Shown one piece after another: positions 1 to 64,000 of a stretch of 64,000 nt of DNA (within the stretch, counting starts at the first letter, position 1; each line of letters begins with the position of its first letter). The notes below the pieces were generated by a model. The model worked only from the letters and a program-made list of their open reading frames with translations. It was not told the DNA's origin and did no database searches. The stretch is from the sequence record LC788708.1. One strand, given 5' to 3'. This stretch comes from Escherichia coli phage AZ21. Both the position numbers and the translations under genes were made by a program.

Positions 1-391
1 GACTAATGCTAAGACTTCTGAAACTAATGCTAAAGCTTCCAAATTAGCGGCAGCTACTTCGGCTACGAATGCTGCTACTAGCGAAACTAATGCATTAGCA
101 AGTAAAAATGCTGCTGCTGCATCACAAACAGCAGCAAAAACTTCTGAAACTAATGCTAAGACATCTGAGACGAATGCTGCTACTAGTGAAACTAATGCAT
201 TAGCAAGTAAAAATGCAGCAGCTAGAAGTGCCTCAGATGCTTTAGCAAGTAAAAATGCGGCAGCAGCTTCACAAATAGCAGCAAAAACTTCTGAGACTAA
301 TGCTAAGACTTCTGAAACTAATGCTAAAGCTTCTGAAATTAATGCTAAAGCTTCTGAAGCTGCCGCCGCTGCTTCTGCTGCTAGTATTATT
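1..391 (+). repeat. Tandem imperfect nucleotide repeats encoding Thr/Ser/Ala/Asn-rich peptide repeats (TSETNAK-like) inside the tail-fibre gene
   Basis: Recurring units such as aaaacttctgaaactaatgctaagac and gctactag(c/t)gaaactaatgcattagcaagtaaaaatgc appear 2-4 times each; open in the frame of the downstream ORF with no stop. Confidence 0.75.
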
Positions 392-1651
392 ATGTATGAA
401 CCTGTCCCTTATCCGGATGTTTGGATACCTTTAAATGATGATTTACGTTTACTTGCCGGTTTTGCACCTTATGAGCAACTAAATATAAACGGCAAAATCT
501 TGGAGCTTCCTTGGAAATCTATATCCCATAATAGAGGATCAACTGCCACTTATATAGATAAATCAGGAGTGCTGCAAACAGCAGGGATAAATGAGCCTAG
601 ATTTGAGCGCGCAGGGTTTTTACTAGAAGGACAATCAACTAATTATATATTAAATAGTGAAGCTCCTTTATCTTGGTCAGGAACTAATAAAGCTTTTGGA
701 ACAAAAAATGTAATACAGGATGGTACTACTAGAGCCACCACTTTTGATGGTATTATTACTTTAGCAGGTACTAATAATGCTTCTGTTGTATTTTCTTCTC
801 TTATATCTTGTGCTGTAGGAGAATTTATAACATTGTCCTGTCGTTTCAAGAGCACATACACAAAAGGATATATGTTATTTAGATTTGATTCACCGGCAGG
901 AACTAATCAGGGGCAGTTAGGTTTAAATTTCGATGGTACAACCGCTAATAATACTATCCCTGATATCCTTGTTAGGGTTGAGAATACTTTAGGAAGTGAT
1001 GGTTATTGTTATGGGGCTGTAACTTGTAAAGTTCCTGTAGCAGGTTATTATATGGGGCGTATTTACTTCATGCCTGGCGGCGGAGACACTTCAATTCCTG
1101 TAGATTCTGAAGTATTTGTTCAAACTGTTCAATGCGAAAAAAATGCCGTAGCAACTAGTTATATACCTACAACTACAGCAACAGCTACTCGTGCGAATGA
1201 GACATTATCTCTCCAACCTTCAAATAATTTAGGTTATAGGATTGTTGGAGATACTTTTAATAGAACTGTAGCACTAGAAATATCTGCCGATAGATTTTCT
1301 CCACCTACAGCAACTTATCATGACTTAATAAGAGCCCCTGGTGTTAGGTATGACATAATTATGAGGGTTACGGATACCTCTATAAGAGCATATAGAGCTT
1401 CAACAGGTCCAGTAGTTTCTGCTACACCTCCTTTCTTCAATAAAATTTATACACAAACTATAGATTCTAGTAATAAAATGACTCTATATTTTGATGGTAA
1501 TTCTAATTTTACTTTTGGGGATGCCAGGGATCCATCAACTGCACCTCAAGGATTAGAATTTGCGGGAGCATCTAGTATAGTATATCATTTAAGAAACTTT
1601 CGTATATGGCACAGAGTTCTAACAGAAGATCAAATTAGGGGTATACGCTAA
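2..1651 (+). CDS. Tail fibre protein, 5'-partial (gene continues upstream of the window)
   Basis: Frame of ORF 392..1651 stays open to position 2; repeat-rich N-terminal part then Gly/Thr/Asn-rich beta-type region; sits at the end of the late operon next to a second fibre gene. Confidence 0.6.
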   Translation, partial: TNAKTSETNAKASKLAAATSATNAATSETNALASKNAAAASQTAAKTSETNAKTSETNAATSETNALASKNAAARSASDALASKNAAAASQIAAKTSETNAKTSETNAKASEINAKASEAAAAASAASIIMYEPVPYPDVWIPLNDDLRLLAGFAPYEQLNINGKILELPWKSISHNRGSTATYIDKSGVLQTAGINEPRFERAGFLLEGQSTNYILNSEAPLSWSGTNKAFGTKNVIQDGTTRATTFDGIITLAGTNNASVVFSSLISCAVGEFITLSCRFKSTYTKGYMLFRFDSPAGTNQGQLGLNFDGTTANNTIPDILVRVENTLGSDGYCYGAVTCKVPVAGYYMGRIYFMPGGGDTSIPVDSEVFVQTVQCEKNAVATSYIPTTTATATRANETLSLQPSNNLGYRIVGDTFNRTVALEISADRFSPPTATYHDLIRAPGVRYDIIMRVTDTSIRAYRASTGPVVSATPPFFNKIYTQTIDSSNKMTLYFDGNSNFTFGDARDPSTAPQGLEFAGASSIVYHLRNFRIWHRVLTEDQIRGIR

Positions 1652-1950
1652 TGAGAGATTTATTTTTAAAATTTAAAGATGGGGATGAAATGAGCCAACA
1701 GCTAAAGGCTATTGGTTTTATTCCTGATGAGTATGGTACCTTGACTCACCCCGATATCAATTTAGATATAATAGGTACTATATCAATTTTATCTGAGGTT
1801 ATTGACGAAGGTACAGATAATCAAACAGAAAAATATATTAAAAAAGAAGGATATCATGCTAATCTTCGAGTTATAGATGATGATATTGATTTAACTTCAT
1901 TAGAAGATTACCTAGTATACCCAGAAAATCCTGTAAGAGTGTGGGCATAA
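1651..1950 (+). CDS. Hypothetical small acidic protein between the two tail-fibre genes
   Basis: 99-aa ORF, ATG overlaps the upstream stop (TAATG), same strand and operon. Confidence 0.45.
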   Translation: MRDLFLKFKDGDEMSQQLKAIGFIPDEYGTLTHPDINLDIIGTISILSEVIDEGTDNQTEKYIKKEGYHANLRVIDDDIDLTSLEDYLVYPENPVRVWA

Positions 1951-1959
1951 GGAATTAAA

Positions 1960-4077
1960 ATGGCAAATAGAATCGATACAATTAATTTAACTAGTACTGA
2001 CGTTGCTGCCTTACCTGTATATGGTTTAATTACTACAGGAACAAATTTAAATACACTTGATGGGAGTGTGTATGGAAAGTATTGGCAATCTGAAAATGCT
2101 AACTCTCCTACTTCTCTTAACTATCCTGTTGCGGCTGCAGGTACATTACTAGTTTTAAAAAATAATGCAAGCAATTTAGCGACTTCTTGTACTCAAATTT
2201 ACTTACCTTATAATCGTAATGAGATATATAGTAGATCTTTTTACAATTCATGGACTGCATGGTCAAGATTTGCTAGTATAGACATGGATGGTGCCAACTC
2301 AACTATTAAATCTTTAACAGGTTTAACCACTGCACTTTCTATAGAACAAGGAGGTACTGGAGTAGTATCAAAAGAAGCTTTTAGACAAAGTTATAATGTG
2401 CCAACAAAAGACGAAAGCCTATTGACTAAAAATAATTTATCAGATTTAGCAGATCGCGCAGCTGCGTGGCTAAATGTTCGTCCTATTGGATCTACTCCCC
2501 TTGCGGGAGATCCAGTTAATGATTATGATGCTGTAACTAAGCGTTGGGTGGAGAACAAAATTAATACTGGCATAGTAGGACCCACAATGAATGGTGTCAT
2601 GAACTATGGTGTAGGTGATTTTCACCTTCGCGATAGCCGTGCGTATATTCAACCTTATGAGGTAGTTTCTGATGGGCAGCTTCTTAACAGGGCTGACTGG
2701 CCGGAGCTTTGGGCTTACGCTCAAATGGTGGGTGCTATAGATGATTCTAAATGGCTGGCTGATAAATTTCAGCGTGGCAAGTATTCTAAGGGTGATGGAT
2801 CAACTACATTCCGCGTTCCAGACCGTAACGGCGTTCAAGTCGGTTCATTAGCCGCTCTTTATGGGCGTGGCGACGGTGCAGGAAGTGGCACGGCAAACTC
2901 AAATGCCGATGGTCTAGTGTTCGATTCAGGCGTTCCCAACATCACTGGTGATGCAGGTGGCGTTATATCTTACGGCGCTAGTGGCGCATTTTTCTATTCG
3001 GGTCAAGGAGATACCGTTGTGGGTGCGCAGCCTGGTACAAACTTAGGTACGCAACGGCTTTCGTTAAATGCTGCGGGAAGTAGTGCGGTATACGGAAGAT
3101 GCGCTGATGAAATTATGGGGCGCAACTTCGTCGGCGTCTGGGTAATACGCGCATCAGGCGGGTTCGTTGCTGCGGATACGTCGTGGAGTGTTAAGAACGC
3201 CGATAAAGGCACCCCTCCACAGAATACCTCCGTTCGTGGTGGTGAAGTAGTATCGGAATATTCCAATCCAGCAGGTAAGCGGTTTGCTCGTCTATACTCT
3301 GATACTATCTGGGGCTCCTCGGGGGCGGCGATTATTGAGGCTGAGGGCTCTGCTAAGCACTCCTATAAGTTTTACGAAGATGGTACAGTAGACTTCCGCC
3401 AGTCAGGGAAGATTAACACCTTTCATATGCACACGCCTATGGGTACATGGAATGGTATTACGGATGCAGGAATGAACAACCTAAGTACCAACGGCATGGA
3501 TAGGATAGCCATTGCGAGCGGTTCCGACACAATCATTCGTGGTTATTCTATCGGTGGATATCGCCCTAACGGATACCCCACCAAGGTTGGATACCATATG
3601 TATATTCCAGGCAATAATGCATTTGGTATAGGTTGCGTGGTAATCGGTGGAGATAACGGTAAATTCTGTCGATACTTCCTTGACATTGATGGTCAAATAT
3701 ATGGTTCGACTGATTACGGGAACTTTAGTTATACAAAAAATGGTACTTCTGACTCACGTGTAAAACACGGCATCGCCCCTGTTGGAGTTGACAAATCATA
3801 CTCTAATATTAAAGGACTGGAATTTGTAGAGTTCATTTATGACAATGACGAACAAAATCGAGTTCGGCATGGCGTGATTGCACAGCAAGCAGAGGTTGTT
3901 GAGCCTTTGTATGTTAAGACGCGCAAATATGTTGGCAATAATCCAGGAGAGGTTGTGGAGCAGAAGGAGCTGGACACCACGCCGATGCTTCTGGATACCA
4001 TGCACGTTGTGCAGGTATTGATGCAGAGGATCGAAGCGATGGAAGCTGAGATTGCGGAATTAAAGGCAAGTAAGTAA
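1960..4077 (+). CDS. Tail fibre protein with C-terminal intramolecular-chaperone-like domain (LtfB-like)
   Basis: 705 aa; RBS ggaattaaaATG; Gly-rich body; C-terminus (GIAPVGVDKSYSNIKGLEFVEF...MLLDTMHVVQVLMQRIEAMEAEIAELK) resembles the self-cleaving chaperone module of phage fibres and tailspikes. Confidence 0.65.
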   Translation: MANRIDTINLTSTDVAALPVYGLITTGTNLNTLDGSVYGKYWQSENANSPTSLNYPVAAAGTLLVLKNNASNLATSCTQIYLPYNRNEIYSRSFYNSWTAWSRFASIDMDGANSTIKSLTGLTTALSIEQGGTGVVSKEAFRQSYNVPTKDESLLTKNNLSDLADRAAAWLNVRPIGSTPLAGDPVNDYDAVTKRWVENKINTGIVGPTMNGVMNYGVGDFHLRDSRAYIQPYEVVSDGQLLNRADWPELWAYAQMVGAIDDSKWLADKFQRGKYSKGDGSTTFRVPDRNGVQVGSLAALYGRGDGAGSGTANSNADGLVFDSGVPNITGDAGGVISYGASGAFFYSGQGDTVVGAQPGTNLGTQRLSLNAAGSSAVYGRCADEIMGRNFVGVWVIRASGGFVAADTSWSVKNADKGTPPQNTSVRGGEVVSEYSNPAGKRFARLYSDTIWGSSGAAIIEAEGSAKHSYKFYEDGTVDFRQSGKINTFHMHTPMGTWNGITDAGMNNLSTNGMDRIAIASGSDTIIRGYSIGGYRPNGYPTKVGYHMYIPGNNAFGIGCVVIGGDNGKFCRYFLDIDGQIYGSTDYGNFSYTKNGTSDSRVKHGIAPVGVDKSYSNIKGLEFVEFIYDNDEQNRVRHGVIAQQAEVVEPLYVKTRKYVGNNPGEVVEQKELDTTPMLLDTMHVVQVLMQRIEAMEAEIAELKASK

Positions 4078-4080
4078 ATA

Positions 4081-4116
4081 AAAACCCCAATGGATTTTGT
4101 CCATTGGGGTTTATTA
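4081..4116. terminator. Bidirectional rho-independent terminator between convergent late and early operons
   Basis: aaaaccccaatgg-attttgt-ccattggggttt hairpin flanked by A/T runs on both sides. Confidence 0.75.
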
Positions 4117-4133
4117 TTTATTTGATATGTAAA

Positions 4134-4580
4134 TTATTTACTTCCTGAGCTTCCAAATCCGCCTTCTCCACGATCGGTCTTTCCTAATTCGTCAACGATT
4201 TCAAAGTTATGAGTTGAGTAGTGTGGTACTACTACTAGTTGACAAAGTCTTTCAAAATTCTCCAGAGTTTGAATTTCAGAACCATAGTTATAAAGGTTCA
4301 TCTTAATAGTTCCACGATAGTCTGAGTCAATCACTCCTGCGGTGTTTGCGATCATCAGATGACGCTTACCTAAAGAACTGCGAGGAACTACCAAACCGAA
4401 CCAACCTCGCGGAATTTCTACCGCGACACCGGTGTCAATCATTAGGGATTTGCCTGGTGCAATAGCACGTAAATCTGCAGCAGGGTTAGTACCAAAGAAT
4501 GCCCGCAGATCCATACCTGCGGCATCTTCGGAACCAATCTTAGGCATACAATCTGGATGAGTTAACTTAATTTTAATCAT
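4134..4580 (-). CDS. dut: dUTP pyrophosphatase
   Basis: 148 aa; motifs AAGMDLRA, GVIDSDYRG, RGEGGFGSSG typical of trimeric dUTPases. Confidence 0.9.
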   Translation of the reverse strand: MIKIKLTHPDCMPKIGSEDAAGMDLRAFFGTNPAADLRAIAPGKSLMIDTGVAVEIPRGWFGLVVPRSSLGKRHLMIANTAGVIDSDYRGTIKMNLYNYGSEIQTLENFERLCQLVVVPHYSTHNFEIVDELGKTDRGEGGFGSSGSK

Positions 4581-5452
4581 TGTTTTGCAATCTCCAAAAT
4601 ATCTTTTGTAAACTTATCTAATACGTCCTGGCCTACCGCAGCAATAGCATCCACACAGTACGTAGGTAAATCAACCAGAATTAAATTTCGGTAAAGCAAT
4701 TCTTCCGAAGCATTTAAATTCTGTATATATTTCTGTTTTCCAGGTAGTGGAAGCTGATCAATAATATCCAGAACGTTACCAAATTCACGAATAATATTAT
4801 ACCCGCGTTTTGCCCCAATACCCTCGACACCACGGATATTATCTCCTAAATCACCCATAATTGCTTTCAGAGAGATAAACTGCTCTACATCGTCAACATT
4901 ATGATGCTCATACATATCACGAAGATGGTACTCACGACGTGTTGTGAAAGAAAAACGAGAAACTTTATCTGTTAATAAAGTATCCCAGTCACCGTCTGTA
5001 GAAATTAGCCAAACATGATCATATAGATGCCCAATCAGCTTAACGATATAAGCTGCCATATCATCTGCTTCTACACCACGAATAGTGAAAGTTGGGAATG
5101 TAGTTTCACATAGTTCGAAAGCATCTTTCAAATACTCGAAGAACTGCTCATCTAACGCTTTCTCCTCTTCAGTACGCTGAGAGTATTTCTCATCTCGATT
5201 CCCTTTATACTCGGGGAGATGCTCTAAGCGGAATGCAGACTTCCCTTTATCTCCTAAAACTATTGTAGTTCTAGCGGAATAAGATTTTGCTAGAGACTGA
5301 ATAGTGGAAACATAACTTGAGGCAAATGGTTTTTTACTGTTGTTATGCTTGAAGCGAAAGCCTAAGTTAGTTCCATCGACAATCATTAGGTTACGACGGG
5401 AAGCCATTTCAGCTTCCTCTTCTTCAATAAATTTTCCCCAGGATTTACTCAT
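4577..5452 (-). CDS. 5'-3' exonuclease / flap endonuclease (T5 D15-like)
   Basis: 291 aa; N-terminal LMIVDGTNLGFRF and acidic clusters typical of FEN/PolI 5'-nuclease family; position matches T5 D15. Confidence 0.85.
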   Translation of the reverse strand: MSKSWGKFIEEEEAEMASRRNLMIVDGTNLGFRFKHNNSKKPFASSYVSTIQSLAKSYSARTTIVLGDKGKSAFRLEHLPEYKGNRDEKYSQRTEEEKALDEQFFEYLKDAFELCETTFPTFTIRGVEADDMAAYIVKLIGHLYDHVWLISTDGDWDTLLTDKVSRFSFTTRREYHLRDMYEHHNVDDVEQFISLKAIMGDLGDNIRGVEGIGAKRGYNIIREFGNVLDIIDQLPLPGKQKYIQNLNASEELLYRNLILVDLPTYCVDAIAAVGQDVLDKFTKDILEIAKQ

Positions 5453-5934
5453 TATTTAATTAAGTCCTCAACAGATGCATGATGTAGCCACGGCTCAAAT
5501 AAACCAATTACGATTTCCATGTCTTTCTTATTTAACACCATATGGGTACGACTCATTAAGTTGTCAACCATCGGGTCTGAGCTATCCAAAGCTATTAACC
5601 ACTGTCCTCTGTCTTTTTTGAATATTAATGCAGGTTTGGAGTTCATCTGCTCACCTTCACGTGAGCACTGCTGCCACCACTTCTCTAGAGTGGATTCACC
5701 AACATTAAATAAATTACTTGATATATTATCATCTTTATACCACTTAACTTCGAAGCAGTATTTACTAATGTGTCCGCTTTGTGGTGGAAGGTAGATGTCA
5801 CCTTTCAGTCCGTGGCTCTGGCCAAAAGCACCAGAGCCAGGAACACGTTCCCACTCAAGACCTGTACGTTCACGTAGAATATCTCTTACCTGATATTCCC
5901 CACGTTTACCTTTCTCTCTACTATCTACAGCCAT
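5452..5934 (-). CDS. Hypothetical protein, possible resolvase/nuclease (T5 D14 position)
   Basis: 160 aa; N-terminal REKGKRGEYQVRDIL motif; located between FEN and SbcCD-like genes. Confidence 0.4.
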   Translation of the reverse strand: MAVDSREKGKRGEYQVRDILRERTGLEWERVPGSGAFGQSHGLKGDIYLPPQSGHISKYCFEVKWYKDDNISSNLFNVGESTLEKWWQQCSREGEQMNSKPALIFKKDRGQWLIALDSSDPMVDNLMSRTHMVLNKKDMEIVIGLFEPWLHHASVEDLIK

Positions 5935-5937
5935 GTT

Positions 5938-7776
5938 TTATTCTAAGTAGGAAAATCCTTCTGCATCTTTTTTGACAGTAATCTTATGGGCCAATGGATG
6001 CGTATGCCCGTGAGAAACAATGATAGAATTTAGACTTTCTTCCTCATTTAATAATTCAACAAGGGTGTCAAGTCCTTTAGTATCAATAAAGCTAATTACT
6101 TCATCAAGGAATAGAAGATTAATATTAACTTTACTAATAGATGTTAGTAGCATTCGAATAGCTAACAGAGTTGCTAGATTGATTCTACTTTGCTGACCAG
6201 TGGAGCAGTTCTCCATACTAGTACGATTTCCATCATTGAAGATTACTACTTGTAATTTCGTTTCATCAAGCTCAAATCCAAGTGCAAACTTACCACCAGT
6301 CATAATAGAAAGGTATTTATTAATTAATTCTTCAAATACTTTCACACTATGCTCTAGCTTATACCCTACTAGATTTTTCAATGCGGCGATCAGAATATCA
6401 AGATCAGAAACAGCTTCTGATACTCCATCCAGTTTGGAAGTAATCTCAGACATTTCTGCCTCAGCTTTCTCAATCTGTTCTAGTTTCGCTTTATATTTTG
6501 CATTGGCTAATTCAACATTTGCATTATGCTCTTTGGCAATTGCAACCTTAGAACGGCCATCAGCTATTTCCTGTTCTAGTTGTCGGATTTGCACCTGTAG
6601 GTTTTGCACATTGAGTTCTTCAAAAGAAGCATCACTCATTGAATTTTTGAACTCGTCTCTAGCTGCTACTGCTTTATCCAAAGCATCCTTTGCTCTAATA
6701 TATGTAGTGTACTCAAGTTGTTCTTTCTTCAACTGTTCTAACTTAGCTTCAAGAGATTGTTTCTCTTTGAACAGAGGATCATATTCTGTTCTAGCCATAT
6801 CCATTGCTTTTTGAGCAGCAGTTGTATCCAGATGAGTACCACAAGTAGGACATTCAGTATTTGAAGCCTCTTGCTTGAACTTCTGATAACGTTTCTTGAC
6901 TTCGCCCGCACGTGAGGTCACAATCGTTAGGTCACGCGTAACACTCGAGATCTCTTCATTTTGGTCGGTGGGCGCGGGCAAATTTTTGAAAGGCTCGAAA
7001 GATTGTTCGGCAACTTGTACAGCTTTGTCCAAATTACGCAATTTAGTAATATTAGCCTCTTGAGACTTGGCTAATGCCGCCTTAATTTTCGATTCAGTAA
7101 GTTCTTGTGCTAAGGGTTCTTCGTCAAACTCAGGCACTTCGACTGGTTCCTGCAAAGTTCCCAGATTATTCTTTCCATTAAGGATTTTCGTAATTACAGC
7201 CATTTGGCCCTGCAAATTATTTAAGGTATTTGCTATTTCTTTACGGTCAGCCTTAATAGTTTCTGACATTTCTTTGTACTGTTCTTGATTGAACAAGTTA
7301 ACAAGGAAAGCCTTACGTGTTGCGTCTGTTGCTTTTAGAAAGTCTAGATTAGAACCCACTGATTGATAAATCAGTTTGGTGAATGTTTGGAAGTCACCAC
7401 CCATAATTTCTTCAATCATCTTGTATGTTTGGGTCGCCGTGTGCCCACTAATATCTTCTCCATTCTTAATAAGAGTTACTTTAGCAGTTGATTTAACTAC
7501 TTTATGTAGTTCGTACTCATCTTCATCTTTAGAGAAGTAAGCATGCATATCATACTCTTTTTTCGGAGTAGACCAAGAGAACAGAGCATCCTTCTTAATG
7601 CCACGCGAGTTCTTATTATAAAATAGTTCTTCAATAACAGTAGCGATAGTGGATTTCCCTAGCCCATTGCCACCAATTAGTTGAGTAACTGGATTCTTAT
7701 CGAAATGAATTACGATGTCCTTACCGTAAGACATAACGTTACTAAATTTTAGTGTCTTAATTGTAATCTTTGACAT
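5938..7776 (-). CDS. SbcC/Rad50-like recombination ATPase (T5 D13-like)
   Basis: Walker A GGNGLGKST near N-terminus, long coiled-coil, C-terminal LLFLDE signature; start placed at MSKITIKTLKF (7776) rather than the upstream in-frame ATG at 7857. Confidence 0.75.
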   Translation of the reverse strand: MSKITIKTLKFSNVMSYGKDIVIHFDKNPVTQLIGGNGLGKSTIATVIEELFYNKNSRGIKKDALFSWSTPKKEYDMHAYFSKDEDEYELHKVVKSTAKVTLIKNGEDISGHTATQTYKMIEEIMGGDFQTFTKLIYQSVGSNLDFLKATDATRKAFLVNLFNQEQYKEMSETIKADRKEIANTLNNLQGQMAVITKILNGKNNLGTLQEPVEVPEFDEEPLAQELTESKIKAALAKSQEANITKLRNLDKAVQVAEQSFEPFKNLPAPTDQNEEISSVTRDLTIVTSRAGEVKKRYQKFKQEASNTECPTCGTHLDTTAAQKAMDMARTEYDPLFKEKQSLEAKLEQLKKEQLEYTTYIRAKDALDKAVAARDEFKNSMSDASFEELNVQNLQVQIRQLEQEIADGRSKVAIAKEHNANVELANAKYKAKLEQIEKAEAEMSEITSKLDGVSEAVSDLDILIAALKNLVGYKLEHSVKVFEELINKYLSIMTGGKFALGFELDETKLQVVIFNDGNRTSMENCSTGQQSRINLATLLAIRMLLTSISKVNINLLFLDEVISFIDTKGLDTLVELLNEEESLNSIIVSHGHTHPLAHKITVKKDAEGFSYLE

Positions 7777-8734
7777 ATTTCGCAGCTCTAGCCAAGATTC
7801 TATCAATGTCGCCTTGAGATAGCTTCTCGACTTCACGGAAGTAAAGTTCAAGTTCACCTAACATATCAAGATCAACAAGATTTAACTTAGCATCTTTAGT
7901 AACTCGATGGTTAATCTTCTTATCTAATAAATCAGAGTCTTTGATAGACTTTAATTGAACAACGTCACCAGTAACTTCATAGACTACACGATCATAATCA
8001 CTAGGTTCCATCTCTTCACCAGCTCCGATTGTTTTACGAATCAGTTGTGGTAAATCACCGAGTTCGATCCATTCTACTTTTAATGTGTCGGTATCAACGA
8101 TAAAGCAACCATTTGTACCTTTTGTGCGTTCTCTATGGAACGATGTAGTTAATGGAGAGCCTGGGTAGAGGAGTCTAGTAGACCCGATAGTCTGGCTATT
8201 AGCATAAGAATGTAAATCGCCAGCAATTACAGTATCATAACAGTTGTACTTAGTTAGATCAATTTCTGGTTTTACATGTGGAGGGATTTCACCACGAACA
8301 TGCGTGAAACATAGTTTTGATTCAGATGGTTTCCACTTAGACTTATGGATTTCATCATACGGAACAATATCAAATTCAGGGGAACGATATGGTTTGGTAA
8401 CTACTTCCCACTTCCCACTCGTTACTTTATTAATAACTCCTGCATAATGATATAGGCATGAAATGGTTTTAGTTAACATTTCATGATTTCCAGTAAAGAT
8501 TTTGCCTGGATGGTCAAGTCTTGACATGAACTGTTCAAGCAGTTCTATTTCTTCTGACGACGGGTCGGCAACATCAAGTATATCACCACCAGCAATATGA
8601 AGATCACAGTTATGATTATGGAATATATCATTTAACCGTTCTCCTAGCATCAGGAAGCGACGCTTCTGCCATTCCTTTGGAACTTTATCTTGTCCTAGTT
8701 TGATATGATGATCAGCACTAAATAATATTCTCAT
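7757..8734 (-). CDS. SbcD/Mre11-like nuclease (T5 D12-like)
   Basis: 325 aa; calcineurin-like phosphoesterase motifs MRILFSADHH, GGDILD, GNHE; adjacent to the SbcC-like gene. Confidence 0.8.
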   Translation of the reverse strand: MRILFSADHHIKLGQDKVPKEWQKRRFLMLGERLNDIFHNHNCDLHIAGGDILDVADPSSEEIELLEQFMSRLDHPGKIFTGNHEMLTKTISCLYHYAGVINKVTSGKWEVVTKPYRSPEFDIVPYDEIHKSKWKPSESKLCFTHVRGEIPPHVKPEIDLTKYNCYDTVIAGDLHSYANSQTIGSTRLLYPGSPLTTSFHRERTKGTNGCFIVDTDTLKVEWIELGDLPQLIRKTIGAGEEMEPSDYDRVVYEVTGDVVQLKSIKDSDLLDKKINHRVTKDAKLNLVDLDMLGELELYFREVEKLSQGDIDRILARAAKYVKDYN

Positions 8735-8737
8735 TGG

Positions 8738-8763
8738 TTAAAAAGAAAGGGGCCGAAGCCCCT
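8738..8763 (-). terminator. Hairpin plus T-run immediately upstream of the SbcD-like start
   Basis: Minus-strand reading aggggcttcggcccct followed by ttcttttt, then aacc and ATG. Confidence 0.5.
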
Positions 8764-8770
8764 CTATTTA

Positions 8771-9544
8771 TTAGTCGTCCAGATCGCTTGCAGCTTCTGT
8801 GTCAATACCTTTCTGGGAGCCTGCATTGCTATTACCAGATTTGGCATCATCATCTTTATTCTCACGACCCTCCATGAAGGCTTGAATTGCTTCTTTCTGC
8901 TCTTCATAGGTAGGAACCGGATAGGTTTGTTCCAGAGAAGGAACTTTTTCGAACTTAATGATGTCGCCATCTTCATCACACATAGCTTCACCGATCATAT
9001 CTACATCCGCAGCATATTGCTTGGATTCCGCACTGTTAGGATCTTGCAGCTTAATCTGGAACTGCATAGCAGCAATCTGCTGTACATCATACTCAGTATC
9101 GAAACCTTTACCTTTTTTCTCGATAGAAATATCAATATCAAACGGAGTTGCCAGACTCAGCTGCTTCATGATAGACTGGATGCCTTTCAGAATAGTAGGC
9201 TTGACTTCCATTACTTTCAGTTTGTTATCAGAACGGTCAATAACAAAAGCGATATAGTTTTTCTTCGGTTTCAGCGGAACACGATTACCATCTTTATCCA
9301 GCTCTTTCTCGAAGAAGCCCATCTCATGAACCGGATCAGCTTTACCACGAACAAAGCTCTCTTTGTCACGGTTAAAACGGAGACATTCGAAAGGAGCTAC
9401 GCTACCCTCTTTATTAGTCAGCCAATAGACATAACGTGGAAGAACACCAGAAACGATACGAACACGAGTGATACCGTTGTTGAACTTCAGGAATTCGATT
9501 TTATCGTTAGAACCGCCAGTAGTTTCGCCCCAAGACTTAGCCAT
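8771..9544 (-). CDS. Hypothetical protein with acidic C-terminal tail, possible ssDNA-binding protein (T5 D11 position)
   Basis: 257 aa; C-terminus DTEAASDLDD is acidic as in SSB tails; no diagnostic catalytic motif. Confidence 0.4.
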   Translation of the reverse strand: MAKSWGETTGGSNDKIEFLKFNNGITRVRIVSGVLPRYVYWLTNKEGSVAPFECLRFNRDKESFVRGKADPVHEMGFFEKELDKDGNRVPLKPKKNYIAFVIDRSDNKLKVMEVKPTILKGIQSIMKQLSLATPFDIDISIEKKGKGFDTEYDVQQIAAMQFQIKLQDPNSAESKQYAADVDMIGEAMCDEDGDIIKFEKVPSLEQTYPVPTYEEQKEAIQAFMEGRENKDDDAKSGNSNAGSQKGIDTEAASDLDD

Positions 9545-9821
9545 ATTTTATTTCCTCTTTAAAGATTAATTTCGATTTGTTAATTGCGATTAGTGGGTTA
9601 GTGTCGATTACTAAACGTGGTATCCATACTGGAACATATTGCATGTCCAAGCTAGGATCGTTTGTAAACTTGTATTCGGCATAATTTCGTAGACTTAAAA
9701 TTCCTAGATATTCTGCCAGTTGTCTATTAGACAATTTATTTGGATTATCAACAATAGTTGATTCATTCAAAATGAAGGAAGAACCGACCAATAATTGATG
9801 AGCATCAGGCTCTGTAAGCAT
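9537..9821 (-). CDS. Hypothetical protein
   Basis: 94-aa ORF with weak RBS; downstream of tandem early promoters. Confidence 0.35.
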   Translation of the reverse strand: MLTEPDAHQLLVGSSFILNESTIVDNPNKLSNRQLAEYLGILSLRNYAEYKFTNDPSLDMQYVPVWIPRLVIDTNPLIAINKSKLIFKEEIKYG

Positions 9822-10041
9822 TCTTTTGAATAGCTTAATAATTAGGTCGGAATTTCCTCTAGCTAGTAAGTATAGCTTTTCATAATCGAAGAATTTAATT
9901 TTTGTTTTCTCCTCGAATTTATGTATATATTATACTAGATTTCGAGAGAATTTAGCAACTAAAATTTTTATTTTTCTGCTTCGGACTTTCTTATCAATCC
10001 GAAACTTTCTCTCTCAAATTTATGTATATATTATACATCAT

Positions 10042-11394
10042 TTATGAGCTGTTGCCAAATGCAATTTTAGCTAATTGAACTGCTTTCTCCGGAGTCATAG
10101 TAATAGTTTTCCACCCGTTGTTACGATATACTGCCATACGTCCAGAAGCCTGCCTTAACCCAGTGCCACCTTTCATAATTAGATCTACAACAATCGGGTC
10201 GAGTTTACCATCAACAATACGTTGAACACGCCCTGCAAGCTGTTCAATCAGAGATTCATTATTAATGAGACTTCCCATTATTAAACAAGACAACTCATTT
10301 AGAGAAATACCCTCAGAGAAGATACTTTGAGCTGCTGCAAGTACACAAGGCCCACCTTTTGCTATATCTTCCTGAATTTTTAATCGGTCATCCAAGTGGG
10401 TTGCCCCTATAATTTCATATGTTGTAACACCACGCTGTGCAAGAGCTTCTAGTACTGTTTGGATTAACTCTGTTCTATCACTTACAATGAGTACTTTATG
10501 CCCCATATTTACATATAAATGTGCTAGATTTATTATAGTCTCTCGATATTCGGGATGATTATACACATCGTTAGCACGTAATGCCCATGGCACATTCTGA
10601 TTTCCTGATAACTCAACAGGTATGGAGTACCTATGGATTGTAGGTGCAACAGTATTATTAACAGGTGGGCTGAAGATCTTATATCCAAAGAAGTCTTTGA
10701 ACGTAACGTGTAGACCATCTTTACGTTTTAATGTTCCAGATAGTCCAATCTTATAGCGAGCACATGATATTTCTAGGAAGTTAGTGAAAGTTGTAGCTAC
10801 ACAATGGTGAACTTCATCAACTATAACAGTACCGAATACTTTAGAAAGATTATTCGCATGTTTATTCACTGTTTGAATATTACTGACCACAATTGGTGGA
10901 TCAATATTGTATTTCCCAGAACCTATGATACCCGGTTCAAACCCAAACCATTTACGAACTTCTGCCGCCCACATTTCACGAATAGATGTATTGGTACAAA
11001 TTACCAAAGTTTTCTGGCCAAATTTATACGCAAGTGCGAGGGCTAGGATAGTTTTACCAAACCCAGGCTTACCATTAATAATACAGGTATCATCGCATTC
11101 TTCGTATATTGGAAGCTGGTCTTCTTCACGCAGCTTGAACTTAGGTTTTGGTATATCTACCGGAGCCAGTGTGCGTTTATCGACTAATTCGTATTTTACT
11201 CCTTTAGCATCTAATAAATCTAGACGCGTGATAGGAATCCACTTAATCTCTTTAGCAACAACACCACTATTCTTATACATAATAGGGTATTTACTAGTCA
11301 TTGTCTCAATGTGATAAGTGGTTTGCTTACTACAATAATCCCAAAGTTCATCATCGGGCTTGAAATAGGCTTTATTAGATATAACAACCTTCAT
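10042..11394 (-). CDS. SF2 DNA helicase (T5 D10-like)
   Basis: Walker A GKPGFGKT, DEVHH box, downstream helicase C-domain motifs. Confidence 0.8.
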   Translation of the reverse strand: MKVVISNKAYFKPDDELWDYCSKQTTYHIETMTSKYPIMYKNSGVVAKEIKWIPITRLDLLDAKGVKYELVDKRTLAPVDIPKPKFKLREEDQLPIYEECDDTCIINGKPGFGKTILALALAYKFGQKTLVICTNTSIREMWAAEVRKWFGFEPGIIGSGKYNIDPPIVVSNIQTVNKHANNLSKVFGTVIVDEVHHCVATTFTNFLEISCARYKIGLSGTLKRKDGLHVTFKDFFGYKIFSPPVNNTVAPTIHRYSIPVELSGNQNVPWALRANDVYNHPEYRETIINLAHLYVNMGHKVLIVSDRTELIQTVLEALAQRGVTTYEIIGATHLDDRLKIQEDIAKGGPCVLAAAQSIFSEGISLNELSCLIMGSLINNESLIEQLAGRVQRIVDGKLDPIVVDLIMKGGTGLRQASGRMAVYRNNGWKTITMTPEKAVQLAKIAFGNSS

Positions 11395-11888
11395 AATTTT
11401 ATTCTAAGTCTAGGAATTTCAGGCTCCTCTTGATGGACTTGGTAAATAACAGGGCTATTATTTACCAGAATATAGCTTATATAAGCTGGAACATAGGATA
11501 ATACAAATGGGTATGGAACTTTAGCTACATAGCATTGGTATTTTCCGTTATAAATTCTAGCTGAATGCAAAACTTTAGAGGTGACAACATCATAGAACGT
11601 AGTTTTCTTCCAATTAATAAGATTTCCATCAGAATCTATGAATTGGTTACGCTTTGACCCAACTAATTGGGACAACATTGATATTCTACCTCTAATAGGA
11701 TAGAGCTTGTATGGTAATTCTTTCCGTTTCTCAAATAGAATAAGCCTACGTTGAGAAAAAGTGCCAGGCAACTTCCTGTTATCTAACACATATTTATTAT
11801 ATCTTGTTGTAATTACGGAATAATCACCTTCTTGCTCAATTGATACAAACGCCCGTAAAGCATATACGGGCAATTTGAAATCAAGCAC
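11391..11888 (-). CDS. Hypothetical protein
   Basis: 165-aa ORF translationally coupled between polymerase and helicase genes. Confidence 0.45.
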   Translation of the reverse strand: MLDFKLPVYALRAFVSIEQEGDYSVITTRYNKYVLDNRKLPGTFSQRRLILFEKRKELPYKLYPIRGRISMLSQLVGSKRNQFIDSDGNLINWKKTTFYDVVTSKVLHSARIYNGKYQCYVAKVPYPFVLSYVPAYISYILVNNSPVIYQVHQEEPEIPRLRIKL

Positions 11889-14448
11889 CGAGAATCCTTC
11901 TCACGTTATCCAAATCTTTACATACAGCAATAAACTTATCATCCTTGTATTTGCTATGATCTGGATGCTCTTTATCCATTACAGCTAGTTTCTTATACTC
12001 GAATTCTGCGTCAAGTAATACACCCTTGACATAACGAGTATATTCATCATCATCAATACAAGCGATTGATGGATGCTGCTTCTTCATCTTACCGCAAGAG
12101 TAGTCACGAGAACCTCCAGCTTCAGAATCAGAATCAATACCAATCGGACAACCAGGAATACTGATACCACGGTCTTTCTGAATATTACGAATCAGGATTT
12201 CATTGTATTGGTCGATCAAATCCTCACGAACAATAGCAACTACGGAGTCGTGAACCAACATAACAATCTTCATCTCTTGTTCTAGGCCAAGAGAAATGAT
12301 CTCATTATCTGCATCTACAGCACCTAAAAGGAGGCTATCAGAGGAAGCAGACTGAATGATTGCGTTAAATCCAGAACGGATTTCTTCACCCTGAACACCA
12401 CGGTCTTCGGAGTGGATATTGTGCAGACGACGTTTACGACCAAAGTGGCTATAGATAAATCCATGATTCTTGATCTGATCGTGGCACTTATCAATCCAGC
12501 GCTTAAGCTGCGGGAACTGACTGAAATACGTTTCAATGTACTCTTTAGCATCTGCAACCGTACATTCTACAAACGGTTCGCCTGTCTTAGCAGCCTGTTC
12601 CAGAAGAGCTTCGTTAACAGAATGAGCTACTTTAGCTGGGCCAGAACCATACAGAATACCAAAGGTGATTGCTTTAGCTGCTTGACGCAGAGCTGGGAAT
12701 AACTTTTTAACATCACGAGGTTCGCATTGGAGCTTAAATACCATGTGTGCGATGTTAGAGTGGAAGTCAGGGTATTTATCTGGTTCATTTCTCATGTTGA
12801 TAAATACTTGTTGCATATTTCTATCACCAGATAGAACAGCAGCATAATAAACTTCCGCAGTTGTTAAGTCCCATGCGATTACACGATACCCAGGAGGAGC
12901 TACTACACAACCCTTGATAATAGATTCATCACGAGGTAACTGTTGCAGGTTCAGTTTACCAGAAGAACTCAGGCGACCAGAAGTAGTCATGTGTTCGTGG
13001 AAGCCAGTACGAATGCAACCATCAGCATCAATACTCAGAAGAATTTTCTCAACGTAAGTAGAGATCAGCTTAGTCAGCTTACGAATCTCTAGTAGAGTCT
13101 TAGCAATTGGATGCTGCGTAGACAATTCGTTCAGAGCTTCTGCATCTGTAGAGTCTGCTCCAGTATCTGTCAATTTACCTGTTGGAGTTAAGCCAACATA
13201 GTCAAACAGAAGAACACGGAGTTGTTTAACAGAGTTTGGGTTAAACGCTTCGTTCTGATCTTTCTCTAGCTGAATGACTTCTGGATAAGTATACAGCTTC
13301 TCACGGGCTTTATTCAGATTATGAGTTAACTGATACTGAGCTTCTTTTAAACGATTAATTGAAATAGGTACACCACGATCCTCAACACGCTGGAGAAATA
13401 CACAACCAGGCATTAGAACATCATAATACAGACTGCAAAGTTTTTCATTCTTCTCAATTTTTGGTAAGAAGAAGTTGTGCAGACGTAAGGTGGCATCAGT
13501 ATCTTTTGCAGCGTAAGGCCACATAATATCAAATGGAATTAAATCATAGGTGAAATCGTCTTTCTTGATTTTATGTGCTTTGCAGTAATCCTCCTTGAAC
13601 TTATCTAGCTCAAAGTCATAGTCACCCATATCGGTATACTTCATTGCTAGAGATTTCAAGCCATGAGTACCTCGACGCTCATCTAGAACATAGTGCTGCA
13701 ACATTGTATCATGGAGCCTGCGTTCTTTATGCGCTTTATCAAAAGTAAGTCCCAGATGGTACTTATAAAAGTGCATATCAAACTTCAAGTTGTGAAAAAC
13801 AATAGTGTGGTTTTCACTATCCAGAATTTTCTGGAGATAATATACTGCAACCTCTGTGAGACAATCAGAATCGATATATACACCCTGATACTCCTGGTGA
13901 GATATAGAAACACCAAGTAGATAACCATCTCGACAGTATAGTGCTGAGGTTTCGGAGTCGAATGCGACAGGTCCGATAACCATATTATACACCATCTTGA
14001 TATATTCTTCCGCCTCATCAGGGTCAGTAATAGGACGATAATCACCAGCTTTTGCAATCTTCTCACGACCATTGATAATATCGTGGATATTCTCTACTGT
14101 TGCATCAAAAACTGGTTTCATTTCAGGCTTAAAGTGTAACTGGGCTGGGCTGATACTCGCAATCCAGTTAGCATATCCATTATATTCTACACGTTTACCA
14201 GTATAGTCACCAATGCCTTTCTTACCTGCGAAATACAGGAAAGGTTCAGCACCTACTAGTATAACAAAATCATAGTCATTCGGATCAAATGGGTTTTCTG
14301 GTGTTCCAATAGTAATATGCTTTTTAAGCAAACGACCAGATAACTTCTCGTTACACATATGGAATACATCAACTTCCTCGCCGTATAGCTGGAAATGTTT
14401 ATCGTAACGAGTGTTGTTTAGAGCTTTATCAACTACTGCGATTTTCAA
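11881..14448 (-). CDS. Family A DNA polymerase with 3'-5' exonuclease domain
   Basis: 855 aa; Exo I VAFDSETSAL; Pol motif B RQAAKAITFGILYG; motif C VHDSVV. Confidence 0.92.
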   Translation of the reverse strand: MKIAVVDKALNNTRYDKHFQLYGEEVDVFHMCNEKLSGRLLKKHITIGTPENPFDPNDYDFVILVGAEPFLYFAGKKGIGDYTGKRVEYNGYANWIASISPAQLHFKPEMKPVFDATVENIHDIINGREKIAKAGDYRPITDPDEAEEYIKMVYNMVIGPVAFDSETSALYCRDGYLLGVSISHQEYQGVYIDSDCLTEVAVYYLQKILDSENHTIVFHNLKFDMHFYKYHLGLTFDKAHKERRLHDTMLQHYVLDERRGTHGLKSLAMKYTDMGDYDFELDKFKEDYCKAHKIKKDDFTYDLIPFDIMWPYAAKDTDATLRLHNFFLPKIEKNEKLCSLYYDVLMPGCVFLQRVEDRGVPISINRLKEAQYQLTHNLNKAREKLYTYPEVIQLEKDQNEAFNPNSVKQLRVLLFDYVGLTPTGKLTDTGADSTDAEALNELSTQHPIAKTLLEIRKLTKLISTYVEKILLSIDADGCIRTGFHEHMTTSGRLSSSGKLNLQQLPRDESIIKGCVVAPPGYRVIAWDLTTAEVYYAAVLSGDRNMQQVFINMRNEPDKYPDFHSNIAHMVFKLQCEPRDVKKLFPALRQAAKAITFGILYGSGPAKVAHSVNEALLEQAAKTGEPFVECTVADAKEYIETYFSQFPQLKRWIDKCHDQIKNHGFIYSHFGRKRRLHNIHSEDRGVQGEEIRSGFNAIIQSASSDSLLLGAVDADNEIISLGLEQEMKIVMLVHDSVVAIVREDLIDQYNEILIRNIQKDRGISIPGCPIGIDSDSEAGGSRDYSCGKMKKQHPSIACIDDDEYTRYVKGVLLDAEFEYKKLAVMDKEHPDHSKYKDDKFIAVCKDLDNVRRILGA

Positions 14449-14510
14449 ATTTAATCTCCTCTTGGTAAGTAAGTATAACTTCAGTGTTTCTTCTCTAACT
14501 TACCAATATA

Positions 14511-15401
14511 TTATACCAAATCTTTAAGCGATTCAGCAACTAAAATTTCAATACGTTTTGCTAACATATCAATTTCATCTTTGTTTAAATCACCAGGATC
14601 TTTGCCTTCTGGCAGAAGAAAGTTAGCAACTACAGGTGTTAAACGCGTTTTTGTACGAATTAGCTTGGCCAACGCTTGTGCAGCTTTGTTACCAGAAGCA
14701 TCATTATCTAGTAAGATAACAACAACTTTTACACCAGCAATAATATAAGGACTGAACTTATCTGCAATGTTATCCGAAGTAAATTGATGTGTACCAAAGC
14801 AGCAAGAAGCATAGTCTATACCATTATCCTCTAGGTTAAGCATATCAAAGATACCTTCAACTAGAATAAGAACTGGAGTATTATATCGTACAGGGAAAAT
14901 CGGTGGTGAAACTTGTTTTGGTTTTACTAAGTATTTAGGAGGGGCAGAACTGTTTATAGAACGACCCAAAAATAGGATATTGCGTCCAACAGCATCTGTG
15001 ATTGGGAATACAATTCTGCCTTCCCAGTCTGCTTGGTGTTGGAAAGCAAAATATTTCTTCAAGGTCTTAGAACTTATACCTCGGAAATCACCTTCGAAAA
15101 GGTAAGCAGATTCAGGAATTGCAAGATTCGTAGATCCATTCCTAATCTCTGAAATCTTTTTACGTACCTGTGATAGTCTTGGGGACTGTCTGTACTGAGT
15201 CTCATTAAAATAATGGTAAATGCTCGGTATACCTTTACCGAAGCCACAACTCAAGCAGTGCATAATACCTGTTTCAGGATCAATACGCAAACTTGGGTGT
15301 TTATCGTCATGATCTGGATTGAGACAACAGATGAGGATGTCCCCACCTGTGTCTTTATATTCAATGCCTTTCAGATCAAGTAGTTCTGTTATTCTACTCA
15401 T
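14511..15401 (-). CDS. DNA primase (DnaG-like zinc finger plus TOPRIM)
   Basis: CCLNPDHDDKHPSLRI...HCLSCGFGKG zinc-binding motif; TOPRIM LILVEGIFD and LDNDASGNKAA. Confidence 0.8.
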   Translation of the reverse strand: MSRITELLDLKGIEYKDTGGDILICCLNPDHDDKHPSLRIDPETGIMHCLSCGFGKGIPSIYHYFNETQYRQSPRLSQVRKKISEIRNGSTNLAIPESAYLFEGDFRGISSKTLKKYFAFQHQADWEGRIVFPITDAVGRNILFLGRSINSSAPPKYLVKPKQVSPPIFPVRYNTPVLILVEGIFDMLNLEDNGIDYASCCFGTHQFTSDNIADKFSPYIIAGVKVVVILLDNDASGNKAAQALAKLIRTKTRLTPVVANFLLPEGKDPGDLNKDEIDMLAKRIEILVAESLKDLV

Positions 15402-16870
15402 ATATCGCTGGCCTGTTCACCTGTTGAATTTTCAGTTTTGTCTTTCTTAGCACGTTTAGGTTGAGCCGGCTTATCCTTCTCAATAGGGATAACGAACTCA
15501 GCTTCCATTTGAGATATATCTTCCATTGCTAGATTGGTAGTGTTATCCATCCGCAGGGTTTCCCAGTTCATCTTAGGCATAAACTTCACGCTATCAGAAG
15601 AACGAGTCTTAACGAAGTCAAACATAATAGCACCTTGACCATTATCAGCTTTTGCAGCATTAAGATTAGCAGCCATGTCTGCGGAATCAAGAATCCCCTT
15701 TGACATACGTGTTCTACCATCTTGATCGATCTGGTAAGGAGCTACACCAGCAACATTATGTTTCTGACAGATGGATTTGAAAGACGAACTGACAACCATC
15801 TGTTCTTTCCAGTCATACATATCAATGGTTTTAGAGTCTGGAAGTCGGGTTTGGTTAATATAGTCAAGTAGAGCTACTGTAACTTTATCACCATATCTAG
15901 CAACTAATTTATTTAATTCTACGTCAACTGTCGTAATAGACAACTCAGGGTCATAAACAATAATCATAGGAGTATGTAGCTCATACCCTTCTATTAGCTT
16001 ACTCTCCATATCGTAGAAATCACTCATCTTAGCCATTGTATACTGTTTAACGAAGTTATCAAAAAGCTCTTCACCGCCATTAAACATTCTAGCTCTAGTT
16101 CTGGCCAATCTCAACAGAGCCGCACCTTCTAGAGTATTATTACGCATTGCTAATGCTGATACACCAGCTAACATGGCTAGATTACGTCTAAATACTTCAT
16201 GTTCTTTCATCTCAATTGAGAAGTATGGAGCAATATCCCCATTCAAATATTGCTGAACCTGTATGTTTGAACAGATAATGGATTTACCAGTACCACGCCA
16301 ACCACCAAGCAGTAACGTTTCTGTGCGAGCTAAACCAATTTGAGCGTCGAACTCATTACAAATACCAAGAGCGATTAAGTTCAGTTTGGTATCTTCTTCT
16401 CTCTGGAAAATACGCATGTTATCTGCGTTGAATACTTTTCCAGTATTCGTTACTTTCTCTTCTAATTTTAAGTGAAGGGAGGCAACTCGGTTGAGAATTT
16501 CTCCCTGATCCAGCATTGTTAAATCTTGAAGCACGTCTGTTTCTAGAAGCTTCAGGAATAAATCCTGCGTATATTCGGCTTCTAGGACTTCAAGTGCCTG
16601 TTCCATGCTCACTTCTGGAATTTGAGTGTTAGCTAAGACGACTAGAGCTTGAGAAAGGCGGGCGTTCCTATTAGCTTCAAGCATAAGTGCGTCAATGGAC
16701 GGCATTGTGTTATATTTTTTATAATAATTCTGGACGGCTTGGTAAATTGAGGAGAAAGCGTCATTAAAATGATCTTTATGCAGTTTTGAGAATGTTTCCA
16801 ATGCTATTTGCTTCTGTTCGGAAGCTAGAAGCATCTTCAACACTACAGCTTGCACGTTAAACAAGGTCAT
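15398..16870 (-). CDS. DnaB-like replicative helicase
   Basis: RecA-type Walker A GGWRGTGKS; start placed at MTLFNVQ (RBS aaaggaga) rather than the upstream in-frame ATG at 16921. Confidence 0.75.
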   Translation of the reverse strand: MTLFNVQAVVLKMLLASEQKQIALETFSKLHKDHFNDAFSSIYQAVQNYYKKYNTMPSIDALMLEANRNARLSQALVVLANTQIPEVSMEQALEVLEAEYTQDLFLKLLETDVLQDLTMLDQGEILNRVASLHLKLEEKVTNTGKVFNADNMRIFQREEDTKLNLIALGICNEFDAQIGLARTETLLLGGWRGTGKSIICSNIQVQQYLNGDIAPYFSIEMKEHEVFRRNLAMLAGVSALAMRNNTLEGAALLRLARTRARMFNGGEELFDNFVKQYTMAKMSDFYDMESKLIEGYELHTPMIIVYDPELSITTVDVELNKLVARYGDKVTVALLDYINQTRLPDSKTIDMYDWKEQMVVSSSFKSICQKHNVAGVAPYQIDQDGRTRMSKGILDSADMAANLNAAKADNGQGAIMFDFVKTRSSDSVKFMPKMNWETLRMDNTTNLAMEDISQMEAEFVIPIEKDKPAQPKRAKKDKTENSTGEQASDI

Positions 16871-16904
16871 TCTCCTTTGCACGCTTTCGTGCCTTCTAAA
16901 TGCA

Positions 16905-16936
16905 AAAAGGGGAAGGAGCATAGCCCCCTCCCCTTA
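16905..16936 (-). terminator. Rho-independent terminator
   Basis: Minus-strand reading aaggggagggggctatgctccttcccct followed by tttt. Confidence 0.6.
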
Positions 16937-16952
16937 GGTTTAATTTACCAGA

Positions 16953-17720
16953 TTATTCAGCAGCCGCAGCTTTTGCATCCAGTTTAGCACGCTTAGCGGC
17001 ACCATCATAGTCCTTAGCAACCAGACCACGACGAGACAGCATAGATTTAACACCGCGCTCAGACTTACCAGTTTTCTCAGCTATCTCAGCAACAGTCATG
17101 TTAACCAGATCCAGACCTTCTAACAGATCTTCACGAGTTTTAGCACTTGAAGTTTCCTGTACCGGCATAGCAGCGATACGACCTTCACGAAGCAGACTCA
17201 GAGCTTTACCACGGATCTGCTTGATATTACGACCGAAGTGAGCAGCGATAGCTTCAATAGTAGCACCAGCAACAACCTGATTAACAAAATCAGTTTCTTC
17301 ATCCGGAGTAAAGGAACGAACAGCAGCAGCTTTTTCGGTTGGCTTAACAGAAGCGGTCATTTCCAGACTCAGGATCTTACCCTGTACCTGTTTAGCACCG
17401 AACTGACCACCAGCTACAGCAGCAGCGATTTCAGCATAGGTATACTGACCAGCATGAGCGTTCAGGAAATCAACCAGTTCAGCTTCCTGCTCAGGAGTCC
17501 ACGGAGATTTCTGTACTTCGTTAGCTTTCTGTACTTCAAAACCTTCTTTACGCAGTTTAGAGCCAACAGAGCGAGCTGTAACGTCTTTGCCAGTTTCAGC
17601 AGCCAGTTCAGCAGCGATAGCAGCTACTTGTTCTTGAGAGATTACAGCAACACCCAGAGCAGTGGCTTTTGCTTTCAGAGACTCGGTTACACCTTCTACG
17701 TTCCAGTTCAGTTTAGACAT
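16953..17720 (-). CDS. Putative DNA-binding protein built from internal repeat modules (T5 D5 position)
   Basis: 255 aa; three to four repeated ~50-aa helix-rich modules such as FTPDEETDFVNQVVAGATIEAIAAHFGRNIKQIRGKALSLL and TVAEIAEKTGKSERGVKSML. Confidence 0.5.
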   Translation of the reverse strand: MSKLNWNVEGVTESLKAKATALGVAVISQEQVAAIAAELAAETGKDVTARSVGSKLRKEGFEVQKANEVQKSPWTPEQEAELVDFLNAHAGQYTYAEIAAAVAGGQFGAKQVQGKILSLEMTASVKPTEKAAAVRSFTPDEETDFVNQVVAGATIEAIAAHFGRNIKQIRGKALSLLREGRIAAMPVQETSSAKTREDLLEGLDLVNMTVAEIAEKTGKSERGVKSMLSRRGLVAKDYDGAAKRAKLDAKAAAAE

Positions 17721-18495
17721 TATTATTTTTCTCCAATAGTTCTTTAATCGACAGGATTTCTATCCCATTCGTTTCGGCTTTCTTATAAGATGAGGAAGAA
17801 CGTTTTGATTCATCCTCACAGATTAGGTATTTAACGTCTTTAGTAACGGATTTCTTAACCGTATACCCTAGACTTTCTAAATAGTTTGTTGCATCCGTTC
17901 TATTTGCAAAATCTTGCAAAGATCCGGTAATACATACCGCGATTCCATTTGGCTGGGCAATTAATTCATCTGTAATGATGACGTCAGCTTTAGTGCCCTT
18001 AATACCGGTTGAAAATTTCCACGGTAGTTCGATAACATCCTTGCCTTGTAGGGAATTTAGCCAGGCTTTATAATTTTCTCCAGCCTTGCCGTCAGCCTTC
18101 ACATCGTGGAAGCTAGTGCAATTTTGGGATAATTTCTTTGCTGCAACCTCTCCAATTAGAGGGATTCCTAAAGAACCGAGAACTGAACCAAAGTCAATGT
18201 CTCCGCGAACTTTAGTATTTAATTCGCTAATTAACTTAGCGGCAACCTTGCTACCCACGGCTCTAACCAAATCTTCTTCGGTTAGGTAAAATAGTTCTGA
18301 AATCTTCGTCAGCTCCAGCTTCTCAATAGTTTTCGGGCCAAAACCCTTTAACTTCATTTTTGTACAGAAGTTCTCAATTAACTTACTTGATTGCGCTGGA
18401 CAGTTGGACTTATTCCGACAGAATAATTGTCCGTTGACAAGATCTAGCTTAGAACCACAAGAGGGACATTGTGTTGGAATTTCGATTTTCATCAA
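17713..18495 (-). CDS. NAD-dependent DNA ligase, C-terminal half (Zn finger, HhH, BRCT)
   Basis: CPSCGSKLD...CRNKSNCP zinc finger, GFGPKTIEKL HhH, C-terminal BRCT-like segment; pairs with the adenylation-domain ORF upstream. Confidence 0.8.
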   Translation of the reverse strand: MMKIEIPTQCPSCGSKLDLVNGQLFCRNKSNCPAQSSKLIENFCTKMKLKGFGPKTIEKLELTKISELFYLTEEDLVRAVGSKVAAKLISELNTKVRGDIDFGSVLGSLGIPLIGEVAAKKLSQNCTSFHDVKADGKAGENYKAWLNSLQGKDVIELPWKFSTGIKGTKADVIITDELIAQPNGIAVCITGSLQDFANRTDATNYLESLGYTVKKSVTKDVKYLICEDESKRSSSSYKKAETNGIEILSIKELLEKNNNV

Positions 18496-18522
18496 ATTTC
18501 TTCCTTATCAATTTATATAAAT

Positions 18523-18551
18523 ATTATAGCAAGTATTTAAGCATTTAGCAA
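18523..18551 (-). promoter_or_regulatory. Sigma70-type early promoter for the ligase C-terminal-half gene
   Basis: Minus-strand reading ttgcta-17 nt-tataat then conserved box atttatataaattgataaggaag before ATG. Confidence 0.6.
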
Positions 18552-18694
18552 CTACAATTTTAACTAACTTTGCTTACCCTCGCCATAACTTTCTATCCCT
18601 CAACTGAATGATAATAGTATATACCTAAGCGGCGAAAATGTCAATAACCACTTTATAATTCCGATATGGTAGATGGGTAGCAAAGGGTTATGTA

Positions 18695-19666
18695 TTAATC
18701 GTATACTCGCTCTACTATGCACGGGATTACACCACCAGCACGAATCACTCGAATCTGGCAACCGATCTCTAGATCAAGAGAGTTAATATAATCAACGTTA
18801 TTAAGAGTCGCCTTAACAATTGTAGCATCATCAATAATTACCGGTTCGAAATAACCAACTGGAGTTACTTTACCAGAAGCCCCTACCTGCCATTCAACTT
18901 TAGTAAGAGTTGTAATCTCGCCTTCTTCATCCTCTTTAATAGCGAATGCTCCACGAGGGAATTTATTAGTCCAGCCTTCTCGGAAGAATTTGTTGTTGTC
19001 ATTAATACGAACAACTTTACCGTCCGTCGGAATCCATTTAAAGAAGGAACGCACATTAACAACTGTTAAGAAATCTTCATTCTCTAGCCAGAGCATATCT
19101 TTTAAATACGATTCTGTAATACCTACAGATTCAGCAGAACACTGGATACCGTATGCAACAAAGATTAAACCACCTTCCCCGATACGTTGTACGAAATCAT
19201 CGCTATCTTTGAGGTTAATAGCACCAGAGGCAAAGTTACGTTTATTTTCTACTTCTTTTGTAATTAGAACTTCACCAGTGATTTGAGTAGGTACTTTTTG
19301 GGAAATCTTTTTGGGGATGTTCAGCAATCTTACGTTGCTTGTGACATCATTCCCTAGAATACCATTACCACGAGTTAGTGCTTGAACAAATTCGCCATTA
19401 ATATATAGCAGAGAAATCGCACAACCATCTAACTTATCAGTTTCTACCTGACCTAACGGGTTAAATGGGGGTTTATCTCCACGATTATAATAAACTTTCT
19501 GTAAAGAATACATACGATACAGATGTGGAATATCACCCTTAGGCCCGATCTCTTCTTCTAATGGAAATCTTTTAATCAGACGATCATATTCTTCGTCAGA
19601 GATTAAAGACATTCCCTGGTAATATGCTTCTTGGCAACGTTTAATAAAGTCTTTTACATTAGTCAT
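18695..19666 (-). CDS. NAD-dependent DNA ligase, N-terminal half (adenylation and OB domains)
   Basis: 323 aa; KLDGCA adenylation motif (KxDG), further nucleotidyltransferase and OB-fold motifs. Confidence 0.85.
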   Translation of the reverse strand: MTNVKDFIKRCQEAYYQGMSLISDEEYDRLIKRFPLEEEIGPKGDIPHLYRMYSLQKVYYNRGDKPPFNPLGQVETDKLDGCAISLLYINGEFVQALTRGNGILGNDVTSNVRLLNIPKKISQKVPTQITGEVLITKEVENKRNFASGAINLKDSDDFVQRIGEGGLIFVAYGIQCSAESVGITESYLKDMLWLENEDFLTVVNVRSFFKWIPTDGKVVRINDNNKFFREGWTNKFPRGAFAIKEDEEGEITTLTKVEWQVGASGKVTPVGYFEPVIIDDATIVKATLNNVDYINSLDLEIGCQIRVIRAGGVIPCIVERVYD

Positions 19667-19697
19667 TTATTTGTATCTCTCATCAATTTATATAAAT

Positions 19698-19726
19698 ATT
19701 ATATAATAAAACTGAGTTGAAAGCAA
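19698..19726 (-). promoter_or_regulatory. Sigma70-type early promoter for the ligase N-terminal-half gene
   Basis: Minus-strand reading ttgctt-tcaactcagttttatta-tataat-atttatataaattgatgagagatacaaATG. Confidence 0.65.
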
Positions 19727-19740
19727 ATACATTTATAAAG

Positions 19741-19770
19741 AAAAAGCCAAGAACTAGGCATTCTTGGCTT
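19741..19770 (-). terminator. Rho-independent terminator
   Basis: Minus-strand reading agccaagaatgcctagttcttggct followed by ttttcttt. Confidence 0.65.
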
Positions 19771-20062
19771 TGAGTTCTTCAGCTCGTTTCTGTACTTCAT
19801 GTAAAACCTCAGATTCGCTAAGAATCTGTGTAAACGCATAGAAAAGCTGTGATGTTGTTTCTAGGGTGTAAGGAAAAGAGAAGCCAGATTTCGTTGGAAA
19901 CCACTCATCATTAATATCAAGAAGCCAGTAACGAATACCCATGTATAGATTCCCACGAAATTCAGATACTGTTAATCTTACTTGTTCTCCCTCCTTCTCC
20001 CAAAGTATGATGGACTGGTCATCAACGTGTCCTTCATAGTTTTGATTTACCTGTTCGCTCAT
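19754..20062 (-). CDS. Hypothetical protein
   Basis: 102-aa ORF between terminator hairpins. Confidence 0.5.
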   Translation of the reverse strand: MSEQVNQNYEGHVDDQSIILWEKEGEQVRLTVSEFRGNLYMGIRYWLLDINDEWFPTKSGFSFPYTLETTSQLFYAFTQILSESEVLHEVQKRAEELKAKNA

Positions 20063-20077
20063 TTACATATCCCAAAT

Positions 20078-20100
20078 ACACAAAAAGCCCCATATAGGGG
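20078..20100 (-). terminator. Rho-independent terminator
   Basis: Minus-strand reading agcccctatatggggct followed by ttttt. Confidence 0.6.
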
Positions 20101-20112
20101 CTAATTGGTTTC

Positions 20113-20409
20113 TTATCGGCCTACTGGAGAAGCACGATCTAACTCTGATTGGAGGCTAGTCACACGACGGACTTTCTCGACAGGAATAAAACGGAAGCTA
20201 TCATTAGTACGAGAGAAGACAAGGATCTCATCATCTTTCGCTTTACGAATACGTTCACGTTTAATACGCTCAGCCAGATATTTATCCTGGGCTGGATCAA
20301 ATTCCATCGTACCCTGAAGGTACGTGGTTCCTTTCTGACGAAGTTTCTCGTAATGAAGATAAAACTCACCAAATTTTTCACATTGTGCGATAATTTCAGC
20401 TTTGGTCAT
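20113..20409 (-). CDS. Hypothetical protein
   Basis: 98-aa ORF, basic/acidic mix, no recognisable motif. Confidence 0.5.
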   Translation of the reverse strand: MTKAEIIAQCEKFGEFYLHYEKLRQKGTTYLQGTMEFDPAQDKYLAERIKRERIRKAKDDEILVFSRTNDSFRFIPVEKVRRVTSLQSELDRASPVGR

Positions 20410-20445
20410 AACTGTGTTCCTTTTGTTGGTGGATTTATCTAAAAA

Positions 20446-20856
20446 TTACTTAGTGATAGCTCGGATTGCTTCTGCCAGATGAGCAGCCGCTTTACCGGTC
20501 AGTTTGTCGATAATTGCATCATCCAGAAAATCTGGTGCTAGGCCAGCATCAGAGAATGCTGAACGAAGGTCGGCATGAGCTTGGGCTTTAGAAGTACGAG
20601 AGCCTCCAGAAGCTTTTTCTCCAGTAGATGCGCTAGATTTAGAAGCAGAGCCAGCAGCTTTCTTGATATACAAACCTGCTTTAGTCAGCTTCATACGAAA
20701 ACCGTTCGGAGTTACACCATTTTCCTGGGCAATTTCGCTAACAATTTCCATGCTAACACCCGGACGTTCATCCTCTGGGAATTGCTCCATACGAGCAACG
20801 TATTCGGAAGACATTTTTTCGAACAGTTCATCAGTCCACTGAGTTGGAGTAGTCAT
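20446..20856 (-). CDS. Hypothetical protein, possible DNA-binding (module similar to the 16953..17720 product)
   Basis: 136 aa; segment SMEIVSEIAQENGVTPNGFRMKLTKAGLY resembles repeat modules of the D5-position protein; own promoter at about 20895-20925. Confidence 0.45.
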   Translation of the reverse strand: MTTPTQWTDELFEKMSSEYVARMEQFPEDERPGVSMEIVSEIAQENGVTPNGFRMKLTKAGLYIKKAAGSASKSSASTGEKASGGSRTSKAQAHADLRSAFSDAGLAPDFLDDAIIDKLTGKAAAHLAEAIRAITK

Positions 20857-20959
20857 ATTTTATATTTCCTTAATTAAGAATTAAACAGAATAGTTCTTTC
20901 AAACTATGAGAATATTATATCAAGAATTATAGGATTAAGCAACTGAAATTTTTCAGTAG

Positions 20960-21235
20960 TTACTCCACCAGGCCAACAGCAAGCATATCATCAATGCTGG
21001 CAATCTCCCAATCGTCGGCAATAGCTTCGCATACTGTTAACGTGGCAACCTCACTATAGGGATAATTACCAGCTACCCAGGTATGTTGGGTAGCTACATC
21101 TGAGTCAGCGTCTAAAGTTAGTAACACTAAGCCATTATTGTCATTATCCCAGCTTCTACGATATAGAGTTTTTACTTCCCCATCTTTAAGCAAATCTGTT
21201 AGTTTACTCACGGCGTTTTCCTTTTTCTTTATCAA
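20960..21235 (-). CDS. Hypothetical protein
   Basis: 91-aa acidic ORF. Confidence 0.45.
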   Translation of the reverse strand: MIKKKENAVSKLTDLLKDGEVKTLYRRSWDNDNNGLVLLTLDADSDVATQHTWVAGNYPYSEVATLTVCEAIADDWEIASIDDMLAVGLVE

Positions 21236-21908
21236 GTTTCAGGGCAGCCTTAACAGCTTCGTTAATCAACGTAATAATTTCTTCACGAGTCCATTTATAT
21301 CCTAGAGATTTTACATCAACCCCTAGCTTTTCCAGGTGTTTAATAGAAGCTAGCTCGTAATTCATATAATGAACGTTCTGTTGTTTGCCTTCTGATAGAA
21401 GCCATACACGGTAACAACCAACAGGATTATCCATTGCTTTTTTGATTTCACCGATACACTGGTATCCAGGAACCCAAACAAGCTCACCAACTGCAAATTC
21501 TTCTGCTACAGCATCATCAGGAATAATCGGAGGATTCAATGGATCTACAATATCATTCAAACGAAGTAGAGCACCGTATCGTTCCAGAACAGATTTAACC
21601 ATTGCTACAGAGCGATAATTACGATCGGCAATTTCTTCAAAAGAATCACCAGATAAATACTGCTCAATAACGTTAGCTAACTCGATGCCTTCAATAAGTG
21701 TGCCACGTTTCTTTTTCTTCATTTCGGCAACTTGAATTTGGCGATCTTGCCATTCTTCAATCATCCTTTCCATAGTTGGATTGGAGGATACGCCGAGCAT
21801 TTCACATGCTGCTTTCTTAGTACCACCGTTCTCCAGATGCTCTATAACCTTTTTAAAGACTTCATCCGGGATTTCATGGATATGTTTCTTTCTACGAGAA
21901 CCAGCCAT
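21204..21908 (-). CDS. Putative helix-turn-helix DNA-binding protein
   Basis: 234 aa; two HTH-like segments (GGTKKAACEMLGVSSNPTMERMI and FEEIADRNYRSVAMVKSVLERY); promoter box at 21915-21945. Confidence 0.5.
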   Translation of the reverse strand: MAGSRRKKHIHEIPDEVFKKVIEHLENGGTKKAACEMLGVSSNPTMERMIEEWQDRQIQVAEMKKKKRGTLIEGIELANVIEQYLSGDSFEEIADRNYRSVAMVKSVLERYGALLRLNDIVDPLNPPIIPDDAVAEEFAVGELVWVPGYQCIGEIKKAMDNPVGCYRVWLLSEGKQQNVHYMNYELASIKHLEKLGVDVKSLGYKWTREEIITLINEAVKAALKLDKEKGKRRE

Positions 21909-21976
21909 ATTTAAACTCCTCTCTCAAATTTATGAATCTATTATACAGAAATTTTTTGAACTATGCAAATAAATTT

Positions 21977-22219
21977 TTACGATTCCTTGAGCAAAGAAGC
22001 AAGTTCAGCATAGACTTTATCTAACTCAAAGCCGATGCGAAGAGACACGTTTGTTTTCCGTTGTTTAAGTAACCACTCGGATATGTTAGGGATGCCAGCT
22101 AATCTATGTGGTACCACCCTACATAGCTTTTCCGAAGTGTCGTAAACAGGAACTTTACGTTCTTTTACTGGAAACTTCCTTGTTTCCCATTTTTTATTCT
22201 TCACTGTCATTTCTAGCAC
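21977..22219 (-). CDS. Hypothetical protein
   Basis: 80-aa basic ORF. Confidence 0.4.
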   Translation of the reverse strand: MLEMTVKNKKWETRKFPVKERKVPVYDTSEKLCRVVPHRLAGIPNISEWLLKQRKTNVSLRIGFELDKVYAELASLLKES

Positions 22220-25061
22220 CTAGCTCTGCCATTGCTTCATCATGCATATGTTTCTCCTCATCAGTCATAAACTTATATGGGATTGGCATACACTCGATTT
22301 TACAATAGGTTCTGTACCAGTCTACAATATTCTCCGTGTTCATATCCTTACCAATACCCATCATACCAAGATACATTCTTGCATATTTTGGGTTAGCACT
22401 CTGACCTGTTTTAAGGAAGAAATCTTTCTTCTTACCTTTCAGAGCTTCTATGAATGGTTTGATAGTGACATTTGAACACTTCTTAATATCTTCCCAGAAC
22501 ATCTCGTGCATTTTATGGAAGAATGCCGCTCGATCATTCGGTTTATCCTTGATATATTGTTCAACATGCTCAACTGTTACATCTTTAATAGACTCAAGAT
22601 GATAATAGCGTACAAGAAGTAGTTTAGCTTCATACGCATCTGCATGGCGTGGAGCACAATAATCAGGAGTTGAATACAAAATAGCTTTGATTCGCTCTTC
22701 CGTATATTCTTTTCCTGCACCTTCGATAGTTCCCCAGCTTTCACTAAAAATATCAATAGTTGCACCCTGATCAAGCAAGTAGTAACGTAAAGTACTAGTA
22801 TAGTTCCTAGATTCCAGCTCTCTTCGACGTGCGTATAATTGCTGTGCTAACTCCAGCCAACCTTCATCAATGTTATATTGTTCAGAACCTGCGGAGAATC
22901 CACTTGTAGATTTATCAATAAAATAATAAATGTTCTGAGCACCACGGTCGCGCCTGATTGCTTGGAAACGCATGTTTGGCGCCTGGTTGCTAGTTCTAGT
23001 AATAACGAATACGTTATCAAAGTAGTTGAAGTCAACACCACTCGTTACGGATGGACTACATAATAAGCAATCAATTTGTTGATCAATTAGCTCGTTAGTT
23101 GTGTAATCCAGGATACGTCGAATATCTACATCAGACGTAGAGTTTGAATGGATTTCCTTAACTAACGCACCAGTATTACGACGCAATGCCATGCCCTTCT
23201 CATTCAGTTCATCAGGGCCACAATCAGATACCAGAATAGATTTCTCCCCCATCTCTAGAGAAGTCTGAAGTGCAACCCAAATACTGGATTCGTCAGGGAA
23301 CTCATAAGCATGAGCTTTTGACAGCATCTTACGGTGATGATTATAAAATGCAACCGGTTTATCAAACTCAATCAAAGAACCATATGCTTCAATTGTTTCT
23401 GCACTAATATCCCCATCAGATAATATAATTATTTTTGCAGTTGCAAGAATATCCCGAAGAACTTGAATGCATTCACGACGTTGTTTAACAACCGGAGCGA
23501 ATAATAGGTCATTCATTACAGCATCACATTCATCGATAAAGATTGCATCAATTTGACCAATAAAACTCTTGAACTTATGCAAAGAGTGAATAGTTGTGGA
23601 CATACGGTCAATAGCACCACGCTTAAAATTAAGCATATCTACAGACTTATCATATTGTCCTGCACTAAATTTCTTAGCATTTGAAGATACCAGCGCTCTA
23701 GTATTGGTAATTGCTAAGAAATTACCTTTAATAACTCCTGAATCTAACCAACGTACAACCGCCGTAGTTTTACCTGTACCTAGACTTGCTTTTACAAAAG
23801 TCATATAACCTTCTGGTGGTACAGTATTTAATTTCAAGAAGTTATCAGTTTCTAGAGAATTAGTTTCTAACTTTTTAAGTGGAATACCTTTTAAAACATC
23901 AGGTATATCGCGTTTAGAATTATTAACAAACGCTTTCAGAGCCTGTTTACGACCGTTATTAAAGTAATCTTGAATATTACGACTATTATCTTTAGTTGCA
24001 ATATACTCTGATAAGGCTGGACGGATTTCTTTTTCTAGCCATGCAAAGTCAACACCATCCTCTAAAGCTCTATGATAGAGTTTAGGTATGATACGTAGAT
24101 ACACTCCATCCTCAGCTTCTTCTAGTTCGCTGATAGTTTCCTCTACTTTATCAGAGGCAGCTTTTTTACCTTTAATTTGATCTAGTAAAGAGTAAAACTC
24201 CTCCTTAAACTCACCTCTAGTTGTTTCATAATCAACCAGATTATTGGGTAAGTTTACCTTAGAACCCTTAACAAATACCAGACGTGAAGCACCCTCCGCT
24301 TTAAACGGATCTACTATACCATCGGTAAATAACGGATCTGCAAAATAATGAAGCTGTACGGAAGAGTAATAAGCTAAGTCGGCAATATCAAAGCCATACT
24401 TTTGTCTACTACTTTCGTTGATAGATGTAAATAAGAATTTTATTTGACCCTGAGTTACTTTAACATTAGATTCTAGTATTAAGTGCATTCGGATACCTGG
24501 TTTTAGCCCAGCCGAAGACGATGCATGAGCGATAAACCCTGCATCAAGAGGAAACATATCCTCACTAATACTATTTAACATTCTAATAATATGTCGAGCC
24601 ATGCCAACAAGATCAAACTTGTTACAACCACCTGTATCTACAATACCATCCACATCCATTGCAATTATATGACTTGGATTAGATACATTAAAGTTGCCCT
24701 TCTTACGCCGCACATTATTTTTAGGTGCGAGACATCGACCTCGTACCGCAACAATATGAGGGTCAGACGTTAAACGTCTCATAAGGGGAAGCATTTCTAC
24801 TAGGGTTTGAGGATCAACTTCATCAATTACATCAAACTTGAAGGGCATTGAAGCTGGTTTACCTTCAGGATGCTTTGAGGAAAATCTTTTAGCAAAAAGA
24901 TAGTCTTCTGCTTTAACTTCTCGCCAAATGCCTGTGGCTAAATCGCGATGAAATCCTGCATGACCTTGTAGGATTGAGAACACAACAATACTCCTGTGTT
25001 GGAAATGAAATAAGTTTTCTTTAGGACTATTCAGAAAGAATAGAACAACTGTTACTGTCAA
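22194..25061 (-). CDS. Large P-loop NTPase / helicase-like protein (putative replication origin-binding helicase); true start may be the internal ATG near 24848
   Basis: Walker A SLGTGKTTAV, Walker B FIDECDAV; N-terminal 71 residues of the longest ORF look non-protein-like; preceded by about 400 nt ORF-free leader. Confidence 0.6.
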   Translation of the reverse strand: MTVTVVLFFLNSPKENLFHFQHRSIVVFSILQGHAGFHRDLATGIWREVKAEDYLFAKRFSSKHPEGKPASMPFKFDVIDEVDPQTLVEMLPLMRRLTSDPHIVAVRGRCLAPKNNVRRKKGNFNVSNPSHIIAMDVDGIVDTGGCNKFDLVGMARHIIRMLNSISEDMFPLDAGFIAHASSSAGLKPGIRMHLILESNVKVTQGQIKFLFTSINESSRQKYGFDIADLAYYSSVQLHYFADPLFTDGIVDPFKAEGASRLVFVKGSKVNLPNNLVDYETTRGEFKEEFYSLLDQIKGKKAASDKVEETISELEEAEDGVYLRIIPKLYHRALEDGVDFAWLEKEIRPALSEYIATKDNSRNIQDYFNNGRKQALKAFVNNSKRDIPDVLKGIPLKKLETNSLETDNFLKLNTVPPEGYMTFVKASLGTGKTTAVVRWLDSGVIKGNFLAITNTRALVSSNAKKFSAGQYDKSVDMLNFKRGAIDRMSTTIHSLHKFKSFIGQIDAIFIDECDAVMNDLLFAPVVKQRRECIQVLRDILATAKIIILSDGDISAETIEAYGSLIEFDKPVAFYNHHRKMLSKAHAYEFPDESSIWVALQTSLEMGEKSILVSDCGPDELNEKGMALRRNTGALVKEIHSNSTSDVDIRRILDYTTNELIDQQIDCLLCSPSVTSGVDFNYFDNVFVITRTSNQAPNMRFQAIRRDRGAQNIYYFIDKSTSGFSAGSEQYNIDEGWLELAQQLYARRRELESRNYTSTLRYYLLDQGATIDIFSESWGTIEGAGKEYTEERIKAILYSTPDYCAPRHADAYEAKLLLVRYYHLESIKDVTVEHVEQYIKDKPNDRAAFFHKMHEMFWEDIKKCSNVTIKPFIEALKGKKKDFFLKTGQSANPKYARMYLGMMGIGKDMNTENIVDWYRTYCKIECMPIPYKFMTDEEKHMHDEAMAELGARNDSEE

Positions 25062-25550
25062 TTTCTCAACAAATTAATTGCAAATACTGAAGGGGGGTGG
25101 CAACTTCCCCTTTCACGCTACACTGCCGCTTCACTATACCGCACAAATCCTTGAGGATGGCCGCTAAGCCAGATTTGCTCACCTAATGCTTCATGTACTA
25201 GCTCATACTAGATGCAGTATACCTTACGTCATCACTTCTCAGAGTTTTTCACTCTTCCCGTCTCACTTCACAACCACCTCACGCTAGGTTGCTTCGAGGC
25301 CTTACCAGGGTTCCTACGGGATGTAGATCGCTAAGTATTCTATTAACTATTTGTTTAAAAACTAACACGTAACAGTTAAAACAACCCTTAATGGGGCAGC
25401 CTAACTGTTCCGTATCGCGGATTGTAAACAAGAAAAATTAGCAAAATCAATTTTTACTAATGTCTCTCAATTCAATATAAATATTATATCAAGATTTTGG
25501 GCATCCTGCAAGTAAAATTTTCCGGATGGTGCTATCATTGGTCTTGAGTA

Positions 25551-25580
25551 CGATAAAACCGAGCCAAAATGACTCGGTTA
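25551..25580 (-). terminator. Hairpin terminator
   Basis: Minus-strand reading aaccgagtcattttggctcggtt followed by ttatcg. Confidence 0.45.
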
Positions 25581-25586
25581 TGTGGA

Positions 25587-25784
25587 TTAGACACTTAAAA
25601 TACTTCTAATCTCTTCTATATACTTATCTACTTTTTTAGCATCTACTTTACTTAGTTTTCCTATATCAAAATCAGGATCAGTAAACATTCTAGCTATTTC
25701 TATCTCTAGAGACTTACTAATTTTCCCTGTAGTATTCCACTTAGAAATCTTACCTTTTATTTTCCAAAATTCCTTATTCATCAT
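25587..25784 (-). CDS. Hypothetical small protein
   Basis: 65-aa ORF. Confidence 0.4.
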   Translation of the reverse strand: MMNKEFWKIKGKISKWNTTGKISKSLEIEIARMFTDPDFDIGKLSKVDAKKVDKYIEEIRSILSV

Positions 25785-25854
25785 TTAATCCCGGAACATA
25801 AATCCCAACACGGTTTAATTGTTCTTTAGCTTCTTTGAGAATATCTGTAGTGTA

Positions 25855-26166
25855 CTACCAAATATCATCTTCCACCTGTAAAAGATGGGGCGAACAACCA
25901 TCATCCGGCACACGACATATGGCCAACCCACGTGGATGGAATATAGAGAAGTTTAGGGCAACAATCAAGCCCATAGCAGACAATTCATTCCAATCCAATT
26001 CCCATTCCCCTGCATATCCAGACAGGAAAACGCCAATGCAGGGATCATCTATTTGCTGCTCTGGAAAAGTGAAGGAGGCTTGTCTTACCCCCAACCAACG
26101 TTGTAGCAGCTTCTCAGCACGTTCCACTAAACTAGGGTCAATCTATCGCCAAAATACTCGTTCCAT
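25855..26166 (-). pseudogene. Amber-interrupted paralogue of the adjacent 142-aa gene
   Basis: RBS aaggagg then ATG GAA CGA GTA TTT TGG CGA TAG, continuing in frame as IDPSLVERAEKLLQRW...; downstream part aligns with residues ~30-100 of the 26176..26604 product (shared DDPCIG, MGLIVALN-type motifs). Confidence 0.5.
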
Positions 26167-26175
26167 TCTGCCTCC

Positions 26176-26604
26176 TTAAGCAGTTAAACCTGGGATGATA
26201 TACCCGAAACGTCGAAGTTTCTGAATCTCCTCATTTACTTCTTCCGGTGAGTAAGACCAACCGTAACGTTCATTAACCTGAAAACCAGGAGATTCACTAG
26301 TCTTATAGTTAACAACGAGGCGATGCTTAGCAGGCATAAACAGCTTATAGTTTAATGCAAAAACTAAGCCCATTTCATCTAACTCTTTCCAGCCAACAAT
26401 TTCTTCAAGACCCTCCTCTACCTGAACAATTAAACCAATACAGGGGGCCTCATCAATATCATCTTTAAAAGCAAAGGAGATTTCGTTATTTTCACACCAT
26501 ATTTTCAAGGAGTTAATAGCTTCATTATACAGGCTAGCTGGGAGAGTACGCCAAAAGTTAACCAAAATTGGGTTAGCTTCTTTAGAGAATACATTATTGA
26601 ACAT
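26176..26604 (-). CDS. Hypothetical protein (intact member of tandem paralogue pair)
   Basis: 142-aa ORF; paralogous to the interrupted copy downstream. Confidence 0.5.
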   Translation of the reverse strand: MFNNVFSKEANPILVNFWRTLPASLYNEAINSLKIWCENNEISFAFKDDIDEAPCIGLIVQVEEGLEEIVGWKELDEMGLVFALNYKLFMPAKHRLVVNYKTSESPGFQVNERYGWSYSPEEVNEEIQKLRRFGYIIPGLTA

Positions 26605-26606
26605 AT

Positions 26607-27113
26607 TTACACCTTAAATTGTTGTAAGGATTTACACATTTCAAGATCTGGGCTAAATTCTAGCATATAGCTAACAGCCATTAAATCTTGAAGATTTATC
26701 CCAGTCCTACCGTTGACTATAACTGTTGGATACTGATACATCATAGCACCAGCATCATCTAGCACACACCAATGTTTGAGCTTATGCTTTTCAACGAAGC
26801 GAAGAACAGAATTACCTCTAGATAGCCCACTCCCAGTAAAATCCGTTGTACCAAGAAAACGATCGATAAGGCCTAATCCGGTCATAATCTGAACGTTCTC
26901 CATCTCATTTTTGACAGAGAACCAAGATGATACTCCAACAATCATTATCGGAGAAGGACGAATAAAGTCCTGAAAAGCCTTGAGAAGCGGTTTGAAAACC
27001 CAGTCACTTCCAAAGAAAATCTTTTCATTATCAGGTGCATGATGGTGGGAGATGCTCGAATTGAGCACCCCATCAATATCTAGAAAAATAATTGGAGTAT
27101 TACTTATTTCCAT
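26607..27113 (-). CDS. HAD-superfamily phosphatase-like protein
   Basis: N-terminal IIFLDIDGVLN (HAD motif I DxDG) and C-terminal VLDDAG-type motif. Confidence 0.6.
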   Translation of the reverse strand: MEISNTPIIFLDIDGVLNSSISHHHAPDNEKIFFGSDWVFKPLLKAFQDFIRPSPIMIVGVSSWFSVKNEMENVQIMTGLGLIDRFLGTTDFTGSGLSRGNSVLRFVEKHKLKHWCVLDDAGAMMYQYPTVIVNGRTGINLQDLMAVSYMLEFSPDLEMCKSLQQFKV

Positions 27114-27309
27114 TTTTGTTCCTTTCTAAGAACGTATCATACTCAACCGTATCAACATATATAACACCATAGTCATCGGATTTATAGTCCATCTCCCACA
27201 GCTCACAGCGATAGCACCAACTACCATCTGCCCATACAAATATATCATCGGGATGTGTATAAACAGATTTAACTATGGACATATCTATTTCCCTTGCTTC
27301 TCGACACAT
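27100..27309 (-). CDS. Hypothetical protein
   Basis: 69-aa ORF overlapping neighbours at both ends. Confidence 0.4.
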   Translation of the reverse strand: MCREAREIDMSIVKSVYTHPDDIFVWADGSWCYRCELWEMDYKSDDYGVIYVDTVEYDTFLERNKNGNK

Positions 27310-28105
27310 AAGGTCTACCCTCTAAATGAGCTTCTACACGAGCAATAAAATCAGGGTCACTAAAAGCATCTACCGCACCTTTACTCCAGTAAGGGATACC
27401 GCGTTCTTCCAACTGGTACATCTCACTACGAGTCATACCTTGATAGCCAGGTTCTGCTGCGAGGGCACTATCATAGTAGTTAACAACCATAAGTTTCGCA
27501 GCAGTCAAATTAAGAACAGGAAATAATTCCCAGTAGAAGTTAATTACTTGGTTAGAGCAACCAACCACAATGATCATATCTTGACTGGTAATACCATCAA
27601 AAACATTATACATTTCTGCGTATGCAGGAGCACACTCCCCAAAGAAGATTACATTAGGTTTAACCCATTTATAATCATCTGGATCAATAGAATTGTATCC
27701 TACATCAATAATCCGTTTATTGCTACTATTGTAGCTATCAGCTACAACAACCTCTTTTAAATATCCGTGAATGTGCAGAATGTCACTATGTGGAACGCCA
27801 GCACGCTCAATAAGGTCATCAACGTTGGTAGTCAAGTTTACTACTTGACCTGGATATTGTTTATACCATTCACCAATACGCAAATGCGCAAGATTGGGTT
27901 CAACAGTTTTTAGCTCTTCACGACGCTTGTTGTAAAACATATGGGTTTTATGATAAAAATTACTACGAAAGGCATGAATATTACATACTTCTTCTAGATC
28001 ATAATCATCCCACAATGCTTTACCACTAGCAGTATCAGTACGGAAGGCTCGTACACCACTTTCAACACTCAAACCTGCACCACTAATAATAATTAATCTA
28101 CGCAT
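27269..28105 (-). CDS. Sir2 (sirtuin)-like NAD-binding protein
   Basis: GAGLSVESGVRAFR (sirtuin GAGxSxxSGIPxFR), TTNVDDL, HIHG (catalytic His), IFFGE, VVGCS; no zinc-ribbon cysteines seen. Confidence 0.65.
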   Translation of the reverse strand: MRRLIIISGAGLSVESGVRAFRTDTASGKALWDDYDLEEVCNIHAFRSNFYHKTHMFYNKRREELKTVEPNLAHLRIGEWYKQYPGQVVNLTTNVDDLIERAGVPHSDILHIHGYLKEVVVADSYNSSNKRIIDVGYNSIDPDDYKWVKPNVIFFGECAPAYAEMYNVFDGITSQDMIIVVGCSNQVINFYWELFPVLNLTAAKLMVVNYYDSALAAEPGYQGMTRSEMYQLEERGIPYWSKGAVDAFSDPDFIARVEAHLEGRPYVSRSKGNRYVHS

Positions 28106-28319
28106 TTTTCACCTGTTCTCTGAAGTTTTGCCCAATACTGTCTAATAGCTCAGCTAATTCTTTATTGCCTTTCCCCATTAAGGTATTAGCAATAACTTCT
28201 AGCATAGTAGCGCAGGATTCAACACCATCCTTATAGCCAGTTTCCCAGCGCTGCATTAATGCGTTTTCCAAAACAGCGTTTAAACCCTTATCTGGTAGCA
28301 TCGGCTTCGAGAATGCCAT
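28098..28319 (-). CDS. Hypothetical protein
   Basis: 73-aa ORF. Confidence 0.4.
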   Translation of the reverse strand: MAFSKPMLPDKGLNAVLENALMQRWETGYKDGVESCATMLEVIANTLMGKGNKELAELLDSIGQNFREQVKNA

Positions 28320-28491
28320 AAAGTTTCTCCTCTAGTTCCATGATACGACTTTCATAAGAGGCACGCAACTTTTCAATTGCCAGAGCACGCACTGTAATCT
28401 CATTAGAATTAATAGCTAATTGGGCCAGATCTTCTGTTTCCATACGTCCGTTGTAAATTAAGCGATATTTAAGATGTTTTACGTTTTTCAT
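28288..28491 (-). CDS. Hypothetical protein
   Basis: 67-aa ORF. Confidence 0.4.
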   Translation of the reverse strand: MKNVKHLKYRLIYNGRMETEDLAQLAINSNEITVRALAIEKLRASYESRIMELEEKLYGILEADATR

Positions 28492-28500
28492 TCTTGTTCC

Positions 28501-28782
28501 TTAGTTCTGTACTGTAAACTCATTCTTATCACAGTGAGCATAATAATACCCATACATACGATAAATTTTCACAGCCTTAGTAGACCCCTTCGATTCTTCA
28601 TAATCAATCCAGAGCCACTTGTCTTTACCTACATAATGTACCCGAAACTTCTTAACTTTCTTATCATTCCATGTTGCAACAACACGACGATAATCAAATC
28701 CTCCCAACCAATCTAGAGCCTTACGTTCTTCGCTAGGCTCTCCAAAATGGGAGACATCTACTTTAGGAAGCAACTCGCTCAT
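28501..28782 (-). CDS. Hypothetical protein
   Basis: 93-aa ORF; promoter box copy at 28785-28815. Confidence 0.45.
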   Translation of the reverse strand: MSELLPKVDVSHFGEPSEERKALDWLGGFDYRRVVATWNDKKVKKFRVHYVGKDKWLWIDYEESKGSTKAVKIYRMYGYYYAHCDKNEFTVQN

Positions 28783-28881
28783 AGCTTTCTCCTCTCAAAT
28801 TTATAAATCTATTATATATAAATTTTTGGCTGAAAGCAAATAAAATAAAAGCCAGGTCGACTAGCAACCCGGCTGATTAGC

Positions 28882-30729
28882 TTATTTAGCTCGAATATCC
28901 TGATGTTTCACTCTGCCCATCACCTCGTGCTGTTTGCCGGGGTTAAATGGACGAGCACCCGGATTTCCAAGATACCCACAAACTCGACGAGTTACTTCAA
29001 GAGTCTCAGGGTCATGATTACCACAGATAGGGCACTTAAATCCATCTTCGGATGCTATTGTTTCACCTAAGAATCCACATTTACCACAAGAATCCACTGG
29101 GGTATTAATACCGAAGTAATGAACCTTACTAGCAGCATAATTAATAACCCATTCCAGTGCATCTGGGAATCGTTTCATATCCGGTAGTTCTACATAGGAA
29201 ATGCACCCACCAGAAGCAATCGGAGTAAAGTTAGATTCATAATCAAATTTCACATTGGGAGCAACTTTACGTTCTACATCAAGGTGGTGCGAGTTAGTGT
29301 AGTATCCTTTGGACAGAATATCTTCATGCTCTGGGAAATATTCACGGTCTAGACGACAAAAACGGTCGCATAGGGATTCTGATGGTGTAGCATACAGACT
29401 ATAACCTAGTTTAGTTTCTTCCTTCTTCTGATCGACTCTATCCCGCATGTACTGCAATACACGCTGAACAAACTTGATGCAGGTCTCGGACATTGTGTCT
29501 ACATCTTTGCCAAACATGAACTGTAGCATTTCATGGCAGCCAATATACCCTAGAGATACAGAAGCACGGTTATAGAAATGATCGAATACATATTCCTCAG
29601 GCCCCAAGCGTAACCCAAAGGCTCCTGACATATAGAGGATGGGTGCAGCTTTAGCTTGAATGTATTTTAAGCGATCAACTCTCCACTCCAACGCTTTTAA
29701 TGCTGTATCCACACGTAGCTCAAGCAAATCAAAGAATAGGTCAATATTTCCTTCAGCTTCGATAGCAATTCTAGGCAAGTTTACAGAAACAACACCTAAG
29801 TTATTACGACCGGCAGTTTCACCATCTTCTGTAGCAGCTAGGAATGAACGGCAGCCCATAGAAACTTTATAGTCTCCAGTAACTTCTACAACCTTGTCAT
29901 AGCTGATATAATCTGGATACATACGTTCAGCAGTACATTTCATAGCTAACTTCTTGATGTCATAATTAACATCTCCTGGTTTCATGTTAACACCATCACG
30001 AAGTACAAATACCAGTTTCGGGAAGATAGCTGTACGTTTATTGATACCTAAACCATCCATGCGTACTTTCAGTATTGCCCTCTGTACTAGACGTGCTTCC
30101 CAAGAAGTTCCTAGACCAAAACCAAAGGTAATAAATGGACTCTGACCATTAGAGTTGAACATGGTATTGATTTCATATTCTAAACCCTGACAAGCGTCAT
30201 AGACTTCTTTTTCAGTCATCTCCGTAGCCATTACGGATGCTTTGGCCTCATCCTTAGTCCAACGTTTTGCAAACGCATGATTTTTATCATAGGATTTACG
30301 AACATAAGGGGCTAATACTTCATCAAGGCGATCTACAGAAGTACCACCATACTGATGGGAGCTAACCTGAGTGATAATCTGAGCAGTAATAGCCGCCGCA
30401 GTAGTAATAGAGTTTGGAGTGCTAATTTCAGCATTACCAACCTTCATACCATTCTTCAACATATCTTCCAGAGCTACCAGACAACAGTTAGTCATGCCTA
30501 ATGCAGCATAATCAGCATCATGGAAATGAATATCCCCAATCATATGAGCATTTCGAATCTGAATTGGCATTTCTTCTAGAATCAGATACTTACTCAATTC
30601 ACCTGCAAGCATATCCCTTTGTGTAGGGAAACGTTCTGAGGGTTTATTAGCATTATTAAACAGCAGCTCTTCATCTGCTGACCCTTCGATAATCTCTTTG
30701 CAGTTTCTAATCAATTCATCTTTGTTCAT
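28882..30729 (-). CDS. nrdD: Anaerobic ribonucleoside-triphosphate reductase (class III RNR)
   Basis: 615 aa; C-terminal zinc site CGKCGF...CPICG and glycyl-radical motif RRVCGYLG. Confidence 0.9.
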   Translation of the reverse strand: MNKDELIRNCKEIIEGSADEELLFNNANKPSERFPTQRDMLAGELSKYLILEEMPIQIRNAHMIGDIHFHDADYAALGMTNCCLVALEDMLKNGMKVGNAEISTPNSITTAAAITAQIITQVSSHQYGGTSVDRLDEVLAPYVRKSYDKNHAFAKRWTKDEAKASVMATEMTEKEVYDACQGLEYEINTMFNSNGQSPFITFGFGLGTSWEARLVQRAILKVRMDGLGINKRTAIFPKLVFVLRDGVNMKPGDVNYDIKKLAMKCTAERMYPDYISYDKVVEVTGDYKVSMGCRSFLAATEDGETAGRNNLGVVSVNLPRIAIEAEGNIDLFFDLLELRVDTALKALEWRVDRLKYIQAKAAPILYMSGAFGLRLGPEEYVFDHFYNRASVSLGYIGCHEMLQFMFGKDVDTMSETCIKFVQRVLQYMRDRVDQKKEETKLGYSLYATPSESLCDRFCRLDREYFPEHEDILSKGYYTNSHHLDVERKVAPNVKFDYESNFTPIASGGCISYVELPDMKRFPDALEWVINYAASKVHYFGINTPVDSCGKCGFLGETIASEDGFKCPICGNHDPETLEVTRRVCGYLGNPGARPFNPGKQHEVMGRVKHQDIRAK

Positions 30730-31387
30730 TAATTATTTCCTCAATAAACCTTGCTACTACTTCTGGCTCAATACTAAAAAATTCTGTAGCACCATCAAAA
30801 TCTTTATATTGACAATTATATTCCTTAAAATGTAGATGGGTTTCTCTCTCAATACGCATAGCTTTTGATCTATCTGAAAAGCTATACTCCTTAAATATTT
30901 TTAAATCATGTATGTTAGAAGAAGTTTTAATATCTCTGAGTCTATCTTTAGTTCTGCTAGACACACCTATTTTGGTCCCCACATTACTTACTAAAATATA
31001 TACGTTAGTAGGATAATTATCCTTTTCTAATAAACATATAGGACAACCAGAATTATGATTCCTAACACTATCGAGTGTAGACTCCCACCTATGATCATTC
31101 TCACAGCTAAACATGATTTTACTCTTGGAATTGATGTATTTACCTTCCATCTTTATTCCACGGGCAGCTAACGACTCATTTACTTCTTTAAGATCTAAAG
31201 TACGGCTAGCACAATAAGGGCAGCCCCTACCACCTTTTACGTTATCTACTCTAGCCTCCCAACTATGTCCATTAGAGCACTTAAATATAGCATTGGATTT
31301 AGCTGATATATACGTGCTTAGCATAACTATTCCTCTAGGAGCAAGTGCTAAGTTCACATCTTCTGTAGTTATTTTCTTTCTTACCAT
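30716..31387 (-). CDS. T5orf172 / GIY-YIG-like domain protein with tandem zinc-ribbon repeats (putative homing endonuclease)
   Basis: Two repeats FKCSNGHSWEARVDNVKGGRGCPYCA and FSCENDHRWESTLDSVRNHNSGCPICL; C-terminal NVYILVSNVGTKIGVSS...GATEFF; start overlaps nrdD by 14 nt. Confidence 0.6.
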   Translation of the reverse strand: MVRKKITTEDVNLALAPRGIVMLSTYISAKSNAIFKCSNGHSWEARVDNVKGGRGCPYCASRTLDLKEVNESLAARGIKMEGKYINSKSKIMFSCENDHRWESTLDSVRNHNSGCPICLLEKDNYPTNVYILVSNVGTKIGVSSRTKDRLRDIKTSSNIHDLKIFKEYSFSDRSKAMRIERETHLHFKEYNCQYKDFDGATEFFSIEPEVVARFIEEIINEQR

Positions 31388-31609
31388 TAAATTCTCCTTA
31401 ATTCACATATTATACATAATTCCACCCCATACGTCAACTACATTTTTCTAATACTATTTGACTTTTGATTTTTATCAATTTTTATTGACGTTATACAGCA
31501 TAATATCTTTACGTATAAATAAATGAATATCTAGTATCATATTTCTACCTTTATAAGCAAGTAAACTTTTTATTTAAAAGCAATATCATAGGTTTATTTA
31601 AAATTATAC

Positions 31610-31638
31610 TTGCTTTTTGCTGTAAACCTTGTTATAAT
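31610..31638 (+). promoter_or_regulatory. Sigma70-type early promoter (phoH operon) in the divergent intergenic region
   Basis: ttgctt-17 nt-tataat in AT-rich 320-bp region. Confidence 0.6.
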
Positions 31639-31714
31639 ATATTCGTAAGTTGATAAACAAGATCTCTTTGTTGATCCTCTGTTAGAAGCGAAGTACACTA
31701 TAGGAGTGTTATTT

Positions 31715-32467
31715 ATGGGAAAAGCACGTCAAAAAAGAGAGAACCGCAATGGTTCAAGAAAGCGTGGCAACAAATATGAGAATACCGTAATTCAGGCTGA
31801 TTTTTCTAATGATTACGCTAACCCAGTTGCTAAATCCCTAGTAGGTAAAAACCGCGAGCAAAAATCATATATCAATATGATCAAGAACAACACAGTGACT
31901 GTGGGTATCGGTGAGCCGGGTACTGGTAAAACCTTTATTCCGTCCGTTCTTGCAGCTCAGGAACTCGTAGACATTCACTCAGATATTGAGCAAGTGATCC
32001 TCGTACGTCCTAATGAACCTCTAGGCAAGTCTCTTGGTATGCTTCCTGGTGATCTAGCAGAAAAGCTAGAGCCTTGGTTGGAGCCAATAGCTGATGGTAT
32101 GAAATGGGCCATCGGCGATCATGCATATAAAGGATATGTCGAACGTCAGAAAATTAAATTTTTGGCTATCGAACATGCTCGTGGCAGAACTTTCAACAAC
32201 TCCTATGTAATTGTCGATGAAGCTCAGAATATTTCCGTTGAGGCAATGATTTGTCTCCTAACTCGTGTAGGACAAGACTGCCGTTTAATTATCTGCGGAG
32301 ATATAGCTCAGAAAGACATTAAAGGTGACTCAGGTCTAGCACTCCTTATGGAAGTCTATGAGAAATACGAAAATGCCCCATTCTCAATGATCGAATTGAT
32401 TGATAACGTTCGTTCTGTCGAGTCTAAAGCATTCTATGATATTTTTAAAGACATGGGGAAGGTGTAA
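31715..32467 (+). CDS. phoH: PhoH-like ATPase
   Basis: Walker A GEPGTGKT, Walker B VIVDEAQN; start at ATG with RBS aggag (not the upstream GTG at 31706). Confidence 0.85.
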   Translation: MGKARQKRENRNGSRKRGNKYENTVIQADFSNDYANPVAKSLVGKNREQKSYINMIKNNTVTVGIGEPGTGKTFIPSVLAAQELVDIHSDIEQVILVRPNEPLGKSLGMLPGDLAEKLEPWLEPIADGMKWAIGDHAYKGYVERQKIKFLAIEHARGRTFNNSYVIVDEAQNISVEAMICLLTRVGQDCRLIICGDIAQKDIKGDSGLALLMEVYEKYENAPFSMIELIDNVRSVESKAFYDIFKDMGKV

Positions 32468-32468
32468 T

Positions 32469-32690
32469 ATGGGAAACGTCGTTCATCTGAGCCGTAAAAC
32501 TAAAATACATCGTACTTCACTGAGTGCTGCTAATATTATTACACGTAAGGAAGGAGAAGAAAGTCCTAAGACAACCCTAGCGTGGAAAATTGTAACCTCA
32601 AATCCAAATAAACCATTCAATTATAACGAGCTGAGCACCTCCATAGATATTCTATTAAAAGAAGTAGCTAGAGCTAAAGTAATTGAATAA
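32469..32690 (+). CDS. Hypothetical protein
   Basis: 73 aa from MGNVVHL; ATG overlaps the phoH stop. Confidence 0.4.
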   Translation: MGNVVHLSRKTKIHRTSLSAANIITRKEGEESPKTTLAWKIVTSNPNKPFNYNELSTSIDILLKEVARAKVIE

Positions 32691-32832
32691 GCTAAAAAGC
32701 TAGACTGGTAATATACAGGGCCTGGGTATGAAAATACTCGGGCCTTTTCTATCAGAAAATTTTATTTGCCTAATGACCAATAATAATGTAGAATATTCCT
32801 TAAATCCTGATAACTATAAAAAGGAAAGCCAA

Positions 32833-35163
32833 ATGAGCCATCGCATTGAAAAAGTAATTAAACGTGACGGTACTGTAGAAGACTTTGCTCCTGAAAAAAT
32901 CAATGGTTGGGCAGAGTATGGTTGCAAAACAGTTGATGTAAGTTGGTCAGCCATTACTATGGCTGCTCAAAAAACTCTGCCTAAAGGGGTTGTAGATTCC
33001 GACACTCTGATGGATGCATTAATTAAAGCTGCTGAAAGTCTTATTAAAGATAATCCAGCATATGATGTGCCAGCAAAGGAATTACGTCTTGCGCAAATGC
33101 GTAAACGCCTTTATGATTCCTTCGAACCGCCTTCTCTGCGCTTCTTCCATGACCATATGGTTAGCGTAGGTGCATGGGAAGACATGAGTGCATGGATTAC
33201 CGATGAGCAATTTGAAGCTCTGAATCAGGTTATCGACCATGATCGTGACCGTCTTTTTACTAGTGGTGGGCTGAAGCAGTTCTTTGATAAGTATTCCCGC
33301 CGTAACATAGCCACTGGTGAAATTTATGAAACCCCGCAGTTTGCCTACATGGGTATGGCAATGGCGATGCTTTCTCAACCTAACTGGACAATTCTAGATG
33401 CAATCGACCTCTACAACGCAATGTCACTCCACAAAATCAACGTTCCTACGCCGCCACTGGTTGGTCTGCGCTCTAGTGACCGTGGATTTGCTAGTTGCTG
33501 TCTCGTGGATTCCACTGACACGTTGGATTCAATCGACACCGCCGAGCACATCGTCTTCAAAATGGTCGCAGCCAGAGCGGGAATCGGGTATCATCTTGAA
33601 AGCCGATCAATTGCTGATCCGGTGCGAAATGGGGCATTCCCGCATTCCGGAAAACTGCCATATTATCGACACATTGACCGCTCAGTAAAGGCCAATACTC
33701 AGCAAACTCGTGGTGGTTCTGCTACAGTGTCTTATCCATACTTCGACCCTGAAATCATTCAATTGATGCAGGTTAAGCAACAACGTGCTACAGATGAGAA
33801 TAAAATCGATAAGATGGATTATTCTCTGAGCTTTAACAATCTTTTGTTAAAACGTTATCTTAAAAACGAAGATATTACGCTAATGTCATACTTCTATGCT
33901 CCAGAAGTTCATGAAGCGTTTTATAGTGATGACGAGGCTAAATTTGAAGAAATCTACGTGGCAGCGGAGAAACGTGTGGCATCTCTTACAAAGATCGACC
34001 ACGAAGGAAAAACAGTTCCTGCAGCTCCTAAAGTCTCTGCAAAAGAAATCCTAGATACTTGGCTACGTATCCGAATGGAAACAGGACGTATGTATGCTCA
34101 TCACATCGGGGAATCTAATCGTCACGGTAACTTCCTTGATCCGATCCGTATGACAAACCTTTGTGTTGAAATTACTCAGCCTACACGCCCGTTCCATCAT
34201 ATCACAGAGCTGTATAAGACAAAAGAGCAGCTTGATCAAATGAAGCCGGAGGATATTGGTGAAGTATCTCTGTGTAACTTAGGCGGTGTTGTACTTGGAC
34301 GCATGGAATCTCTGGCTGAGTGGGAAAAAACTTGCTACATCCTTCTGAAATTCGTTGATACAATTATTGAGATTCAGGATTATCCGTTCCCAACTATGGA
34401 ATATACGGCTAAGAAACGTCGTAATGTTGGTATTGGCCTGATGAACGCAGCAGGTGCAATGGCAGCAGAAGGTCTGGCTTACGAAGGTATTGAAGCCCGT
34501 AACTGGATCCACCGTGAGGCTGAAAAACTGTCTTACTTCCTGCATAAAGCCTCTGTACGCCTAGCTAAAGAACAAGGTGCATGTGAGTGGTTTGATCGTA
34601 CTAAACCATCTAAAGGAATTCTGGTAATCGACACGTACAAGAAAACTGTTGATGAACTAGTATCCGTAGGCCTAGAAATGGATTGGGAGTCTCTGCGGGC
34701 AGATATTCTGAAATATGGTATGCGTAACTCTGTTCTAACTGCTCAGATGCCGGGAGAAAGTTCTTCTGTTCTGTTAGGTGTTACTAACTCTATTGAACCA
34801 CCTCGTAAGATTGTATCTATCAAGGGTAGTGCAGTAAATAAAGTAATTGCAATTGCTCCGGGTGCAACCGATTGGGAGACGTTAATGAGCTATAAACTGG
34901 CTTATGATGTAGATCGTATCGAGTGGATCAAGTGGGTAGCAACTATGCAGAAATTCTTCAGTCAGTCTATCAGTACGAATATGTACTATGACTACACCAA
35001 GTTTGAGAATGAAATCATTCCTGGCCCAGTAGTAGTTCGTGATTTCATGACTGCTGTTAAGTATGGGTGGAAAACTTTCTATTATGCTAACTTCAACACC
35101 GCAAATGGTGGAGGTGCTGGAGAAGAAGCAGCCGGTTGTGCATTCGGTGGTTGTACTATTTAA
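32833..35163 (+). CDS. nrdA: Ribonucleotide reductase large subunit (class Ia)
   Basis: ATP-cone VIKRDGTVEDF at N-terminus, catalytic core and C-terminal Cys pair; start at MSHRIEK with RBS aaaggaaag. Confidence 0.9.
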   Translation: MSHRIEKVIKRDGTVEDFAPEKINGWAEYGCKTVDVSWSAITMAAQKTLPKGVVDSDTLMDALIKAAESLIKDNPAYDVPAKELRLAQMRKRLYDSFEPPSLRFFHDHMVSVGAWEDMSAWITDEQFEALNQVIDHDRDRLFTSGGLKQFFDKYSRRNIATGEIYETPQFAYMGMAMAMLSQPNWTILDAIDLYNAMSLHKINVPTPPLVGLRSSDRGFASCCLVDSTDTLDSIDTAEHIVFKMVAARAGIGYHLESRSIADPVRNGAFPHSGKLPYYRHIDRSVKANTQQTRGGSATVSYPYFDPEIIQLMQVKQQRATDENKIDKMDYSLSFNNLLLKRYLKNEDITLMSYFYAPEVHEAFYSDDEAKFEEIYVAAEKRVASLTKIDHEGKTVPAAPKVSAKEILDTWLRIRMETGRMYAHHIGESNRHGNFLDPIRMTNLCVEITQPTRPFHHITELYKTKEQLDQMKPEDIGEVSLCNLGGVVLGRMESLAEWEKTCYILLKFVDTIIEIQDYPFPTMEYTAKKRRNVGIGLMNAAGAMAAEGLAYEGIEARNWIHREAEKLSYFLHKASVRLAKEQGACEWFDRTKPSKGILVIDTYKKTVDELVSVGLEMDWESLRADILKYGMRNSVLTAQMPGESSSVLLGVTNSIEPPRKIVSIKGSAVNKVIAIAPGATDWETLMSYKLAYDVDRIEWIKWVATMQKFFSQSISTNMYYDYTKFENEIIPGPVVVRDFMTAVKYGWKTFYYANFNTANGGGAGEEAAGCAFGGCTI

Positions 35164-35170
35164 TAAAAAC

Positions 35171-35199
35171 AAGGAGATCTTCGGGTCTCCTTTTTCTTT
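35171..35199 (+). terminator. Rho-independent terminator after nrdA
   Basis: aaggagatcttcgggtctcctt followed by tttcttt. Confidence 0.75.
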
Positions 35200-35209
35200 G
35201 AAATTTTAC

Positions 35210-35239
35210 TTGCTAATCGCTACCAGATTTGCTATAATA
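35210..35239 (+). promoter_or_regulatory. Sigma70-type promoter for nrdB
   Basis: ttgcta-18 nt-tataat. Confidence 0.6.
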
Positions 35240-35269
35240 TTCCTGAAATAGTGAGAAAGAGGAAAATCA

Positions 35270-36415
35270 ATGACTACTTTACTAAACCTGAATTGGGATC
35301 ATACTAACGCTGACCTTTTCCTGGGAGATTCTCTCGGTATCGCAGATTATGTACGTGTAGCACATCCAGAACTAGAACGTCTGGCACTTCTGCAACGCTC
35401 TCAATTTTGGACTGAAACTGAAATCAGTCTGGAAGCAGATAAGAAACAATGGCCCAATCTCCCTCGTGAAATTCAGGAAATTACACTCCTGAACTTAGCA
35501 TGGCAAACTCAAACTGATTCCTTTATCAGTCGTGCCCCTGAAGCAGCTATTATGCCACTTGTAAGTCGTCCAGAATTGGAAGGTATGCTCAAACAGTGGA
35601 GCTATTTTGAAGACCTGCATAGTCGTGCTTATAGCAATATTATTCGTAATGTGCTGACTGATCCAGCAGAATTTATTGATTCTGTAACCAAAAACCAAGA
35701 AGCATTCGCGCGCATCGCTGATTCTGTTGAACTATTCGATGAACTGTACCAGTTAGGTCAGTATTTCATCGCAGTACGCGATCATCGTGGAGACAATACA
35801 TATCCAGAAACTGAGTTCCCTGAAGTTAAACGTGAAACTCAGGCTAAACTATTGGACGCTTACTTTGCGATCTATGGTCTGGAAGCAATGCAGTTTTACG
35901 CATCCTTTGCATGTACCTTTGCATTAGCAGAGAACGATATTCTGCAAGGTATTGCTAAAAATCTGCAATTAATCGCTAAAGATGAAGCTCTGCACACTCA
36001 GATGTCCAAAGCAATCATCCAGATTATGTTTCAGCAATTTGACAAAGATCTGGTAGATGAGGCAGTAGCTAAAGCACCAGCACAGCTCCTGAAAACTCTG
36101 AAAACTGAAATTGAATGGGGTCATTTCATTTTCAAAGGTCGTAGTCTGATTGGCTTGAATGCAGAACTTCTAGAAGAATATCTGTACTTTGTGGGGCGCA
36201 ATGCATTTATGCACATCGGTGTAGAATGGCCTAGTCACTTACCAGTAATCACCAAAAACCCTATTCCGTGGATCATGAACTGGTTGGATACTACTTCTCT
36301 ACAGCCTGCTCCGCAAGAAATCCAGATTGGTGCAGCTTACCGTGTAGGTCAGGTAACTGAGACCTCTACTGATACTCTGAAAGATCTGGGTAATGAATTT
36401 GGAGATTTCTTATGA
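35270..36415 (+). CDS. nrdB: Ribonucleotide reductase small subunit (class Ia)
   Basis: 381 aa; diiron ligand pattern and tyrosyl-radical region. Confidence 0.88.
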   Translation: MTTLLNLNWDHTNADLFLGDSLGIADYVRVAHPELERLALLQRSQFWTETEISLEADKKQWPNLPREIQEITLLNLAWQTQTDSFISRAPEAAIMPLVSRPELEGMLKQWSYFEDLHSRAYSNIIRNVLTDPAEFIDSVTKNQEAFARIADSVELFDELYQLGQYFIAVRDHRGDNTYPETEFPEVKRETQAKLLDAYFAIYGLEAMQFYASFACTFALAENDILQGIAKNLQLIAKDEALHTQMSKAIIQIMFQQFDKDLVDEAVAKAPAQLLKTLKTEIEWGHFIFKGRSLIGLNAELLEEYLYFVGRNAFMHIGVEWPSHLPVITKNPIPWIMNWLDTTSLQPAPQEIQIGAAYRVGQVTETSTDTLKDLGNEFGDFL

Positions 36416-36945
36416 TTACAGCAATGTATGCAGTTGGGCCGAATGGGGAGTTCGGCCTCCGCGGTAAACTTCCATGGGGTTCCTTCAAAGAAGAACTAGA
36501 TGCTTTCTATTCTCAACTGGACGTATTAAATCCAGATAACATCATCATTGGTGCGGGTACTTATTTAGCTCTTCCATACGCCGTTAGAGAACGTATGATT
36601 AGGGCTTCTGACCTATTTATTCGTGTTGATCGTCCACTGCCAGACGATATTACGCATGATATTTACACTCCAATTTCTAAGATTGGGGATACATTACCTA
36701 CGTTTCTGAAAGATCAGCAGACAGTGGTTTTAGGTGGCGCAACATTATTGTACGAAATGTATATTCATGGACATATTGAGAGTGCTTTTGTATCCACAAT
36801 CTTTAGTAGTCAAAAACTAGAGGCAGATGTACATCTGGATAATATGATTCTAGATTACAACTATGAATCTACTCGTTTAGTTTACGCAACTGGCGCAAAC
36901 AGTGATAACAGCCTGCGATTTGTACAGGAATTGGTTACTTATTAA
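36412..36945 (+). CDS. Dihydrofolate reductase
   Basis: 177 aa; N-terminal [18 protein letters not shown]; sits directly upstream of thymidylate synthase. Confidence 0.7.
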
Positions 36946-37799
36946 TGGATCAGTATATCGAAGTTGGAAAACGCATTCTATCAGATGGTCAGTGGGTAAC
37001 GAATCCTAGAACAGGGGTTCGTTGCCTCACTATTATTGATGCAGACTTTACTTTTAACGTAGGTGCAGGGGAATTTCCCCTTATTACTACTCGTAAGGCG
37101 TTTGCAAAACAAGCAATAATGGAAATGATTGGGTATCTACGTGGATATGACTCAGCAGCACAATTCCGTGCTATTGGTGTTAACACATGGAATGCTAATG
37201 CAAATGAAAACTCAGCTTGGCTAGACAATCCATACCGTAAAGGTGAGGATGATATGGGACGAGTCTATGGTGTTCAAGGACGTCAGTGGACTAATTCCGA
37301 TGGTCTTATGTTTGACCAACTAGCCAAGATTTATCATAATCTGAAAAGGGGCATTGATGATCGTGGGGAAATTCTAACCTTCTGGAATCCGGGAGAGTTC
37401 TCAAAGGGTTGCTTACGTCCATGTATGCACACTCATCAGTTCTCTATTTTGGGAGATACATTATACCTGAACTCTTTCCAGAGATCTAATGACTTCCTGT
37501 TAGGCCAAGTATTTAACATGGTTCAGTGCTATACGCTTCTAGCATTAATGGCTCAGATTACAGGCCTTAAACCAGGAATTGCACGCCAGAAGATTATCAA
37601 TCTTCATATCTATGAGGATCAGTATAATGTTTTGATGGAGCATAAGCAATTCGATCGTAAACCTTTTGCACCTCCTACTCTAGAAATTAATCCAAATATC
37701 CGAACTCTGGAGGATGTATTGACCTGGGTAAATAAGGATGATTTTACTGTTCGTGGTTACGAACACCACCCTGCTATTGCATACCCCTTTACGGTATAA
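36945..37799 (+). CDS. thyA: Thymidylate synthase
   Basis: 284 aa; catalytic Cys region [10 protein letters not shown] and [12 protein letters not shown] (ThyA-like DxxLGxPFN). Confidence 0.8.
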
Positions 37800-37802
37800 T
37801 AT

Positions 37803-38156
37803 ATGTTGACAATACTATTATTTGTTATATTCTTCCTGAAACATTTTATGGCTGATTATCCCCTCCAAACTCCATACATGTTAAGGAAGACCCACAAAAT
37901 AGGGTGGAAACTTCCATTACTAACCCATTCTCTAGTACATGCTGGACTAACCTTTATAATTCTTACTATGTTCACATCACTAGGAATGGCTATAACTTTA
38001 GCTATAATGGAATTAATTCTACACTTTATCATAGATTACTGGAAAGCACAATGCTGTAAATACGATATAAGTGATTCCAGGTTTTGGATAGCTTTAGGAT
38101 TTGATCAGTTACTCCATTACTTAACCTATGCTCTCATAATTTTAATTATAATTTAG
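37803..38156 (+). CDS. Hypothetical membrane protein
   Basis: 117 aa, several hydrophobic helices. Confidence 0.45.
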   Translation: MLTILLFVIFFLKHFMADYPLQTPYMLRKTHKIGWKLPLLTHSLVHAGLTFIILTMFTSLGMAITLAIMELILHFIIDYWKAQCCKYDISDSRFWIALGFDQLLHYLTYALIILIII

Positions 38157-38161
38157 CTCAA

Positions 38162-38187
38162 ATAGCCCTTCGGGGCTATTATATTTA
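38162..38187 (+). terminator. Rho-independent terminator
   Basis: atagccc-ttcg-gggctat followed by tatattt. Confidence 0.65.
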
Positions 38188-38195
38188 AATTTCAT

Positions 38196-38224
38196 TTGCT
38201 TATTTAGTGAAATTTAAATATAAT
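38196..38224 (+). promoter_or_regulatory. Sigma70-type early promoter
   Basis: ttgctt-17 nt-tataat-atattttataaattggagg. Confidence 0.65.
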
Positions 38225-38250
38225 ATATTTTATAAATTGGAGGTACACAT

Positions 38251-38508
38251 ATGGGACTCTTTAGAAAGAAAGTTTATTTAACAGAAGAGCAAGAACACAA
38301 ACTTCTTACTCTATCAGAATACTATCATTTACCATATGATTATTTTGTAGATAGAGCAATAGAGGAATTCTTAGATAGAGAATTAGAGGCTATAAAACCT
38401 AAGCCTCCTGAGCCGTCTTTAGCATCAAAGGGTCACCAAAGAGAATCCCCAAGAGTTCCGCCAATGCCCCCAATTCCACCAAAAACTAGAGTTGTAACAG
38501 AGTTGTAA
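38251..38508 (+). CDS. Hypothetical protein, possible ribbon-helix-helix fold with Pro-rich tail
   Basis: 85 aa; KKVYLTEEQEHKLLTLSE N-terminus; C-terminal PPMPPIPP. Confidence 0.4.
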   Translation: MGLFRKKVYLTEEQEHKLLTLSEYYHLPYDYFVDRAIEEFLDRELEAIKPKPPEPSLASKGHQRESPRVPPMPPIPPKTRVVTEL

Positions 38509-38524
38509 TAGAAGGTAAAAAATA

Positions 38525-39004
38525 ATGTCGGTTTTCCACATTTACACAGATGGTGCTTGTAAGTCTAACCCAGGTCCAGGTGCTTGGGGTTTTATTGTCT
38601 ATAATGATAACGACGATCGTTTAGGTTCTAAATCTGGTTATAATCCTAAAACTACAAATAATGAGATGGAACTCACAGCTATTGTAGAAGCTCTACGTTG
38701 GTCTGTTAAAAAAGATAATAGACCAATTGCTATCTATACTGACTCTGCTTATTGCAAAAATGGCATGGAAAGCTGGATGTTTTCTTGGCAAAGGAAAGGC
38801 TGGAAGAAAGCAGATGGTGAAGTTCCTCTTAATCTAGAACTTTGGCAGGAAGCATTTAAATTAACACAGCAGTATATCAACTTTCATAATACTAATCCTA
38901 CCTTTATTAAGGTTAAAGGACATTCTGGTATTAGTGGTAATGAAGCTGTAGACGCCTTATGTAATACAGTTATTACTGAAGCTGAAATGGCTGAGATGTT
39001 ATAA
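38525..39004 (+). CDS. rnh: Ribonuclease H
   Basis: 159 aa; HIYTDGACKSNPGPGAWG start, TNNEMEL, YTDS, C-terminal H...D motifs of RNase HI. Confidence 0.8.
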   Translation: MSVFHIYTDGACKSNPGPGAWGFIVYNDNDDRLGSKSGYNPKTTNNEMELTAIVEALRWSVKKDNRPIAIYTDSAYCKNGMESWMFSWQRKGWKKADGEVPLNLELWQEAFKLTQQYINFHNTNPTFIKVKGHSGISGNEAVDALCNTVITEAEMAEML

Positions 39005-39021
39005 ATAAATTAAAAATTTTC

Positions 39022-39050
39022 TTGCTTAAAGCCCTCTAATTTAGTATAAT
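39022..39050 (+). promoter_or_regulatory. Sigma70-type early promoter
   Basis: ttgctt-17 nt-tataat. Confidence 0.65.
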
Positions 39051-39077
39051 ATTCGTATTGAAAGTGAGGAGGGATTT

Positions 39078-39356
39078 ATGCGAATTTATAACTCAAATTC
39101 ATTAGGATTTAAACCATTGAGAAAACGTGCACAATCACCTCGTCAAATAAGAAAGGCTAATATTGGTGAGCCAGAGACACGCCTTCCACCTCCTCCAGAA
39201 CAACGTTTAGTTTATCTGGACGAAGAATTAGCTGAACGCGAAAGAAAAGCTCAAGAAGAGATTGAGCGTAAGAAAATGTGTACTGCTCCAGCGTATAATA
39301 AAGGGGCGTATCAATACGTCTCAGATGCCGAACAAGCTAAGATGGTTGGTAGATAA
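39078..39356 (+). CDS. Hypothetical protein
   Basis: 92-aa ORF with RBS gaggagg. Confidence 0.45.
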   Translation: MRIYNSNSLGFKPLRKRAQSPRQIRKANIGEPETRLPPPPEQRLVYLDEELAERERKAQEEIERKKMCTAPAYNKGAYQYVSDAEQAKMVGR

Positions 39357-39372
39357 TTTTTAAAAAATTCAT

Positions 39373-39401
39373 TTGCTAAACGCTTCAAATTCTCGTATAA
39401 T
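39373..39401 (+). promoter_or_regulatory. Sigma70-type early promoter
   Basis: ttgcta-17 nt-tataat-atacttcataaattgat. Confidence 0.65.
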
Positions 39402-39439
39402 ATACTTCATAAATTGATAAACAAAAAGGAAAACAAATA

Positions 39440-39955
39440 ATGGCTAAGCAGAAAAACGCAAAAACTCAAGCAGCTCCGGCAGTTAAAACTTTCCCGAAGA
39501 CTGAGGCTAATCGCAAAGCTCGGCTGGAACGTCACCTGCGTAAGCATCCTACAGATGCTCAGGCTGCGCAAGCACTGAATAATCCGGCTCCGATTCGTCA
39601 GAAGCCTAAAGCTAAAAATGCCACCCGTAAATCCTACAAAATGGTTATGTATGTAGAAAATTACGGCCACAAATCTGTCCCAGTTTCCCTGAGCTTTAAC
39701 GCTGGGGCTGAATTGTTCTCTCGTAATGGTATGTCTATGAAAGACTATGAGAAGGCAGTTAACCAGAAGCGTAAACCAACAGCAGATGTATTGCGCGATA
39801 CTCGTGGACAGTTTGGTTCTGTTAAGCCAAGTATCTTTGGCGTAGAGTATAGTAAAGATAATGTTCGTGCTCTGTGTTACGGTGTAGGTATTAAGTTCAC
39901 GGGTGATTCTGCTCGTAAATCTGCTAAACCAGCTCGCAAGCGTAAAGCGAAGTAA
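39440..39955 (+). CDS. Highly basic Lys/Arg/Ala-rich protein (possible nucleic-acid binding)
   Basis: 171 aa; KAKNATRK, ARKSAKPARKRKAK. Confidence 0.5.
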   Translation: MAKQKNAKTQAAPAVKTFPKTEANRKARLERHLRKHPTDAQAAQALNNPAPIRQKPKAKNATRKSYKMVMYVENYGHKSVPVSLSFNAGAELFSRNGMSMKDYEKAVNQKRKPTADVLRDTRGQFGSVKPSIFGVEYSKDNVRALCYGVGIKFTGDSARKSAKPARKRKAK

Positions 39956-39964
39956 TAGATAAAT

Positions 39965-39980
39965 AGGGGCGAAAGCCCCT
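39965..39980 (+). terminator. GNRA-type hairpin (attenuator-like, weak U-tract)
   Basis: aggggcgaaagcccct. Confidence 0.4.
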
Positions 39981-40019
39981 ACAATCGACTAATTCTCTAA
40001 CTAATCAAGGATATTTTTT

Positions 40020-40235
40020 ATGTTCTCTAAGAAACCACGTTCTGTTACTGAAATCGTTGCTTCCTTTACCACTATCACTGATGAGCTTCAAGCTCGTATT
40101 GAGGCTGATCAAAAAATCGCTGCTGATATTCAGAAACAGCAGGAAGAACTCGCTTTAAAGTTGGCTGAAACCAACAAGAGTGAAAAATCTGCCCAAACTA
40201 TTATGGAAAATATCCTTAAACTGCTGGGCAAGTGA
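40020..40235 (+). CDS. Hypothetical protein
   Basis: 71-aa ORF. Confidence 0.45.
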   Translation: MFSKKPRSVTEIVASFTTITDELQARIEADQKIAADIQKQQEELALKLAETNKSEKSAQTIMENILKLLGK

Positions 40236-40243
40236 TTTAAATC

Positions 40244-40270
40244 AGGGGGGGGCGAAAGCCCCTCTTATTT
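40244..40270 (+). terminator. Rho-independent terminator-like hairpin
   Basis: gggggggcgaaagcccctc followed by ttattt. Confidence 0.55.
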
Positions 40271-40279
40271 GGAGAAACT

Positions 40280-40516
40280 ATGCGTAATTTTGTAGCAAAG
40301 AATGATTTTAACCGTGCTAGCACTCATAAGTCCGCTAGAGATTATACACGACTTTCTAGTCATGAGGTAATGGATACCTGTTATGAAGAGCTGGAAGGTA
40401 GCTGGAATGAGTGTCCCGACTTCTCTATGGAAGAGAACTGGGATGTCAGTGAGGATATGCTTCCTGGTTTTAAAGACCCCAAGAAGTGGGAGTCTATTAA
40501 AGAGACAGCTCTTTAA
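40280..40516 (+). CDS. Hypothetical acidic protein
   Basis: 78-aa ORF. Confidence 0.45.
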   Translation: MRNFVAKNDFNRASTHKSARDYTRLSSHEVMDTCYEELEGSWNECPDFSMEENWDVSEDMLPGFKDPKKWESIKETAL

Positions 40517-40544
40517 TAGTTTTCTACACAATAAAGGATAAGTT

Positions 40545-41246
40545 ATGAAAGTAAAACCATTTGGTATGCTAGATATTGAATCTCTAGGAACTCCAGGAGA
40601 TTGTGGTACTACCCATATCGCAATGCCTTCATTCGCTTTTGTGGCTATGCATGGAATTGATAAAGACCCTGATCTAGTATTTGTTACTTTAGATGTACAA
40701 GATCAACTTAATTCTGGTGCCAAAGTTACAGCATCTACTCTAGCATTCTGGATGGATCAGGCTAAACATAGCCCGTCTGCTATCCACATTATGGAAGCTA
40801 TGAATGAGCGTAATCCAAAACTGGTTGCCTTCCAAAATGGTAAACATCATTGCACTAATAAACTTGGCTCTAACCATGCTGCCTTCTCTATGGCTCAAAA
40901 TATTATGGAGTTGGCTCTAGGCGAAAATGCTTTGTATTATGGCAATGGCCCAGAGTTTGATATGACTATCTACTCTGCAAACACTTTCCATGCTGGAACC
41001 AATGAAGAAATAGTTCCGTGGAAATTCTGGAACTTGGGTAATGTTAGATCTCTTCGTAATCTCTGGATGCAAACTGGCTATAGTTATAAAGCTCTAGAAA
41101 CCGAAGGTATTAGCTGGGCAATAGCTAAAATGGAGAAGATGGACACCATTCGTTATGGGATCTATCCGGTTAAGCACGACCCAGCATTCGATGCCCTAGT
41201 TGAGAGCTATTGTGTTGCAGCTATGATCGAAAAAATGAAAATTTGA
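40545..41246 (+). CDS. Putative DEDDh 3'-5' exonuclease (Rv2179c-like)
   Basis: N-terminal MLDIESLGT (Exo I), YGNGPEFD (Exo II), KHDPAFDAL (Exo III HxAxxD). Confidence 0.5.
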   Translation: MKVKPFGMLDIESLGTPGDCGTTHIAMPSFAFVAMHGIDKDPDLVFVTLDVQDQLNSGAKVTASTLAFWMDQAKHSPSAIHIMEAMNERNPKLVAFQNGKHHCTNKLGSNHAAFSMAQNIMELALGENALYYGNGPEFDMTIYSANTFHAGTNEEIVPWKFWNLGNVRSLRNLWMQTGYSYKALETEGISWAIAKMEKMDTIRYGIYPVKHDPAFDALVESYCVAAMIEKMKI

Positions 41247-41247
41247 T

Positions 41248-41276
41248 TTGCTTCCGGCTCCAAAATTCTGTATAAT
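41248..41276 (+). promoter_or_regulatory. Sigma70-type early promoter
   Basis: ttgctt-17 nt-tataat-atattcataaatttgag. Confidence 0.65.
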
Positions 41277-41316
41277 ATATTCATAAATTTGAGAAAACAA
41301 TAAAAGGAAAACAAAT

Positions 41317-41499
41317 ATGCCAGTATCTAAAAATGTTCGTAAAAATGGTAAGAAAGCTACTCGTAATCTGGGTATCCGTCGTATGGCTGAACGTCAATCA
41401 GGTATCCAGAAAATCTTTGATCTGCTAAATCGTGCTAATCCTAAAATTGATAACAGTAACGATACTGTTCTGCGCACCCTGCTGGCAATTGGTCTGTAA
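41317..41499 (+). CDS. Hypothetical small basic protein
   Basis: 60-aa ORF. Confidence 0.45.
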   Translation: MPVSKNVRKNGKKATRNLGIRRMAERQSGIQKIFDLLNRANPKIDNSNDTVLRTLLAIGL

Positions 41500-41552
41500 T
41501 AGACCAAATTTAAACAAATTCAAATCTCAAACTTCATATAAGGAAGCAAATA

Positions 41553-42191
41553 ATGACTACTCGTATCTCTAAAACTCGCGCTCTGGCAACTATCAAATCT
41601 CTGGAAGCTAAAATCCGTAAAGCTACTGAACAACAGCTTCTGATCGCTGTTGGTGAAGGTAAGGATAAAAACCAGGTTGTAGTTGGCGCTGCAATCGAAG
41701 TAGATGCCCTGTCTACTCGTATTAAAACTGATTTCCAATCTCTGCTGGATATGATGTCTCAGCGTGATCGTATTAAATCTGCTCTGATTAAGAGCAATGC
41801 AGAAACAATCGTTGAGATTGGTTCTCGTAAGATGACTGTTGCGGAAGCAATTGAAGCTAAGCGTTCTATGGAGCTTAAAGCTCAGCTGCTGGCTAACATG
41901 CGTAAGCAGTTCCATGCCGCTACGATTAAGTTTAATACGCAGAAAGCACAGTTTGATGCTAAATATGAGCGTTTGCAGGATAGCATGGCTACCCGCGATA
42001 AGAAAACTTCCGAAGATGAAGTTAAAATGCAGCTCAATCTGCTGGAACTCAAGAATACTCCATTCTTGATTGATCCGCTGGAACTGGAGAAGCTGATTAA
42101 GCAGCATGACGAGGAATACCAGGACTTTGCAACAAATGTTGACTTTGTTCTATCCGAGTCTAACGCCTCTACCTTCATTGAAGTAGAGTAA
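41553..42191 (+). CDS. Hypothetical coiled-coil protein
   Basis: 212 aa; RBS aaggaagcaaataATG. Confidence 0.5.
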   Translation: MTTRISKTRALATIKSLEAKIRKATEQQLLIAVGEGKDKNQVVVGAAIEVDALSTRIKTDFQSLLDMMSQRDRIKSALIKSNAETIVEIGSRKMTVAEAIEAKRSMELKAQLLANMRKQFHAATIKFNTQKAQFDAKYERLQDSMATRDKKTSEDEVKMQLNLLELKNTPFLIDPLELEKLIKQHDEEYQDFATNVDFVLSESNASTFIEVE

Positions 42192-42574
42192 TAATTTAAA
42201 AGCTAGTAAATCGGTAGACGAAAGCCCAAGCATCTTACCTCGCAGCAGCGGTTGAAATACGAGGTTAAATAAGACCGCTGACCATACTATAAAGTATAAT
42301 CTATTGGAGATTATGTTTATTACACCAGCCTCTTAAGCTGACACGTAAGAACAAAGCGTCGTTGATATTACCGACACAACTTCAAAGATCAACATTTAAG
42401 TATGAAAGCTGAAAAGTTTAAAGAACTCAAACTTCTAAACTTCTAAAGCTAAAAGATGCAAAGTATTCGTTGATGATTCAAACCCTAGATCAAAGGTACA
42501 TGGCTCATAAGATATGGCCTGTGGCGCCTCTAGGCTGTTTATCGGTTTACTAGTTTCACAATTTAAAAATGTAT

Positions 42575-42603
42575 TTGCTAATTTACTAAGTTATCTGTAT
42601 AAT
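42575..42603 (+). promoter_or_regulatory. Sigma70-type early promoter
   Basis: ttgcta-17 nt-tataat-atatttttaaattgatgaaacgagg. Confidence 0.65.
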
Positions 42604-42633
42604 ATATTTTTAAATTGATGAAACGAGGCTATT

Positions 42634-42951
42634 ATGACTTTTCATATTTTGATTGATGATGTGCGTAATCTTCACGGAATGGACATTATCATTCGAACCC
42701 CAGAAGCCGCTGTAGAGTTTCTGAATAAAACTGATACCACAGGCCACTTCGTTTATATGGATAATGACTTGGCTGTAGATGGTATGGAAGGTTATCAAAT
42801 TCTTCGTTTACTCTTAGAATTTGGGCAGAGACCAAAGAAAGTGGTACTAGTAACCTCAAACCCAGTAGCTAAGCAAAATATGCGTAATGATTTGCTTGAC
42901 TTAGGGTATAAAGAAAATCCCAATCGTGTTGAATATGATTGGCAGGAGTAA
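42634..42951 (+). CDS. Stand-alone receiver (REC/CheY-like) domain protein
   Basis: 105 aa; HILIDD (beta1 acidic pair), FVYMDNDLAVDGMEG (beta3 Asp), VVLVTSNP (beta4 Thr/Ser), YKENP (beta5 Lys). Confidence 0.4.
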   Translation: MTFHILIDDVRNLHGMDIIIRTPEAAVEFLNKTDTTGHFVYMDNDLAVDGMEGYQILRLLLEFGQRPKKVVLVTSNPVAKQNMRNDLLDLGYKENPNRVEYDWQE

Positions 42952-42956
42952 AAAGA

Positions 42957-43406
42957 ATGAAGGCAGCTTTGCTTTTAGTAGCTGCCCTTACCTTCAGCTT
43001 TAGTAGTCAGGCATCGCACGATGCAAAAGAAATAGATTGCATTGCTAAAAATATCTATTTCGAGAGTCGCGGTGAGGGCATAAAGGGAATGACGGCGGTT
43101 GCACATGTTACTAAAAACCGTGTAAACTCCGGTAAATTCCCAGATTCCTACTGTAAAGTAGTATATCAGTCTAACCAGTTCTCTTGGGTATCTAAGAGAC
43201 CAAAAGTTGATAAAACTGATGAGGCTTGGCAAACCGCTAAGAATTTAGCTAGAGTGATATACTACGTTGATTTACCACAAGATCCTACGTATGGAGCACT
43301 ATACTTCCATAGTGGTAAAGATAAACCTTACTGGACAAAGAAGTTTAAGAAAACAACTAAGATTAAGGGACATACGTTTTATAAACCTGTTGTCACTAAA
43401 ACTTAA
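42957..43406 (+). CDS. Secreted SleB-like cell-wall hydrolase
   Basis: Signal peptide MKAALLLVAALTFSFSSQA; IAKNIYFESRGEG...AVAHVTKNRV...YCKVVYQSNQFSW matches SleB/Hydrolase_2 family. Confidence 0.65.
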   Translation: MKAALLLVAALTFSFSSQASHDAKEIDCIAKNIYFESRGEGIKGMTAVAHVTKNRVNSGKFPDSYCKVVYQSNQFSWVSKRPKVDKTDEAWQTAKNLARVIYYVDLPQDPTYGALYFHSGKDKPYWTKKFKKTTKIKGHTFYKPVVTKT

Positions 43407-43414
43407 AAATTTAC

Positions 43415-43443
43415 TTGCTTAGCTACTTAAATTTCTGTATAAT
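43415..43443 (+). promoter_or_regulatory. Sigma70-type early promoter
   Basis: ttgctt-agctacttaaatttctg-tataat-actttcataaattaatgagaggaag. Confidence 0.7.
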
Positions 43444-43474
43444 ACTTTCATAAATTAATGAGAGGAAGCGAAAT

Positions 43475-43645
43475 ATGAAATCAGTTGTAATTATTGGTGT
43501 TAACACTCGCGGTATTCGTACTACGAAAACTGTTAAAACTTCTAACGTTGCTGAAATCACTACGAACCCTAAAAAGTTTGATTTCGCCAAAGTCTCAGCA
43601 GTTATGACAGAACAATCTTTTAACCAAGCATTGGGGATGAAATAA
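43475..43645 (+). CDS. Hypothetical small protein (56 aa)
   Basis: ATG 10 nt after RBS gagaggaag; stop overlaps next start (TAATG); below the ORF-track size cutoff. Confidence 0.45.
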   Translation: MKSVVIIGVNTRGIRTTKTVKTSNVAEITTNPKKFDFAKVSAVMTEQSFNQALGMK

Positions 43646-44079
43646 TGGGTGAAAATATTCTAATGACCCTTCGTGGACTGCTTAGTCTAGCACGTACCCA
43701 CGGTGATAAGGAGAGGGCACTTAATCTTCAGACCATGATTGGTGATCTGCAACGTATTGATAAAGACATTGTTACTCGAACCGAGTTCGTAGCCTATCTG
43801 AAAGCTCAGATTAAGGCTCTAGAAAATGCAAAACAACGCGCTATTAAAGTTGGTACGGAAGTTCCTACTGATGTAGACTATGAGCAACTGCTTTATTCCA
43901 TGCTGCAAGAGTATCAGCCAAGTCAACTGACTGAAGTTCAGATTCGTGAGTATTTTGCAGAACTGGTTAAATTAAACCCAGGTATTACCAAAGCTCTATT
44001 AATGAAAACTATTAAGGCAGAATTTCCTGGACGTTATGACGGTAAAACAACTGCTTTGATTGCTAGTGAATTTTTCTAA
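43645..44079 (+). CDS. Hypothetical protein
   Basis: 144-aa ORF translationally coupled to the preceding small ORF. Confidence 0.5.
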   Translation: MGENILMTLRGLLSLARTHGDKERALNLQTMIGDLQRIDKDIVTRTEFVAYLKAQIKALENAKQRAIKVGTEVPTDVDYEQLLYSMLQEYQPSQLTEVQIREYFAELVKLNPGITKALLMKTIKAEFPGRYDGKTTALIASEFF

Positions 44080-44087
44080 AAATTCAC

Positions 44088-44116
44088 TTGCTAAATGCTT
44101 ATAAATTCTATATAAT
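44088..44116 (+). promoter_or_regulatory. Sigma70-type promoter heading the tRNA island
   Basis: ttgcta-17 nt-tataat-atattcataaatt followed by inverted repeat aattagatg...catctaatt. Confidence 0.65.
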
Positions 44117-44193
44117 ATATTCATAAATTAGATGATAATTAGGCATCTAATTTATAAATAGTGGGGTGTGGAAATCACTTATGTAGTAACACT

Positions 44194-44265
44194 GCCGTCC
44201 TAGTATAATTGGTATTATCAAGCCGTAACTGGTGGAAGATGTAGGTTCGAATCCTACGGTCGGTA
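44194..44265 (+). tRNA. tRNA-like gene with canonical T-arm but irregular acceptor/anticodon arms (possible degenerate tRNA)
   Basis: T-arm gtagg-ttcgaat-cctac and D-loop aattgg are present; acceptor gccgtcc/ggtcggt has one U-U mismatch; best anticodon stem has only 4 bp (loop gccgtaa); no encoded CCA. Confidence 0.4.
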
Positions 44266-44767
44266 AGAACTGGATAACTGATGCTTTTAACGTAAAAGCT
44301 TCCGAGGTTAGTTGCGCACTGCCTAAACCACGCGGTAGTTGGTTCCAGACTAACCAACCAGTCTGCTGAATAGTTTTATTACGATTTAACTATGTCCAGG
44401 CTAAAGAAGAACTTTAGAAGGTATTCTAGGATAGTGAAGTTCTTTCTCCACATCGGAGTAGTTTTTCAAGCTATCCACAAAGTGGGAAATGCTGACATGA
44501 GAGATGTCACTAATGGTGCACAATAGCACAGGTAATTCGCGATAATTCCTGTTGAGTAGCAGCAAAAGGCGGGAAGTCATGACCCCAAGCCTAACCGAGT
44601 CCTCAATATACCGCAGGGCATAACCACTAAGTCACCCTGACTTAAACTGGAAAATAATAGACGTTACTGTATTTTGTCTTGAAATACTTAATGAGTGAGA
44701 CTTATGACTCTCCCGGTATCGTCTGTATTTTTAAGAGTTTTTACGAGAGTTCTTAAAAATACTTAAA

Positions 44768-44842
44768 CGGGGTGTAGTCTAAGGGAGAGGCAGGAGTCTT
44801 CTAAATTCCTTTATGCAGGTTCGAATCCTGTCACCTCGGCCA
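44768..44842 (+). tRNA. tRNA-Arg (anticodon UCU)
   Basis: Acceptor cggggtg/cacctcg, D-stem gtct/aggc, anticodon stem ggagt/attcc with loop cTTCTAa, T-arm gcagg-ttcgaat-cctgt, discriminator g, encoded CCA. Confidence 0.8.
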
Positions 44843-44876
44843 ATTTTATTAACTGTAACTAAAACAAAGGAAACAT

Positions 44877-45824
44877 ATGTTTAATACTAAAAATATGAAA
44901 GAATTGACTTCTGAGCAGAAAGTAATTCGTACTATTAAACGTTGGGGTATTGGTGCTGTAGTTGGTTTAGCAGGTTTAATCCTAGCTTTTAATTCGTATA
45001 CCATTGTTTCTGATGGTACGGTTAAAACCCAAACATTCCTGGGTAAAGTAGACCCTAATCCAGTATTACCTGGTTTCCATCTTGTAAACCCGTTTGCATC
45101 TTTCGATACTTTTAGTACGAAAGATATTTCTATGAAACTGGATAAACTTCAGGTTCCTAGCCAGGATAAGTTTAAGTCTACAGTTGACATTACCGTTATG
45201 TTGCAGTTTGATGGTGCTAAAGCTCCTATTAACCGTGTTAACGCAGGTACTCAGGATCAAGCTCTGAACAAGTACGTTGAAGAGAAGATGCTGTCTACGA
45301 TTCGTGAGTTTGGTAAGTCTGTACCAAAAGCACAAGATCTGTTCGACGCTAAGATTCAGGCTCAACTGCAAACCGCTATTCAGCAAGAAGTAGAAGAGTA
45401 TGCGCGTCCTTATGGCTACACCGTTAAGCAAGTATTCCTTCAGGATATTACTCTGCCACCGGTAATCATGGAACAGGTACAAAACACCAAAGTTCGTGAA
45501 GAACAAGTTAACGCTGCAAAAGCTGAACTAGCTCGTGTTGAACAAGAAGCACAGCAGAAAGTTAAGCAAGCTGAGGCTGATCGTTCTGCTCGTGAAAATA
45601 TGGCAGTAGCTAACGAACGTGACGCAGATGCTAAACTGTATGCGGCTAAGAAAGAAGCTGAAGCTAACACCGCTCTGCAGCGTACCATCACTCCAGAGAT
45701 GATTCGCTGGAAACAGCTGGAAGTTGATATGAAACGCGCTGAAAAATATCAGGGTGGCGTTCCTCAGACTGTTGTAGGTACTGGTTATGATGGCCAGATG
45801 ATTATGGATATGCGTAATAAGTAA
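44877..45824 (+). CDS. SPFH/band-7 (prohibitin/HflC-like) membrane protein
   Basis: 315 aa; N-terminal TM helix IGAVVGLAGLILAF, SPFH core, C-terminal coiled-coil. Confidence 0.65.
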   Translation: MFNTKNMKELTSEQKVIRTIKRWGIGAVVGLAGLILAFNSYTIVSDGTVKTQTFLGKVDPNPVLPGFHLVNPFASFDTFSTKDISMKLDKLQVPSQDKFKSTVDITVMLQFDGAKAPINRVNAGTQDQALNKYVEEKMLSTIREFGKSVPKAQDLFDAKIQAQLQTAIQQEVEEYARPYGYTVKQVFLQDITLPPVIMEQVQNTKVREEQVNAAKAELARVEQEAQQKVKQAEADRSARENMAVANERDADAKLYAAKKEAEANTALQRTITPEMIRWKQLEVDMKRAEKYQGGVPQTVVGTGYDGQMIMDMRNK

Positions 45825-45847
45825 TAGTTACACGTAATCTTCGAAAC

Positions 45848-45882
45848 AAGCCCGCGTTTCCTCCGAGAGCGCGGGCTTTTCT
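45848..45882 (+). terminator. Rho-independent terminator
   Basis: aagcccgcg-loop-cgcgggctt followed by ttctg. Confidence 0.7.
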
Positions 45883-46027
45883 GTATTTAAGGCAAAAGAA
45901 AAGCCCATAAGTTATTCAACTAAGGTCTTTAGTACTTAATTCTTTAGAATCATATACTATTATTGCAGCAACAACGTGCTACCACTAAATGCCCTACGAT
46001 TTTCCTCTAAAAAGTTAAAAAATTCGA

Positions 46028-46056
46028 TTGCTTGAATGCTAAATTCTCTGTATAAT
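46028..46056 (+). promoter_or_regulatory. Sigma70-type early promoter
   Basis: ttgctt-17 nt-tataat-atatttataaatttgagagagg. Confidence 0.7.
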
Positions 46057-46086
46057 ATATTTATAAATTTGAGAGAGGAATCAAAT

Positions 46087-46383
46087 ATGAAACGCATTGT
46101 ACTTGCATTGACTCTAGTATCTACTTCTGTATTTGCTGCTCCACAACAGGAACTTTGTCAAGTTCAAGTTTGTAATAAGCTAGAACGATTTACTTTGGAT
46201 ATTTGGTCACACATTAAAGATAATATGGGTGAGCAATGTTTTGATATTGTTCTGCCAAAAGAACAAGCTGTTCCTGGTGCTGTTCTCAGCTCAGAATCAC
46301 GTTGGTGGCAAGGTTCTTCTATCAATCCAACTAAGAAGTCAGTGACACGTATCAAACAAGTGTATCAGTGCAGTGTTCAGTAA
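46087..46383 (+). CDS. Small secreted Cys-containing protein
   Basis: Signal peptide MKRIVLALTLVSTSVFAAPQ; 98 aa; start at ATG with RBS gagagagg. Confidence 0.5.
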   Translation: MKRIVLALTLVSTSVFAAPQQELCQVQVCNKLERFTLDIWSHIKDNMGEQCFDIVLPKEQAVPGAVLSSESRWWQGSSINPTKKSVTRIKQVYQCSVQ

Positions 46384-46391
46384 AATTTCAC

Positions 46392-46420
46392 TTGCTTAAT
46401 GCCGAAATTTTCTATATAAT
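46392..46420 (+). promoter_or_regulatory. Sigma70-type early promoter
   Basis: ttgctt-17 nt-tataat. Confidence 0.65.
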
Positions 46421-46451
46421 ATATTCTATAAATTATAGATAGGAGTCATAT

Positions 46452-46970
46452 ATGACTGTTGACGAGTTAAAACAACATCTTTTATCTAGGGGCTTTGATA
46501 GTGATAAGTATCACTGTTGGCTCTCTCCACATGGATGGTTAACAGTTCCACTGTATGATTTCTCTGGCATGTTACGTGGATATCAAACATATAACCCTAG
46601 TGCAGCTAAAGGTCATGGAAAATGTCCTTCTGAAGCTAAATATTTTACGCATTCTTCTACTCAATGTCTATGGGGTTTAGAAACTCTTACAGGTAATGAA
46701 GACCTAGTATTAGTTGCAGAATCTGTATTTAAAGCTGTGGCACTACACAACGCGGGATATCCCGCACTAGCAATGCTAGGATCTTCCCCTAGCAAAGCAC
46801 TGCTAAAGCAGCTAAAATTACAACCTTTTAAAGTAGTAGCCGTAGGCGATAATGATTCTGCTGGTGAGAAGTTTGCTAAAAAACTAAATGGGTTTACTTC
46901 CCTCATGGATTTAGATGAAATGAATACAGAAAACTTGAAAAATTTTCTTGCCATGAAGCTAAATTTCTAA
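46452..46970 (+). CDS. Hypothetical protein with TOPRIM-like segment
   Basis: 172 aa; LVLVAESVFKAVAL...VVAVGDNDSAGEKFAKKL resembles TOPRIM acidic motifs; the downstream tRNA promoter -35 lies within its 3' end. Confidence 0.4.
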   Translation: MTVDELKQHLLSRGFDSDKYHCWLSPHGWLTVPLYDFSGMLRGYQTYNPSAAKGHGKCPSEAKYFTHSSTQCLWGLETLTGNEDLVLVAESVFKAVALHNAGYPALAMLGSSPSKALLKQLKLQPFKVVAVGDNDSAGEKFAKKLNGFTSLMDLDEMNTENLKNFLAMKLNF

Positions 46971-46976
46971 TATAAT
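46948..46976 (+). promoter_or_regulatory. Sigma70-type promoter for tRNA-Ser/tRNA-Met pair
   Basis: ttgcca-17 nt-tataat-atattcataaattt immediately followed by the tRNA 5' end. Confidence 0.65.
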
Positions 46977-46990
46977 ATATTCATAAATTT

Positions 46991-47084
46991 GGAAGATTAA
47001 CCCTAAAGGTAAGGGAGCTGTTTGCTAAACAGCCAGTAGCTGTGGAGACACGGTGTGCCAGTTCGAATCTGGCATCTTCCTCCA
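46991..47084 (+). tRNA. tRNA-Ser (anticodon GCU), class II with long variable arm
   Basis: Acceptor ggaagat/atcttcc (7 bp), anticodon stem gctgt/acagc with loop tTGCTaa, long variable arm, T-arm gccag-ttcgaat-ctggc, encoded CCA. Confidence 0.8.
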
Positions 47085-47089
47085 AATTT

Positions 47090-47167
47090 GGTTCTCAAGC
47101 TCATTTGGTATGAGCCGTCGCCTCATAAGCGAAAGGTAGGCAGGTTCGAATCCTCCGGGAGCCACCA
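47090..47167 (+). tRNA. tRNA with CAU anticodon (Met or Ile-lysidine type)
   Basis: Acceptor ggttctc/gggagcc, D-stem gctc/gagc, anticodon loop cTCATaa, T-loop ttcgaat, encoded CCA; one non-WC pair in each of the anticodon and T stems. Confidence 0.6.
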
Positions 47168-47186
47168 AATTAAATAAGGACAACTA

Positions 47187-47375
47187 ATGGAATTATTCAT
47201 AGTTTCTATTAAATTTGCACAAGATAGAGAACATTCGGACGAGTTTAAACAAGGGTACAGACTAGTAAAGGCTACATCTGAACTACATGCTATGGACAAA
47301 GTAGTAGACTATATGTATAAAGTAGAAGACGTTTACTACGTCAATGCTTTAGAAGCCTCAAAAGTAATTAACTAG
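47187..47375 (+). CDS. Hypothetical protein
   Basis: 62-aa ORF with RBS aaggacaactaATG. Confidence 0.45.
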   Translation: MELFIVSIKFAQDREHSDEFKQGYRLVKATSELHAMDKVVDYMYKVEDVYYVNALEASKVIN

Positions 47376-47383
47376 GAGACTAT

Positions 47384-47569
47384 ATGTCCAAATTTCAAGA
47401 ACTCAAGCAAGAGCTAGAAGAGTGTGCCTGCCCAAAATGCTTCGGAGTAGGTGAGTGGAACGATGCTGAACCCGGTGATACACGGTATAATACATACGTT
47501 TGTACATATTGTAATGGTTCTGGTATTAATCCTGAATGTGGTATTTCTCTAGACATTGAGCGAGGTTAA
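47384..47569 (+). CDS. Small zinc-ribbon-like Cys-rich protein
   Basis: 61 aa; CACPKCFG ... CTYCNGSG. Confidence 0.45.
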   Translation: MSKFQELKQELEECACPKCFGVGEWNDAEPGDTRYNTYVCTYCNGSGINPECGISLDIERG

Positions 47570-47909
47570 GATGGATATTTTTACTACTCCGGCAATAAAC
47601 CTTTTAGGTGTTGGCTTGTTCCAAGCTACGGTGTATCGTACTGATGATTCTACTGATGTGGTAACGTTCATCGTACCTGAGTTCTTCCTAGAAAAGTTCT
47701 TTGAAGAGTTTGAGCAGTTCCGTGAAGAACACAATGCTCATTCCGATATGGAAGATCTAGCAGCTATGTTCCCTGCGGTTTACGGCTATATCTTTGAAGG
47801 TAATGGCCTAGATCTTAATAAATCTGAACTCGTTGAACTTAACTGGGGCATCAATTTTGAAGTTGGCTCTCCATTCCCTCGATATTTCCAGGGTTTAGAG
47901 ATTCGCTAA
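47556..47909 (+). CDS. Hypothetical acidic protein
   Basis: 117-aa ORF overlapping the upstream stop. Confidence 0.45.
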   Translation: MSEVKMDIFTTPAINLLGVGLFQATVYRTDDSTDVVTFIVPEFFLEKFFEEFEQFREEHNAHSDMEDLAAMFPAVYGYIFEGNGLDLNKSELVELNWGINFEVGSPFPRYFQGLEIR

Positions 47910-47917
47910 GATTACAT

Positions 47918-47994
47918 GGGGGTGTAATCGAATTGGCATAGGTACTGGACTTAAAATTCAGGTTTTGTGGGTTCGAATCCCACCACCCCTACCA
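47918..47994 (+). tRNA. tRNA with UAA anticodon (Leu by anticodon) but class I short variable arm
   Basis: Acceptor gggggtg/cacccct (7 bp), anticodon stem ctgga/ttcag with loop cTTAAaa, 5-nt variable loop, T-arm gtggg-ttcgaat-cccac, discriminator a, encoded CCA. Confidence 0.6.
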
Positions 47995-48009
47995 AATTAA
48001 GGAAATAAA

Positions 48010-48132
48010 ATGAAAGCTATTAAGAAAGCACTGCGTAAATTTATGTATTGTCGTTTTCATAGCATCAAGGCTTCAACTAATGGTACTACTTACGATCGCT
48101 ATGATCCTAAGTTTGGCTTACATTCTAAATAA
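48010..48132 (+). CDS. Possible small basic peptide (40 aa)
   Basis: RBS aaggaaataaaATG; below the ORF-track cutoff. Confidence 0.3.
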   Translation: MKAIKKALRKFMYCRFHSIKASTNGTTYDRYDPKFGLHSK

Positions 48133-48145
48133 CTGGAGAAAACAA

Positions 48146-48352
48146 ATGGCTAATCCTGAAATTACGGCACAACGCTTTATGCTGAAAGGAATTATTGCTG
48201 AAGCAGGCATGACAGAAGAAGTTGCAGATTTTCAAAAGCAATTCCTCAATATTCTCACTCAAGCCAAAGAGCTAGGAGAGAAAGAACATGGCGCGGCTAT
48301 TATGGCAATCACATTGGTTGGGCTTGATCTGGCTGAAGAATCAGGAGTTTAA
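48146..48352 (+). CDS. Hypothetical protein
   Basis: 68 aa from MANPEITAQ with RBS ctggagaaaacaaATG. Confidence 0.45.
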   Translation: MANPEITAQRFMLKGIIAEAGMTEEVADFQKQFLNILTQAKELGEKEHGAAIMAITLVGLDLAEESGV

Positions 48353-48382
48353 CTCCTCCAAGCAGAAATTTTAAAAATGTAC

Positions 48383-48412
48383 TTGCTTTTTGCTTAAGAT
48401 TTCTGCTATAAT
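48383..48412 (+). promoter_or_regulatory. Sigma70-type early promoter
   Basis: ttgctt-18 nt-tataat-agttatataagttgatgagagg. Confidence 0.6.
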
Positions 48413-48441
48413 AGTTATATAAGTTGATGAGAGGAATCAGA

Positions 48442-48717
48442 ATGTTAAAACGTTTTGCAGCAACTGGTATTGAAAGCTCAGTATGTAAATCCTGGGGTGG
48501 TTGGGAAGGTGAGATCGAGTGGCTTCAGTTCTACAATGTAGAACTTCTTCCAGAGATCAAAGCTCAATGTATTGAGGCTGGTATGGCTCCTGATGCTACG
48601 GCTGATGTTGAAATCAGCATGAATAAGCTAGAGGGTCGAGTAGTCACTGTTACTGATGAAGGTGAAGAGGTATTCGAACTTCCATTCACTTTGAAAGTCA
48701 CTCCTTCATTTGATTAA
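48442..48717 (+). CDS. Hypothetical acidic protein
   Basis: 91 aa from MLKRFAAT. Confidence 0.5.
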   Translation: MLKRFAATGIESSVCKSWGGWEGEIEWLQFYNVELLPEIKAQCIEAGMAPDATADVEISMNKLEGRVVTVTDEGEEVFELPFTLKVTPSFD

Positions 48718-48753
48718 CTGATACAGCACTGAGCAAGTTCTTTAAAATTTGAC

Positions 48754-48782
48754 TTGCTCAGTGCCTTAAAACTTGATATAAT
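48754..48782 (+). promoter_or_regulatory. Sigma70-type promoter upstream of tRNA-Tyr
   Basis: ttgctc-17 nt-tataat. Confidence 0.55.
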
Positions 48783-48847
48783 ATTTATCTAATTTGGAAA
48801 CATATTTAAAAGTGTTTAAATGAGAATTTTTGAATACTTCTAAATAT

Positions 48848-48935
48848 GGGCGTTTATTCCGTAAGTGGTAGCGGAGGGGATTGTAAATCCCTGGTCATTG
48901 CGACTCGAGTGGTTCGACTCCATTAACGCCCACCA
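48848..48935 (+). tRNA. tRNA-Tyr (anticodon GUA), class II
   Basis: Acceptor gggcgtt/aacgccc (7 bp), D-stem tccg/cgga, anticodon stem gggga/tccct with loop tTGTAaa, long variable arm, T-arm agtgg-ttcgact-ccatt, encoded CCA. Confidence 0.75.
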
Positions 48936-48952
48936 AATTAAAGGTAAAGGAT

Positions 48953-49144
48953 ATGTATATTGATCGGATAATTCAAGAAGCTGCAAATAGGGGTATTATA
49001 CAGTTGGGTTCACCCGCTGATATAAATAAAGATCTAATATTAGAAAGCCTCACATTTGGTACAGCTAACTTTGGTCGCGATAGTAATCGTCGATATAGCT
49101 TGAAGTTATCTGCACTATCTTTTATCAAGTATAACAAATTATAG
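48953..49144 (+). CDS. Hypothetical protein
   Basis: 63-aa ORF between two tRNAs; stop overlaps the next tRNA 5' end. Confidence 0.4.
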   Translation: MYIDRIIQEAANRGIIQLGSPADINKDLILESLTFGTANFGRDSNRRYSLKLSALSFIKYNKL

Positions 49145-49218
49145 TTAGTTGGCAGAGTGGTTATGCACCTCCTTCATACGGAGCGACTACAGTGGTTCAA
49201 CTCCACTACTAACTACCA
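49143..49218 (+). tRNA. tRNA with CAU anticodon (second copy; Met/fMet or Ile2)
   Basis: Acceptor agttagt/actaact (7 bp), anticodon stem ctcc/ggag with loop tTCATac, T-arm agtgg-ttcaact-ccact, encoded CCA. Confidence 0.7.
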
Positions 49219-49401
49219 AAGATAAGATCAGGCCTTTGTGCCAGATCTCTGTGTTTATTAAACTGAATGGGACTATCAATCCACAAGCCGGACTACGAGC
49301 GATTATCGGGTATTCACTTAATAAACAGCCTGCCTCCCAGTTTTTATCTTGCTTCTGGGTTAACAAAAAGCTGAGCCAAATTCTAACATCAGGGAGATCT
49401 A

Positions 49402-49770
49402 ATGAAAGCATATCAAAGTCTTAAGTCTGGCGTAATTAACCTTGTTCATGATAACCAGATCATTCAGCTATATTCTAAAGATGGTGAACTTAAACAAAAG
49501 GTTCTAGTTGAAGATCTAGAGGGTATCACACCTCATTTTGACCCTGAGGCCTTCCGCATTGTAGATGTAGAAGTGGTTCCTCAAGTCGAGGGTGGTCAGC
49601 ACCTAAATGTCAATGTGTTAAGCCGTGATCAGCTTTTGGATGCACAGAAACATCCTGAAAAATATCCTCAGTTGACCATCCGTGTCTCTGGCTATGCTGT
49701 TCGATTTAACGCATTGACGCGTGAACAACAGAACGACGTTATTAGTCGTACATTTACTCAGGCGATATAA
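49402..49770 (+). CDS. grcA: Autonomous glycyl-radical cofactor (GrcA/YfiD-like)
   Basis: 122 aa; [11 protein letters not shown]...[37 protein letters not shown] is the conserved GrcA/PFL C-terminal glycyl-radical domain (RVSGY). Confidence 0.8.
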
Positions 49771-49851
49771 TGGGGTTTGGATACGATTTCTCCCAACTAC
49801 GCAAGGTAGTCGAGCAAACTCCATTTATCTCCCAAGTTTTAGGAGAAATGT

Positions 49852-50151
49852 GTGGATCGAGCATTAAGACGCCATCACCGGCAACGTGTGAAAAACAATC
49901 GCAAGAAGTATTGGACAGTCTTCCCACATGAAGAAAGCCCTAAGAGGTTAGGCATTATCACTACCACTCCTTGCATCTGTTCTTGTTGGATGTGTGGGAA
50001 TCCTCGCAAATACTATAAGAATAGTAAAGCAGGCATGAAAATTTCGGAGATTAAAAAGATGGATGCAATGATTATGGGCATCACCTTTACAGGTGGTATC
50101 TCTGATGAATTCGACGGTTTTGTAACTCAGGATATTGTCGAAATTATCTAA
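49852..50151 (+). CDS. Hypothetical Cys-rich basic protein (GTG start)
   Basis: 99 aa; PCICSCWMCGNP; RBS aggag 6 nt before GTG. Confidence 0.4.
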   Translation: MDRALRRHHRQRVKNNRKKYWTVFPHEESPKRLGIITTTPCICSCWMCGNPRKYYKNSKAGMKISEIKKMDAMIMGITFTGGISDEFDGFVTQDIVEII

Positions 50152-50160
50152 TTAATAATA

Positions 50161-50196
50161 AACCCCAGCTATTGAATACGTAGTCTGGGGTTTTCT
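50161..50196 (+). terminator. Rho-independent terminator
   Basis: aaccccag-loop-tctgggg followed by ttttctt. Confidence 0.75.
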
Positions 50197-50215
50197 TGTA
50201 TATAGGATTTTCGAA

Positions 50216-50401
50216 ATGAAAATTTTTAAAGTGAACTATAGCGGCCTGTGGTTAGGTGGTACAGCTATTGTTGTTGCGGAAACTGCGGAAGAAGCAATCG
50301 AACTGGCTAGAAATCATAGAAGTTCTATAGAATTCGAGAATGTGACAGCAGAAGAACTCCCTAGCAGTGGGGTAGTATACAACGATAACGGAGACTACTA
50401 A
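50216..50401 (+). CDS. Hypothetical protein
   Basis: 61-aa ORF. Confidence 0.45.
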   Translation: MKIFKVNYSGLWLGGTAIVVAETAEEAIELARNHRSSIEFENVTAEELPSSGVVYNDNGDY

Positions 50402-50460
50402 ATGTTATATTTTGAAGTTAGACCACATTAAGTTACTTTAACAGACTTAATGGAGGTATT

Positions 50461-50814
50461 ATGAGCCGTACATATCGTAAACAATCGGGGAATCGTCACT
50501 GGCGTGATGCACATCGTTCTAAATTCAACTTTACTCTTGGGTACAATCGTCGTTTCTTTGCTTTGAAGGAGCCAGCAGTCCCGTATACTAGAGAAGAAGT
50601 TGAAAAGGAATTACAAGACGATATCATTAAATATGAGAAGAAGGATGGTTATAACTGGAATTCCATTAGTAAGAATGTTAAGTGGCACTCTAATAAAATG
50701 GTTCGTCAAGGGAATCGTCAAGAACTTCACCGCGTGATGAAAGATCCAGAAAATTACGACTATAATCGCGATCATGACATGCGTAAGCGTGGGTTATGGT
50801 GGTGCTATGACTAA
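50461..50814 (+). CDS. Hypothetical basic protein
   Basis: 117-aa ORF with RBS ggaggtattATG. Confidence 0.5.
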   Translation: MSRTYRKQSGNRHWRDAHRSKFNFTLGYNRRFFALKEPAVPYTREEVEKELQDDIIKYEKKDGYNWNSISKNVKWHSNKMVRQGNRQELHRVMKDPENYDYNRDHDMRKRGLWWCYD

Positions 50815-50831
50815 ATTCTGAAATAATTCAT

Positions 50832-50860
50832 TTGCTAAACCTCTCTTTTCTTGCTATAAT
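50832..50860 (+). promoter_or_regulatory. Sigma70-type early promoter
   Basis: ttgcta-17 nt-tataat-atgtttataaattgatgagagagg. Confidence 0.7.
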
Positions 50861-50890
50861 ATGTTTATAAATTGATGAGAGAGGTTTGAA

Positions 50891-51172
50891 ATGAAAACTC
50901 GTCTAGACTGTGCTGTTCATGTTCTTGAGCATGATGTTGCGGGAACCTGTATGTCCTACCATGAAGCAGGTCGTTTAATTAAAGAACGTGTGGCAGATGT
51001 GTGCGGATTGAAGATTACTGCTGAGGAAGCTGATGATCTTTTAGGTCAAGCACTGGAGAAAACCGAAATGTTCCTCTGCGATTCTTGTTCTTGGTGGTGT
51101 GAAGCTCACGAACGTTCTTTCAACGATTATGATGTATGTCGTGATTGTAGTGGGGAGGATGAAGATGAATAA
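50891..51172 (+). CDS. Hypothetical Cys-containing acidic protein
   Basis: 93 aa; ends CRDCSGEDEDE. Confidence 0.5.
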   Translation: MKTRLDCAVHVLEHDVAGTCMSYHEAGRLIKERVADVCGLKITAEEADDLLGQALEKTEMFLCDSCSWWCEAHERSFNDYDVCRDCSGEDEDE

Positions 51173-51464
51173 GTTTATTATTGCACTGATGATCTCCGCA
51201 GTTAGTTTCGGTTCTCTGGCGTCTACCAAAGTTTCTATGAAAAATGGTAATGTTAAAGTCCAACAGAACGGTATTATTACCGAGTATGGTAAAGTTCGCG
51301 ATGTTAAAGAACGTAATGGTAAAGTAGAAATCTATACTAATAAAAACTTCTCTACTCCAGCCGTTACTATTGGCAAACGTGGTGAAATAACCACTCAACG
51401 TACTAATAGTTCCAGCTCTTTTACTTGTCGTTATGATTGCGACTTTGAAGGTGAAGATGAATAA
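51165..51464 (+). CDS. Small secreted protein
   Basis: Signal peptide MNKFIIALMISAVSFGSLAS; ends CRYDCDFEGEDE, similar tail to the previous ORF. Confidence 0.5.
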   Translation: MNKFIIALMISAVSFGSLASTKVSMKNGNVKVQQNGIITEYGKVRDVKERNGKVEIYTNKNFSTPAVTIGKRGEITTQRTNSSSSFTCRYDCDFEGEDE

Positions 51465-51852
51465 TTTAGACCCTAGAATTAAATTTGCAATTACAGAAAT
51501 CCAAGATCAAATTGATGAGGACTTCACTGTTTGGTCAAGGTCTGGTAATGGGGAATATTGCCAGCTTTATAGCATGAAAATGGGTATCTCAATTGAGCTT
51601 AATATCAACTCTGAAGGCAGAGTAGAAGCCCAACCCATGTTCAGTGTTCCAGGCTTCTCTGGATTTGTTGCAGGTATAAAATTGTGTCTACCAAATAACC
51701 ATCTTCATCGAATTATTTGTCAGCTAGAGACTATTAAGCATTTCTTGCCAGAAGATAACATTAATGACTACTACCACGAAGTTGTAGCAGCTCATATGAT
51801 GAAAGAATCTAAACGTCGGAGAGAAGAACGTGAAAAGACTAAACATCAATAG
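51457..51852 (+). CDS. Hypothetical protein
   Basis: 131 aa from MNNLDPRIKF. Confidence 0.45.
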   Translation: MNNLDPRIKFAITEIQDQIDEDFTVWSRSGNGEYCQLYSMKMGISIELNINSEGRVEAQPMFSVPGFSGFVAGIKLCLPNNHLHRIICQLETIKHFLPEDNINDYYHEVVAAHMMKESKRRREEREKTKHQ

Positions 51853-52126
51853 CACAGTGCAGATTCCAGCAACTAAGGATGTTTTAACATTCCTACGGAG
51901 TGAAAACGCTCAGTTTTGGCATGATCATGTTGTAAAGAACGGTAGTATTCCAGATGTAGTTGCCTTTGCCAAAAAACGTATTGAAGAATATAAAGATCCA
52001 GAGATTAAAGATGGGATGATCACTATACAATTGTGGGTAGCCATGAATACGTTTGGGCCTACTATGAGTCTAGGAGTTACTCCACTGTTTACTAATATTC
52101 TAATTAAGGAAAAGGATCTGAAATGA
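51830..52126 (+). CDS. Hypothetical protein
   Basis: 98-aa ORF. Confidence 0.45.
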   Translation: MKRLNINSTVQIPATKDVLTFLRSENAQFWHDHVVKNGSIPDVVAFAKKRIEEYKDPEIKDGMITIQLWVAMNTFGPTMSLGVTPLFTNILIKEKDLK

Positions 52127-52407
52127 TTATCTCTCCATTTGCTCTTTGGTTCGTCATTGGATCTATAGTAGCTATTTACAGCTTGGTTGATGATCTGTAT
52201 ATTTCTAAGAATAAAGATGTAATATTATACGTTATACATAAAACTCGACCGTTAGATCTGCCTCCTCTTGATGATAAAACATTACTCAGATGTGCTAGAT
52301 CTATGATATTTGTTGTGGATATTCTTCTAGGCCCAACATCTGTGTTTTTCTTTTATAGAAAGACTCGTAATATGAAAAAATTTAAAGCTGAAATGCAGAA
52401 TACCTAA
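52123..52407 (+). CDS. Hypothetical membrane protein
   Basis: 94 aa, two hydrophobic helices. Confidence 0.45.
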   Translation: MIISPFALWFVIGSIVAIYSLVDDLYISKNKDVILYVIHKTRPLDLPPLDDKTLLRCARSMIFVVDILLGPTSVFFFYRKTRNMKKFKAEMQNT

Positions 52408-52517
52408 AGAACTCGCGTAGGACCGAGTTGCGTCACCTGCAACTGTTACGGATAAGGGAGTCGTGCCCCTTAGTGCGGTAAGTGGTGAGGTGGCTGCTAG
52501 CCATAACTGGAGATAAT

Positions 52518-52862
52518 ATGACTATATTACTAATTCTTGTTACAACTTGGTTTTTAATAGGTGCTGGATACGCAATAGCTATTATTAGACATTTGGACGA
52601 ATACTCTGCTGAATGGTTTGTTAAATATCTACGTATTGATGATCAAGAACAGAAGTTTAAAGATGAAAAGCAGAAAAAAGCAGTAAATAATATGACAGCC
52701 AAAGAATGCTTGTTCTACATGCGTATTGTAGGGTTCTTTGGACTATTAGTTGCTGGCCCAATTGGTTCTACCATTGCTCCCTATAAAGAAACAGTTGCTG
52801 ACATCAAATTGTGGAGAAATGCAGGGGTACTACGCAAAGCTAGAGAAACTAATATTACATAA
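52518..52862 (+). CDS. Hypothetical membrane protein
   Basis: 114 aa from MTILLILVTTWFLIGAGYA. Confidence 0.45.
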   Translation: MTILLILVTTWFLIGAGYAIAIIRHLDEYSAEWFVKYLRIDDQEQKFKDEKQKKAVNNMTAKECLFYMRIVGFFGLLVAGPIGSTIAPYKETVADIKLWRNAGVLRKARETNIT

Positions 52863-52956
52863 GATTGATACTAAATCAACTTACTAGCAAAAGCAAATAA
52901 TGACAAAGTCCAGCCTGCACTTTTGCGACTGGGCTATTTTTATAATAAAATTTTAG

Positions 52957-52985
52957 TTGCTTAGATGCCCAAACTTTTGTATAAT
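52957..52985 (+). promoter_or_regulatory. Sigma70-type early promoter
   Basis: ttgctt-17 nt-tataat-atgtttatagattgagg. Confidence 0.65.
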
Positions 52986-53016
52986 ATGTTTATAGATTGA
53001 GGCAAGAGGATTAAAT

Positions 53017-53715
53017 ATGAGGATTATTTCTAAGTTCGCCGATGTGTATGATTTGCAGAACAGTTTGTTCGACCCAGATCGTGTTTGGGAACGTAAAACT
53101 GAAGAGTTGCTGGTTAAAGTAACCGATGATGCAGAAAAGAACATTGTGCATACTCGCCAGGTATTTCGTGATGGTTCGCTATCTTTCCGTGGTGATTTCG
53201 AATATTTTGTAAACCCACTATTTGTTGCAGGTGAAGTTTACTGGTTACACGAGCTGTACTGCTGGCATCCAGCATTTAGCTTCAAAACGTTTAATCTCGA
53301 CACTATGTTCGATAAAATGGAAGAGATGGGATTACATGCTCGCTCTTACTTAATGGATAAGAGTCGTGGAGATGTTCGTGAAACAGTACGTGATTTGCTC
53401 TCTGAAGCAAAACCTAAAGCAGAACGTATCTTATCCGAACTGCGTGTACCGATTGCATATGTGAAAGGTATTAAGAAGAACGATAACGATGATGTTCGTA
53501 ACTTCGTGATTCAGACTAACATTCGTTTCCATCAGTCAGGTATTCCGTGGCAGGAAATTGAAAGTAACTTATACCGTTTACACCAAGTTCTCGAACAGTA
53601 TATCTTCGGTGTACTAGGAACTGGTGAGCCTGATATGATTAAAGTATCAGATAAAGACAGGTTAGCAGCGCATGGATTTGATACAAAAACTTCTTTCAGG
53701 AATATGGCACGGTAA
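53017..53715 (+). CDS. Hypothetical protein
   Basis: 232-aa ORF. Confidence 0.5.
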   Translation: MRIISKFADVYDLQNSLFDPDRVWERKTEELLVKVTDDAEKNIVHTRQVFRDGSLSFRGDFEYFVNPLFVAGEVYWLHELYCWHPAFSFKTFNLDTMFDKMEEMGLHARSYLMDKSRGDVRETVRDLLSEAKPKAERILSELRVPIAYVKGIKKNDNDDVRNFVIQTNIRFHQSGIPWQEIESNLYRLHQVLEQYIFGVLGTGEPDMIKVSDKDRLAAHGFDTKTSFRNMAR

Positions 53716-54121
53716 GTGGTATATCCTGGGAGCAGGTCTAGCGATAGGCATCGGGTTCGGTGCTTATCACTTAGTAGATAAAGTGGAGACTTTAGCAGGA
53801 GATCTTGCGGTAGCTACTAAAAAGATTTCTTCTCTAGAAACTTCCCTTAATAAGGTGAAAGCTGAAAGTGAACTTCGGGAGACTCGGATGAATCAGTATT
53901 TCACGATGAATAATACTTCTCAAGCAGATCTAGACAAAAAGATTAAGCAGTTAGATAAAGCTCTTAGTCGACAAGATATTATAGCTGCAAAGCCTGGATT
54001 GGTAACATTAATTGCTAAAAAGCAGAGTAAAGAGTTCGAGGAAAGATTAGCGTGTTTAACTGGAAACTTGGAATACTGCTCGCAGCCGCAATCACAATCA
54101 CAGGCTGTGCAGAAGAAATAA
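53672..54121 (+). CDS. Putative i-spanin (Rz-like): N-terminal TM helix plus coiled-coil
   Basis: 149 aa; TM WYILGAGLAIGIGFGAY then coiled-coil; overlaps the next lipoprotein gene. Confidence 0.5.
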   Translation: MDLIQKLLSGIWHGKWYILGAGLAIGIGFGAYHLVDKVETLAGDLAVATKKISSLETSLNKVKAESELRETRMNQYFTMNNTSQADLDKKIKQLDKALSRQDIIAAKPGLVTLIAKKQSKEFEERLACLTGNLEYCSQPQSQSQAVQKK

Positions 54122-54405
54122 AACCAGAGCCATCTCATGAGTTAAAGCAAGCTCATGTAGACTGGCCTAAAGGACTTCAACCTTGTAGCTTTGACTTTAA
54201 GTTTGAAAAGAAATTAGCTACAAATGGAGAAGATGGCGTAGTAGTTGTTGTACCATACAAAGATTGGAATGCAAAAGCAAAATGTGAGGAAGCAGTTTAC
54301 TCTTACATTTCACGACTGACTGGTATGGTTTGCTTCTATCGCCAAGATTTACAAGAAAAACGTTGCTTAGTTTACTATCCACCAATTAACAATAGGAAAG
54401 ATTAA
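54052..54405 (+). CDS. Putative o-spanin (Rz1-like outer-membrane lipoprotein)
   Basis: GTG start; lipoprotein signal LGILLAAAITITGC (lipobox ITGC); start embedded in the 3' end of the preceding gene. Confidence 0.5.
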   Translation: MFNWKLGILLAAAITITGCAEEIKPEPSHELKQAHVDWPKGLQPCSFDFKFEKKLATNGEDGVVVVVPYKDWNAKAKCEEAVYSYISRLTGMVCFYRQDLQEKRCLVYYPPINNRKD

Positions 54406-55157
54406 TGTCAGTATTAGTCGGTTTACATGGTGAAGCTGGTTCGGGAAAAGATACCGTTGCAAAATTAATTATCGATTGGTGTAATGACACGTATCCAACG
54501 TGTTTATCCCGTCGTTATAGTTTTGCTAAGCCCGTTTATGAACTTGCATCCGTAATCCTCGGTGTAACTCCGGAGTTTCTAGGAGAGCGCAGGGGAAAAG
54601 AGATTGACCAATGGTTTACTGTCACACAATCTCAATTGGAGCGAGCCAGAGATGTGTGGTTTAAGTACGGTATCGATAAGTTTGAAGACTTCTCGTACAT
54701 TTGGCCTATTTTTGAGGAAAAGTATCTTAATCCTCAACAACTTATCTCAGAGAATAAAGAAGACGGATTTTATAGTTTATTTATTTCTCCGAGAAAAATG
54801 TTACAGCTCGTAGGGACAGAGCTAGGAAGGCAGCTGGTGCATGAACGCATTTGGCTCATAATTCTGGAGCAATCCATCGCTAAAGACGACCCAGATGTCG
54901 CCGTAATAACAGATGTTAGATTCCCCAATGAAGGAGAGTTACTCAGAGAAACAAACCATTTAGATATGGATTCTTTGATAGTAAATGTAGTACCCGCTGA
55001 GCAGAAGTTCACTATTAAATCAGATCATCCATCTGAAAGTGGTATTCCTGCAAAATATATTACTCACGAATTAGTTAATAAATTCGATGGTATCAATAAC
55101 CTTAAACTAGAAGTTTATAACTTCTGTGACTTAGAGCTAGAACCACTAGTTGGATAA
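54405..55157 (+). CDS. Deoxynucleoside monophosphate kinase-like P-loop kinase
   Basis: 250 aa; N-terminal Walker A GLHGEAGSGKDT. Confidence 0.6.
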   Translation: MSVLVGLHGEAGSGKDTVAKLIIDWCNDTYPTCLSRRYSFAKPVYELASVILGVTPEFLGERRGKEIDQWFTVTQSQLERARDVWFKYGIDKFEDFSYIWPIFEEKYLNPQQLISENKEDGFYSLFISPRKMLQLVGTELGRQLVHERIWLIILEQSIAKDDPDVAVITDVRFPNEGELLRETNHLDMDSLIVNVVPAEQKFTIKSDHPSESGIPAKYITHELVNKFDGINNLKLEVYNFCDLELEPLVG

Positions 55158-55169
55158 TCAAGGATCGCT

Positions 55170-55769
55170 ATGACTAATAAAAAAGAAGAAAAGACTAACC
55201 TGTTTCACTCCATTCGCCAATCTAACGAGTATACCTTTTTCTTTGATGAAGAATTAGGCCCGCCTGATGAATACCGTGATTTATCAATGGTACTTATGCA
55301 GGCAAATGAGGACGACGAAATTAATCTGATGATTAATGGCCCAGGTGGTTATGTTGATACTGCTGCACAGTTAGCTAACTTAATTGCTAATTGCCGTGGA
55401 ACAGTTATAGGGCATCTGATTGGTCCTAGTGCTTCTGCTTACTGCACAATTTTCCTATCCTGTCATGGATGGGTAGTACATCCACATGCTACGTTAATGG
55501 GACACACGTTCTCTGGCGGATTCTGTGAGAAAGGTCAGGAAATCAAGAAAGCCTATGAATCTTACAACAAGTTTGTAGAAGATATGATGCTAGATGTCTA
55601 CTATCCCTTTTTCTCAATAGATGAAATCGACGAGATGGTAAAAGACAACAAAAATATCTATCTAGATAGCAAGGAAATCCATAAGCGTATTGAAATCTTG
55701 GCGAAATATCGATCTGAGCAATATAATAAAGCCCAGTTACCTCAATCCGAGGAGTACAACGAAGAGTAA
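55170..55769 (+). CDS. ClpP-like serine peptidase (S14 family)
   Basis: LMINGPGGYV (ClpP INSPGG-type) and IGPSASAYCTIF (GxxAS active-site Ser region), downstream His. Confidence 0.55.
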   Translation: MTNKKEEKTNLFHSIRQSNEYTFFFDEELGPPDEYRDLSMVLMQANEDDEINLMINGPGGYVDTAAQLANLIANCRGTVIGHLIGPSASAYCTIFLSCHGWVVHPHATLMGHTFSGGFCEKGQEIKKAYESYNKFVEDMMLDVYYPFFSIDEIDEMVKDNKNIYLDSKEIHKRIEILAKYRSEQYNKAQLPQSEEYNEE

Positions 55770-55778
55770 GTAATTTTA

Positions 55779-55810
55779 AGCCAGGGTTTAACGACCCTGG
55801 CTTTTCTTTT
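55779..55810 (+). terminator. Rho-independent terminator
   Basis: agccagggtt-taacg-accctggct followed by tttctttt. Confidence 0.8.
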
Positions 55811-55925
55811 ATCTAAAATTCTTCTTGACAACGACAAAATTTTGTGCTCCAAAGAAAATCTTTAAAAACACATTGTAATTTTCCTCCAAAATTAGTATAA
55901 TGGTACTGGTTAGAGGAGGTTACAA

Positions 55926-56582
55926 TTGGAAAAGTTCTTACAATTATTAACGGTACTGCTCCAAGAAGCGAAAGATCCAGCATCGCTTCTTAAACGTCTG
56001 CTAACTATCTTAGTTGCTGTCATTATTTTCTTATTTGTTAGTAATACTAGCGAGGTGATGTCATTCTTAAAGACTTTCTCCACGTCTGCGGTTCTACAGG
56101 ATGTTCAAACTCAAAGGATAGATAACTTTCCTAATGTAGCTAGAGAAAAGAGCATGGTACTCTTTTCTCAAACGGGTGCGGATGCTGTTTTTGTAGTCAA
56201 GTATAAACCCGATGCCATTAATGATTATTCTAACATTATTGCATGGGAAAGCAATGCGCAATTAGATAGGGCTGACTTGGCCGATAAAGCAGTAAATAAA
56301 ACGTCTGAGCTATACAGACGTCACTTAGAGGGCTTTAACTACGCATCGGATTTAAGTGTAAGAGTAAATAAATATACGGGGTTAAATATACCTGCGTTTA
56401 AGAACGTTACTTTTAATTACATATACACTTGTCCATATTTCAATCTAAACAATATCTATGCTGGATATATTGGTATTGCTTGGAAAGATAATCCTGTAGA
56501 TGCAGCCGATTCTGAGAGATTTAAGGAATATTTAACAAAGCTCTGTTCTCCACAACAGAGATCTTTAGGTAGATCAATATGA
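55926..56582 (+). CDS. Putative holin (membrane protein immediately upstream of the endolysin)
   Basis: TTG start after RBS gaggagg; 218 aa with N-terminal TM helix; stop overlaps the endolysin start. Confidence 0.55.
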   Translation: MEKFLQLLTVLLQEAKDPASLLKRLLTILVAVIIFLFVSNTSEVMSFLKTFSTSAVLQDVQTQRIDNFPNVAREKSMVLFSQTGADAVFVVKYKPDAINDYSNIIAWESNAQLDRADLADKAVNKTSELYRRHLEGFNYASDLSVRVNKYTGLNIPAFKNVTFNYIYTCPYFNLNNIYAGYIGIAWKDNPVDAADSERFKEYLTKLCSPQQRSLGRSI

Positions 56583-56992
56583 GTTTTAAATTTGGTAAAA
56601 ATAGCGAAAAACAATTAGCTACCGTTAAGCCAGAGCTACAAAAAGTAGCTCGTAGAGCGTTAGAATTATCCCCATATGATTTCACAATCGTACAGGGTAT
56701 TCGTACAGTAGCACAAAGTGCCCAGAATATTGCTAATGGTACTTCATTTTTAAAAGATCCTAGTAAAAGCAAGCATATTACTGGGGATGCGCTTGATTTT
56801 GCTCCATATATTAATGGCAAAATTGATTGGAATGACTTAGAAGCATTTTGGGCGGTTAAAAAGGCTTTTGAACAAGCGGGTAAAGAACTAGGTATTAAAC
56901 TTCGTTTTGGTGCTGATTGGAATAATTCTGGAGACTATCACGATGAAATAAAACGTGGTACCTATGATGGCGGTCATGTCGAACTAGTTTAA
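56579..56992 (+). CDS. Endolysin, L-alanyl-D-glutamate peptidase (M15-like zinc peptidase)
   Basis: 137 aa; SKHITGDALD ... DGGHVE (His-Asp-His zinc triad pattern). Confidence 0.8.
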   Translation: MSFKFGKNSEKQLATVKPELQKVARRALELSPYDFTIVQGIRTVAQSAQNIANGTSFLKDPSKSKHITGDALDFAPYINGKIDWNDLEAFWAVKKAFEQAGKELGIKLRFGADWNNSGDYHDEIKRGTYDGGHVELV

Positions 56993-57003
56993 TTAATAAT
57001 TGA

Positions 57004-57026
57004 GGCGGGAATATTCCCGCCTTTTT
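57004..57026 (+). terminator. Rho-independent terminator
   Basis: ggcggga-atat-tcccgcc followed by ttttt. Confidence 0.8.
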
Positions 57027-57069
57027 AGGCAAAGGGGGCTTTAATAATTTTTGAAGATAGGAGAAAGCC

Positions 57070-57486
57070 ATGTTTGCAGAACTATTCACTATGATGCTGC
57101 TAAGTATCTGGAAAATAAGTCTAGTAGTATTCGTTTTAATGATAGTCTTTACTATCCTTGCATTAACTACCCGAAATAGCTTATTAATAAAGGTTATTCA
57201 CGGACTAGAGTATATAATTATGGGTTCATTCGGCGTTTGTAAATGCAATTGCCATAGAGATACGAAATATTGTTGGTTATGGATGGAACTAGAGAATCCT
57301 ATATCCATAGCTTTGGCTGTTTCATTCGGCATGATTCTTATGGCCCTTACTCTAGCATTAATACCTTTGATGTTAGCTGGGGGAGTTACAGCGTATTTCA
57401 CCCTTTTCTCCCCGATACTTATGTACTCAATTTACCCGATAACTATGTATCTAGTTAGGAAAAGATTTATCCATGCAGTAGATTAA
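57070..57486 (+). CDS. Hypothetical multi-pass membrane protein
   Basis: 138 aa, four hydrophobic segments. Confidence 0.5.
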   Translation: MFAELFTMMLLSIWKISLVVFVLMIVFTILALTTRNSLLIKVIHGLEYIIMGSFGVCKCNCHRDTKYCWLWMELENPISIALAVSFGMILMALTLALIPLMLAGGVTAYFTLFSPILMYSIYPITMYLVRKRFIHAVD

Positions 57487-57499
57487 GATAAAAAAGTAG

Positions 57500-57528
57500 T
57501 TGACTTTTAGCCCTACTTATTATATAAT
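57500..57528 (+). promoter_or_regulatory. Sigma70-type early promoter
   Basis: ttgact-17 nt-tataat-atatacataaattagttaagagagg. Confidence 0.7.
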
Positions 57529-57563
57529 ATATACATAAATTAGTTAAGAGAGGTATATATATT

Positions 57564-57992
57564 ATGTCTGATCGTTTCTATACTCAAATGGCGGAACATT
57601 TTCGTATACCACATTACGAGCTAAACATTGCACTCCGTGATCATGACTCTCCTGAGTACAAAAAGCTCGAAAAGAAAGCGGAAAAATCTATTGATACAAA
57701 GGTAGGTGCATCTATGTCTAAGGGCAAAAAGTTAACTCGTCTTGATCTTAATAAAATTTTAACTGAACTTTTGGGTACTGATATTGAAGGTGCTAAATTA
57801 CCGCTTCTTGTACTAGAGACTATGATTAAAAAGGTCAAAAATAAAGAATATAAGAAGGTAGAAGTCCCGGAAGGCAGATTAAAAGCTCCTTATCAGGAAG
57901 CATTAACCGAGTGTTTGGGTGTAAATCTTGATCTGAGCACCGCAACCGTAAAAACTATGAAAAACTTCTTAGAGGCCATTAATAAATTGTGA
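57564..57992 (+). CDS. Hypothetical protein
   Basis: 142-aa Lys-rich ORF. Confidence 0.5.
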   Translation: MSDRFYTQMAEHFRIPHYELNIALRDHDSPEYKKLEKKAEKSIDTKVGASMSKGKKLTRLDLNKILTELLGTDIEGAKLPLLVLETMIKKVKNKEYKKVEVPEGRLKAPYQEALTECLGVNLDLSTATVKTMKNFLEAINKL

Positions 57993-58495
57993 TTACTAGG
58001 GAAAGATTATTAGAGGTACTAGAGTATCACGAAGATGGTACTCTAACCTGGAAACCTAGACCAGAAGGTACAAGAGGTTGGAATACCAGCCTTAACAATA
58101 TGCCTGCTGGGTCTATTAATGCTGATGGCTATCTAATGCTCTCTATTGATAGAGAACGAATACTTGCGCATAGGGCAATCTTCTTTATGCACAAAGGCTA
58201 TTTACCTGATATAGTAGATCATGATGATACCAATACTCTAGATAATCGTATTGGTAACTTAAGAGAAGCTACAAAAGCTCAAAATGCTTTTAATAGGAAA
58301 TCGGCTAATAAAAATAACCTATTGGGATTAAAAAATATATCTCAAAGAGGGAAGTCTTTTAGAGTAAAAATCTCTAGGGCAGGAATCAATTATATGAAAA
58401 CGTGCAGTTCTTTGGAAGAAGCAATTGCATGGAGAGATGAAAAACTAGAAGAACTCCACGGTGAGTTTGCCAGCAAAGGAAATAAAAATGTCTAA
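57989..58495 (+). CDS. HNH homing endonuclease-like protein
   Basis: 168 aa; HRAIFFMHKGYLPDIVDHDDTNTLDNRIGNLREATKAQNAFN matches HNH_3-type motif. Confidence 0.65.
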   Translation: MITRERLLEVLEYHEDGTLTWKPRPEGTRGWNTSLNNMPAGSINADGYLMLSIDRERILAHRAIFFMHKGYLPDIVDHDDTNTLDNRIGNLREATKAQNAFNRKSANKNNLLGLKNISQRGKSFRVKISRAGINYMKTCSSLEEAIAWRDEKLEELHGEFASKGNKNV

Positions 58496-58778
58496 ATTAG
58501 TCTATCTATTAAAAGGTTCCACCTGTAACCCGTGTAAACTTTTCGAGCCAGTATTTGATAAAGTAGTCAGTGACTATAATTTGGAAATCCATAAAGAGAC
58601 TGATAATACAGAATTAATGCAGAAATTTGGTGTGCGCCAAGTTCCTGTAGTAGTTCTGGCGGATCGCTTACCTAATGGTCGAGTAGAAGCTAATCATATT
58701 CTGATTGGACGTCAGCTTCGTAAAGAAACTATGCACGAAGCTATTAAAAATTTCCTGGATGATAATCCAGAGGACTAA
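58488..58778 (+). CDS. Thioredoxin/glutaredoxin-like protein
   Basis: CNPC (CxxC) near N-terminus; 96 aa from MSKLVYLLKG with RBS aaagga. Confidence 0.55.
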   Translation: MSKLVYLLKGSTCNPCKLFEPVFDKVVSDYNLEIHKETDNTELMQKFGVRQVPVVVLADRLPNGRVEANHILIGRQLRKETMHEAIKNFLDDNPED

Positions 58779-58785
58779 TAAACAA

Positions 58786-58817
58786 AGCCTGATTTTAGCT
58801 GATCAGGCTTTTATTTT
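58786..58817 (+). terminator. Rho-independent terminator
   Basis: agcctgat-tttagc-tgatcaggct followed by tttatttt. Confidence 0.75.
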
Positions 58818-58819
58818 AC

Positions 58820-58848
58820 TTGCTTTTTGCTAAAAATTTTGGTATAAT
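58820..58848 (+). promoter_or_regulatory. Sigma70-type early promoter
   Basis: ttgctt-17 nt-tataat-acttatataaattgattggagg. Confidence 0.7.
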
Positions 58849-58875
58849 ACTTATATAAATTGATTGGAGGATTAA

Positions 58876-59121
58876 ATGTTAGCGGAACAAGCAAAACGTT
58901 TAGCTAGAATAAATAGAGCTGCACTCCTTAAGAGCAAGAAGAAAACGTATAAGTATGTTAAAAAGAGAATAGTTTCTTCTGTAGGGATTGGAAGTTCTTT
59001 TGTACAGTTTAATCGTGATGAAATTAGTTATGAAGTTATAAAAGCCCTCTATAAAGAGGGTTATACTCTCCAACTATCTAATGATTATGGCACAACTATT
59101 TTAACTGTTATTTGGGAATAA
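58876..59121 (+). CDS. Hypothetical protein
   Basis: 81-aa ORF. Confidence 0.45.
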   Translation: MLAEQAKRLARINRAALLKSKKKTYKYVKKRIVSSVGIGSSFVQFNRDEISYEVIKALYKEGYTLQLSNDYGTTILTVIWE

Positions 59122-59987
59122 TTATGAAAAAAGAATTTAATGTACATAAAACTCTAGTAGTGCCTGATGATGCCAACTTGTTTTTCGTTGGTGATATTCA
59201 TGGATGCAATGATTTGCTAGAAGATGCGTTGAAGTTAGCTGGGTATAATAGCAAAAAAGATTGCGTAGTATGTGTCGGAGACTTAATAGACCGAGGCACA
59301 CAAAACCTACAAGTTTTAGCCAAATTCCTGTATAATCCACGTTTTATCAGTGTACGTGGTAATCATGACCAATTTATGATTGTAGGAGATTGGGCTAATT
59401 GGATGTATAATGGTGGTATGTGGGCTATGAATGAACTAGATGCAGACACCATTAAAAATATTGCCGAAGATATGGCTGAAAAAATGCCAGTATTCCTAAC
59501 TGTTAGACATCGTGGTAAGAAGTTTGGTGTTGTTCATGGTGGTGTACCTTTTACGTACAAAGAATGTGGTAATGAAGTAGAAACCCCAGTATGGGATAAT
59601 CTTATTGCACAAATAGAAGCAGCTAAGGAAAACCCACATGACCATCCTGAATACCATATTGAACCATATTTATGGGATCGAGATGTAATCCAAGAAATAG
59701 GCTTCTACTTGTCCAAAAATGGTGAGGAACACCCGTATTTCCAGCGTTATGCAGGATTTAAAGAAAAATACATGGTAGAAGTGCCAGAAGTTAAAGGTGT
59801 AGATTTCGTGTTTCACGGACATACTGGAGTTCCTTACCCACTTCTTTATAAGAACCGTGTTTATCTTGATACTGGCGGTGTTTTCAACGGGCAGTTGACG
59901 GTTGCGCAAGTTAACGATGAAACTGGCAAAATCACCACATTTACCACAGATAAAAATAATAGCTGCGGTGTACAGAGGATTCTTTAA
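59112..59987 (+). CDS. Ser/Thr protein phosphatase (calcineurin-like metallophosphatase)
   Basis: FFVGDIHGC, VGDLIDRG, RGNHD motifs. Confidence 0.75.
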   Translation: MGIIMKKEFNVHKTLVVPDDANLFFVGDIHGCNDLLEDALKLAGYNSKKDCVVCVGDLIDRGTQNLQVLAKFLYNPRFISVRGNHDQFMIVGDWANWMYNGGMWAMNELDADTIKNIAEDMAEKMPVFLTVRHRGKKFGVVHGGVPFTYKECGNEVETPVWDNLIAQIEAAKENPHDHPEYHIEPYLWDRDVIQEIGFYLSKNGEEHPYFQRYAGFKEKYMVEVPEVKGVDFVFHGHTGVPYPLLYKNRVYLDTGGVFNGQLTVAQVNDETGKITTFTTDKNNSCGVQRIL

Positions 59988-60508
59988 TGAAAGTTCGCTT
60001 TTGGAGTGATCTCCACTTGGGGCATGCAAATATTACTAAATTCAGACCAATCTTCTCTACTATGGAAGAGCATGATGAATTTATTATGGATACTATTACA
60101 TCTATGAAAGATAAGCGTACAGTATTCTATATTTTAGGAGACGCATTTGTATCTAGAAATGGTTTGGAGAAGTTCGAAAAACTCTTTGGCAATGTTAGAA
60201 CTACGTTAGTTTTGGGAAACCACGACTTAGAACGAGAAGGATTATCTTTCAAAGACTTAATAGGGGTTGTAGATAATGTACAATCACTAGTTAAATATAA
60301 AAACTTCTGGCTTTCCCATGCTCCAGTGCACCCTGGGGAGCTGAGGGGTAAAAAGAACCTACATGGACATACTCACTTTGAGTTAATGGGAGACCCTCGT
60401 TATATTAACGTTTGTATCGAGTATGCAAAATCTCCAGTACGCCTGGAAGACATCATGAGTGGTAAGTACACTTCACATGATAAAACTAGCTGGATGTTAA
60501 ATGTCTGA
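59987..60508 (+). CDS. Second calcineurin-like metallophosphoesterase
   Basis: SDLHLGH, ILGDAF, LGNHD, HGHTH motifs. Confidence 0.65.
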   Translation: MKVRFWSDLHLGHANITKFRPIFSTMEEHDEFIMDTITSMKDKRTVFYILGDAFVSRNGLEKFEKLFGNVRTTLVLGNHDLEREGLSFKDLIGVVDNVQSLVKYKNFWLSHAPVHPGELRGKKNLHGHTHFELMGDPRYINVCIEYAKSPVRLEDIMSGKYTSHDKTSWMLNV

Positions 60509-60623
60509 GTATATAGCTGAGGGTATTATTAAACGAATCATACAAGCGATAGCAATACTTATAATCATTTGTATTGCTATTGGTGCGGGATTAGGCATTT
60601 TAATTAAAAGTTTTATTTGCTAA
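60501..60623 (+). CDS. Possible small hydrophobic peptide (40 aa)
   Basis: MSEYIAEGIIKRIIQAIAILIIICIAIGAGLGILIKSFIC; start overlaps the upstream stop; below the ORF-track cutoff. Confidence 0.3.
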   Translation: MSEYIAEGIIKRIIQAIAILIIICIAIGAGLGILIKSFIC

Positions 60624-60645
60624 AATGCTTAAGTTTCTGTATAAT
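60617..60645 (+). promoter_or_regulatory. Sigma70-type early promoter
   Basis: ttgcta-17 nt-tataat-tactttataaattgatgagaagg. Confidence 0.7.
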
Positions 60646-60675
60646 TACTTTATAAATTGATGAGAAGGAATCAAA

Positions 60676-61104
60676 ATGAACAAAGTTGATAAAGCTCTAG
60701 TTTTCGCAGCAGCAGATAAGTTTGAACAAGTTAAGGCAACTTTCCGAACCTTGTTCCAGTCTTACGTTCAAGATAAGTCTAATCCTATCTCTGAACGTTT
60801 GATGGTCTGGGAATGCTACGCAACTGATGCCCTATTAATGGCATATTACAGGGGTGAGGCAGACGAAGAGATCGAAGAACTTTTTACTGAAGATACTCCA
60901 CGTTATCAGGCAGTTTATTTCCAAGACCTAGCTGAGCGCATCATTCCTGATGATCTTTGGAATAAATACTACGGTGATCCTGAAGATGAAGGAATGACTC
61001 CAGAAGCCTGTATTGAGCTGATCTGCAAAGATCATCCTGAAATTGCAGAGAAATTTGAAAAAGTTTTTGCTTCTGAGTTCTCCGGCGTTGTTAACGATTG
61101 GTAA
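60676..61104 (+). CDS. Hypothetical acidic protein
   Basis: 142-aa ORF. Confidence 0.5.
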   Translation: MNKVDKALVFAAADKFEQVKATFRTLFQSYVQDKSNPISERLMVWECYATDALLMAYYRGEADEEIEELFTEDTPRYQAVYFQDLAERIIPDDLWNKYYGDPEDEGMTPEACIELICKDHPEIAEKFEKVFASEFSGVVNDW

Positions 61105-61121
61105 GTAATTAAAAAATTCAG

Positions 61122-61150
61122 TTGCTTTAAGCCTTAAAATTCTGTATAAT
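61122..61150 (+). promoter_or_regulatory. Sigma70-type early promoter
   Basis: ttgctt-17 nt-tataat-aagttcataaattaatgagagagg. Confidence 0.7.
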
Positions 61151-61182
61151 AAGTTCATAAATTAATGAGAGAGGAAATTCTA

Positions 61183-61461
61183 ATGAAAAACATGACTAAA
61201 GACTTCGACGCCTCTAACCTTACCAAGACTGAAATGGCCAATGTATTAGCAATTCTCCTCGACATGCAAGGATTTGAGGGGCAACTGATGAAAATGTCTA
61301 TTCCAGCGATGAAGAAGATGTACGATTCCCTTAACAAGAACGCTATGGCCTTTAACTTAGCAAAACAAGAGGCGCGCTTTGCTAAGGAGCATCAAGCAGT
61401 GGCAGAACGCCGAGCAGCTAGCTTTGAGCGTGAAGTTAAGCAACTGAAAGGTAAGAAATAA
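61183..61461 (+). CDS. Hypothetical protein
   Basis: 92 aa from MKNMTKDF; the upstream in-frame ATG at 61165 lies inside the conserved promoter box. Confidence 0.5.
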   Translation: MKNMTKDFDASNLTKTEMANVLAILLDMQGFEGQLMKMSIPAMKKMYDSLNKNAMAFNLAKQEARFAKEHQAVAERRAASFEREVKQLKGKK

Positions 61462-61483
61462 GGACTAAGGGAGTATATAATTA

Positions 61484-61765
61484 ATGTTAATTGAAATTCT
61501 CATTGGATTGCTAGTGCTTATGACACTAGCAGCGATTGGTGGGGTTATTGGTATTGTAAGCATACGAAAAAACATGGAGAGTATGCTTATTACTAATAGT
61601 GGACTTCACTGCCGCTTAATAGAACAAGAACAAGATATTGAACTAGCACAAAGACGCTCGGATATTCTAAAAGAAAAATTAAACAATATTGAAGCAATAG
61701 CTGGGAATACAAAACTACCTAATAAAGTAATGCGTGCTCAGATAATTACGGAGATTAAAAAATGA
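61484..61765 (+). CDS. Hypothetical membrane protein
   Basis: 93 aa; N-terminal TM helix, coiled-coil tail. Confidence 0.45.
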   Translation: MLIEILIGLLVLMTLAAIGGVIGIVSIRKNMESMLITNSGLHCRLIEQEQDIELAQRRSDILKEKLNNIEAIAGNTKLPNKVMRAQIITEIKK

Positions 61766-62007
61766 TGATGTTTATTCTAGCGTTTTATCTAATTGTGGTT
61801 GGTGTACTGGTTACTAAATATCACACATGGACGCCAAAGAATGTTGTTAAGGTAGCCTTATTTGTTATTCCAGTTCCACTTATTATCTTTTCTATGTTAC
61901 TAGTGATGTTAGTTGGTAAAGTAACAAAAACCGATATTAAACGAATTGCGGATGAATTGCAACAGTCTTGTGATATGGTAGAGGATATTCTTAAAGATGA
62001 AGCTTAA
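61762..62007 (+). CDS. Hypothetical membrane protein
   Basis: 81 aa, two TM helices. Confidence 0.45.
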   Translation: MMMFILAFYLIVVGVLVTKYHTWTPKNVVKVALFVIPVPLIIFSMLLVMLVGKVTKTDIKRIADELQQSCDMVEDILKDEA

Positions 62008-62323
62008 TTTTAATGAATTAAATACCTTACATGAGATATTACAGTTTGTGAATAACAATATTAGTATTCCGGACGATACACTAGAAGTTCTCAGGATAAT
62101 TGAGAAAAAGGTAGGAATTGAAATTGAGGACTCTTGGAAACCACTTTCTGTATTAACACCACTTAATATGAAAGTGATAGTTAAAAATATCAATACTGGT
62201 GAAGAGTGTGAAATGATTCGTAAAGAACTAGCTGATAGCTATTCACCAAAGTCTGTAGTAATGTACCATGATGATACTGCTAAGACTCTACAGACAGCTA
62301 ATTACGTATGGCGTCTCCCATGA
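61997..62323 (+). CDS. Hypothetical protein
   Basis: 108-aa ORF. Confidence 0.45.
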   Translation: MKLNFNELNTLHEILQFVNNNISIPDDTLEVLRIIEKKVGIEIEDSWKPLSVLTPLNMKVIVKNINTGEECEMIRKELADSYSPKSVVMYHDDTAKTLQTANYVWRLP

Positions 62324-62466
62324 TTGATTTAGTACCAATTACTGCTGGGCTAATAGCACTATTAGTGCTTGCAGTTTTTATTATTGTGGAGCAGGCCAAA
62401 GTAATAAGGAGACTTAAAAACAATGATAAAACGTCTTGTTTATCAGGCACCAAAGATTGTAACTGA
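62320..62466 (+). CDS. Possible small membrane peptide (48 aa)
   Basis: ATG overlaps the upstream stop (ATGA); hydrophobic core ITAGLIALLVLAVFIIV; overlaps the next ORF in another frame. Confidence 0.3.
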   Translation: MIDLVPITAGLIALLVLAVFIIVEQAKVIRRLKNNDKTSCLSGTKDCN

Positions 62467-62623
62467 GTATTTTGTATTACTGCCTCAGATTGTATTTCTA
62501 ACAGCATTATTTAATATACTTTTTCGGCATCTAGGAATAACGGAAAATATCTTCTACACTTCTGAACTACTTCCTTTTATGTACGAAGGCATCATCGTGG
62601 CAATTAACGGAGTTCGTAAATGA
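62423..62623 (+). CDS. Hypothetical membrane protein
   Basis: 66-aa ORF. Confidence 0.4.
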   Translation: MIKRLVYQAPKIVTEYFVLLPQIVFLTALFNILFRHLGITENIFYTSELLPFMYEGIIVAINGVRK

Positions 62624-63081
62624 CAGCACTACAACAACTACAGAATTACTGGTTTGATAACCAATTTAACGATCTCTTCATCCAGTTGTTTGTCGAAACG
62701 AACGGACGCTTCAACTACCGATTCTTTAATAAGTTTCACGAAACAAAATTCTCGCATACAGAAATTAATGCAGCGATCCAAGACCTAACTGGTTCTAAAG
62801 TAATTCAGTATCGTGAAGTAGACTTTACACCAGATTGTTTTGGGTTTGAATTGTTTAAGAAAGCATATAAATTTGGTAAGTTTGAGGATGCTCGTCAATG
62901 GGTTCATGATTTCTGGTACAACACTGATATTGTTCCTAGTCGTGTGCTGATTCTTAACTGGATTGCTAAACAACATCCACCTAAAGCTCAATCGTCCTTC
63001 TTACCAACTGACACAGGAAACCTTTACCATGACAGAAAAGAAAAATCCATTGCTGGAGCAGATGAAGGAATGGGAGAGTAA
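62620..63081 (+). CDS. Hypothetical protein
   Basis: 153-aa ORF. Confidence 0.5.
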   Translation: MTALQQLQNYWFDNQFNDLFIQLFVETNGRFNYRFFNKFHETKFSHTEINAAIQDLTGSKVIQYREVDFTPDCFGFELFKKAYKFGKFEDARQWVHDFWYNTDIVPSRVLILNWIAKQHPPKAQSSFLPTDTGNLYHDRKEKSIAGADEGMGE

Positions 63082-63400
63082 TATTGAATCTGGTCTGGTA
63101 GACGGAGAAGATATTGTTAACTCTATGCTAGAAGTAACAATAGATAATATAAATCCTATTTTGGCCAGTGAAACCTCAGATCTTATAGGACTTTCTAGTA
63201 CTTTCGATTCTTTGGCTAAATTAGCCTTAGATGACAAAGAGATAACCAAAGAAGATCTCGCCTCAGCTATGAATATGGCTATTAACGCTTACATTGGCAA
63301 ACGTACCGATGAACTCGACAAACAAATCAAAAAGCGTGATACAACACTAAATCTTATGGAAACGGCCACTATTTTAAGAAGTGGTAAACAACTTCATTAA
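63029..63400 (+). CDS. Hypothetical acidic protein
   Basis: 123 aa from MTEKKNPLLEQ. Confidence 0.45.
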   Translation: MTEKKNPLLEQMKEWESNIESGLVDGEDIVNSMLEVTIDNINPILASETSDLIGLSSTFDSLAKLALDDKEITKEDLASAMNMAINAYIGKRTDELDKQIKKRDTTLNLMETATILRSGKQLH

Positions 63401-63413
63401 TTCTAGAGGCCGG

Positions 63414-63445
63414 GACTTGATTGTTCTGGCCTTTTGTGTTTCAAG
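63414..63445 (+). terminator. Rho-independent terminator-like hairpin
   Basis: aggccggg-loop-ctggcct followed by tttgtgttt. Confidence 0.55.
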
Positions 63446-63454
63446 GAATATAAT

Positions 63455-63652
63455 ATGAAAGCACTAGATAATTACTTAAAGGCTAAATATAGTCCTATAG
63501 AAGATCAATCTGCTGTAACTTGTGAAATAAGTCGAAATAATACAGTACGATTAGCTCAAAAAGGCGGAGGAACATCTGCTAATATTATTTGGCTATCCGA
63601 AGAACAAGCAAAAGACTTGTACCATAAACTAGACAAGTTATTTAATAAGTAG
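63455..63652 (+). CDS. Hypothetical protein
   Basis: 65 aa from MKALDNYLK. Confidence 0.45.
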   Translation: MKALDNYLKAKYSPIEDQSAVTCEISRNNTVRLAQKGGGTSANIIWLSEEQAKDLYHKLDKLFNK

Positions 63653-63653
63653 T

Positions 63654-64000
63654 ATGAGAGAAAAAGTAAATGAATTACTAATCGAGGAAGCTAACAACTT
63701 TCCAATAAATAGGTTTGTCAAATCTGATGGATCTATTAATAGAACTAAGATTAAGCAGCTACATCCCGACTTTCAACAAGAAGCACTAAACCTTATATTT
63801 ATCAAGAAAGCTGTTGCAGTTCATGGGGCTTTCTTTGGGTATGAGCGTGTAAATTACAAAACAATGCAACAGCAAGTCGAGATCTACTGTCCAGATCATG
63901 AAGGGTATTATTGGCAAACTGCTAGATCTCATTTAGAAGGGCATGGTTGTCGACTGTGTGCACACAAGGTTGTGCAGCGTGTCACGGATTATGGAACTTA
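63654..64000 (+). CDS. 3'-partial ORF with zinc-ribbon motif similar to the T5orf172-type endonuclease repeats (runs off the window end)
   Basis: Open frame from ATG 63654 to window end; EIYCPDHEGYYWQTARSHLEGHGCRLCA resembles the repeats of the 30716..31387 protein. Confidence 0.4.
   Translation, partial: MREKVNELLIEEANNFPINRFVKSDGSINRTKIKQLHPDFQQEALNLIFIKKAVAVHGAFFGYERVNYKTMQQQVEIYCPDHEGYYWQTARSHLEGHGCRLCAHKVVQRVTDYGT

What the first reader, a model, noticed from the sequence alone, without database searches (positions are those of the whole stretch)
25855..26604. Tandem paralogue pair in which the second copy is interrupted by an in-frame amber codon
The intact 142-aa gene (26176..26604) is followed by a copy that starts with a good RBS and ATG (26166-26164) and reads MERVFWR-TAG-IDPSLVERAEKLLQRW... 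in a single frame, aligning with the first copy (shared DDPCIG, MGL(I/V)(V/F)ALN motifs). This is either a recently inactivated duplicate, a gene needing amber suppression (the phage carries its own tRNAs, though none in this window has a CUA anticodon), or a truncated product restarting at GTG 26127.
Basis: seen in the sequence. Interest (0 to 1): 0.5.

Follow-up and report, generated by a model that had tools for sequence, protein, structure and literature searches.

The report
Nonsense-inactivated phage gene (T5.107 pseudogene)
One of two old neighbouring paralogous genes of unknown function in this T5-like phage has been knocked out by two premature stop codons that relatives lack, which makes it an ordinary, recent, strain-specific pseudogene and not a case of special stop-codon decoding.

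Summary
The window is E. coli phage AZ23 (T5-like). The tandem pair is real. Copy 1 (26176-26604, minus strand, 142 aa) is the T5.106 ortholog and copy 2 is the T5.107 ortholog. They share 31% identity (E=4e-19), and both are DUF7415/phrog_2502. Copy 2 runs 26166-25774 (130 codons plus TAA) and carries two in-frame TAGs, at codon 8 (26145-26143) and codon 104 (25857-25855). All 36 relatives examined have an intact copy 2, with CAG/CAT at codon 8, GAG at codon 104 and dN/dS about 0.09. An independently assembled sister contig from a Salmonella Bareilly isolate, 99.6% identical to AZ23 across this locus, has the codon-8 TAG but still GAG at codon 104. So Q8* is real and inherited, and E104* is a later hit on a gene that was already dead. 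Copy 2 differs from the sister at the background rate. No CUA tRNA exists anywhere in the genome. TAG terminates 2 of 44 conserved genes. None of the other 52 genes compared is interrupted. The GTG restart site has no Shine-Dalgarno. Verdict: an ordinary, unannotated pseudogene of low interest. The family's function stays unknown: the fold has no PDB relative, and the domain is occasionally fused to nucleotide-metabolism enzymes.

The parts
26176..26604 (-). Copy 1: an intact 142-aa DUF7415 gene, ortholog of T5.106. It has no AZ23-private substitutions.
   Evidence: ORF list. Pfam DUF7415 5e-36 and phrog_2502 9.5e-62. T5 annotation. Intact in AZ23 and in all 36 relatives, with no private changes in AZ23.
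25774..26166 (-). Copy 2: the T5.107 ortholog of 130 codons plus TAA, inactivated by two in-frame TAG codons. It is left unannotated in GenBank record LC788707.1.
   Evidence: Translation. Codon alignment to Baret, HK6, EH7 and others. The depositor's annotation has a gap here. Intact in all 36 relatives.
26143..26145 (-). First amber codon, codon 8: CAG (Gln) to TAG, a C-to-T change. It is shared with the sister contig L040/L041/L044, so it is the older, inherited lesion.
25855..25857 (-). Second amber codon, codon 104: GAG (Glu) to TAG, a G-to-T change. It is private to AZ23 and lies between the family-invariant Trp103 and Tyr105.
26170..26176 (-). Strong Shine-Dalgarno AAGGAGG for copy 2. 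It is still intact, which fits a young pseudogene.
   Evidence: Sequence. Duplex energy -12.1 kcal/mol, against a mean of -2.6 at random positions.
26125..26127 (-). GTG at codon 14, the possible reinitiation codon. There is no Shine-Dalgarno upstream.
   Evidence: ORF list. Duplex energy +0.4 kcal/mol.
25587..25784 (-). Downstream 65-aa gene whose start overlaps the end of copy 2 (ATGATGAATAA). Its SD is weak, so it may lose translational coupling in AZ23. This is an inference.

Best explanation
Copy 2 is a young, lineage-specific pseudogene of the conserved T5-like early-region gene T5.107 (DUF7415).

In an ancestor shared by AZ23 and a phage found in a Salmonella Bareilly isolate assembly, a C-to-T change turned Gln8 (CAG) into TAG and ended translation after seven residues. 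The gene then drifted. In AZ23 a G-to-T change turned Glu104 (GAG) into a second TAG.

Shown: both stops are single-base derivatives of sense codons; the order of the two events; the absence of a phage suppressor tRNA; and the normal use of TAG as a terminator.

Inferred: no functional protein is made, apart from a possible trace of a 90-aa fragment by reinitiation; the gene is dispensable, perhaps because the intact paralogue T5.106 covers for it; and the 65-aa gene downstream may be expressed less.
For: Two in-frame TAGs sit in an otherwise fully conserved frame.

All 36 relatives have an intact copy 2, with CAG (CAT in phiLLS) at codon 8 and GAG at codon 104. Their dN/dS is 0.094, so the gene is functional and under constraint where it is intact.

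The sister contig is 99.6% identical to AZ23 across this locus. It has TAG at codon 8 and T107 but GAG at codon 104, and it differs from AZ23 copy 2 at only 2 nucleotides. Divergence in copy 2 is 2/393 (0.5%), which equals the background of 0.5-0.8% over about 19.6 kb. With 5.2% of possible substitutions creating a stop, one stop among two substitutions has a probability of about 0.10, which is compatible with neutral decay.

Of the 53 YJin-2024a CDSs that match the window, only this gene has premature stops. The single other flag is an intact gene with a 15-nt in-frame indel.

AZ23 has six tRNAs by ARAGORN in the window, with anticodons tct, gct, cat, taa, gta and cat, and none in the rest of the genome. 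One degenerate tRNA-like element has no CTA in its anticodon region.

TAG terminates 2 of 44 conserved genes. The sister contig comes from a natural Salmonella isolate, not a laboratory suppressor strain.
Against: The second TAG is seen only in the AZ23 record, so a base-calling error or a minority variant at that single position cannot be excluded without the reads.

Both stops are TAG. The chance of that, given two stops, is about (21/61)^2 = 0.12, which mildly fits propagation on an amber-suppressing host.

All three AZ23-lineage private changes (Q8*, E104*, P107T) are non-synonymous. That could hint at selection for loss rather than pure drift.

The genotype of the isolation host is unknown, and no paper on AZ23 was found. 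No expression data exist.
Confidence: 0.85

Rival explanations
1. Adaptive loss. T5.107 was knocked out because its product is harmful on some hosts, for example as a trigger of an abortive-infection or defence system. The second TAG was selected because the Q8* allele was leaky through reinitiation at GTG codon 14.
For: Two nonsense hits fall in one 130-codon gene while none of the other 52 compared genes has any. All three lineage-private changes are non-synonymous. The gene is strongly constrained elsewhere (dN/dS 0.09), so its loss is not trivially neutral. GTG lies 15 nt after the first stop.
Against: The counts are tiny. Once Q8* is given, a second stop among two substitutions has p of about 0.10 under neutrality, and copy 2 diverges at the background rate. 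There is no SD at the GTG. Nothing links these genes to defence: there are no PADLOC hits and no literature. The allele is rare, being absent from IMG/VR, JGI metagenomes and GTDB genomes, so there is no sign of recurrent loss. All 36 other relatives are intact.
Confidence: 0.07
2. Amber suppression or read-through. The TAGs are decoded at useful efficiency by a host suppressor tRNA (supE would restore Gln8 exactly and give E104Q) or by context-dependent read-through, so a full-length protein is still made at a low level.
For: Both stops are TAG. The first replaces CAG (Gln), the residue that supE inserts. The strong SD and the whole downstream frame are intact. The isolation host of AZ23 is unknown.
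Against: The phage has no CUA tRNA. TAG is used as a real terminator. The stops are not conserved, since relatives have sense codons, which is the opposite of programmed read-through. The Q8* allele also occurs in a phage contig from a natural Salmonella Bareilly isolate. Two tandem suppression events would multiply to a very low yield. The frame is intact simply because the lesions are young: only 2 nt have changed since the split from the sister.
Confidence: 0.05
3. Artefact. One or both TAGs are sequencing or assembly errors, or minority variants, in the deposited AZ23 consensus.
For: The second TAG (25855-25857) is seen only in this one record.
Against: The first TAG is reproduced in independent assemblies, NCBI GCA_007012165.1 and Logan SRR7439431. 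Substitution errors are rare in consensus assemblies, and the other matched genes show no frame damage. Even if the second TAG were an error, the gene would still be a pseudogene through Q8*.
Confidence: 0.03

Closest known systems
Phage T5 genes T5.106 (YP_006934.1) and T5.107 (YP_006935.1), hypothetical proteins of Pfam DUF7415 / PHROG 2502
   Same: They are direct orthologs with the same tandem order, downstream of the Sir2-like and HAD-like genes and upstream of the replication-origin-binding protein gene. The lengths match (142 and 130 aa), and copy 2 is about 90% identical at the nucleotide level.
   Different: In AZ23 the T5.107 ortholog carries two premature TAG codons. T5 and the 35 other relatives examined are intact.
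Ordinary nonsense pseudogenes of accessory genes in lytic phages
   Same: Single-base changes turn sense codons into stops in a gene that is intact and under purifying selection in relatives. The lesion is inherited within a narrow lineage, and a further lesion follows.
   Different: Nothing distinctive. The only wrinkle is that both lesions happen to be amber codons.
Stop-codon reassignment in phages (TAG read as an amino acid, as reported for crAss-like and Lak phages; recalled from my own knowledge, not tested against those genomes here)
   Same: In-frame TAG codons lie inside a conserved coding frame, in a phage that carries tRNA genes.
   Different: Only one gene is affected. There is no tRNA with a CUA anticodon. 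TAG still terminates conserved genes. Close relatives have CAG and GAG at the two sites.
Classical laboratory amber (am) mutants of T-odd and T-even phages grown on su+ hosts (own knowledge)
   Same: Sense-to-TAG point mutations, one of them the classic CAG-to-TAG change.
   Different: AZ23 is recorded as a sewage isolate. The Q8* allele is also present in a phage contig from a wild Salmonella isolate. The gene is not a known essential gene. No record of mutagenesis was found.

Membership tests
Pfam DUF7415 (PF24187) / PHROG phrog_2502 | A match to the family HMM above the curated gathering score (27 bits) | tested here: met
   Copy 1 scores 123.1 bits (5e-36). The intact ortholog of copy 2 scores 109.5 bits (8.8e-32). 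phrog_2502 matches at about 1e-61 for both.
Nonsense pseudogene | Orthologs in relatives are intact and evolve under purifying selection | tested here: met
   36 of 36 relatives are intact. dN/dS is 0.094.
Nonsense pseudogene | Premature stop(s) in the conserved frame, derived from sense codons | tested here: met
   CAG to TAG at codon 8 and GAG to TAG at codon 104.
Nonsense pseudogene | The lesion is real and heritable, not a sequencing error | tested here: met
   The codon-8 TAG is present in independent assemblies L040/L041. The codon-104 TAG is seen only in AZ23, so it is unverified.
Nonsense pseudogene | No full-length product is made | not testable with these tools
   This needs proteomics or ribosome profiling of infected cells.
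Stop-codon (TAG) reassignment | In-frame TAGs are spread over many genes of the genome | tested here: not met
   None of the other 52 CDSs with a match in the window has an in-frame stop.
Stop-codon (TAG) reassignment | A suppressor tRNA with a CUA anticodon is encoded by the phage | tested here: not met
   ARAGORN finds 6 tRNAs in the window and 0 in the rest of the genome, none with CUA. The extra Rfam tRNA-like hit has no CTA in its anticodon region.
Stop-codon (TAG) reassignment | TAG is not used as a terminator | tested here: not met
   2 of 44 conserved genes end in TAG at the same position as in the relative, with further stops shortly downstream. TAG is rare, however: 0 of 45 ORFs of 150 aa or more end in it.
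Programmed translational read-through | The stop codon is conserved across homologous genes in relatives | tested here: not met
   Relatives carry CAG/CAT and GAG at the two sites.
Recent tandem duplicate | High sequence identity between the copies, with the duplication restricted to a narrow lineage | tested here: not met
   The copies are only 31% identical, and both are present in all 36 relatives, including T5 and relatives whose copy 2 is only 69-75% identical at the nucleotide level.

The most novel reading that the evidence does not exclude
The loss of T5.107 is adaptive, not neutral. The DUF7415 protein would be sensed by, or would interfere with, a host system in some Salmonella or E. 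coli strains. The double knock-out would then mark a phage escape allele and give a first functional handle on a widespread phage domain of unknown function. That domain has no structural relative in the PDB and is occasionally fused to dNTP-metabolism enzymes.
Probability: 0.07. Interest if true: 0.5.

Novelty: new member of a known kind. Interest (0 to 1): 0.12.

Why it matters
It matters little beyond annotation.

- GenBank record LC788707.1 should carry a pseudogene feature at record positions 25846-26238, which is window 25774-26166.
- The case shows that T5.107 can be lost in nature, at least in a lineage that keeps its paralogue T5.106.
- It is also a useful negative control. In-frame ambers in a tRNA-carrying phage do not by themselves indicate recoding.
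- The only open biological question is what DUF7415 proteins do. They are strongly conserved (dN/dS about 0.09) and predicted with confidence, yet their fold has no relative among solved structures.

Tried and rejected
- **Genome-wide TAG recoding.** Rejected. No other gene is interrupted, TAG is used as a terminator, and there is no CUA tRNA.
- **Other carriers of the allele.** Exact-pattern scans for the TAG-bearing sequences in IMG/VR (both TAGs), and for the codon-8 TAG in JGI metagenomes and GTDB genomes, found nothing. An exact look-up of the 90-aa inter-TAG ORF product found nothing. An exact look-up of the neighbouring HAD-like protein found nothing.
- **Literature.** There are no papers on AZ23, KS_S14, LC788707, DUF7415 or T5.106/T5.107. 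The Azam et al. 2024 paper on T5-like phage tRNAs (PMC11555353) does not mention AZ23. The sibling record LC788708 could not be retrieved.
- **Internal repeat.** Pfam reports two DUF7415 stretches per protein, but BLASTP of the N-terminal half against the C-terminal half is not significant (E = 8.8).
- **Second suspected disrupted gene (window 40280-40516).** This was an artefact of a gapped alignment. The gene is intact and has a 15-nt in-frame variable segment.
- **"Disrupted" flags.** My counter over-called 10 copy-2 and 4 copy-1 rows. Apart from AZ23's copy 2, they are a terminator one codon earlier (129 versus 130 aa) or in-frame indels in divergent relatives, not real disruptions.

Full report
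**Identity of the window.** The region matches Escherichia coli phage AZ23 (LC788707.1; Tequintavirus, Demerecviridae; sewage, Shinjuku, Japan) at 100% identity. Window coordinate equals record coordinate minus 72. The genes under study lie on the minus strand in the early region, between the Sir2-like and HAD-like genes and the replication-origin-binding protein gene.

**Checking the observation.** Copy 1 is an intact 142-aa ORF at 26176-26604. Nine bases after its TAA, behind a strong AAGGAGG Shine-Dalgarno (-12.1 kcal/mol pairing with the anti-SD, against a mean of -2.6 at random positions), an ATG at 26166 opens a frame. That frame reads MERVFWR-TAG-IDPSLVERAEKLLQRW...LLQVEDDIW-TAG-YTTDILKEAKEQLNRVGIYVPGLNDE-TAA.

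In fact the 26 residues after it align with the C-terminus of copy 1 (GWSYSPEEVNEEIQKLRRFGYIIPGL) and with every ortholog. The gene therefore spans 25774-26166 and contains two in-frame amber codons, at codons 8 and 104.

The paralogy claim holds formally. BLASTP of copy 1 against an intact copy-2 ortholog gives E=4e-19 and 31% identity over 124 residues. Both match phrog_2502 (about 1e-61) and Pfam DUF7415, far above the gathering score.

**Comparison with relatives.** The depositors left the copy-2 slot unannotated. In Baret, HK6, EH7, phiLLS, Kenya-K16, KS_S14, chee24, YJin-2024a and T5, the same slot holds an annotated CDS of 390-393 nt. In T5 the two genes are T5.106 and T5.107.

I examined 36 relatives, 8 GenBank records and 28 IMG/VR contigs. 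Copy 2 is intact in all of them. Codon 8 is CAG (Gln), or CAT (His) in phiLLS, and codon 104 is GAG (Glu). Each AZ23 stop is therefore a single-base change from a sense codon: C to T for Q8* and G to T for E104*.

Among the intact sequences dN/dS is 0.094 for copy 2 and 0.081 for copy 1. Both are real genes under strong constraint. The duplication is ancient, since both copies occur in all relatives, including ones whose copy 2 is only 69-75% identical at the nucleotide level. It is not a recent duplicate.

**Order and reality of the two mutations.** I looked up contigs that encode exactly the AZ23 copy-1 protein. This found a 62.5-kb contig in NCBI assembly GCA_007012165.1, a Salmonella enterica serovar Bareilly isolate (protein EBS4928345.1). 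It also found a Logan assembly of SRR7439431, which may be the same sample.

Over 3.4 kb the contig is 99.62% identical to AZ23. Its copy 2 reads MERVFWR-TAG-... but has GAG (Glu) at codon 104, and it shares the otherwise unique Thr107. It differs from AZ23 copy 2 at only two nucleotides: a synonymous site in codon 41 and the first base of codon 104.

Three things follow:
- The codon-8 TAG is not a sequencing error.
- Q8* arose in a common ancestor and has persisted in nature.
- E104* is a later, AZ23-private hit on a gene that was already inactivated.

Over about 19.6 kb the two phages differ by 0.5-0.8%, rising to 2.2% in a mosaic patch in nrdD. Copy 2 differs at 2 of 393 positions (0.5%), which is the background rate. 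Of all possible single-base substitutions in the gene, 5.2% create a stop and 1.8% create TAG. One stop among two substitutions therefore has a probability of about 0.10. This is unremarkable and compatible with neutral decay.

**Is TAG decoded?**
- ARAGORN finds six tRNAs in the window (Arg-tct, Ser-gct, Met-cat twice, Leu-taa, Tyr-gta) and none in the remaining 44 kb of the genome.
- Rfam adds one weak tRNA-like element at 44194-44265. Its anticodon arm is poorly paired and contains no CTA.
- I projected the 60 complete annotated CDSs of the roughly 97%-identical phage YJin-2024a onto the window. 53 gave a match, and only this gene has premature stops. The one other flag was a gapped-alignment artefact in an intact gene.
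- TAG is the real terminator of 2 of 44 fully aligned conserved genes, with further stops shortly downstream. It is rare overall: 0 of 45 ORFs of 150 aa or more end in it.
- The stops are not conserved in relatives, which is the opposite of what programmed read-through predicts.
- The Q8* allele also sits in a phage contig from a natural Salmonella isolate, which argues against dependence on a laboratory suppressor strain.

Host-encoded suppression in the unknown isolation host of AZ23 cannot be formally excluded.

**Restart at GTG 26127.** The GTG (codon 14) lies 15 nt after the first stop but has no Shine-Dalgarno (+0.4 kcal/mol). Only weak termination-reinitiation is conceivable. In AZ23 the product would be the 90-aa fragment listed. 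It would lack Trp6 and, because of the second TAG, five of the 14 family-invariant positions: Tyr105, Leu117, Gly121, Gly126 and Leu127. It would also lack the predicted C-terminal helix. A functional product is unlikely.

A full HMM search of 1.84 billion representatives found 148 relatives. The conserved core (profile positions about 55-110) occurs as small standalone proteins and also inside larger ones. A few of the larger proteins fuse it to dATP/dGTP pyrophosphohydrolase (PF04447) or thymidylate kinase (PF02223). Together with the neighbourhood of nrd, thyA, frd, Sir2-like and HAD-like genes, this weakly suggests an accessory role around nucleotide metabolism. That is inference only.

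**Verdict.** The best explanation is an ordinary, recent, lineage-specific pseudogene of T5.107, made by an inherited Q8* mutation followed by an AZ23-private E104* mutation (confidence 0.85). The rivals are minor: adaptive loss (0.07), suppression or read-through (0.05) and artefact (0.03). The allele is rare. It is absent from IMG/VR, JGI metagenomes and GTDB representative genomes, and no other phage record in the collection is 99% or more identical to AZ23 in this gene. Interest is low. The practical outcome is an annotation correction and evidence that T5.107 is dispensable in at least one natural lineage that keeps T5.106.

Noticed in passing
window 44194-44265 (+): A tRNA-like element scores 35.5 bits with Rfam RF00005, above the gathering score, but ARAGORN does not call it. 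The acceptor and T arms are good. The anticodon arm is poorly paired and has no canonical loop. It is probably a decayed tRNA gene.
   Followed up: partly
window 44768-49218, and the whole AZ23 genome (L004): ARAGORN finds only six tRNA genes in the entire 104-kb genome. From my own knowledge, T5 itself is credited with more than 20. AZ23 may therefore have a reduced tRNA-rich region, which is relevant to the tRNA-based defence evasion described for T5-like phages in PMC11555353. It does keep a tRNA-Tyr (48848-48935).
   Followed up: no
window 30712-31520, with adjacent nrdD at 28882-30729: AZ23 has an insertion of about 800 nt that the 99.5%-identical sister contig L044 lacks. It corresponds to the CDS annotated 'putative endonuclease' in YJin-2024a, at window 30716-31387. 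The adjoining nrdD is 2.2% diverged, against 0.5-0.8% elsewhere. This looks like a conversion tract associated with a homing endonuclease.
   Followed up: partly
window 26607-27113 (-): This ortholog of T5.105 is labelled 'Sir2 (NAD-dependent deacetylase)' in RefSeq records. It starts with the HAD motif DIDGVLN, and the Pfam hit on record is HAD_SAK_2 (PF18143). The real Sir2-like gene is the 278-aa ORF at 27269-28105. This looks like a propagated mis-annotation.
   Followed up: partly
orthologs of window 25774-26604 in other GenBank records: Several phage records name the DUF7415 genes 'exonuclease' or 'tail tube protein'. Pfam, PHROGs, the PDB searches and the structure model give no support for either name.
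   Followed up: partly
window 25587-25784 (-): A 65-aa gene starts inside the last codons of copy 2 (ATGATGAATAA) and has only a weak SD (-4.1 kcal/mol). It is present in AZ23, Baret, HK6, KS_S14 and the sister contig. It is absent in T5, EH7, phiLLS and chee24, and in T5 a terminator follows T5.107. Early termination in copy 2 may reduce its expression in AZ23.
   Followed up: no
window 40280-40516 (+): This small 78-aa gene has a hypervariable central segment and a 15-nt in-frame length difference from YJin-2024a, flanked by near-identical sequence.
   Followed up: partly
proteins P0149, P0154 and P0084 (from the profile search): The DUF7415 core module is fused to dATP/dGTP pyrophosphohydrolase (PF04447) in two proteins and to thymidylate kinase (PF02223) in one. 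This is the only functional hint for the family.
   Followed up: partly
NCBI protein BEU76086.1 (record not retrievable here): An identical copy-1 protein is registered under an accession that falls just after AZ23's protein range. This suggests a sibling phage from the same submission. The state of its copy 2 would help date the two nonsense mutations.
   Followed up: partly

What the first reader, a model, noticed from the sequence alone, without database searches (positions are those of the whole stretch)
26607..28105. Sir2-like NAD-binding protein adjacent to a HAD-family phosphatase in the early region
ORF 27269..28105 has the sirtuin core motifs (GAGLSVESGVRAFR, TTNVDDL, HIHG, FFGE, VVGCS) but lacks the usual zinc-ribbon cysteines. 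Two genes downstream is a HAD phosphatase (FLDIDGVLN). Sir2 domains are common NAD-consuming effectors in bacterial defence, and phages are known to manipulate NAD pools, so a phage Sir2/HAD pair could act in host takeover, protein deacylation or ADP-ribosylation, or NAD-metabolite processing. The function cannot be derived from sequence alone.
Basis: partly seen in the sequence, partly recalled or inferred. Interest (0 to 1): 0.55.

Follow-up and report, generated by a model that had tools for sequence, protein, structure and literature searches.

The report
Phage T5 sirtuin and HAD phosphatase pair
This is the well-known Sir2-like gene of T5-type phages, a zinc-less relative of the bacterial deacylase CobB, sitting beside a small HAD phosphatase; the pairing is real and conserved but already published, and its biochemical job (a predicted role in RNA repair) is still untested.

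Summary
ORF 27269..28105 (-) carries every quoted motif, has no cysteine pairs in the small domain, and is a full-length PF02146 sirtuin (E 4e-25). ORF 26607..27113 (-) is a capless HAD phosphatase of family HAD_SAK_2 (E 5e-20), one small gene away.

The window is 100% identical to Tequintavirus AZ23. The genes are T5.102, annotated "putative Sir2-like protein" in the T5 record, and T5.105. Sequence, model and fold search place the sirtuin in class III (CobB/SIRT5), with the catalytic His, Asn/Asp and the Y-x-x-R pair invariant. It matches no defence-type Sir2 model.

The Sir2/HAD link recurs in five Sir2 lineages, once with the gene order swapped. Each partner also sits separately beside Rnl1 RNA ligase, a kinase, cREC and a calcineurin-like phosphoesterase in other phages. 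Iyer et al. 2022 described exactly this neighbourhood in Tequintavirus SP15 and predicted KptA-like removal of RNA 2'-phosphates.

I adopt that as the best reading (confidence 0.4). Ordinary protein deacylation is a close rival (0.33), because the catalytic core looks like an unmodified CobB and this phage has no RNA ligase or kinase.

Verdict: already known, with the function open. Interest 0.3.

The parts
27269..28105 (-). Zinc-less class III sirtuin (orthologue of T5.102), 278 aa
   Evidence: PF02146 E 4e-25. phrog_2162 E 7e-121. CobB 1S5P is the best match by sequence (1e-17) and by fold (TMt 0.85). AF2 pLDDT 88.3. G9 A10 G11 S13 F21 R22 Y58 R61 N94 D96 H113 G114 F154 F155 E157 are invariant in 42 homologues.
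27100..27309 (-). Small acidic ORF (about 60 aa from the second ATG at 27282; orthologue of T5.104), motif DDxxxWxDGxWCY, overlapping both neighbours
   Evidence: phrog_5116 E 9e-30, no Pfam hit. Lies immediately downstream of Sir2 in five Sir2 lineages, including HAD-less and non-T5 phages. pI 4.4.
26607..27113 (-). Capless (C0) HAD phosphatase, family HAD_SAK_2 (orthologue of T5.105), 168 aa
26176..26604 (-). DUF7415 protein (orthologue of T5.106), next gene in the same unit
   Evidence: PF24187 E 5e-36. Follows the HAD or Sir2 in five of the six T5-like Sir2 lineages surveyed.
25855..26127 (-). Second, shorter DUF7415 protein (T5.107-like)
   Evidence: PF24187 E 1e-26.
28098..28782 (-). Three small upstream ORFs (28501..28782, 28288..28491, 28098..28319), tightly packed ahead of Sir2 in the same unit
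   Evidence: phrog_7953, phrog_5236 and phrog_5827, all of unknown function. The last one overlaps the Sir2 start.
28850..28874 (-). Terminator-like hairpin after nrdD, marking the upstream edge of the unit
   Evidence: 10-bp stem, 6 GC pairs, T-run. The T5 record annotates a terminator and a promoter at the equivalent place.
59987..60508 (+). Calcineurin-like phosphoesterase; a possible distant partner
   Evidence: E 3.5e-21 to the phosphoesterase family that sits beside Rnl1/kinase/Sir2 in ~145 kb phages. Pfam Metallophos. The same family carries an inserted HAD_SAK_2 domain in P0160.

Best explanation
The sirtuin and the HAD phosphatase are the T5-type form of a phage NAD+-dependent RNA-end processing module. 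They are made early, from one transcription unit. The sirtuin binds NAD+. An oxygen nucleophile on the substrate attacks ribose C1'' and expels nicotinamide. The catalytic His113 then activates the ADP-ribose 2''-OH to resolve the adduct. In the proposed reaction the nucleophile is an RNA 2'-phosphate, as in KptA/Tpt1, and the products are a 2'-OH RNA and ADP-ribose 1'',2''-cyclic phosphate. The capless HAD then removes a terminal 2'/3'-phosphate from the RNA, or the phosphate from the ADP-ribose by-product. Together they would restore tRNA or mRNA ends cut by host nucleases. Shown here: the family and fold assignments, the intact catalytic residues, and the conserved linkage. Inferred: the substrate, and therefore the whole pathway. 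The idea is Iyer et al. 2022's, not mine.
For: Linkage of Sir2 and HAD. They are adjacent or overlapping in T5-likes (clades 0 and 2), in L036 (Sir2 61% identical, HAD 43%), in L003 with the order swapped to HAD-small-Sir2, and 2.4 kb apart in distant L061.

Sir2 in other phages. The window's Sir2 is 57-65% identical to Sir2 of ~145 kb phages. There it is embedded in the series Metallophos, Rnl1, cREC_REC, AAA_33 kinase, Sir2, ATP-dependent DNA ligase, MazG-like; this holds for 5-6 Sir2 lineages depending on the family and is Pfam-confirmed. In the 608 kb contig L064 an Rnl1 gene lies two genes upstream.

HAD without Sir2. The HAD sits with Rnl1, kinase and Metallophos in Vibrio Demerecviridae PG07. 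It lies 0.7 kb from rnlA in Aeromonas phage PX29, and 4 kb from Rnl1/Metallophos/kinase in L004. In P0160 a HAD_SAK_2 domain is inserted into that same Metallophos family. A member of this Metallophos family is in the window.

Other points. The genes overlap within one unit. The HAD is capless, the type that usually takes macromolecular substrates (established knowledge of HAD cap classes). The Y58/R61 anion-binding pair is invariant. The published prediction is in PMC9503650.
Against: All support is contextual; no assay exists.

The catalytic core is indistinguishable from a protein deacylase. FFGE, H113, N94/D96 and Y-x-x-R are as in CobB/SIRT5, whose known substrates are acyl-lysines.

No sirtuin is known to me to act on nucleic acid.

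The whole AZ23 genome has no Rnl1-type ligase, kinase, cREC-neighbour set or MazG, so heal-and-seal cannot be completed by phage genes alone.

Both proteins are acidic: pI 5.6 each, clade medians 5.2 and 5.6. This is unlike what I recall of basic Tpt1 enzymes.

Klebsiella T5-likes keep Sir2 without the HAD.

The neighbourhood is also simply the nucleotide-metabolism block: nrdD lies near Sir2 in 8 lineages.
Confidence: 0.4

Rival explanations
1. It is an ordinary NAD+-dependent protein lysine deacylase: a phage copy of CobB able to remove acetyl and acidic acyl groups such as succinyl. It would reset the acylation state of host or phage proteins during takeover. The HAD is then either an unrelated neighbour or a protein phosphatase, making the pair two erasers of protein modifications.
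Against: It does not explain why Sir2 and the HAD each recur beside RNA ligase, kinase and cREC genes in unrelated phages. The protein scores far below NCBIfam CobB cut-offs (101 bits against 243). The second substrate loop is changed from CobB's V-Y-P to V-I-N-F (the CobB residues are as given in PMC5107563; phage residues V187, I188 and F190 are invariant). A phage-specific D(I/V)GY motif sits in the small domain. The host already has CobB.
Confidence: 0.33
2. The pair processes NAD+-derived small molecules rather than macromolecules. For example, it could consume NAD+ or ADP-ribose-type immune signals, with the HAD dephosphorylating a phosphorylated ADP-ribose or nucleotide product, as a counter-defence or as part of an NAD-salvage circuit.
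For: In L004 the HAD is next to PRPP-synthetase-like and NAPRTase-family genes. A PRS-like gene lies within 6 kb of Sir2 in ~145 kb phages, and NAMPT lies next to Sir2 in L063. Iyer et al. allow that the HAD may process the ADP-ribose cyclic-phosphate by-product.
Against: There is no similarity to the NADase-type Sir2 of defence systems. T5-type phages need NAD+ for their own split LigA/LigB ligase, and this genome has no NAD-salvage genes. Capless HADs are less typical for small substrates. The acyl-lysine-type tunnel residues are conserved.
Confidence: 0.12
3. The loss of the zinc site has inactivated the sirtuin. It survives as an NAD-binding or structural protein, or as a decaying gene.
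For: There are no zinc cysteines. The Sir2 allele is swapped freely between near-identical backbones.
Against: The catalytic and NAD-binding residues are invariant across 42 sequences with 55-86% identity to the window protein. The small domain is still predicted as a confident beta-ribbon, pLDDT about 88-95. Homologues are kept in 1007 phage records.
Confidence: 0.03

Closest known systems
Phage T5 gene T5.102 'putative Sir2-like protein' with T5.104 and T5.105 (AY543070), and the 'sirtuin + Swiss-army-knife-like HAD' neighbourhood of Tequintavirus SP15 in Iyer et al. 2022 (PMC9503650)
   Same: Orthologous genes. Sir2 is 94% identical, the small ORF 97% and the HAD 97% to T5, in the same order and the same transcription unit. 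SP15 belongs to the same genus.
   Different: Nothing of substance. T5 has a second, weakly related small ORF (T5.103) between Sir2 and the HAD.
E. coli CobB and human SIRT5 (class III sirtuins, NAD+-dependent lysine deacetylase/desuccinylase)
   Same: Same fold (TMt 0.85 to 1S5P). GAGxS, NxD, HG and FGE motifs are present, as is the Y-x-x-R pair.
   Different: About 25% identity. No Cys4 zinc site. V-I-N-F replaces CobB's V-Y-P loop (CobB residues per PMC5107563). D(I/V)GY motif in the small domain. About 60-residue C-terminal extension. Below NCBIfam CobB cut-offs.
Zinc-less Sir2/CobB of KVP40-like Vibrio phages (Skliros et al. 2016, PMC5107563)
   Same: Phage sirtuins for which the loss of the zinc ligands was already noted. 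The paper lists T5 as carrying a homologue. About 36-41% identical to the window protein.
   Different: Different phage family. There the discussion links the gene to NAD salvage and deacetylation of acetyl-CoA synthetase.
KptA/Tpt1 RNA 2'-phosphotransferase
   Same: Proposed functional analogue. It is NAD+-dependent, expels nicotinamide, and uses an ADP-ribose 2''-OH attack. It occurs in RNA-ligase contexts (reaction chemistry from established knowledge).
   Different: Unrelated fold (ADP-ribosyltransferase superfamily); there is no homology. The activity of the phage sirtuin on RNA is untested.
T4 polynucleotide kinase/phosphatase, HAD phosphatase domain
   Same: A capless DxDxT-type HAD acting on nucleic-acid 3' ends. 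It appears among the weak fold matches (2IA5).
   Different: Only a remote structural match (E 0.14). The phage HAD stands alone, without a kinase domain.
Defence Sir2 NADases (ThsA, DSR1/2, SIR2-HerA, SPARSA)
   Same: Sir2 superfamily; they consume NAD+.
   Different: No match to PADLOC models or to SIR2_2. This protein is encoded by the phage rather than the host, is a single domain, and has no sensor domain.

Membership tests
Sirtuin (Pfam SIR2, PF02146) | Full-length match above the gathering score | tested here: met
   89.1 bits against a cut-off of 24; profile positions 1-178 of 180.
Sirtuin (Pfam SIR2, PF02146) | NAD-binding and catalytic residues: GAGxS, F/R of the xFR motif, N and D of TxNxD, His of HG | tested here: met
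   G9 A10 G11 S13 F21 R22 N94 D96 H113 G114 are invariant in 42 homologues.
Sirtuin (Pfam SIR2, PF02146) | Cys4 zinc ribbon (CxxC...CxxC) in the small domain | tested here: not met
   No Cys in residues 113-157, and none paired in the 42-sequence clade. Distant phage relatives L062 and L064 keep the pairs, so the loss is derived.
Sirtuin (Pfam SIR2, PF02146) | Rossmann domain plus small-domain fold | tested here: met
   AF2 pLDDT 88.3, pTM 0.86. Foldseek top 50 hits are all sirtuins, with CobB at E 1e-17.
Class III sirtuins (CobB/SIRT5) | Y-x-x-R pair that binds acidic acyl groups | tested here: met
   Y58 and R61 (FYNKRR) align to CobB FYNARR and are invariant. The role of the pair is from established knowledge.
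CobB equivalog (NCBIfam NF040867 / PRK00481) | Score above the curated cut-off | tested here: not met
   Best score 100.8 bits against a cut-off of 243.
Class III sirtuins (CobB/SIRT5) | NAD+-dependent lysine deacylase activity | not testable with these tools
   Needs an enzyme assay. No report was found.
Defence-type Sir2 NADase | Match to SIR2_2 or PADLOC Sir2 models, with an attached sensor domain | tested here: not met
   Only PF02146 matched. No PADLOC hit. Single-domain protein.
HAD superfamily / HAD_SAK_2 (PF18143) | Family match plus motifs I (DxDxV), II (S/T), III (K/R) and IV (DD) | tested here: met
   72.7 bits against a cut-off of 27.5. D12, D14, S63, R99, D119, D120 invariant.
HAD superfamily / HAD_SAK_2 (PF18143) | Capless (C0) core | tested here: met
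Phage sirtuin RNA-repair neighbourhood, type 3 of Iyer et al. 2022 | Phage-clade sirtuin adjacent to a SAK-like HAD, with no Macro-domain partner | tested here: met
   Adjacent in the window and in 30 of 63 Sir2-bearing loci surveyed, with one more 2.4 kb away. No Macro domain among the Pfam-scanned members of the transcription unit. SP15 is a Tequintavirus.
Phage sirtuin RNA-repair neighbourhood, type 3 of Iyer et al. 2022 | RNA 2'-phosphotransferase (KptA-like) activity | not testable with these tools
   A prediction only.
KptA/Tpt1 | ADP-ribosyltransferase-type fold | tested here: not met
   The fold is a sirtuin Rossmann fold. Any resemblance is functional only.

The most novel reading that the evidence does not exclude
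The phage-clade sirtuin is the first sirtuin whose natural substrate is RNA. It would use NAD+ to strip 2'-phosphates (or a related end modification) from cleaved tRNA or mRNA. In T5-type phages, which lack their own ligase and kinase, it would work with the capless HAD to regenerate clean 3' ends for host enzymes, as a counter to tRNA-cutting defence systems. The tightly linked ~60 aa acidic protein could be its regulator or specificity subunit.
Probability: 0.3. Interest if true: 0.7.

Novelty: already known. Interest (0 to 1): 0.3.

Why it matters
If the published prediction is right, sirtuin chemistry would extend from proteins to RNA, and phages would gain a second NAD+-dependent route for repairing RNA cut by host defences. 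T5 is a tractable model in which to test this. As a finding from this window, though, it adds no new object. The gene has carried a Sir2-like annotation since the T5 genome record (AY543070). It has its own PHROG family. The Sir2/HAD neighbourhood in this very genus was described in 2022.

- the independent Rnl1 context of the HAD family;
- the fusion of a HAD_SAK_2 domain into the phosphoesterase family;
- the swapped gene order in one lineage;
- the Sir2 allele replacement between near-identical backbones;
- the conserved small partner ORF;
- the absence of a ligase or kinase in this genome, which constrains the model.

Tried and rejected
**Defence-type Sir2 NADase.** Rejected: only PF02146 matches and PADLOC gives nothing.

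**Homology between Sir2 and the HAD.** This was suggested by phrog_18062 hitting both proteins. Rejected: hhalign probability is 1.3%. The PHROG is the C-terminal half of the HAD, mislabelled 'Sir2'.

**Domain fusions of HAD_SAK_2 with a ligase or kinase.** The top 150 representatives are standalone proteins, tandem HADs, or one phosphoesterase fusion.

**RNA ligase, kinase, MazG or PRPP-synthetase genes elsewhere in this phage.** None, apart from one weak P-loop hit at E 0.0016.

**Promoter scan.** Not above shuffled expectation, so not used.

**Experimental literature on phage sirtuins.** None found in the held library. The Burroughs & Aravind 2016 paper that defines SAK proteins is not held.

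**Phage alia (Justusliebigvirus) neighbourhood.** Sir2 there sits among unannotated genes and was uninformative.

Full report
**What is there**

The minus strand between 28782 and 25855 carries a run of tightly packed, partly overlapping ORFs:
- three small ORFs of unknown function;
- a 278 aa protein at 27269..28105;
- a 69 aa ORF at 27100..27309, whose likely true start is the second ATG at 27282;
- a 168 aa protein at 26607..27113;
- two DUF7415 proteins.

Its only cysteines are C41, C158 and C183, so the segment that normally holds the zinc-binding CxxC...CxxC has none. The protein matches Pfam SIR2 over the whole profile (E 4e-25) and nothing else.

The 168 aa protein has FLDIDGVLN at residue 10 and matches HAD_SAK_2, the 'HAD domain in Swiss Army Knife RNA repair proteins' (E 5e-20).

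**Where it comes from**

The region is 100% identical to Escherichia coli phage AZ23, a Tequintavirus, and 445 phage records share it at the DNA level. In T5 itself (AY543070) the orthologues are:
- T5.102, 'putative Sir2-like protein; NAD-dependent deacetylase, ADP-ribosylase';
- T5.104, the small ORF;
- T5.105, a 'conserved hypothetical protein'.

These are 94%, 97% and 97% identical to the window proteins.

The T5 record annotates a terminator after nrdD, a promoter before T5.100 and a terminator after T5.107. That makes one unit from T5.100 to T5.107. The window has the matching hairpin at 28874..28850.

**The sirtuin**

By sequence, the best solved relatives are E. coli CobB (1S5P, E 1e-17), archaeal Sir2Af1 and SIRT5. 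An AlphaFold model built on 42 homologues is confident (pLDDT 88.3, pTM 0.86). The weak spots are residues 26-29 and the last eight residues; the former is the stretch I would equate with the mobile cofactor loop of sirtuins. Foldseek returns only sirtuins, with CobB first (E 1e-17, TMt 0.85).

Across 42 homologues that are 55-86% identical to the window protein, the following stay invariant:
- G9 A10 G11 S13 F21 R22, the NAD site;
- N94 and D96;
- H113 and G114, the catalytic His;
- F154 F155 E157, the FGE loop;
- Y58 and R61.

Y58 and R61 align with CobB FYNARR. This is the Y-x-x-R pair that, from established knowledge, binds the carboxylate of succinyl- or malonyl-lysine in SIRT5 and CobB.

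The protein is thus a catalytically intact class III sirtuin. It is nevertheless not a CobB equivalog, scoring 101 bits against NCBIfam's cut-off of 243. It also resembles no defence-system Sir2.

The zinc loss is derived. Distant phage relatives L062 (CEAC...CPCC) and L064 (CTAMGC...CPAC) keep the cysteine pairs, whereas the clade containing T5, and also L061 and L063, have lost them. All of them share a D(I/V)GY-type motif in the small domain. The small domain is still predicted as a confident beta-ribbon.

**The phosphatase**

Eighteen homologues keep D12 and D14 (motif I), S63 (motif II), R99 (motif III) and D119 and D120 (motif IV). The model (pLDDT 94.6) shows the HAD core with only the flap hairpin and no cap.

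**Is the pairing meaningful?**

I fetched 59 Sir2 loci from IMG/VR plus others and sorted their Sir2 proteins into 24 lineages at 75% identity. The HAD is adjacent in several settings:
- both T5-like Sir2 alleles;
- L036 (Sir2 61% identical, HAD 43%);
- L003, where the order is HAD-small-Sir2 instead of Sir2-small-HAD;
- distant L061, where a HAD_SAK_2 gene lies 2.4 kb downstream.

In four T5-like loci the small ORF is missing and the HAD start overlaps the Sir2 stop. Klebsiella T5-likes keep Sir2 but lack the HAD. The link is thus recurrent but not obligatory.

**Wider context**

In five to six lineages of ~145 kb phages (depending on the gene family), whose Sir2 is 57-65% identical to the window's, the gene is embedded in the following series, with a PRPP-synthetase-like gene nearby (Pfam-confirmed):
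- calcineurin-like phosphoesterase;
- Rnl1 RNA ligase;
- cREC_REC;
- AAA_33 kinase;
- Sir2;
- ATP-dependent DNA ligase;
- MazG-like protein.

Contig L064 (608 kb) has Rnl1 two genes upstream of Sir2, and L063 has NAMPT directly upstream.

Independently of Sir2, the HAD family also keeps RNA-repair company:
- it sits with Rnl1, the kinase and the phosphoesterase in Vibrio Demerecviridae PG07;
- it lies 0.7 kb from rnlA, and near a CCA-adding enzyme, in Aeromonas phage PX29;
- it lies next to PRS-like and NAPRTase genes, and 4 kb from Rnl1, in L004.

A search of 1.8 billion representatives found mostly standalone or tandem HAD_SAK_2 proteins. One fusion, P0160, has the HAD inserted into that same phosphoesterase family. 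A member of this family is in the window at 59987..60508.

These results independently reproduce what Iyer, Burroughs, Anantharaman and Aravind reported in 2022. They describe a distinct phage sirtuin clade in three neighbourhood types. [quoted passage not shown] They interpret it as KptA-like removal of RNA 2'-phosphates (PMC9503650). SP15 is a Tequintavirus.

**How it most likely works**

I adopt the RNA-end processing model as the best-supported reading, at 0.4. The sirtuin would use NAD+ in a reaction whose chemistry parallels KptA/Tpt1:
1. an oxygen nucleophile on the substrate attacks C1'';
2. nicotinamide leaves;
3. the ADP-ribose 2''-OH resolves the adduct.

The HAD would then clear a terminal RNA phosphate or the phosphorylated ADP-ribose by-product. 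Only the family assignments, the intact active sites and the linkage are shown here. The substrate is inferred.

The main rival, at 0.33, is plain protein deacylation. The catalytic core shows no departure from CobB/SIRT5. I know of no sirtuin that acts on RNA. Both proteins are acidic. The complete AZ23 genome has no Rnl1, kinase, MazG or PRS gene, so the phage cannot heal and seal RNA on its own.

Processing of NAD-derived small molecules is possible (0.12). However, the phage depends on NAD+ for its own split ligase. An inactive relic is very unlikely, given the invariant catalytic residues.

**Novelty and verdict**

This is already known. The gene carries a Sir2-like annotation in the T5 genome record and has its own PHROG family. 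Its lack of zinc ligands was noted for related Vibrio phage proteins, in a paper that also lists T5 (PMC5107563). The Sir2/HAD neighbourhood and its RNA-repair hypothesis are published.

I found no experimental test in the held literature, so the biochemical question is open and T5 would be a good place to answer it. Interest: 0.3.

Noticed in passing
window 27100..27309 (-); also L003 7603..7788, L038 8719..8949, L057 8791..8982: A ~60 aa acidic protein (pI 4.4; motif DDxxxW(A/P)(D/N)G(S/T)WCY; phrog_5116; no Pfam hit) always lies immediately downstream of Sir2 and overlaps it. This holds in five Sir2 lineages, including HAD-less and non-T5 phages, so it tracks Sir2 more tightly than the HAD does. 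It is missing in four T5-like loci and weakly duplicated in T5 (T5.103/T5.104). It could be a regulator or partner of the sirtuin.
   Followed up: partly
window 27269..28105 compared with L048 8001..8852 and L044: Allele replacement confined to Sir2. L048 has NrdD 98%, the 93 aa ORF 99%, the HAD 89% and the helicase 90% identical to the window, but its Sir2 is only 52% identical. The window's Sir2 is closer (57-65%) to that of ~145 kb phages than to this other T5-like allele.
   Followed up: partly
window 26607..27113 (HAD residues 77-168): phrog_18062, labelled 'Sir2 (NAD-dependent deacetylase)', is actually the C-terminal half of the HAD (E 4e-56). This explains why many GenBank and RefSeq records of T5-like phages annotate two 'Sir2' genes. 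Profile comparison shows no homology between the HAD and Sir2.
   Followed up: yes
window 59987..60508 (+): A calcineurin-like phosphoesterase of the same family that accompanies Rnl1, the kinase and Sir2 in other phages. In metagenomic protein P0160 this family carries an inserted HAD_SAK_2 domain. Here it lies about 32 kb from the Sir2/HAD pair, beyond the tRNA cluster.
   Followed up: partly
window 25855..26604 (-): Two tandem DUF7415 proteins follow the HAD, and follow Sir2 directly in the HAD-less T5-likes. Some records call them 'exonuclease' without visible support. The second copy is shorter here (90 aa) than T5.107.
   Followed up: no
window 44768..49218 (+): A cluster of six tRNA genes (Arg-TCT, Ser-GCT, Met-CAT x2, Leu-TAA, Tyr-GTA), as expected for a T5-like phage. 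It is relevant background if the Sir2/HAD pair serves tRNA maintenance.
   Followed up: no
L004 6001..9519: In a ~150 kb-type phage contig the HAD_SAK_2 gene is followed by a PRPP-synthetase-like gene and a 594 aa NAPRTase-family gene. From memory, this pair resembles the phage NAD+ reconstitution enzymes Adps and Namat; I did not verify that.
   Followed up: no
window 30716..31387 (-): A T5orf172/MUG113-type (GIY-YIG-like) gene overlaps the start of nrdD. Its counterpart in L044 is only 44% identical, which suggests a mobile homing-endonuclease-like insert.
   Followed up: no
L001 (PP892525.1): Escherichia phage vB_EcoS_I14 is filed under Ounavirinae; Felixounavirus in GenBank. Yet its 2.8 kb Sir2/HAD segment is 96.6% identical to this Tequintavirus-type window and its flanking genes are syntenic. 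This is probably a taxonomy mislabel.
   Followed up: no

What the first reader, a model, noticed from the sequence alone, without database searches (positions are those of the whole stretch)
30716..31387. T5orf172/GIY-YIG-like endonuclease-type gene with duplicated zinc ribbons, overlapping the start of nrdD
The gene overlaps nrdD by 14 nt and is followed by a 320-bp AT-rich divergent promoter region. Nucleotide-metabolism genes are classical homing-endonuclease insertion sites. The protein has two zinc-ribbon repeats (FxCxxxHxWE...GxGCPxC) and a C-terminal T5orf172-like module ending GATEFF. A related zinc-ribbon motif recurs in the partial ORF at the window end (63654..64000).
Basis: partly seen in the sequence, partly recalled or inferred. 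Interest (0 to 1): 0.45.

Follow-up and report, generated by a model that had tools for sequence, protein, structure and literature searches.

The report
Mobile nuclease gene upstream of nrdD
This is a selfish "homing endonuclease" gene of an already described type (two zinc fingers plus a T5orf172/GIY-YIG nuclease) sitting in front of the anaerobic ribonucleotide reductase gene of a T5-like phage; it is real and nicely documented by comparison with relatives, but it is an ordinary example of a known class.

Summary

The window is a T5-like phage, 100% identical over this locus to E. coli phage AZ23.

The gene is part of a roughly 800-bp cassette that is present or absent among near-identical phages:
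- About 317 GenBank records have the empty site, with a native nrdD promoter and 15 N-terminal codons.
- 20 records carry this allele.
- 5 and about 30 records carry two other alleles, 44-48% identical in protein, at the same site.
- Two decayed remnants exist.
- One phage has an HNH endonuclease in the same spacer.

Next to the cassette, nrdD carries foreign 5' tracts of graded length: about 15 nt here, then about 95 nt, about 270 nt, or the whole gene. This pattern resembles co-conversion. The cassette also supplies nrdD's promoter, ribosome-binding site and start codon.

Paralogs sit at other classic sites, such as between terminase and portal genes and just downstream of nrdD.

The class, including its abundance in T5-like phages and its position near RNR genes, was published by Barth, Dunham & Seed (2023). 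Cleavage and homing remain untested. Verdict: a real but ordinary new member of a known kind.

The parts
30716..31387 (-). Free-standing putative homing endonuclease gene ('HEG-A'), 223 codons: two zinc fingers followed by a T5orf172/GIY-YIG nuclease domain.
   Evidence: ORF listing. Pfam hits above cut-offs. phrog_681 'endonuclease', E=2.9e-49. Nine sampled copies are all intact, with dN/dS 0.06-0.18.
31202..31366 (-). Zinc-finger repeat 1 (residues about 8-62; ligands C37, H41, C56, C59). Predicted DNA-binding module.
   Evidence: DUF4379/CapR hits. Invariant Cys/His columns. Model pLDDT 92-95.
31025..31192 (-). Zinc-finger repeat 2 (residues about 66-121; ligands C95, H99, C115, C118).
   Evidence: 46% identical to repeat 1, E=7e-17. 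Second DUF4379 stretch.
30734..31009 (-). T5orf172 nuclease domain (residues 127-218). Invariant residues are Y130, G141 (within the 'KIG' motif), R149, E180, T201 and E202.
30716..30729 (-). 14-nt overlap: the nrdD start codon (30727-30729) lies inside the last codons of the endonuclease gene, whose stop is at 30716-30718.
   Evidence: Sequence read directly. The same arrangement occurs in alleles B (8-nt overlap, from the annotated coordinates) and C (14 nt, read), and in the phA11 remnant.
30736..30742 (-). GAGGAAA ribosome-binding site for nrdD, encoded by the endonuclease's C-terminal 'IEE' codons.
   Evidence: Sequence. The string TTTAT[TC/A]GAGGAAA is conserved at nucleotide level in alleles A, B and C and in both remnants, but not in paralogs at other loci.
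31409..31437 (-). Promoter-like site (TTGACG-17-TATAAT) carried by the cassette. Presumed to drive both the endonuclease gene and nrdD.
   Evidence: Promoter scan, 11 of 12 matches. The native nrdD promoter of empty-site phages (TTGACA-17-TATAAT, 12 of 12) is absent here.
31394..31399 (-). AAGGAG ribosome-binding site of the endonuclease gene, 6 nt upstream of its ATG.
   Evidence: Sequence read directly.
30715..31510 (.). Approximate extent of the insertion/replacement cassette relative to empty-site phages. The left junction is just past the endonuclease stop codon. The right junction is in the spacer near 31510-31521.
   Evidence: Alignments with PNJ1902, SSP1, EH7, NR01 and others.
28882..30729 (-). 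nrdD (anaerobic ribonucleotide reductase), 615 aa. This is the host gene flanked by the element. Here it is a chimera: 5 foreign N-terminal codons followed by the common 'type I' allele.
   Evidence: Pfam NRDD E=4.9e-172. N-terminus is MNKDEL-IRNC, against MNRNEELKYKEMQAL-IRNC in empty-site phages.
31388..31714 (.). AT-rich (about 26% G+C) divergent spacer between the endonuclease gene and phoH. A candidate phoH promoter is TTGCTT (31610-31615), 17-nt spacer, TATAAT (31633-31638).
   Evidence: Composition. Sequence. The phoH promoter is my reading of the sequence; the scan did not flag it.
63654..64000 (+). Partial ORF (146 aa in AZ23) with one related zinc finger and no nuclease domain.
   Evidence: phrog_4605 E=7.8e-86. 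Zinc-finger part of phrog_681 E=5e-9. No Pfam hit.

Best explanation
The gene encodes a site-specific DNA endonuclease of the T5orf172 branch of the GIY-YIG superfamily. It is targeted by two tandem treble-clef zinc fingers and behaves as a free-standing homing endonuclease gene.

Proposed mechanism (inferred, not shown). When a phage carrying the gene co-infects a cell with a T5-like phage that lacks it, the enzyme cuts the other genome near the 5' end of nrdD or its promoter. This is the roughly 120-165 bp segment that every carrier genome lacks. Recombinational repair from the carrier genome then copies in the cassette plus a variable stretch of adjacent nrdD.

What is shown here:
- The domain content and the predicted nuclease fold.
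- The presence/absence and allele polymorphism at one fixed site.
- The graded foreign tracts in nrdD next to the cassette.
- Purifying selection on the gene.
- A cassette built so that it does not harm the phage. It brings its own promoter, and its last codons encode the ribosome-binding site and start codon of nrdD.
For: Domains and fold:
- Pfam DUF4379 x2, CapR, T5orf172 and MUG113 all score above cut-off.
- The AF2 model has mean pLDDT 86.4.
- R149 and E180 are invariant. The T5orf172 nuclease Odn of phage ICP1 cuts DNA in vitro and is inactivated by mutating the equivalent conserved Glu (PMC8263062).

Polymorphism at the site:
- The empty-site junction is found in 317 GenBank phage records.
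- This allele is in 20 records, allele B in 5, and allele C in 35 records, 27 of them near full length.
- In 29 IMG/VR loci anchored on phoH the counts are 1 A, 2 B, 6 C, 1 remnant, 1 HNH and 18 empty.
- Remnants exist in L025 (internal deletion) and phA11 (a 64-aa C-terminal stub).

Recombination signature:
- Window vs NR01: 96-100% identity from the endonuclease stop codon rightwards, but only about 60% across nrdD.
- Foreign 5' nrdD tracts are about 15 nt in AZ23 and NG_A1, about 95 nt in SA001, YJin, PMBT26 and rutana, about 270 nt in EH7 and L018, and the whole gene in NR01, VAH1 and ESCO40.
- Type II nrdD is always accompanied by the gene or a remnant (11 of 11 sampled). The native type I N-terminus is always at a site without a T5orf172 gene (20 of 20 sampled).

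Paralogs at other classic sites: terminase-portal in T5 and a Klebsiella phage, immediately downstream of nrdD in KKP_3831, and the spanin region in LmqsSP1.

Selection: dN/dS is 0.06-0.18 across nine intact copies.

Literature: T5orf172 HEGs with repeated CapR/DUF723/DUF4379 zinc fingers are abundant in T5-like phages, and 33% of neighbourhoods contain an RNR gene (PMC10448857).
Against: - No cleavage, target site or homing event is demonstrated, for this gene or for any T5-like T5orf172 gene. Barth et al. state that homing of this class has not been verified experimentally.
- In the window, nrdD is identical to the empty-site allele from codon 6 onward. The target therefore cannot lie solely in that part of nrdD. 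Its placement in the replaced segment is inference.
- The polymorphism is a replacement: about 165 bp swapped for about 800 bp. Direction of change (gain or loss) is not proven for any single genome.
- Foldseek against the PDB with the whole three-domain model gave no significant hit.
- No solved structure is detectable by sequence.
Confidence: 0.8

Rival explanations
1. Domesticated DNA-binding protein. The zinc fingers bind the nrdD/phoH control region and the protein acts as a regulator, like the satellite protein CapR. The gene is kept because its cassette supplies nrdD's expression signals, and there is no DNA cleavage or mobility today.
For: - The CapR homology domain scores above cut-off. 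CapR is a transcriptional repressor derived from this kind of gene (PMC10448857; PMC8096241 title).
- The cassette does provide nrdD's promoter, ribosome-binding site and start codon.
- Strong purifying selection fits any function.
Against: - The nuclease domain is complete, with invariant Y130, R149 and E180. It is itself under purifying selection, dN/dS 0.11-0.27.
- About 317 related phage records lack the gene altogether.
- Remnants show that nrdD expression needs only the cassette ends, not the protein.
Confidence: 0.07
2. Exclusion or anti-parasite nuclease. The enzyme cuts competing phages or satellites, as Odn of ICP1 does, and this benefits the carrier phage. Its own copy-in mobility would be incidental or absent.
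For: - Odn is a T5orf172 nuclease used against a satellite (PMC8263062).
- GIY-YIG homing enzymes of T4 are known to cause marker exclusion (my own knowledge: SegF, SegG).
- There is a weak PADLOC hit to PDC-S57, E=0.002.
Against: - Three divergent alleles occupy exactly the same site, each with adjacent co-conversion-like tracts. This is what copy-in repair predicts and is not needed for pure exclusion.
- The PADLOC hit is marginal and covers only the nuclease domain.
- Exclusion and homing are not mutually exclusive, so this is more a shade of the main explanation than a true alternative.
Confidence: 0.08
3. An ancestral, non-mobile gene lost by deletion in most lineages. The polymorphism would reflect loss and ordinary recombination among T5-like phages, not nuclease-driven spread.
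For: - Decay products exist.
- T5-like genomes are generally mosaic.
- The direction of change cannot be read from any single comparison.
Against: - Empty sites are not simple deletions. They hold about 165 bp of their own sequence, including a perfect consensus nrdD promoter and 15 extra codons.
- The same allele, 94-100% identical, sits beside nrdD alleles that are 60%, 88% and 98-100% identical, and occurs in two genera.
- Recombination breakpoints pile up at the gene's end.
- Family members occupy several unrelated loci.
Confidence: 0.05

Closest known systems
T5orf172-family homing endonuclease genes with repeated CapR/DUF723/DUF4379 zinc fingers (Barth, Dunham & Seed 2023, NAR Genom Bioinform, PMC10448857)
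   Same: - The architecture matches: N-terminal repeated zinc fingers and a C-terminal T5orf172 domain.
- The lineage is one the paper names as enriched (T5-like phages).
- The gene sits next to a ribonucleotide reductase gene.
- It lies at a boundary of genetic exchange.
- Presence is variable and decayed copies exist.
   Different: - That paper characterises mainly ICP1 and Vibrio phages.
- I did not find this site (upstream of nrdD), its three alleles, the graded nrdD tracts, or the donation of nrdD's ribosome-binding site and start codon described in the paper's main text or in a partial term search of its supplements (some files are truncated). I did not search other T5-phage literature for them.
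Odn (Gp88) of vibriophage ICP1, a T5orf172 nuclease (PMC8263062)
   Same: It has the same nuclease domain family. Odn's DNA cleavage in vitro depends on the conserved Glu, and the corresponding invariant Glu is present here (E180).
   Different: Odn uses a RepA_N DNA-binding domain and targets a satellite's replication origin. It is not a zinc-finger protein and is not a homing element.
Free-standing GIY-YIG homing endonucleases of phage T4 (SegA-SegG), and I-TevI
   Same: - The layout is modular: a nuclease plus a separate DNA-binding region.
- The genes sit between or next to essential genes, including nucleotide-metabolism genes.
- Flanking markers are co-converted (my own knowledge of the Seg literature).
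   Different: - Domain order is reversed here: DNA binding is N-terminal and the nuclease is C-terminal.
- The 'YIG' Tyr is replaced by Lys in a 'KIG' motif.
- The DNA-binding modules are treble-clef zinc fingers rather than the I-TevI-type zinc finger, NUMOD and helix-turn-helix modules.
- There is no detectable sequence similarity to canonical PF01541 (one search lists only T5orf172 and MUG113).
mobE / HNH endonuclease genes embedded in or beside phage ribonucleotide reductase genes (T4 mobE; Aeh1 mobE splitting nrdA, cited in PMC10448857 ref. 8)
   Same: A selfish endonuclease gene is lodged at an RNR gene and arranged so that RNR expression is preserved.
   Different: The nuclease family differs (HNH). 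Here nrdD is not split; only its first codons and its control signals are replaced.

Membership tests
T5orf172 domain family (PF10544), GIY-YIG clan | Match to the family profile above the curated cut-off | tested here: met
   T5orf172 scores 42.3 bits against a cut-off of 20, over residues 127-218 and covering profile positions 13-100 of 101. MUG113 scores 41 bits against 22.3.
T5orf172 domain family (PF10544), GIY-YIG clan | GIY-YIG alpha/beta fold (strand-strand-helix-strand-helix core) | tested here: met
   [not shown]
T5orf172 domain family (PF10544), GIY-YIG clan | Conserved catalytic Arg and metal-binding Glu (plus the first-strand Tyr) | tested here: met
   Y130, G141, R149 and E180 are invariant in 15 homologues. 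Their equivalence to I-TevI R27 and E75 is inferred from their position in the fold and from the Odn alignment described in PMC8263062. I did not check it residue by residue in a superposition.
T5orf172 domain family (PF10544), GIY-YIG clan | Endonuclease activity | not testable with these tools
   Needs purified protein and a DNA substrate.
Zinc-finger-array T5orf172 HEGs (Barth et al. 2023) | One or more CapR/DUF723/DUF4379 zinc fingers N-terminal to the T5orf172 domain | tested here: met
   Two DUF4379 stretches and a CapR hit above cut-off. The repeats are 46% identical to each other. C/H/C/C ligands are invariant.
Free-standing homing endonuclease gene | Present/absent at one fixed site among closely related genomes | tested here: met
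   GenBank counts are 317 empty, 20 allele A, 5 allele B and 27-35 allele C records. IMG/VR loci agree. Junctions are mapped.
Free-standing homing endonuclease gene | Co-conversion of flanking sequence (foreign tracts of variable length next to the gene) | tested here: met
   Foreign tracts at the nrdD 5' end are about 15, 95 and 270 nt, or the whole gene. This is consistent with co-conversion, but ordinary recombination could give the same picture.
Free-standing homing endonuclease gene | Not inside an intron or intein; no transposon-type ends | tested here: met
   nrdD is one continuous ORF. There is no Rfam intron match in 28000-33000. No terminal repeats flank the cassette.
Free-standing homing endonuclease gene | Enzyme cleaves the gene-less allele near the insertion site, and the carrier allele is immune | not testable with these tools
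   All carrier genomes lack the native nrdD promoter and first 15 codons. This fits a target in that segment, but it is inference.
Free-standing homing endonuclease gene | Super-Mendelian transfer in mixed infection | not testable with these tools
   Needs phage crosses.
Anti-phage defence systems (PADLOC) | Significant match to a defence-system protein model | tested here: not met
   Only PDC-S57 at E=0.002, 15.8 bits, over the nuclease domain alone.

The most novel reading that the evidence does not exclude
In T5-like phages nrdD may be a nuclease-bracketed, exchangeable module. T5orf172 genes occupy a site just upstream of nrdD (alleles A, B and C) and a site just downstream (KKP_3831 type). 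Their cuts could drive whole-gene replacement between nrdD alleles that are only about 60% identical, in otherwise 95-100% identical genomes.

In addition, the upstream element may have become the obligatory expression module of type II nrdD, supplying its promoter, ribosome-binding site and start codon. That would explain why its two ends persist after the nuclease itself decays.
Probability: 0.35. Interest if true: 0.4.

Novelty: new member of a known kind. Interest (0 to 1): 0.22.

Why it matters
The main value is for annotation and as a clean natural example. In AZ23 the gene is annotated 'hypothetical protein'. It can be named a T5orf172/GIY-YIG zinc-finger homing endonuclease.

The locus shows several stages side by side in sequenced T5-like phages:
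- empty sites;
- three competing alleles;
- decayed remnants;
- graded co-conversion-like tracts;
- replacement of a whole essential gene.

Homing has never been shown experimentally for this nuclease class. T5-like coliphages are easy to cross, which makes this a convenient system for a first demonstration.

The locus also explains why nrdD trees of these phages disagree with their genome trees. It does not open a new kind of biology.

Tried and rejected
- **Sequence search of solved structures with a family profile:** nothing significant. The best real hit is a DUF4379 protein of the trypanosome mitoribosome at E=0.62.
- **NCBIfam:** no family.
- **PADLOC:** one marginal hit, so membership of a defence system is rejected.
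- **Rfam:** no intron or other RNA family around the gene, so an intron-encoded endonuclease is rejected.
- **Repeats:** no terminal direct or inverted repeats bound the cassette, so a transposon-like insertion is rejected.
- **Window-end ORF:** my own zinc-finger and nuclease HMMs, run on all window ORFs, found no second family member in the window. They did not significantly detect the window-end ORF (E about 0.3), and Pfam did not either. Only the PHROG profile did.
- **First homologue search:** the single-sequence search found only 7 proteins. A profile search found 1300, but these are dominated by multi-zinc-finger proteins that have other effector domains or none.
- **Barth et al. supplements:** I looked for specific T5-like phages that carry this site. 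NR01, AKFV33, SHSML-45 and VAH1 were not found. Stp1 is present, but the files are truncated.
- **Target site:** I could not define it. nrdD beyond codon 5 is excluded as the sole target, because the window's own copy equals the empty-site allele there.
Full report
**What is there**

Its last 14 nt overlap the start of nrdD (28882..30729, minus strand).

Pfam places four families above their curated cut-offs:
- DUF4379 'probable treble-clef zinc finger', two stretches, 54.1 bits.
- CapR homology domain, 34.9 bits.
- T5orf172, 42.3 bits, residues 127-218.
- MUG113, 41 bits, in the same GIY-YIG clan.

PHROGs gives phrog_681 'endonuclease' at E=2.9e-49.

The two zinc-finger repeats are 46% identical to each other (E=7e-17). 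Their C-x3-H...C-x2-C ligands are invariant in homologues.

Neighbours are nrdD (Pfam NRDD, E=4.9e-172) and, divergently across a 327-bp spacer of about 26% G+C, phoH. The spacer carries a near-consensus promoter for the gene, TTGACG-17-TATAAT at 31437..31409 on the minus strand, and an AAGGAG ribosome-binding site.

**Fold**

I predicted the structure from a 15-sequence alignment. Mean pLDDT is 86.4. pTM is 0.47, as expected for three domains on a string. The C-terminal domain has the strand-strand-helix-strand-helix order of GIY-YIG nucleases.

Foldseek with the whole chain found nothing. No solved relative is detectable by sequence.

Y130, G141, R149, E180, T201 and E202 are invariant in the alignment. 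The Arg and Glu are the residues that matter in this superfamily. In the one T5orf172 enzyme tested biochemically, Odn of phage ICP1, changing the conserved Glu abolishes DNA cleavage (PMC8263062).

**Whose genome, and is the gene optional**

The region is 100% identical to E. coli phage AZ23 (Tequintavirus) and matches 456 phage records, nearly all T5-like.

Aligning relatives shows a replacement polymorphism. In phages such as PNJ1902:
- nrdD is 625 aa with the N-terminus MNRNEELKYKEMQAL-IRNC.
- A perfect TTGACA-17-TATAAT promoter lies about 30 nt upstream of nrdD.
- A TTGCCA-17-TATAAT promoter faces phoH.

In the window, about 165 bp of that sequence is replaced by about 800 bp (roughly 30715-31510). 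The replacement holds a promoter, the endonuclease gene, and a new five-codon N-terminus for nrdD (MNKDEL-IRNC). Homology to the empty site resumes immediately after the endonuclease stop codon.

Counts in GenBank phages:

| State of the site | Records |
|---|---|
| Empty-site junction, at least 80% coverage | 317 |
| This allele ('A') | 20 |
| Allele B (EH7/AKFV33 type, 45-47% protein identity) | 5 |
| Allele C (SP3 type, 44% identity, 301 aa, three zinc fingers) | 35 (27 near full length) |

All three alleles lie at the same place, in the same orientation, and overlap the nrdD start.

In 29 IMG/VR loci anchored on phoH the tally is 1 A, 2 B, 6 C, 1 remnant, 1 HNH and 18 empty. Shigella phage SSP1 has an unrelated HNH_3+AP2 endonuclease gene in the same spacer, on the other strand.

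Two decayed copies were found:
- L025 keeps the allele C promoter, the 5' leader and the last roughly 40 nt, but has lost the coding body.
- phA11 keeps only a 64-codon C-terminal stub, which still overlaps nrdD by 14 nt.

**Signature of lateral movement**

nrdD exists as two alleles only about 60% identical in both DNA and protein. They sit in flanks that are 95-100% identical.

- Type II (MTENELIENC...) was always found with the endonuclease gene or a remnant of it (11 of 11 sampled).
- The native type I N-terminus was always at a site lacking a T5orf172 gene (20 of 20 sampled).

Allele A, 94-100% identical in DNA, lies beside several different nrdD alleles:
- type I nrdD in AZ23, NG_A1, SA001 and YJin-2024a;
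- an approximately 88%-identical variant in PMBT26 and rutana (genus Epseptimavirus);
- type II in NR01, VAH1 and ESCO40.

Next to the cassette, the 5' end of nrdD carries a foreign tract of graded length:
- about 15 nt in AZ23 and NG_A1;
- about 95 nt in SA001, YJin, PMBT26 and rutana;
- about 270 nt in the allele B phages;
- the whole gene in NR01, VAH1 and ESCO40.

This is the pattern expected from repair of a break near the insertion site using a carrier genome as template. Ordinary recombination concentrated at this boundary could look the same.

The gene is not decaying. Nine sampled copies are all intact, and dN/dS is 0.06-0.18.

Family members also occupy other classic sites in Demerecviridae:
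- between the large terminase and portal genes in T5 itself and in a Klebsiella Sugarlandvirus;
- in the spanin region of LmqsSP1;
- immediately downstream of nrdD in KKP_3831.

In the population, therefore, nrdD is bracketed by two such sites.

**How the cassette spares its host**

The native nrdD promoter, ribosome-binding site and start are gone. The cassette replaces each of them:
- Its promoter is the only good candidate upstream.
- No terminator-like site lies between the endonuclease stop and the nrdD start, which overlap; the scan's only minus-strand site in this stretch sits inside the endonuclease ORF (31234..31219).
- The endonuclease's C-terminal codons ...F-I-E-E-I-I-N... spell TTTATTGAGGAAATAATTAATG, which is a GAGGAAA ribosome-binding site followed by the nrdD ATG.

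That string is conserved at nucleotide level in alleles A, B and C and in both remnants. It is not conserved in paralogs at other loci. This explains why remnants keep exactly the two ends of the cassette.

The last four codons of allele A co-vary with the nrdD type (EQR* with type I, DRE* with type II), because they are also the first nrdD codons.

**Most likely mechanism**

The protein is a site-specific nuclease directed by two zinc fingers. It cuts T5-like genomes that lack it, near the nrdD 5' end or promoter, and it is copied in during recombinational repair.

*Shown:*
- domain content and predicted fold;
- conserved catalytic residues;
- site polymorphism with three alleles and remnants;
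- graded flanking tracts;
- purifying selection;
- the expression arrangement.

*Inferred:*
- cleavage itself;
- the target location;
- the direction of transfer.

On the target location: the window's own nrdD equals the empty-site allele from codon 6 onward. The target therefore cannot lie only there. The one segment that all carriers lack is the native promoter plus the first 15 codons.

**Comparison with what is known**

The class has been described. Barth, Dunham & Seed (2023; PMC10448857) report the following:
- T5orf172 genes with repeated CapR/DUF723/DUF4379 zinc fingers are putative homing endonuclease genes.
- They are abundant in T5-like phages.
- A ribonucleotide reductase gene is present in 33% of their neighbourhoods.
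- They sit at boundaries of genetic exchange.
- Homing has not been verified experimentally.

Orthologues of this very gene are already labelled 'T5orf172 domain protein' (VAH1), 'endonuclease' (NR01 RefSeq) or 'putative endonuclease' (YJin-2024a).

Compared with T4 Seg proteins and I-TevI, the catalytic fold is shared. The domain order is reversed, the second motif is KIG rather than YIG, and the DNA-binding modules are different.

The gene is not intron-encoded, not transposon-like, and not a recognisable defence-system component.

**Verdict**

This is a well-behaved new member of a known kind.

In the one paper I read on this class, and in a partial search of its supplements, I did not see the local natural history: three alleles, remnants, graded tracts, whole-gene nrdD replacement, and donation of nrdD's translation signals. 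I did not search other T5-phage literature. That history makes a tidy case study and a convenient experimental system, but a specialist would not be surprised by it.

Noticed in passing
window 46041-46090 (compare LC788707.1 46162-47953): The window is 99.99% identical to phage AZ23 on both sides of this point. It lacks a 1.84-kb segment that in the AZ23 record holds nadR and pnuC. About 50 nt at the break match both sides, which suggests a deletion between short direct repeats, or a sister isolate without these genes.
   Followed up: partly
window 63654-64000 (+), partial; full ORF in L005:2567-3007: A 146-aa protein (phrog_4605, unknown function) has a single zinc finger that matches the zinc-finger part of the endonuclease family phrog_681 (E=5e-9). 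It has no nuclease domain. It could be a stand-alone DNA-binding relative or a leftover of such a gene.
   Followed up: partly
L036 (Salmonella phage KKP_3831) 3001-3687: A 44%-identical T5orf172 zinc-finger gene sits immediately downstream of nrdD in some T5-like phages. In the population, nrdD therefore has such a gene site on each side, and the 60%-identical nrdD allele swap spans exactly the interval between the two sites.
   Followed up: partly
L002 (Shigella phage SSP1) 2951-3442: An unrelated HNH_3 + AP2-domain endonuclease gene occupies the same nrdD-phoH spacer on the opposite strand. The spacer is a hot spot for selfish nuclease genes.
   Followed up: partly
L025 3596-3800 and L041 (phage phA11) 2483-2677: These are decayed copies of the endonuclease gene. 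One is an internal deletion that keeps the promoter, leader and last codons. The other is a 64-codon C-terminal stub. Both retain the part that supplies nrdD's ribosome-binding site and start codon.
   Followed up: yes
window 31555-31577 / 31593-31615: A 23-nt imperfect inverted repeat (78% complementary) lies just upstream of, and runs into, the candidate phoH promoter. It is also present in empty-site phages. It may be an operator; its function is unknown.
   Followed up: no
window 27269-28105 (-): A SIR2-family (NAD-dependent deacetylase-like) gene lies a few genes downstream of nrdD. It is annotated as such in related T5-like phages.
   Followed up: no
window 32690-32840, upstream of nrdA: The annotated nrdA start and length differ among close relatives (2331, 2436 or 2451 nt), and the spacer before it varies. 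This may be another variable junction in the RNR gene cluster.
   Followed up: no
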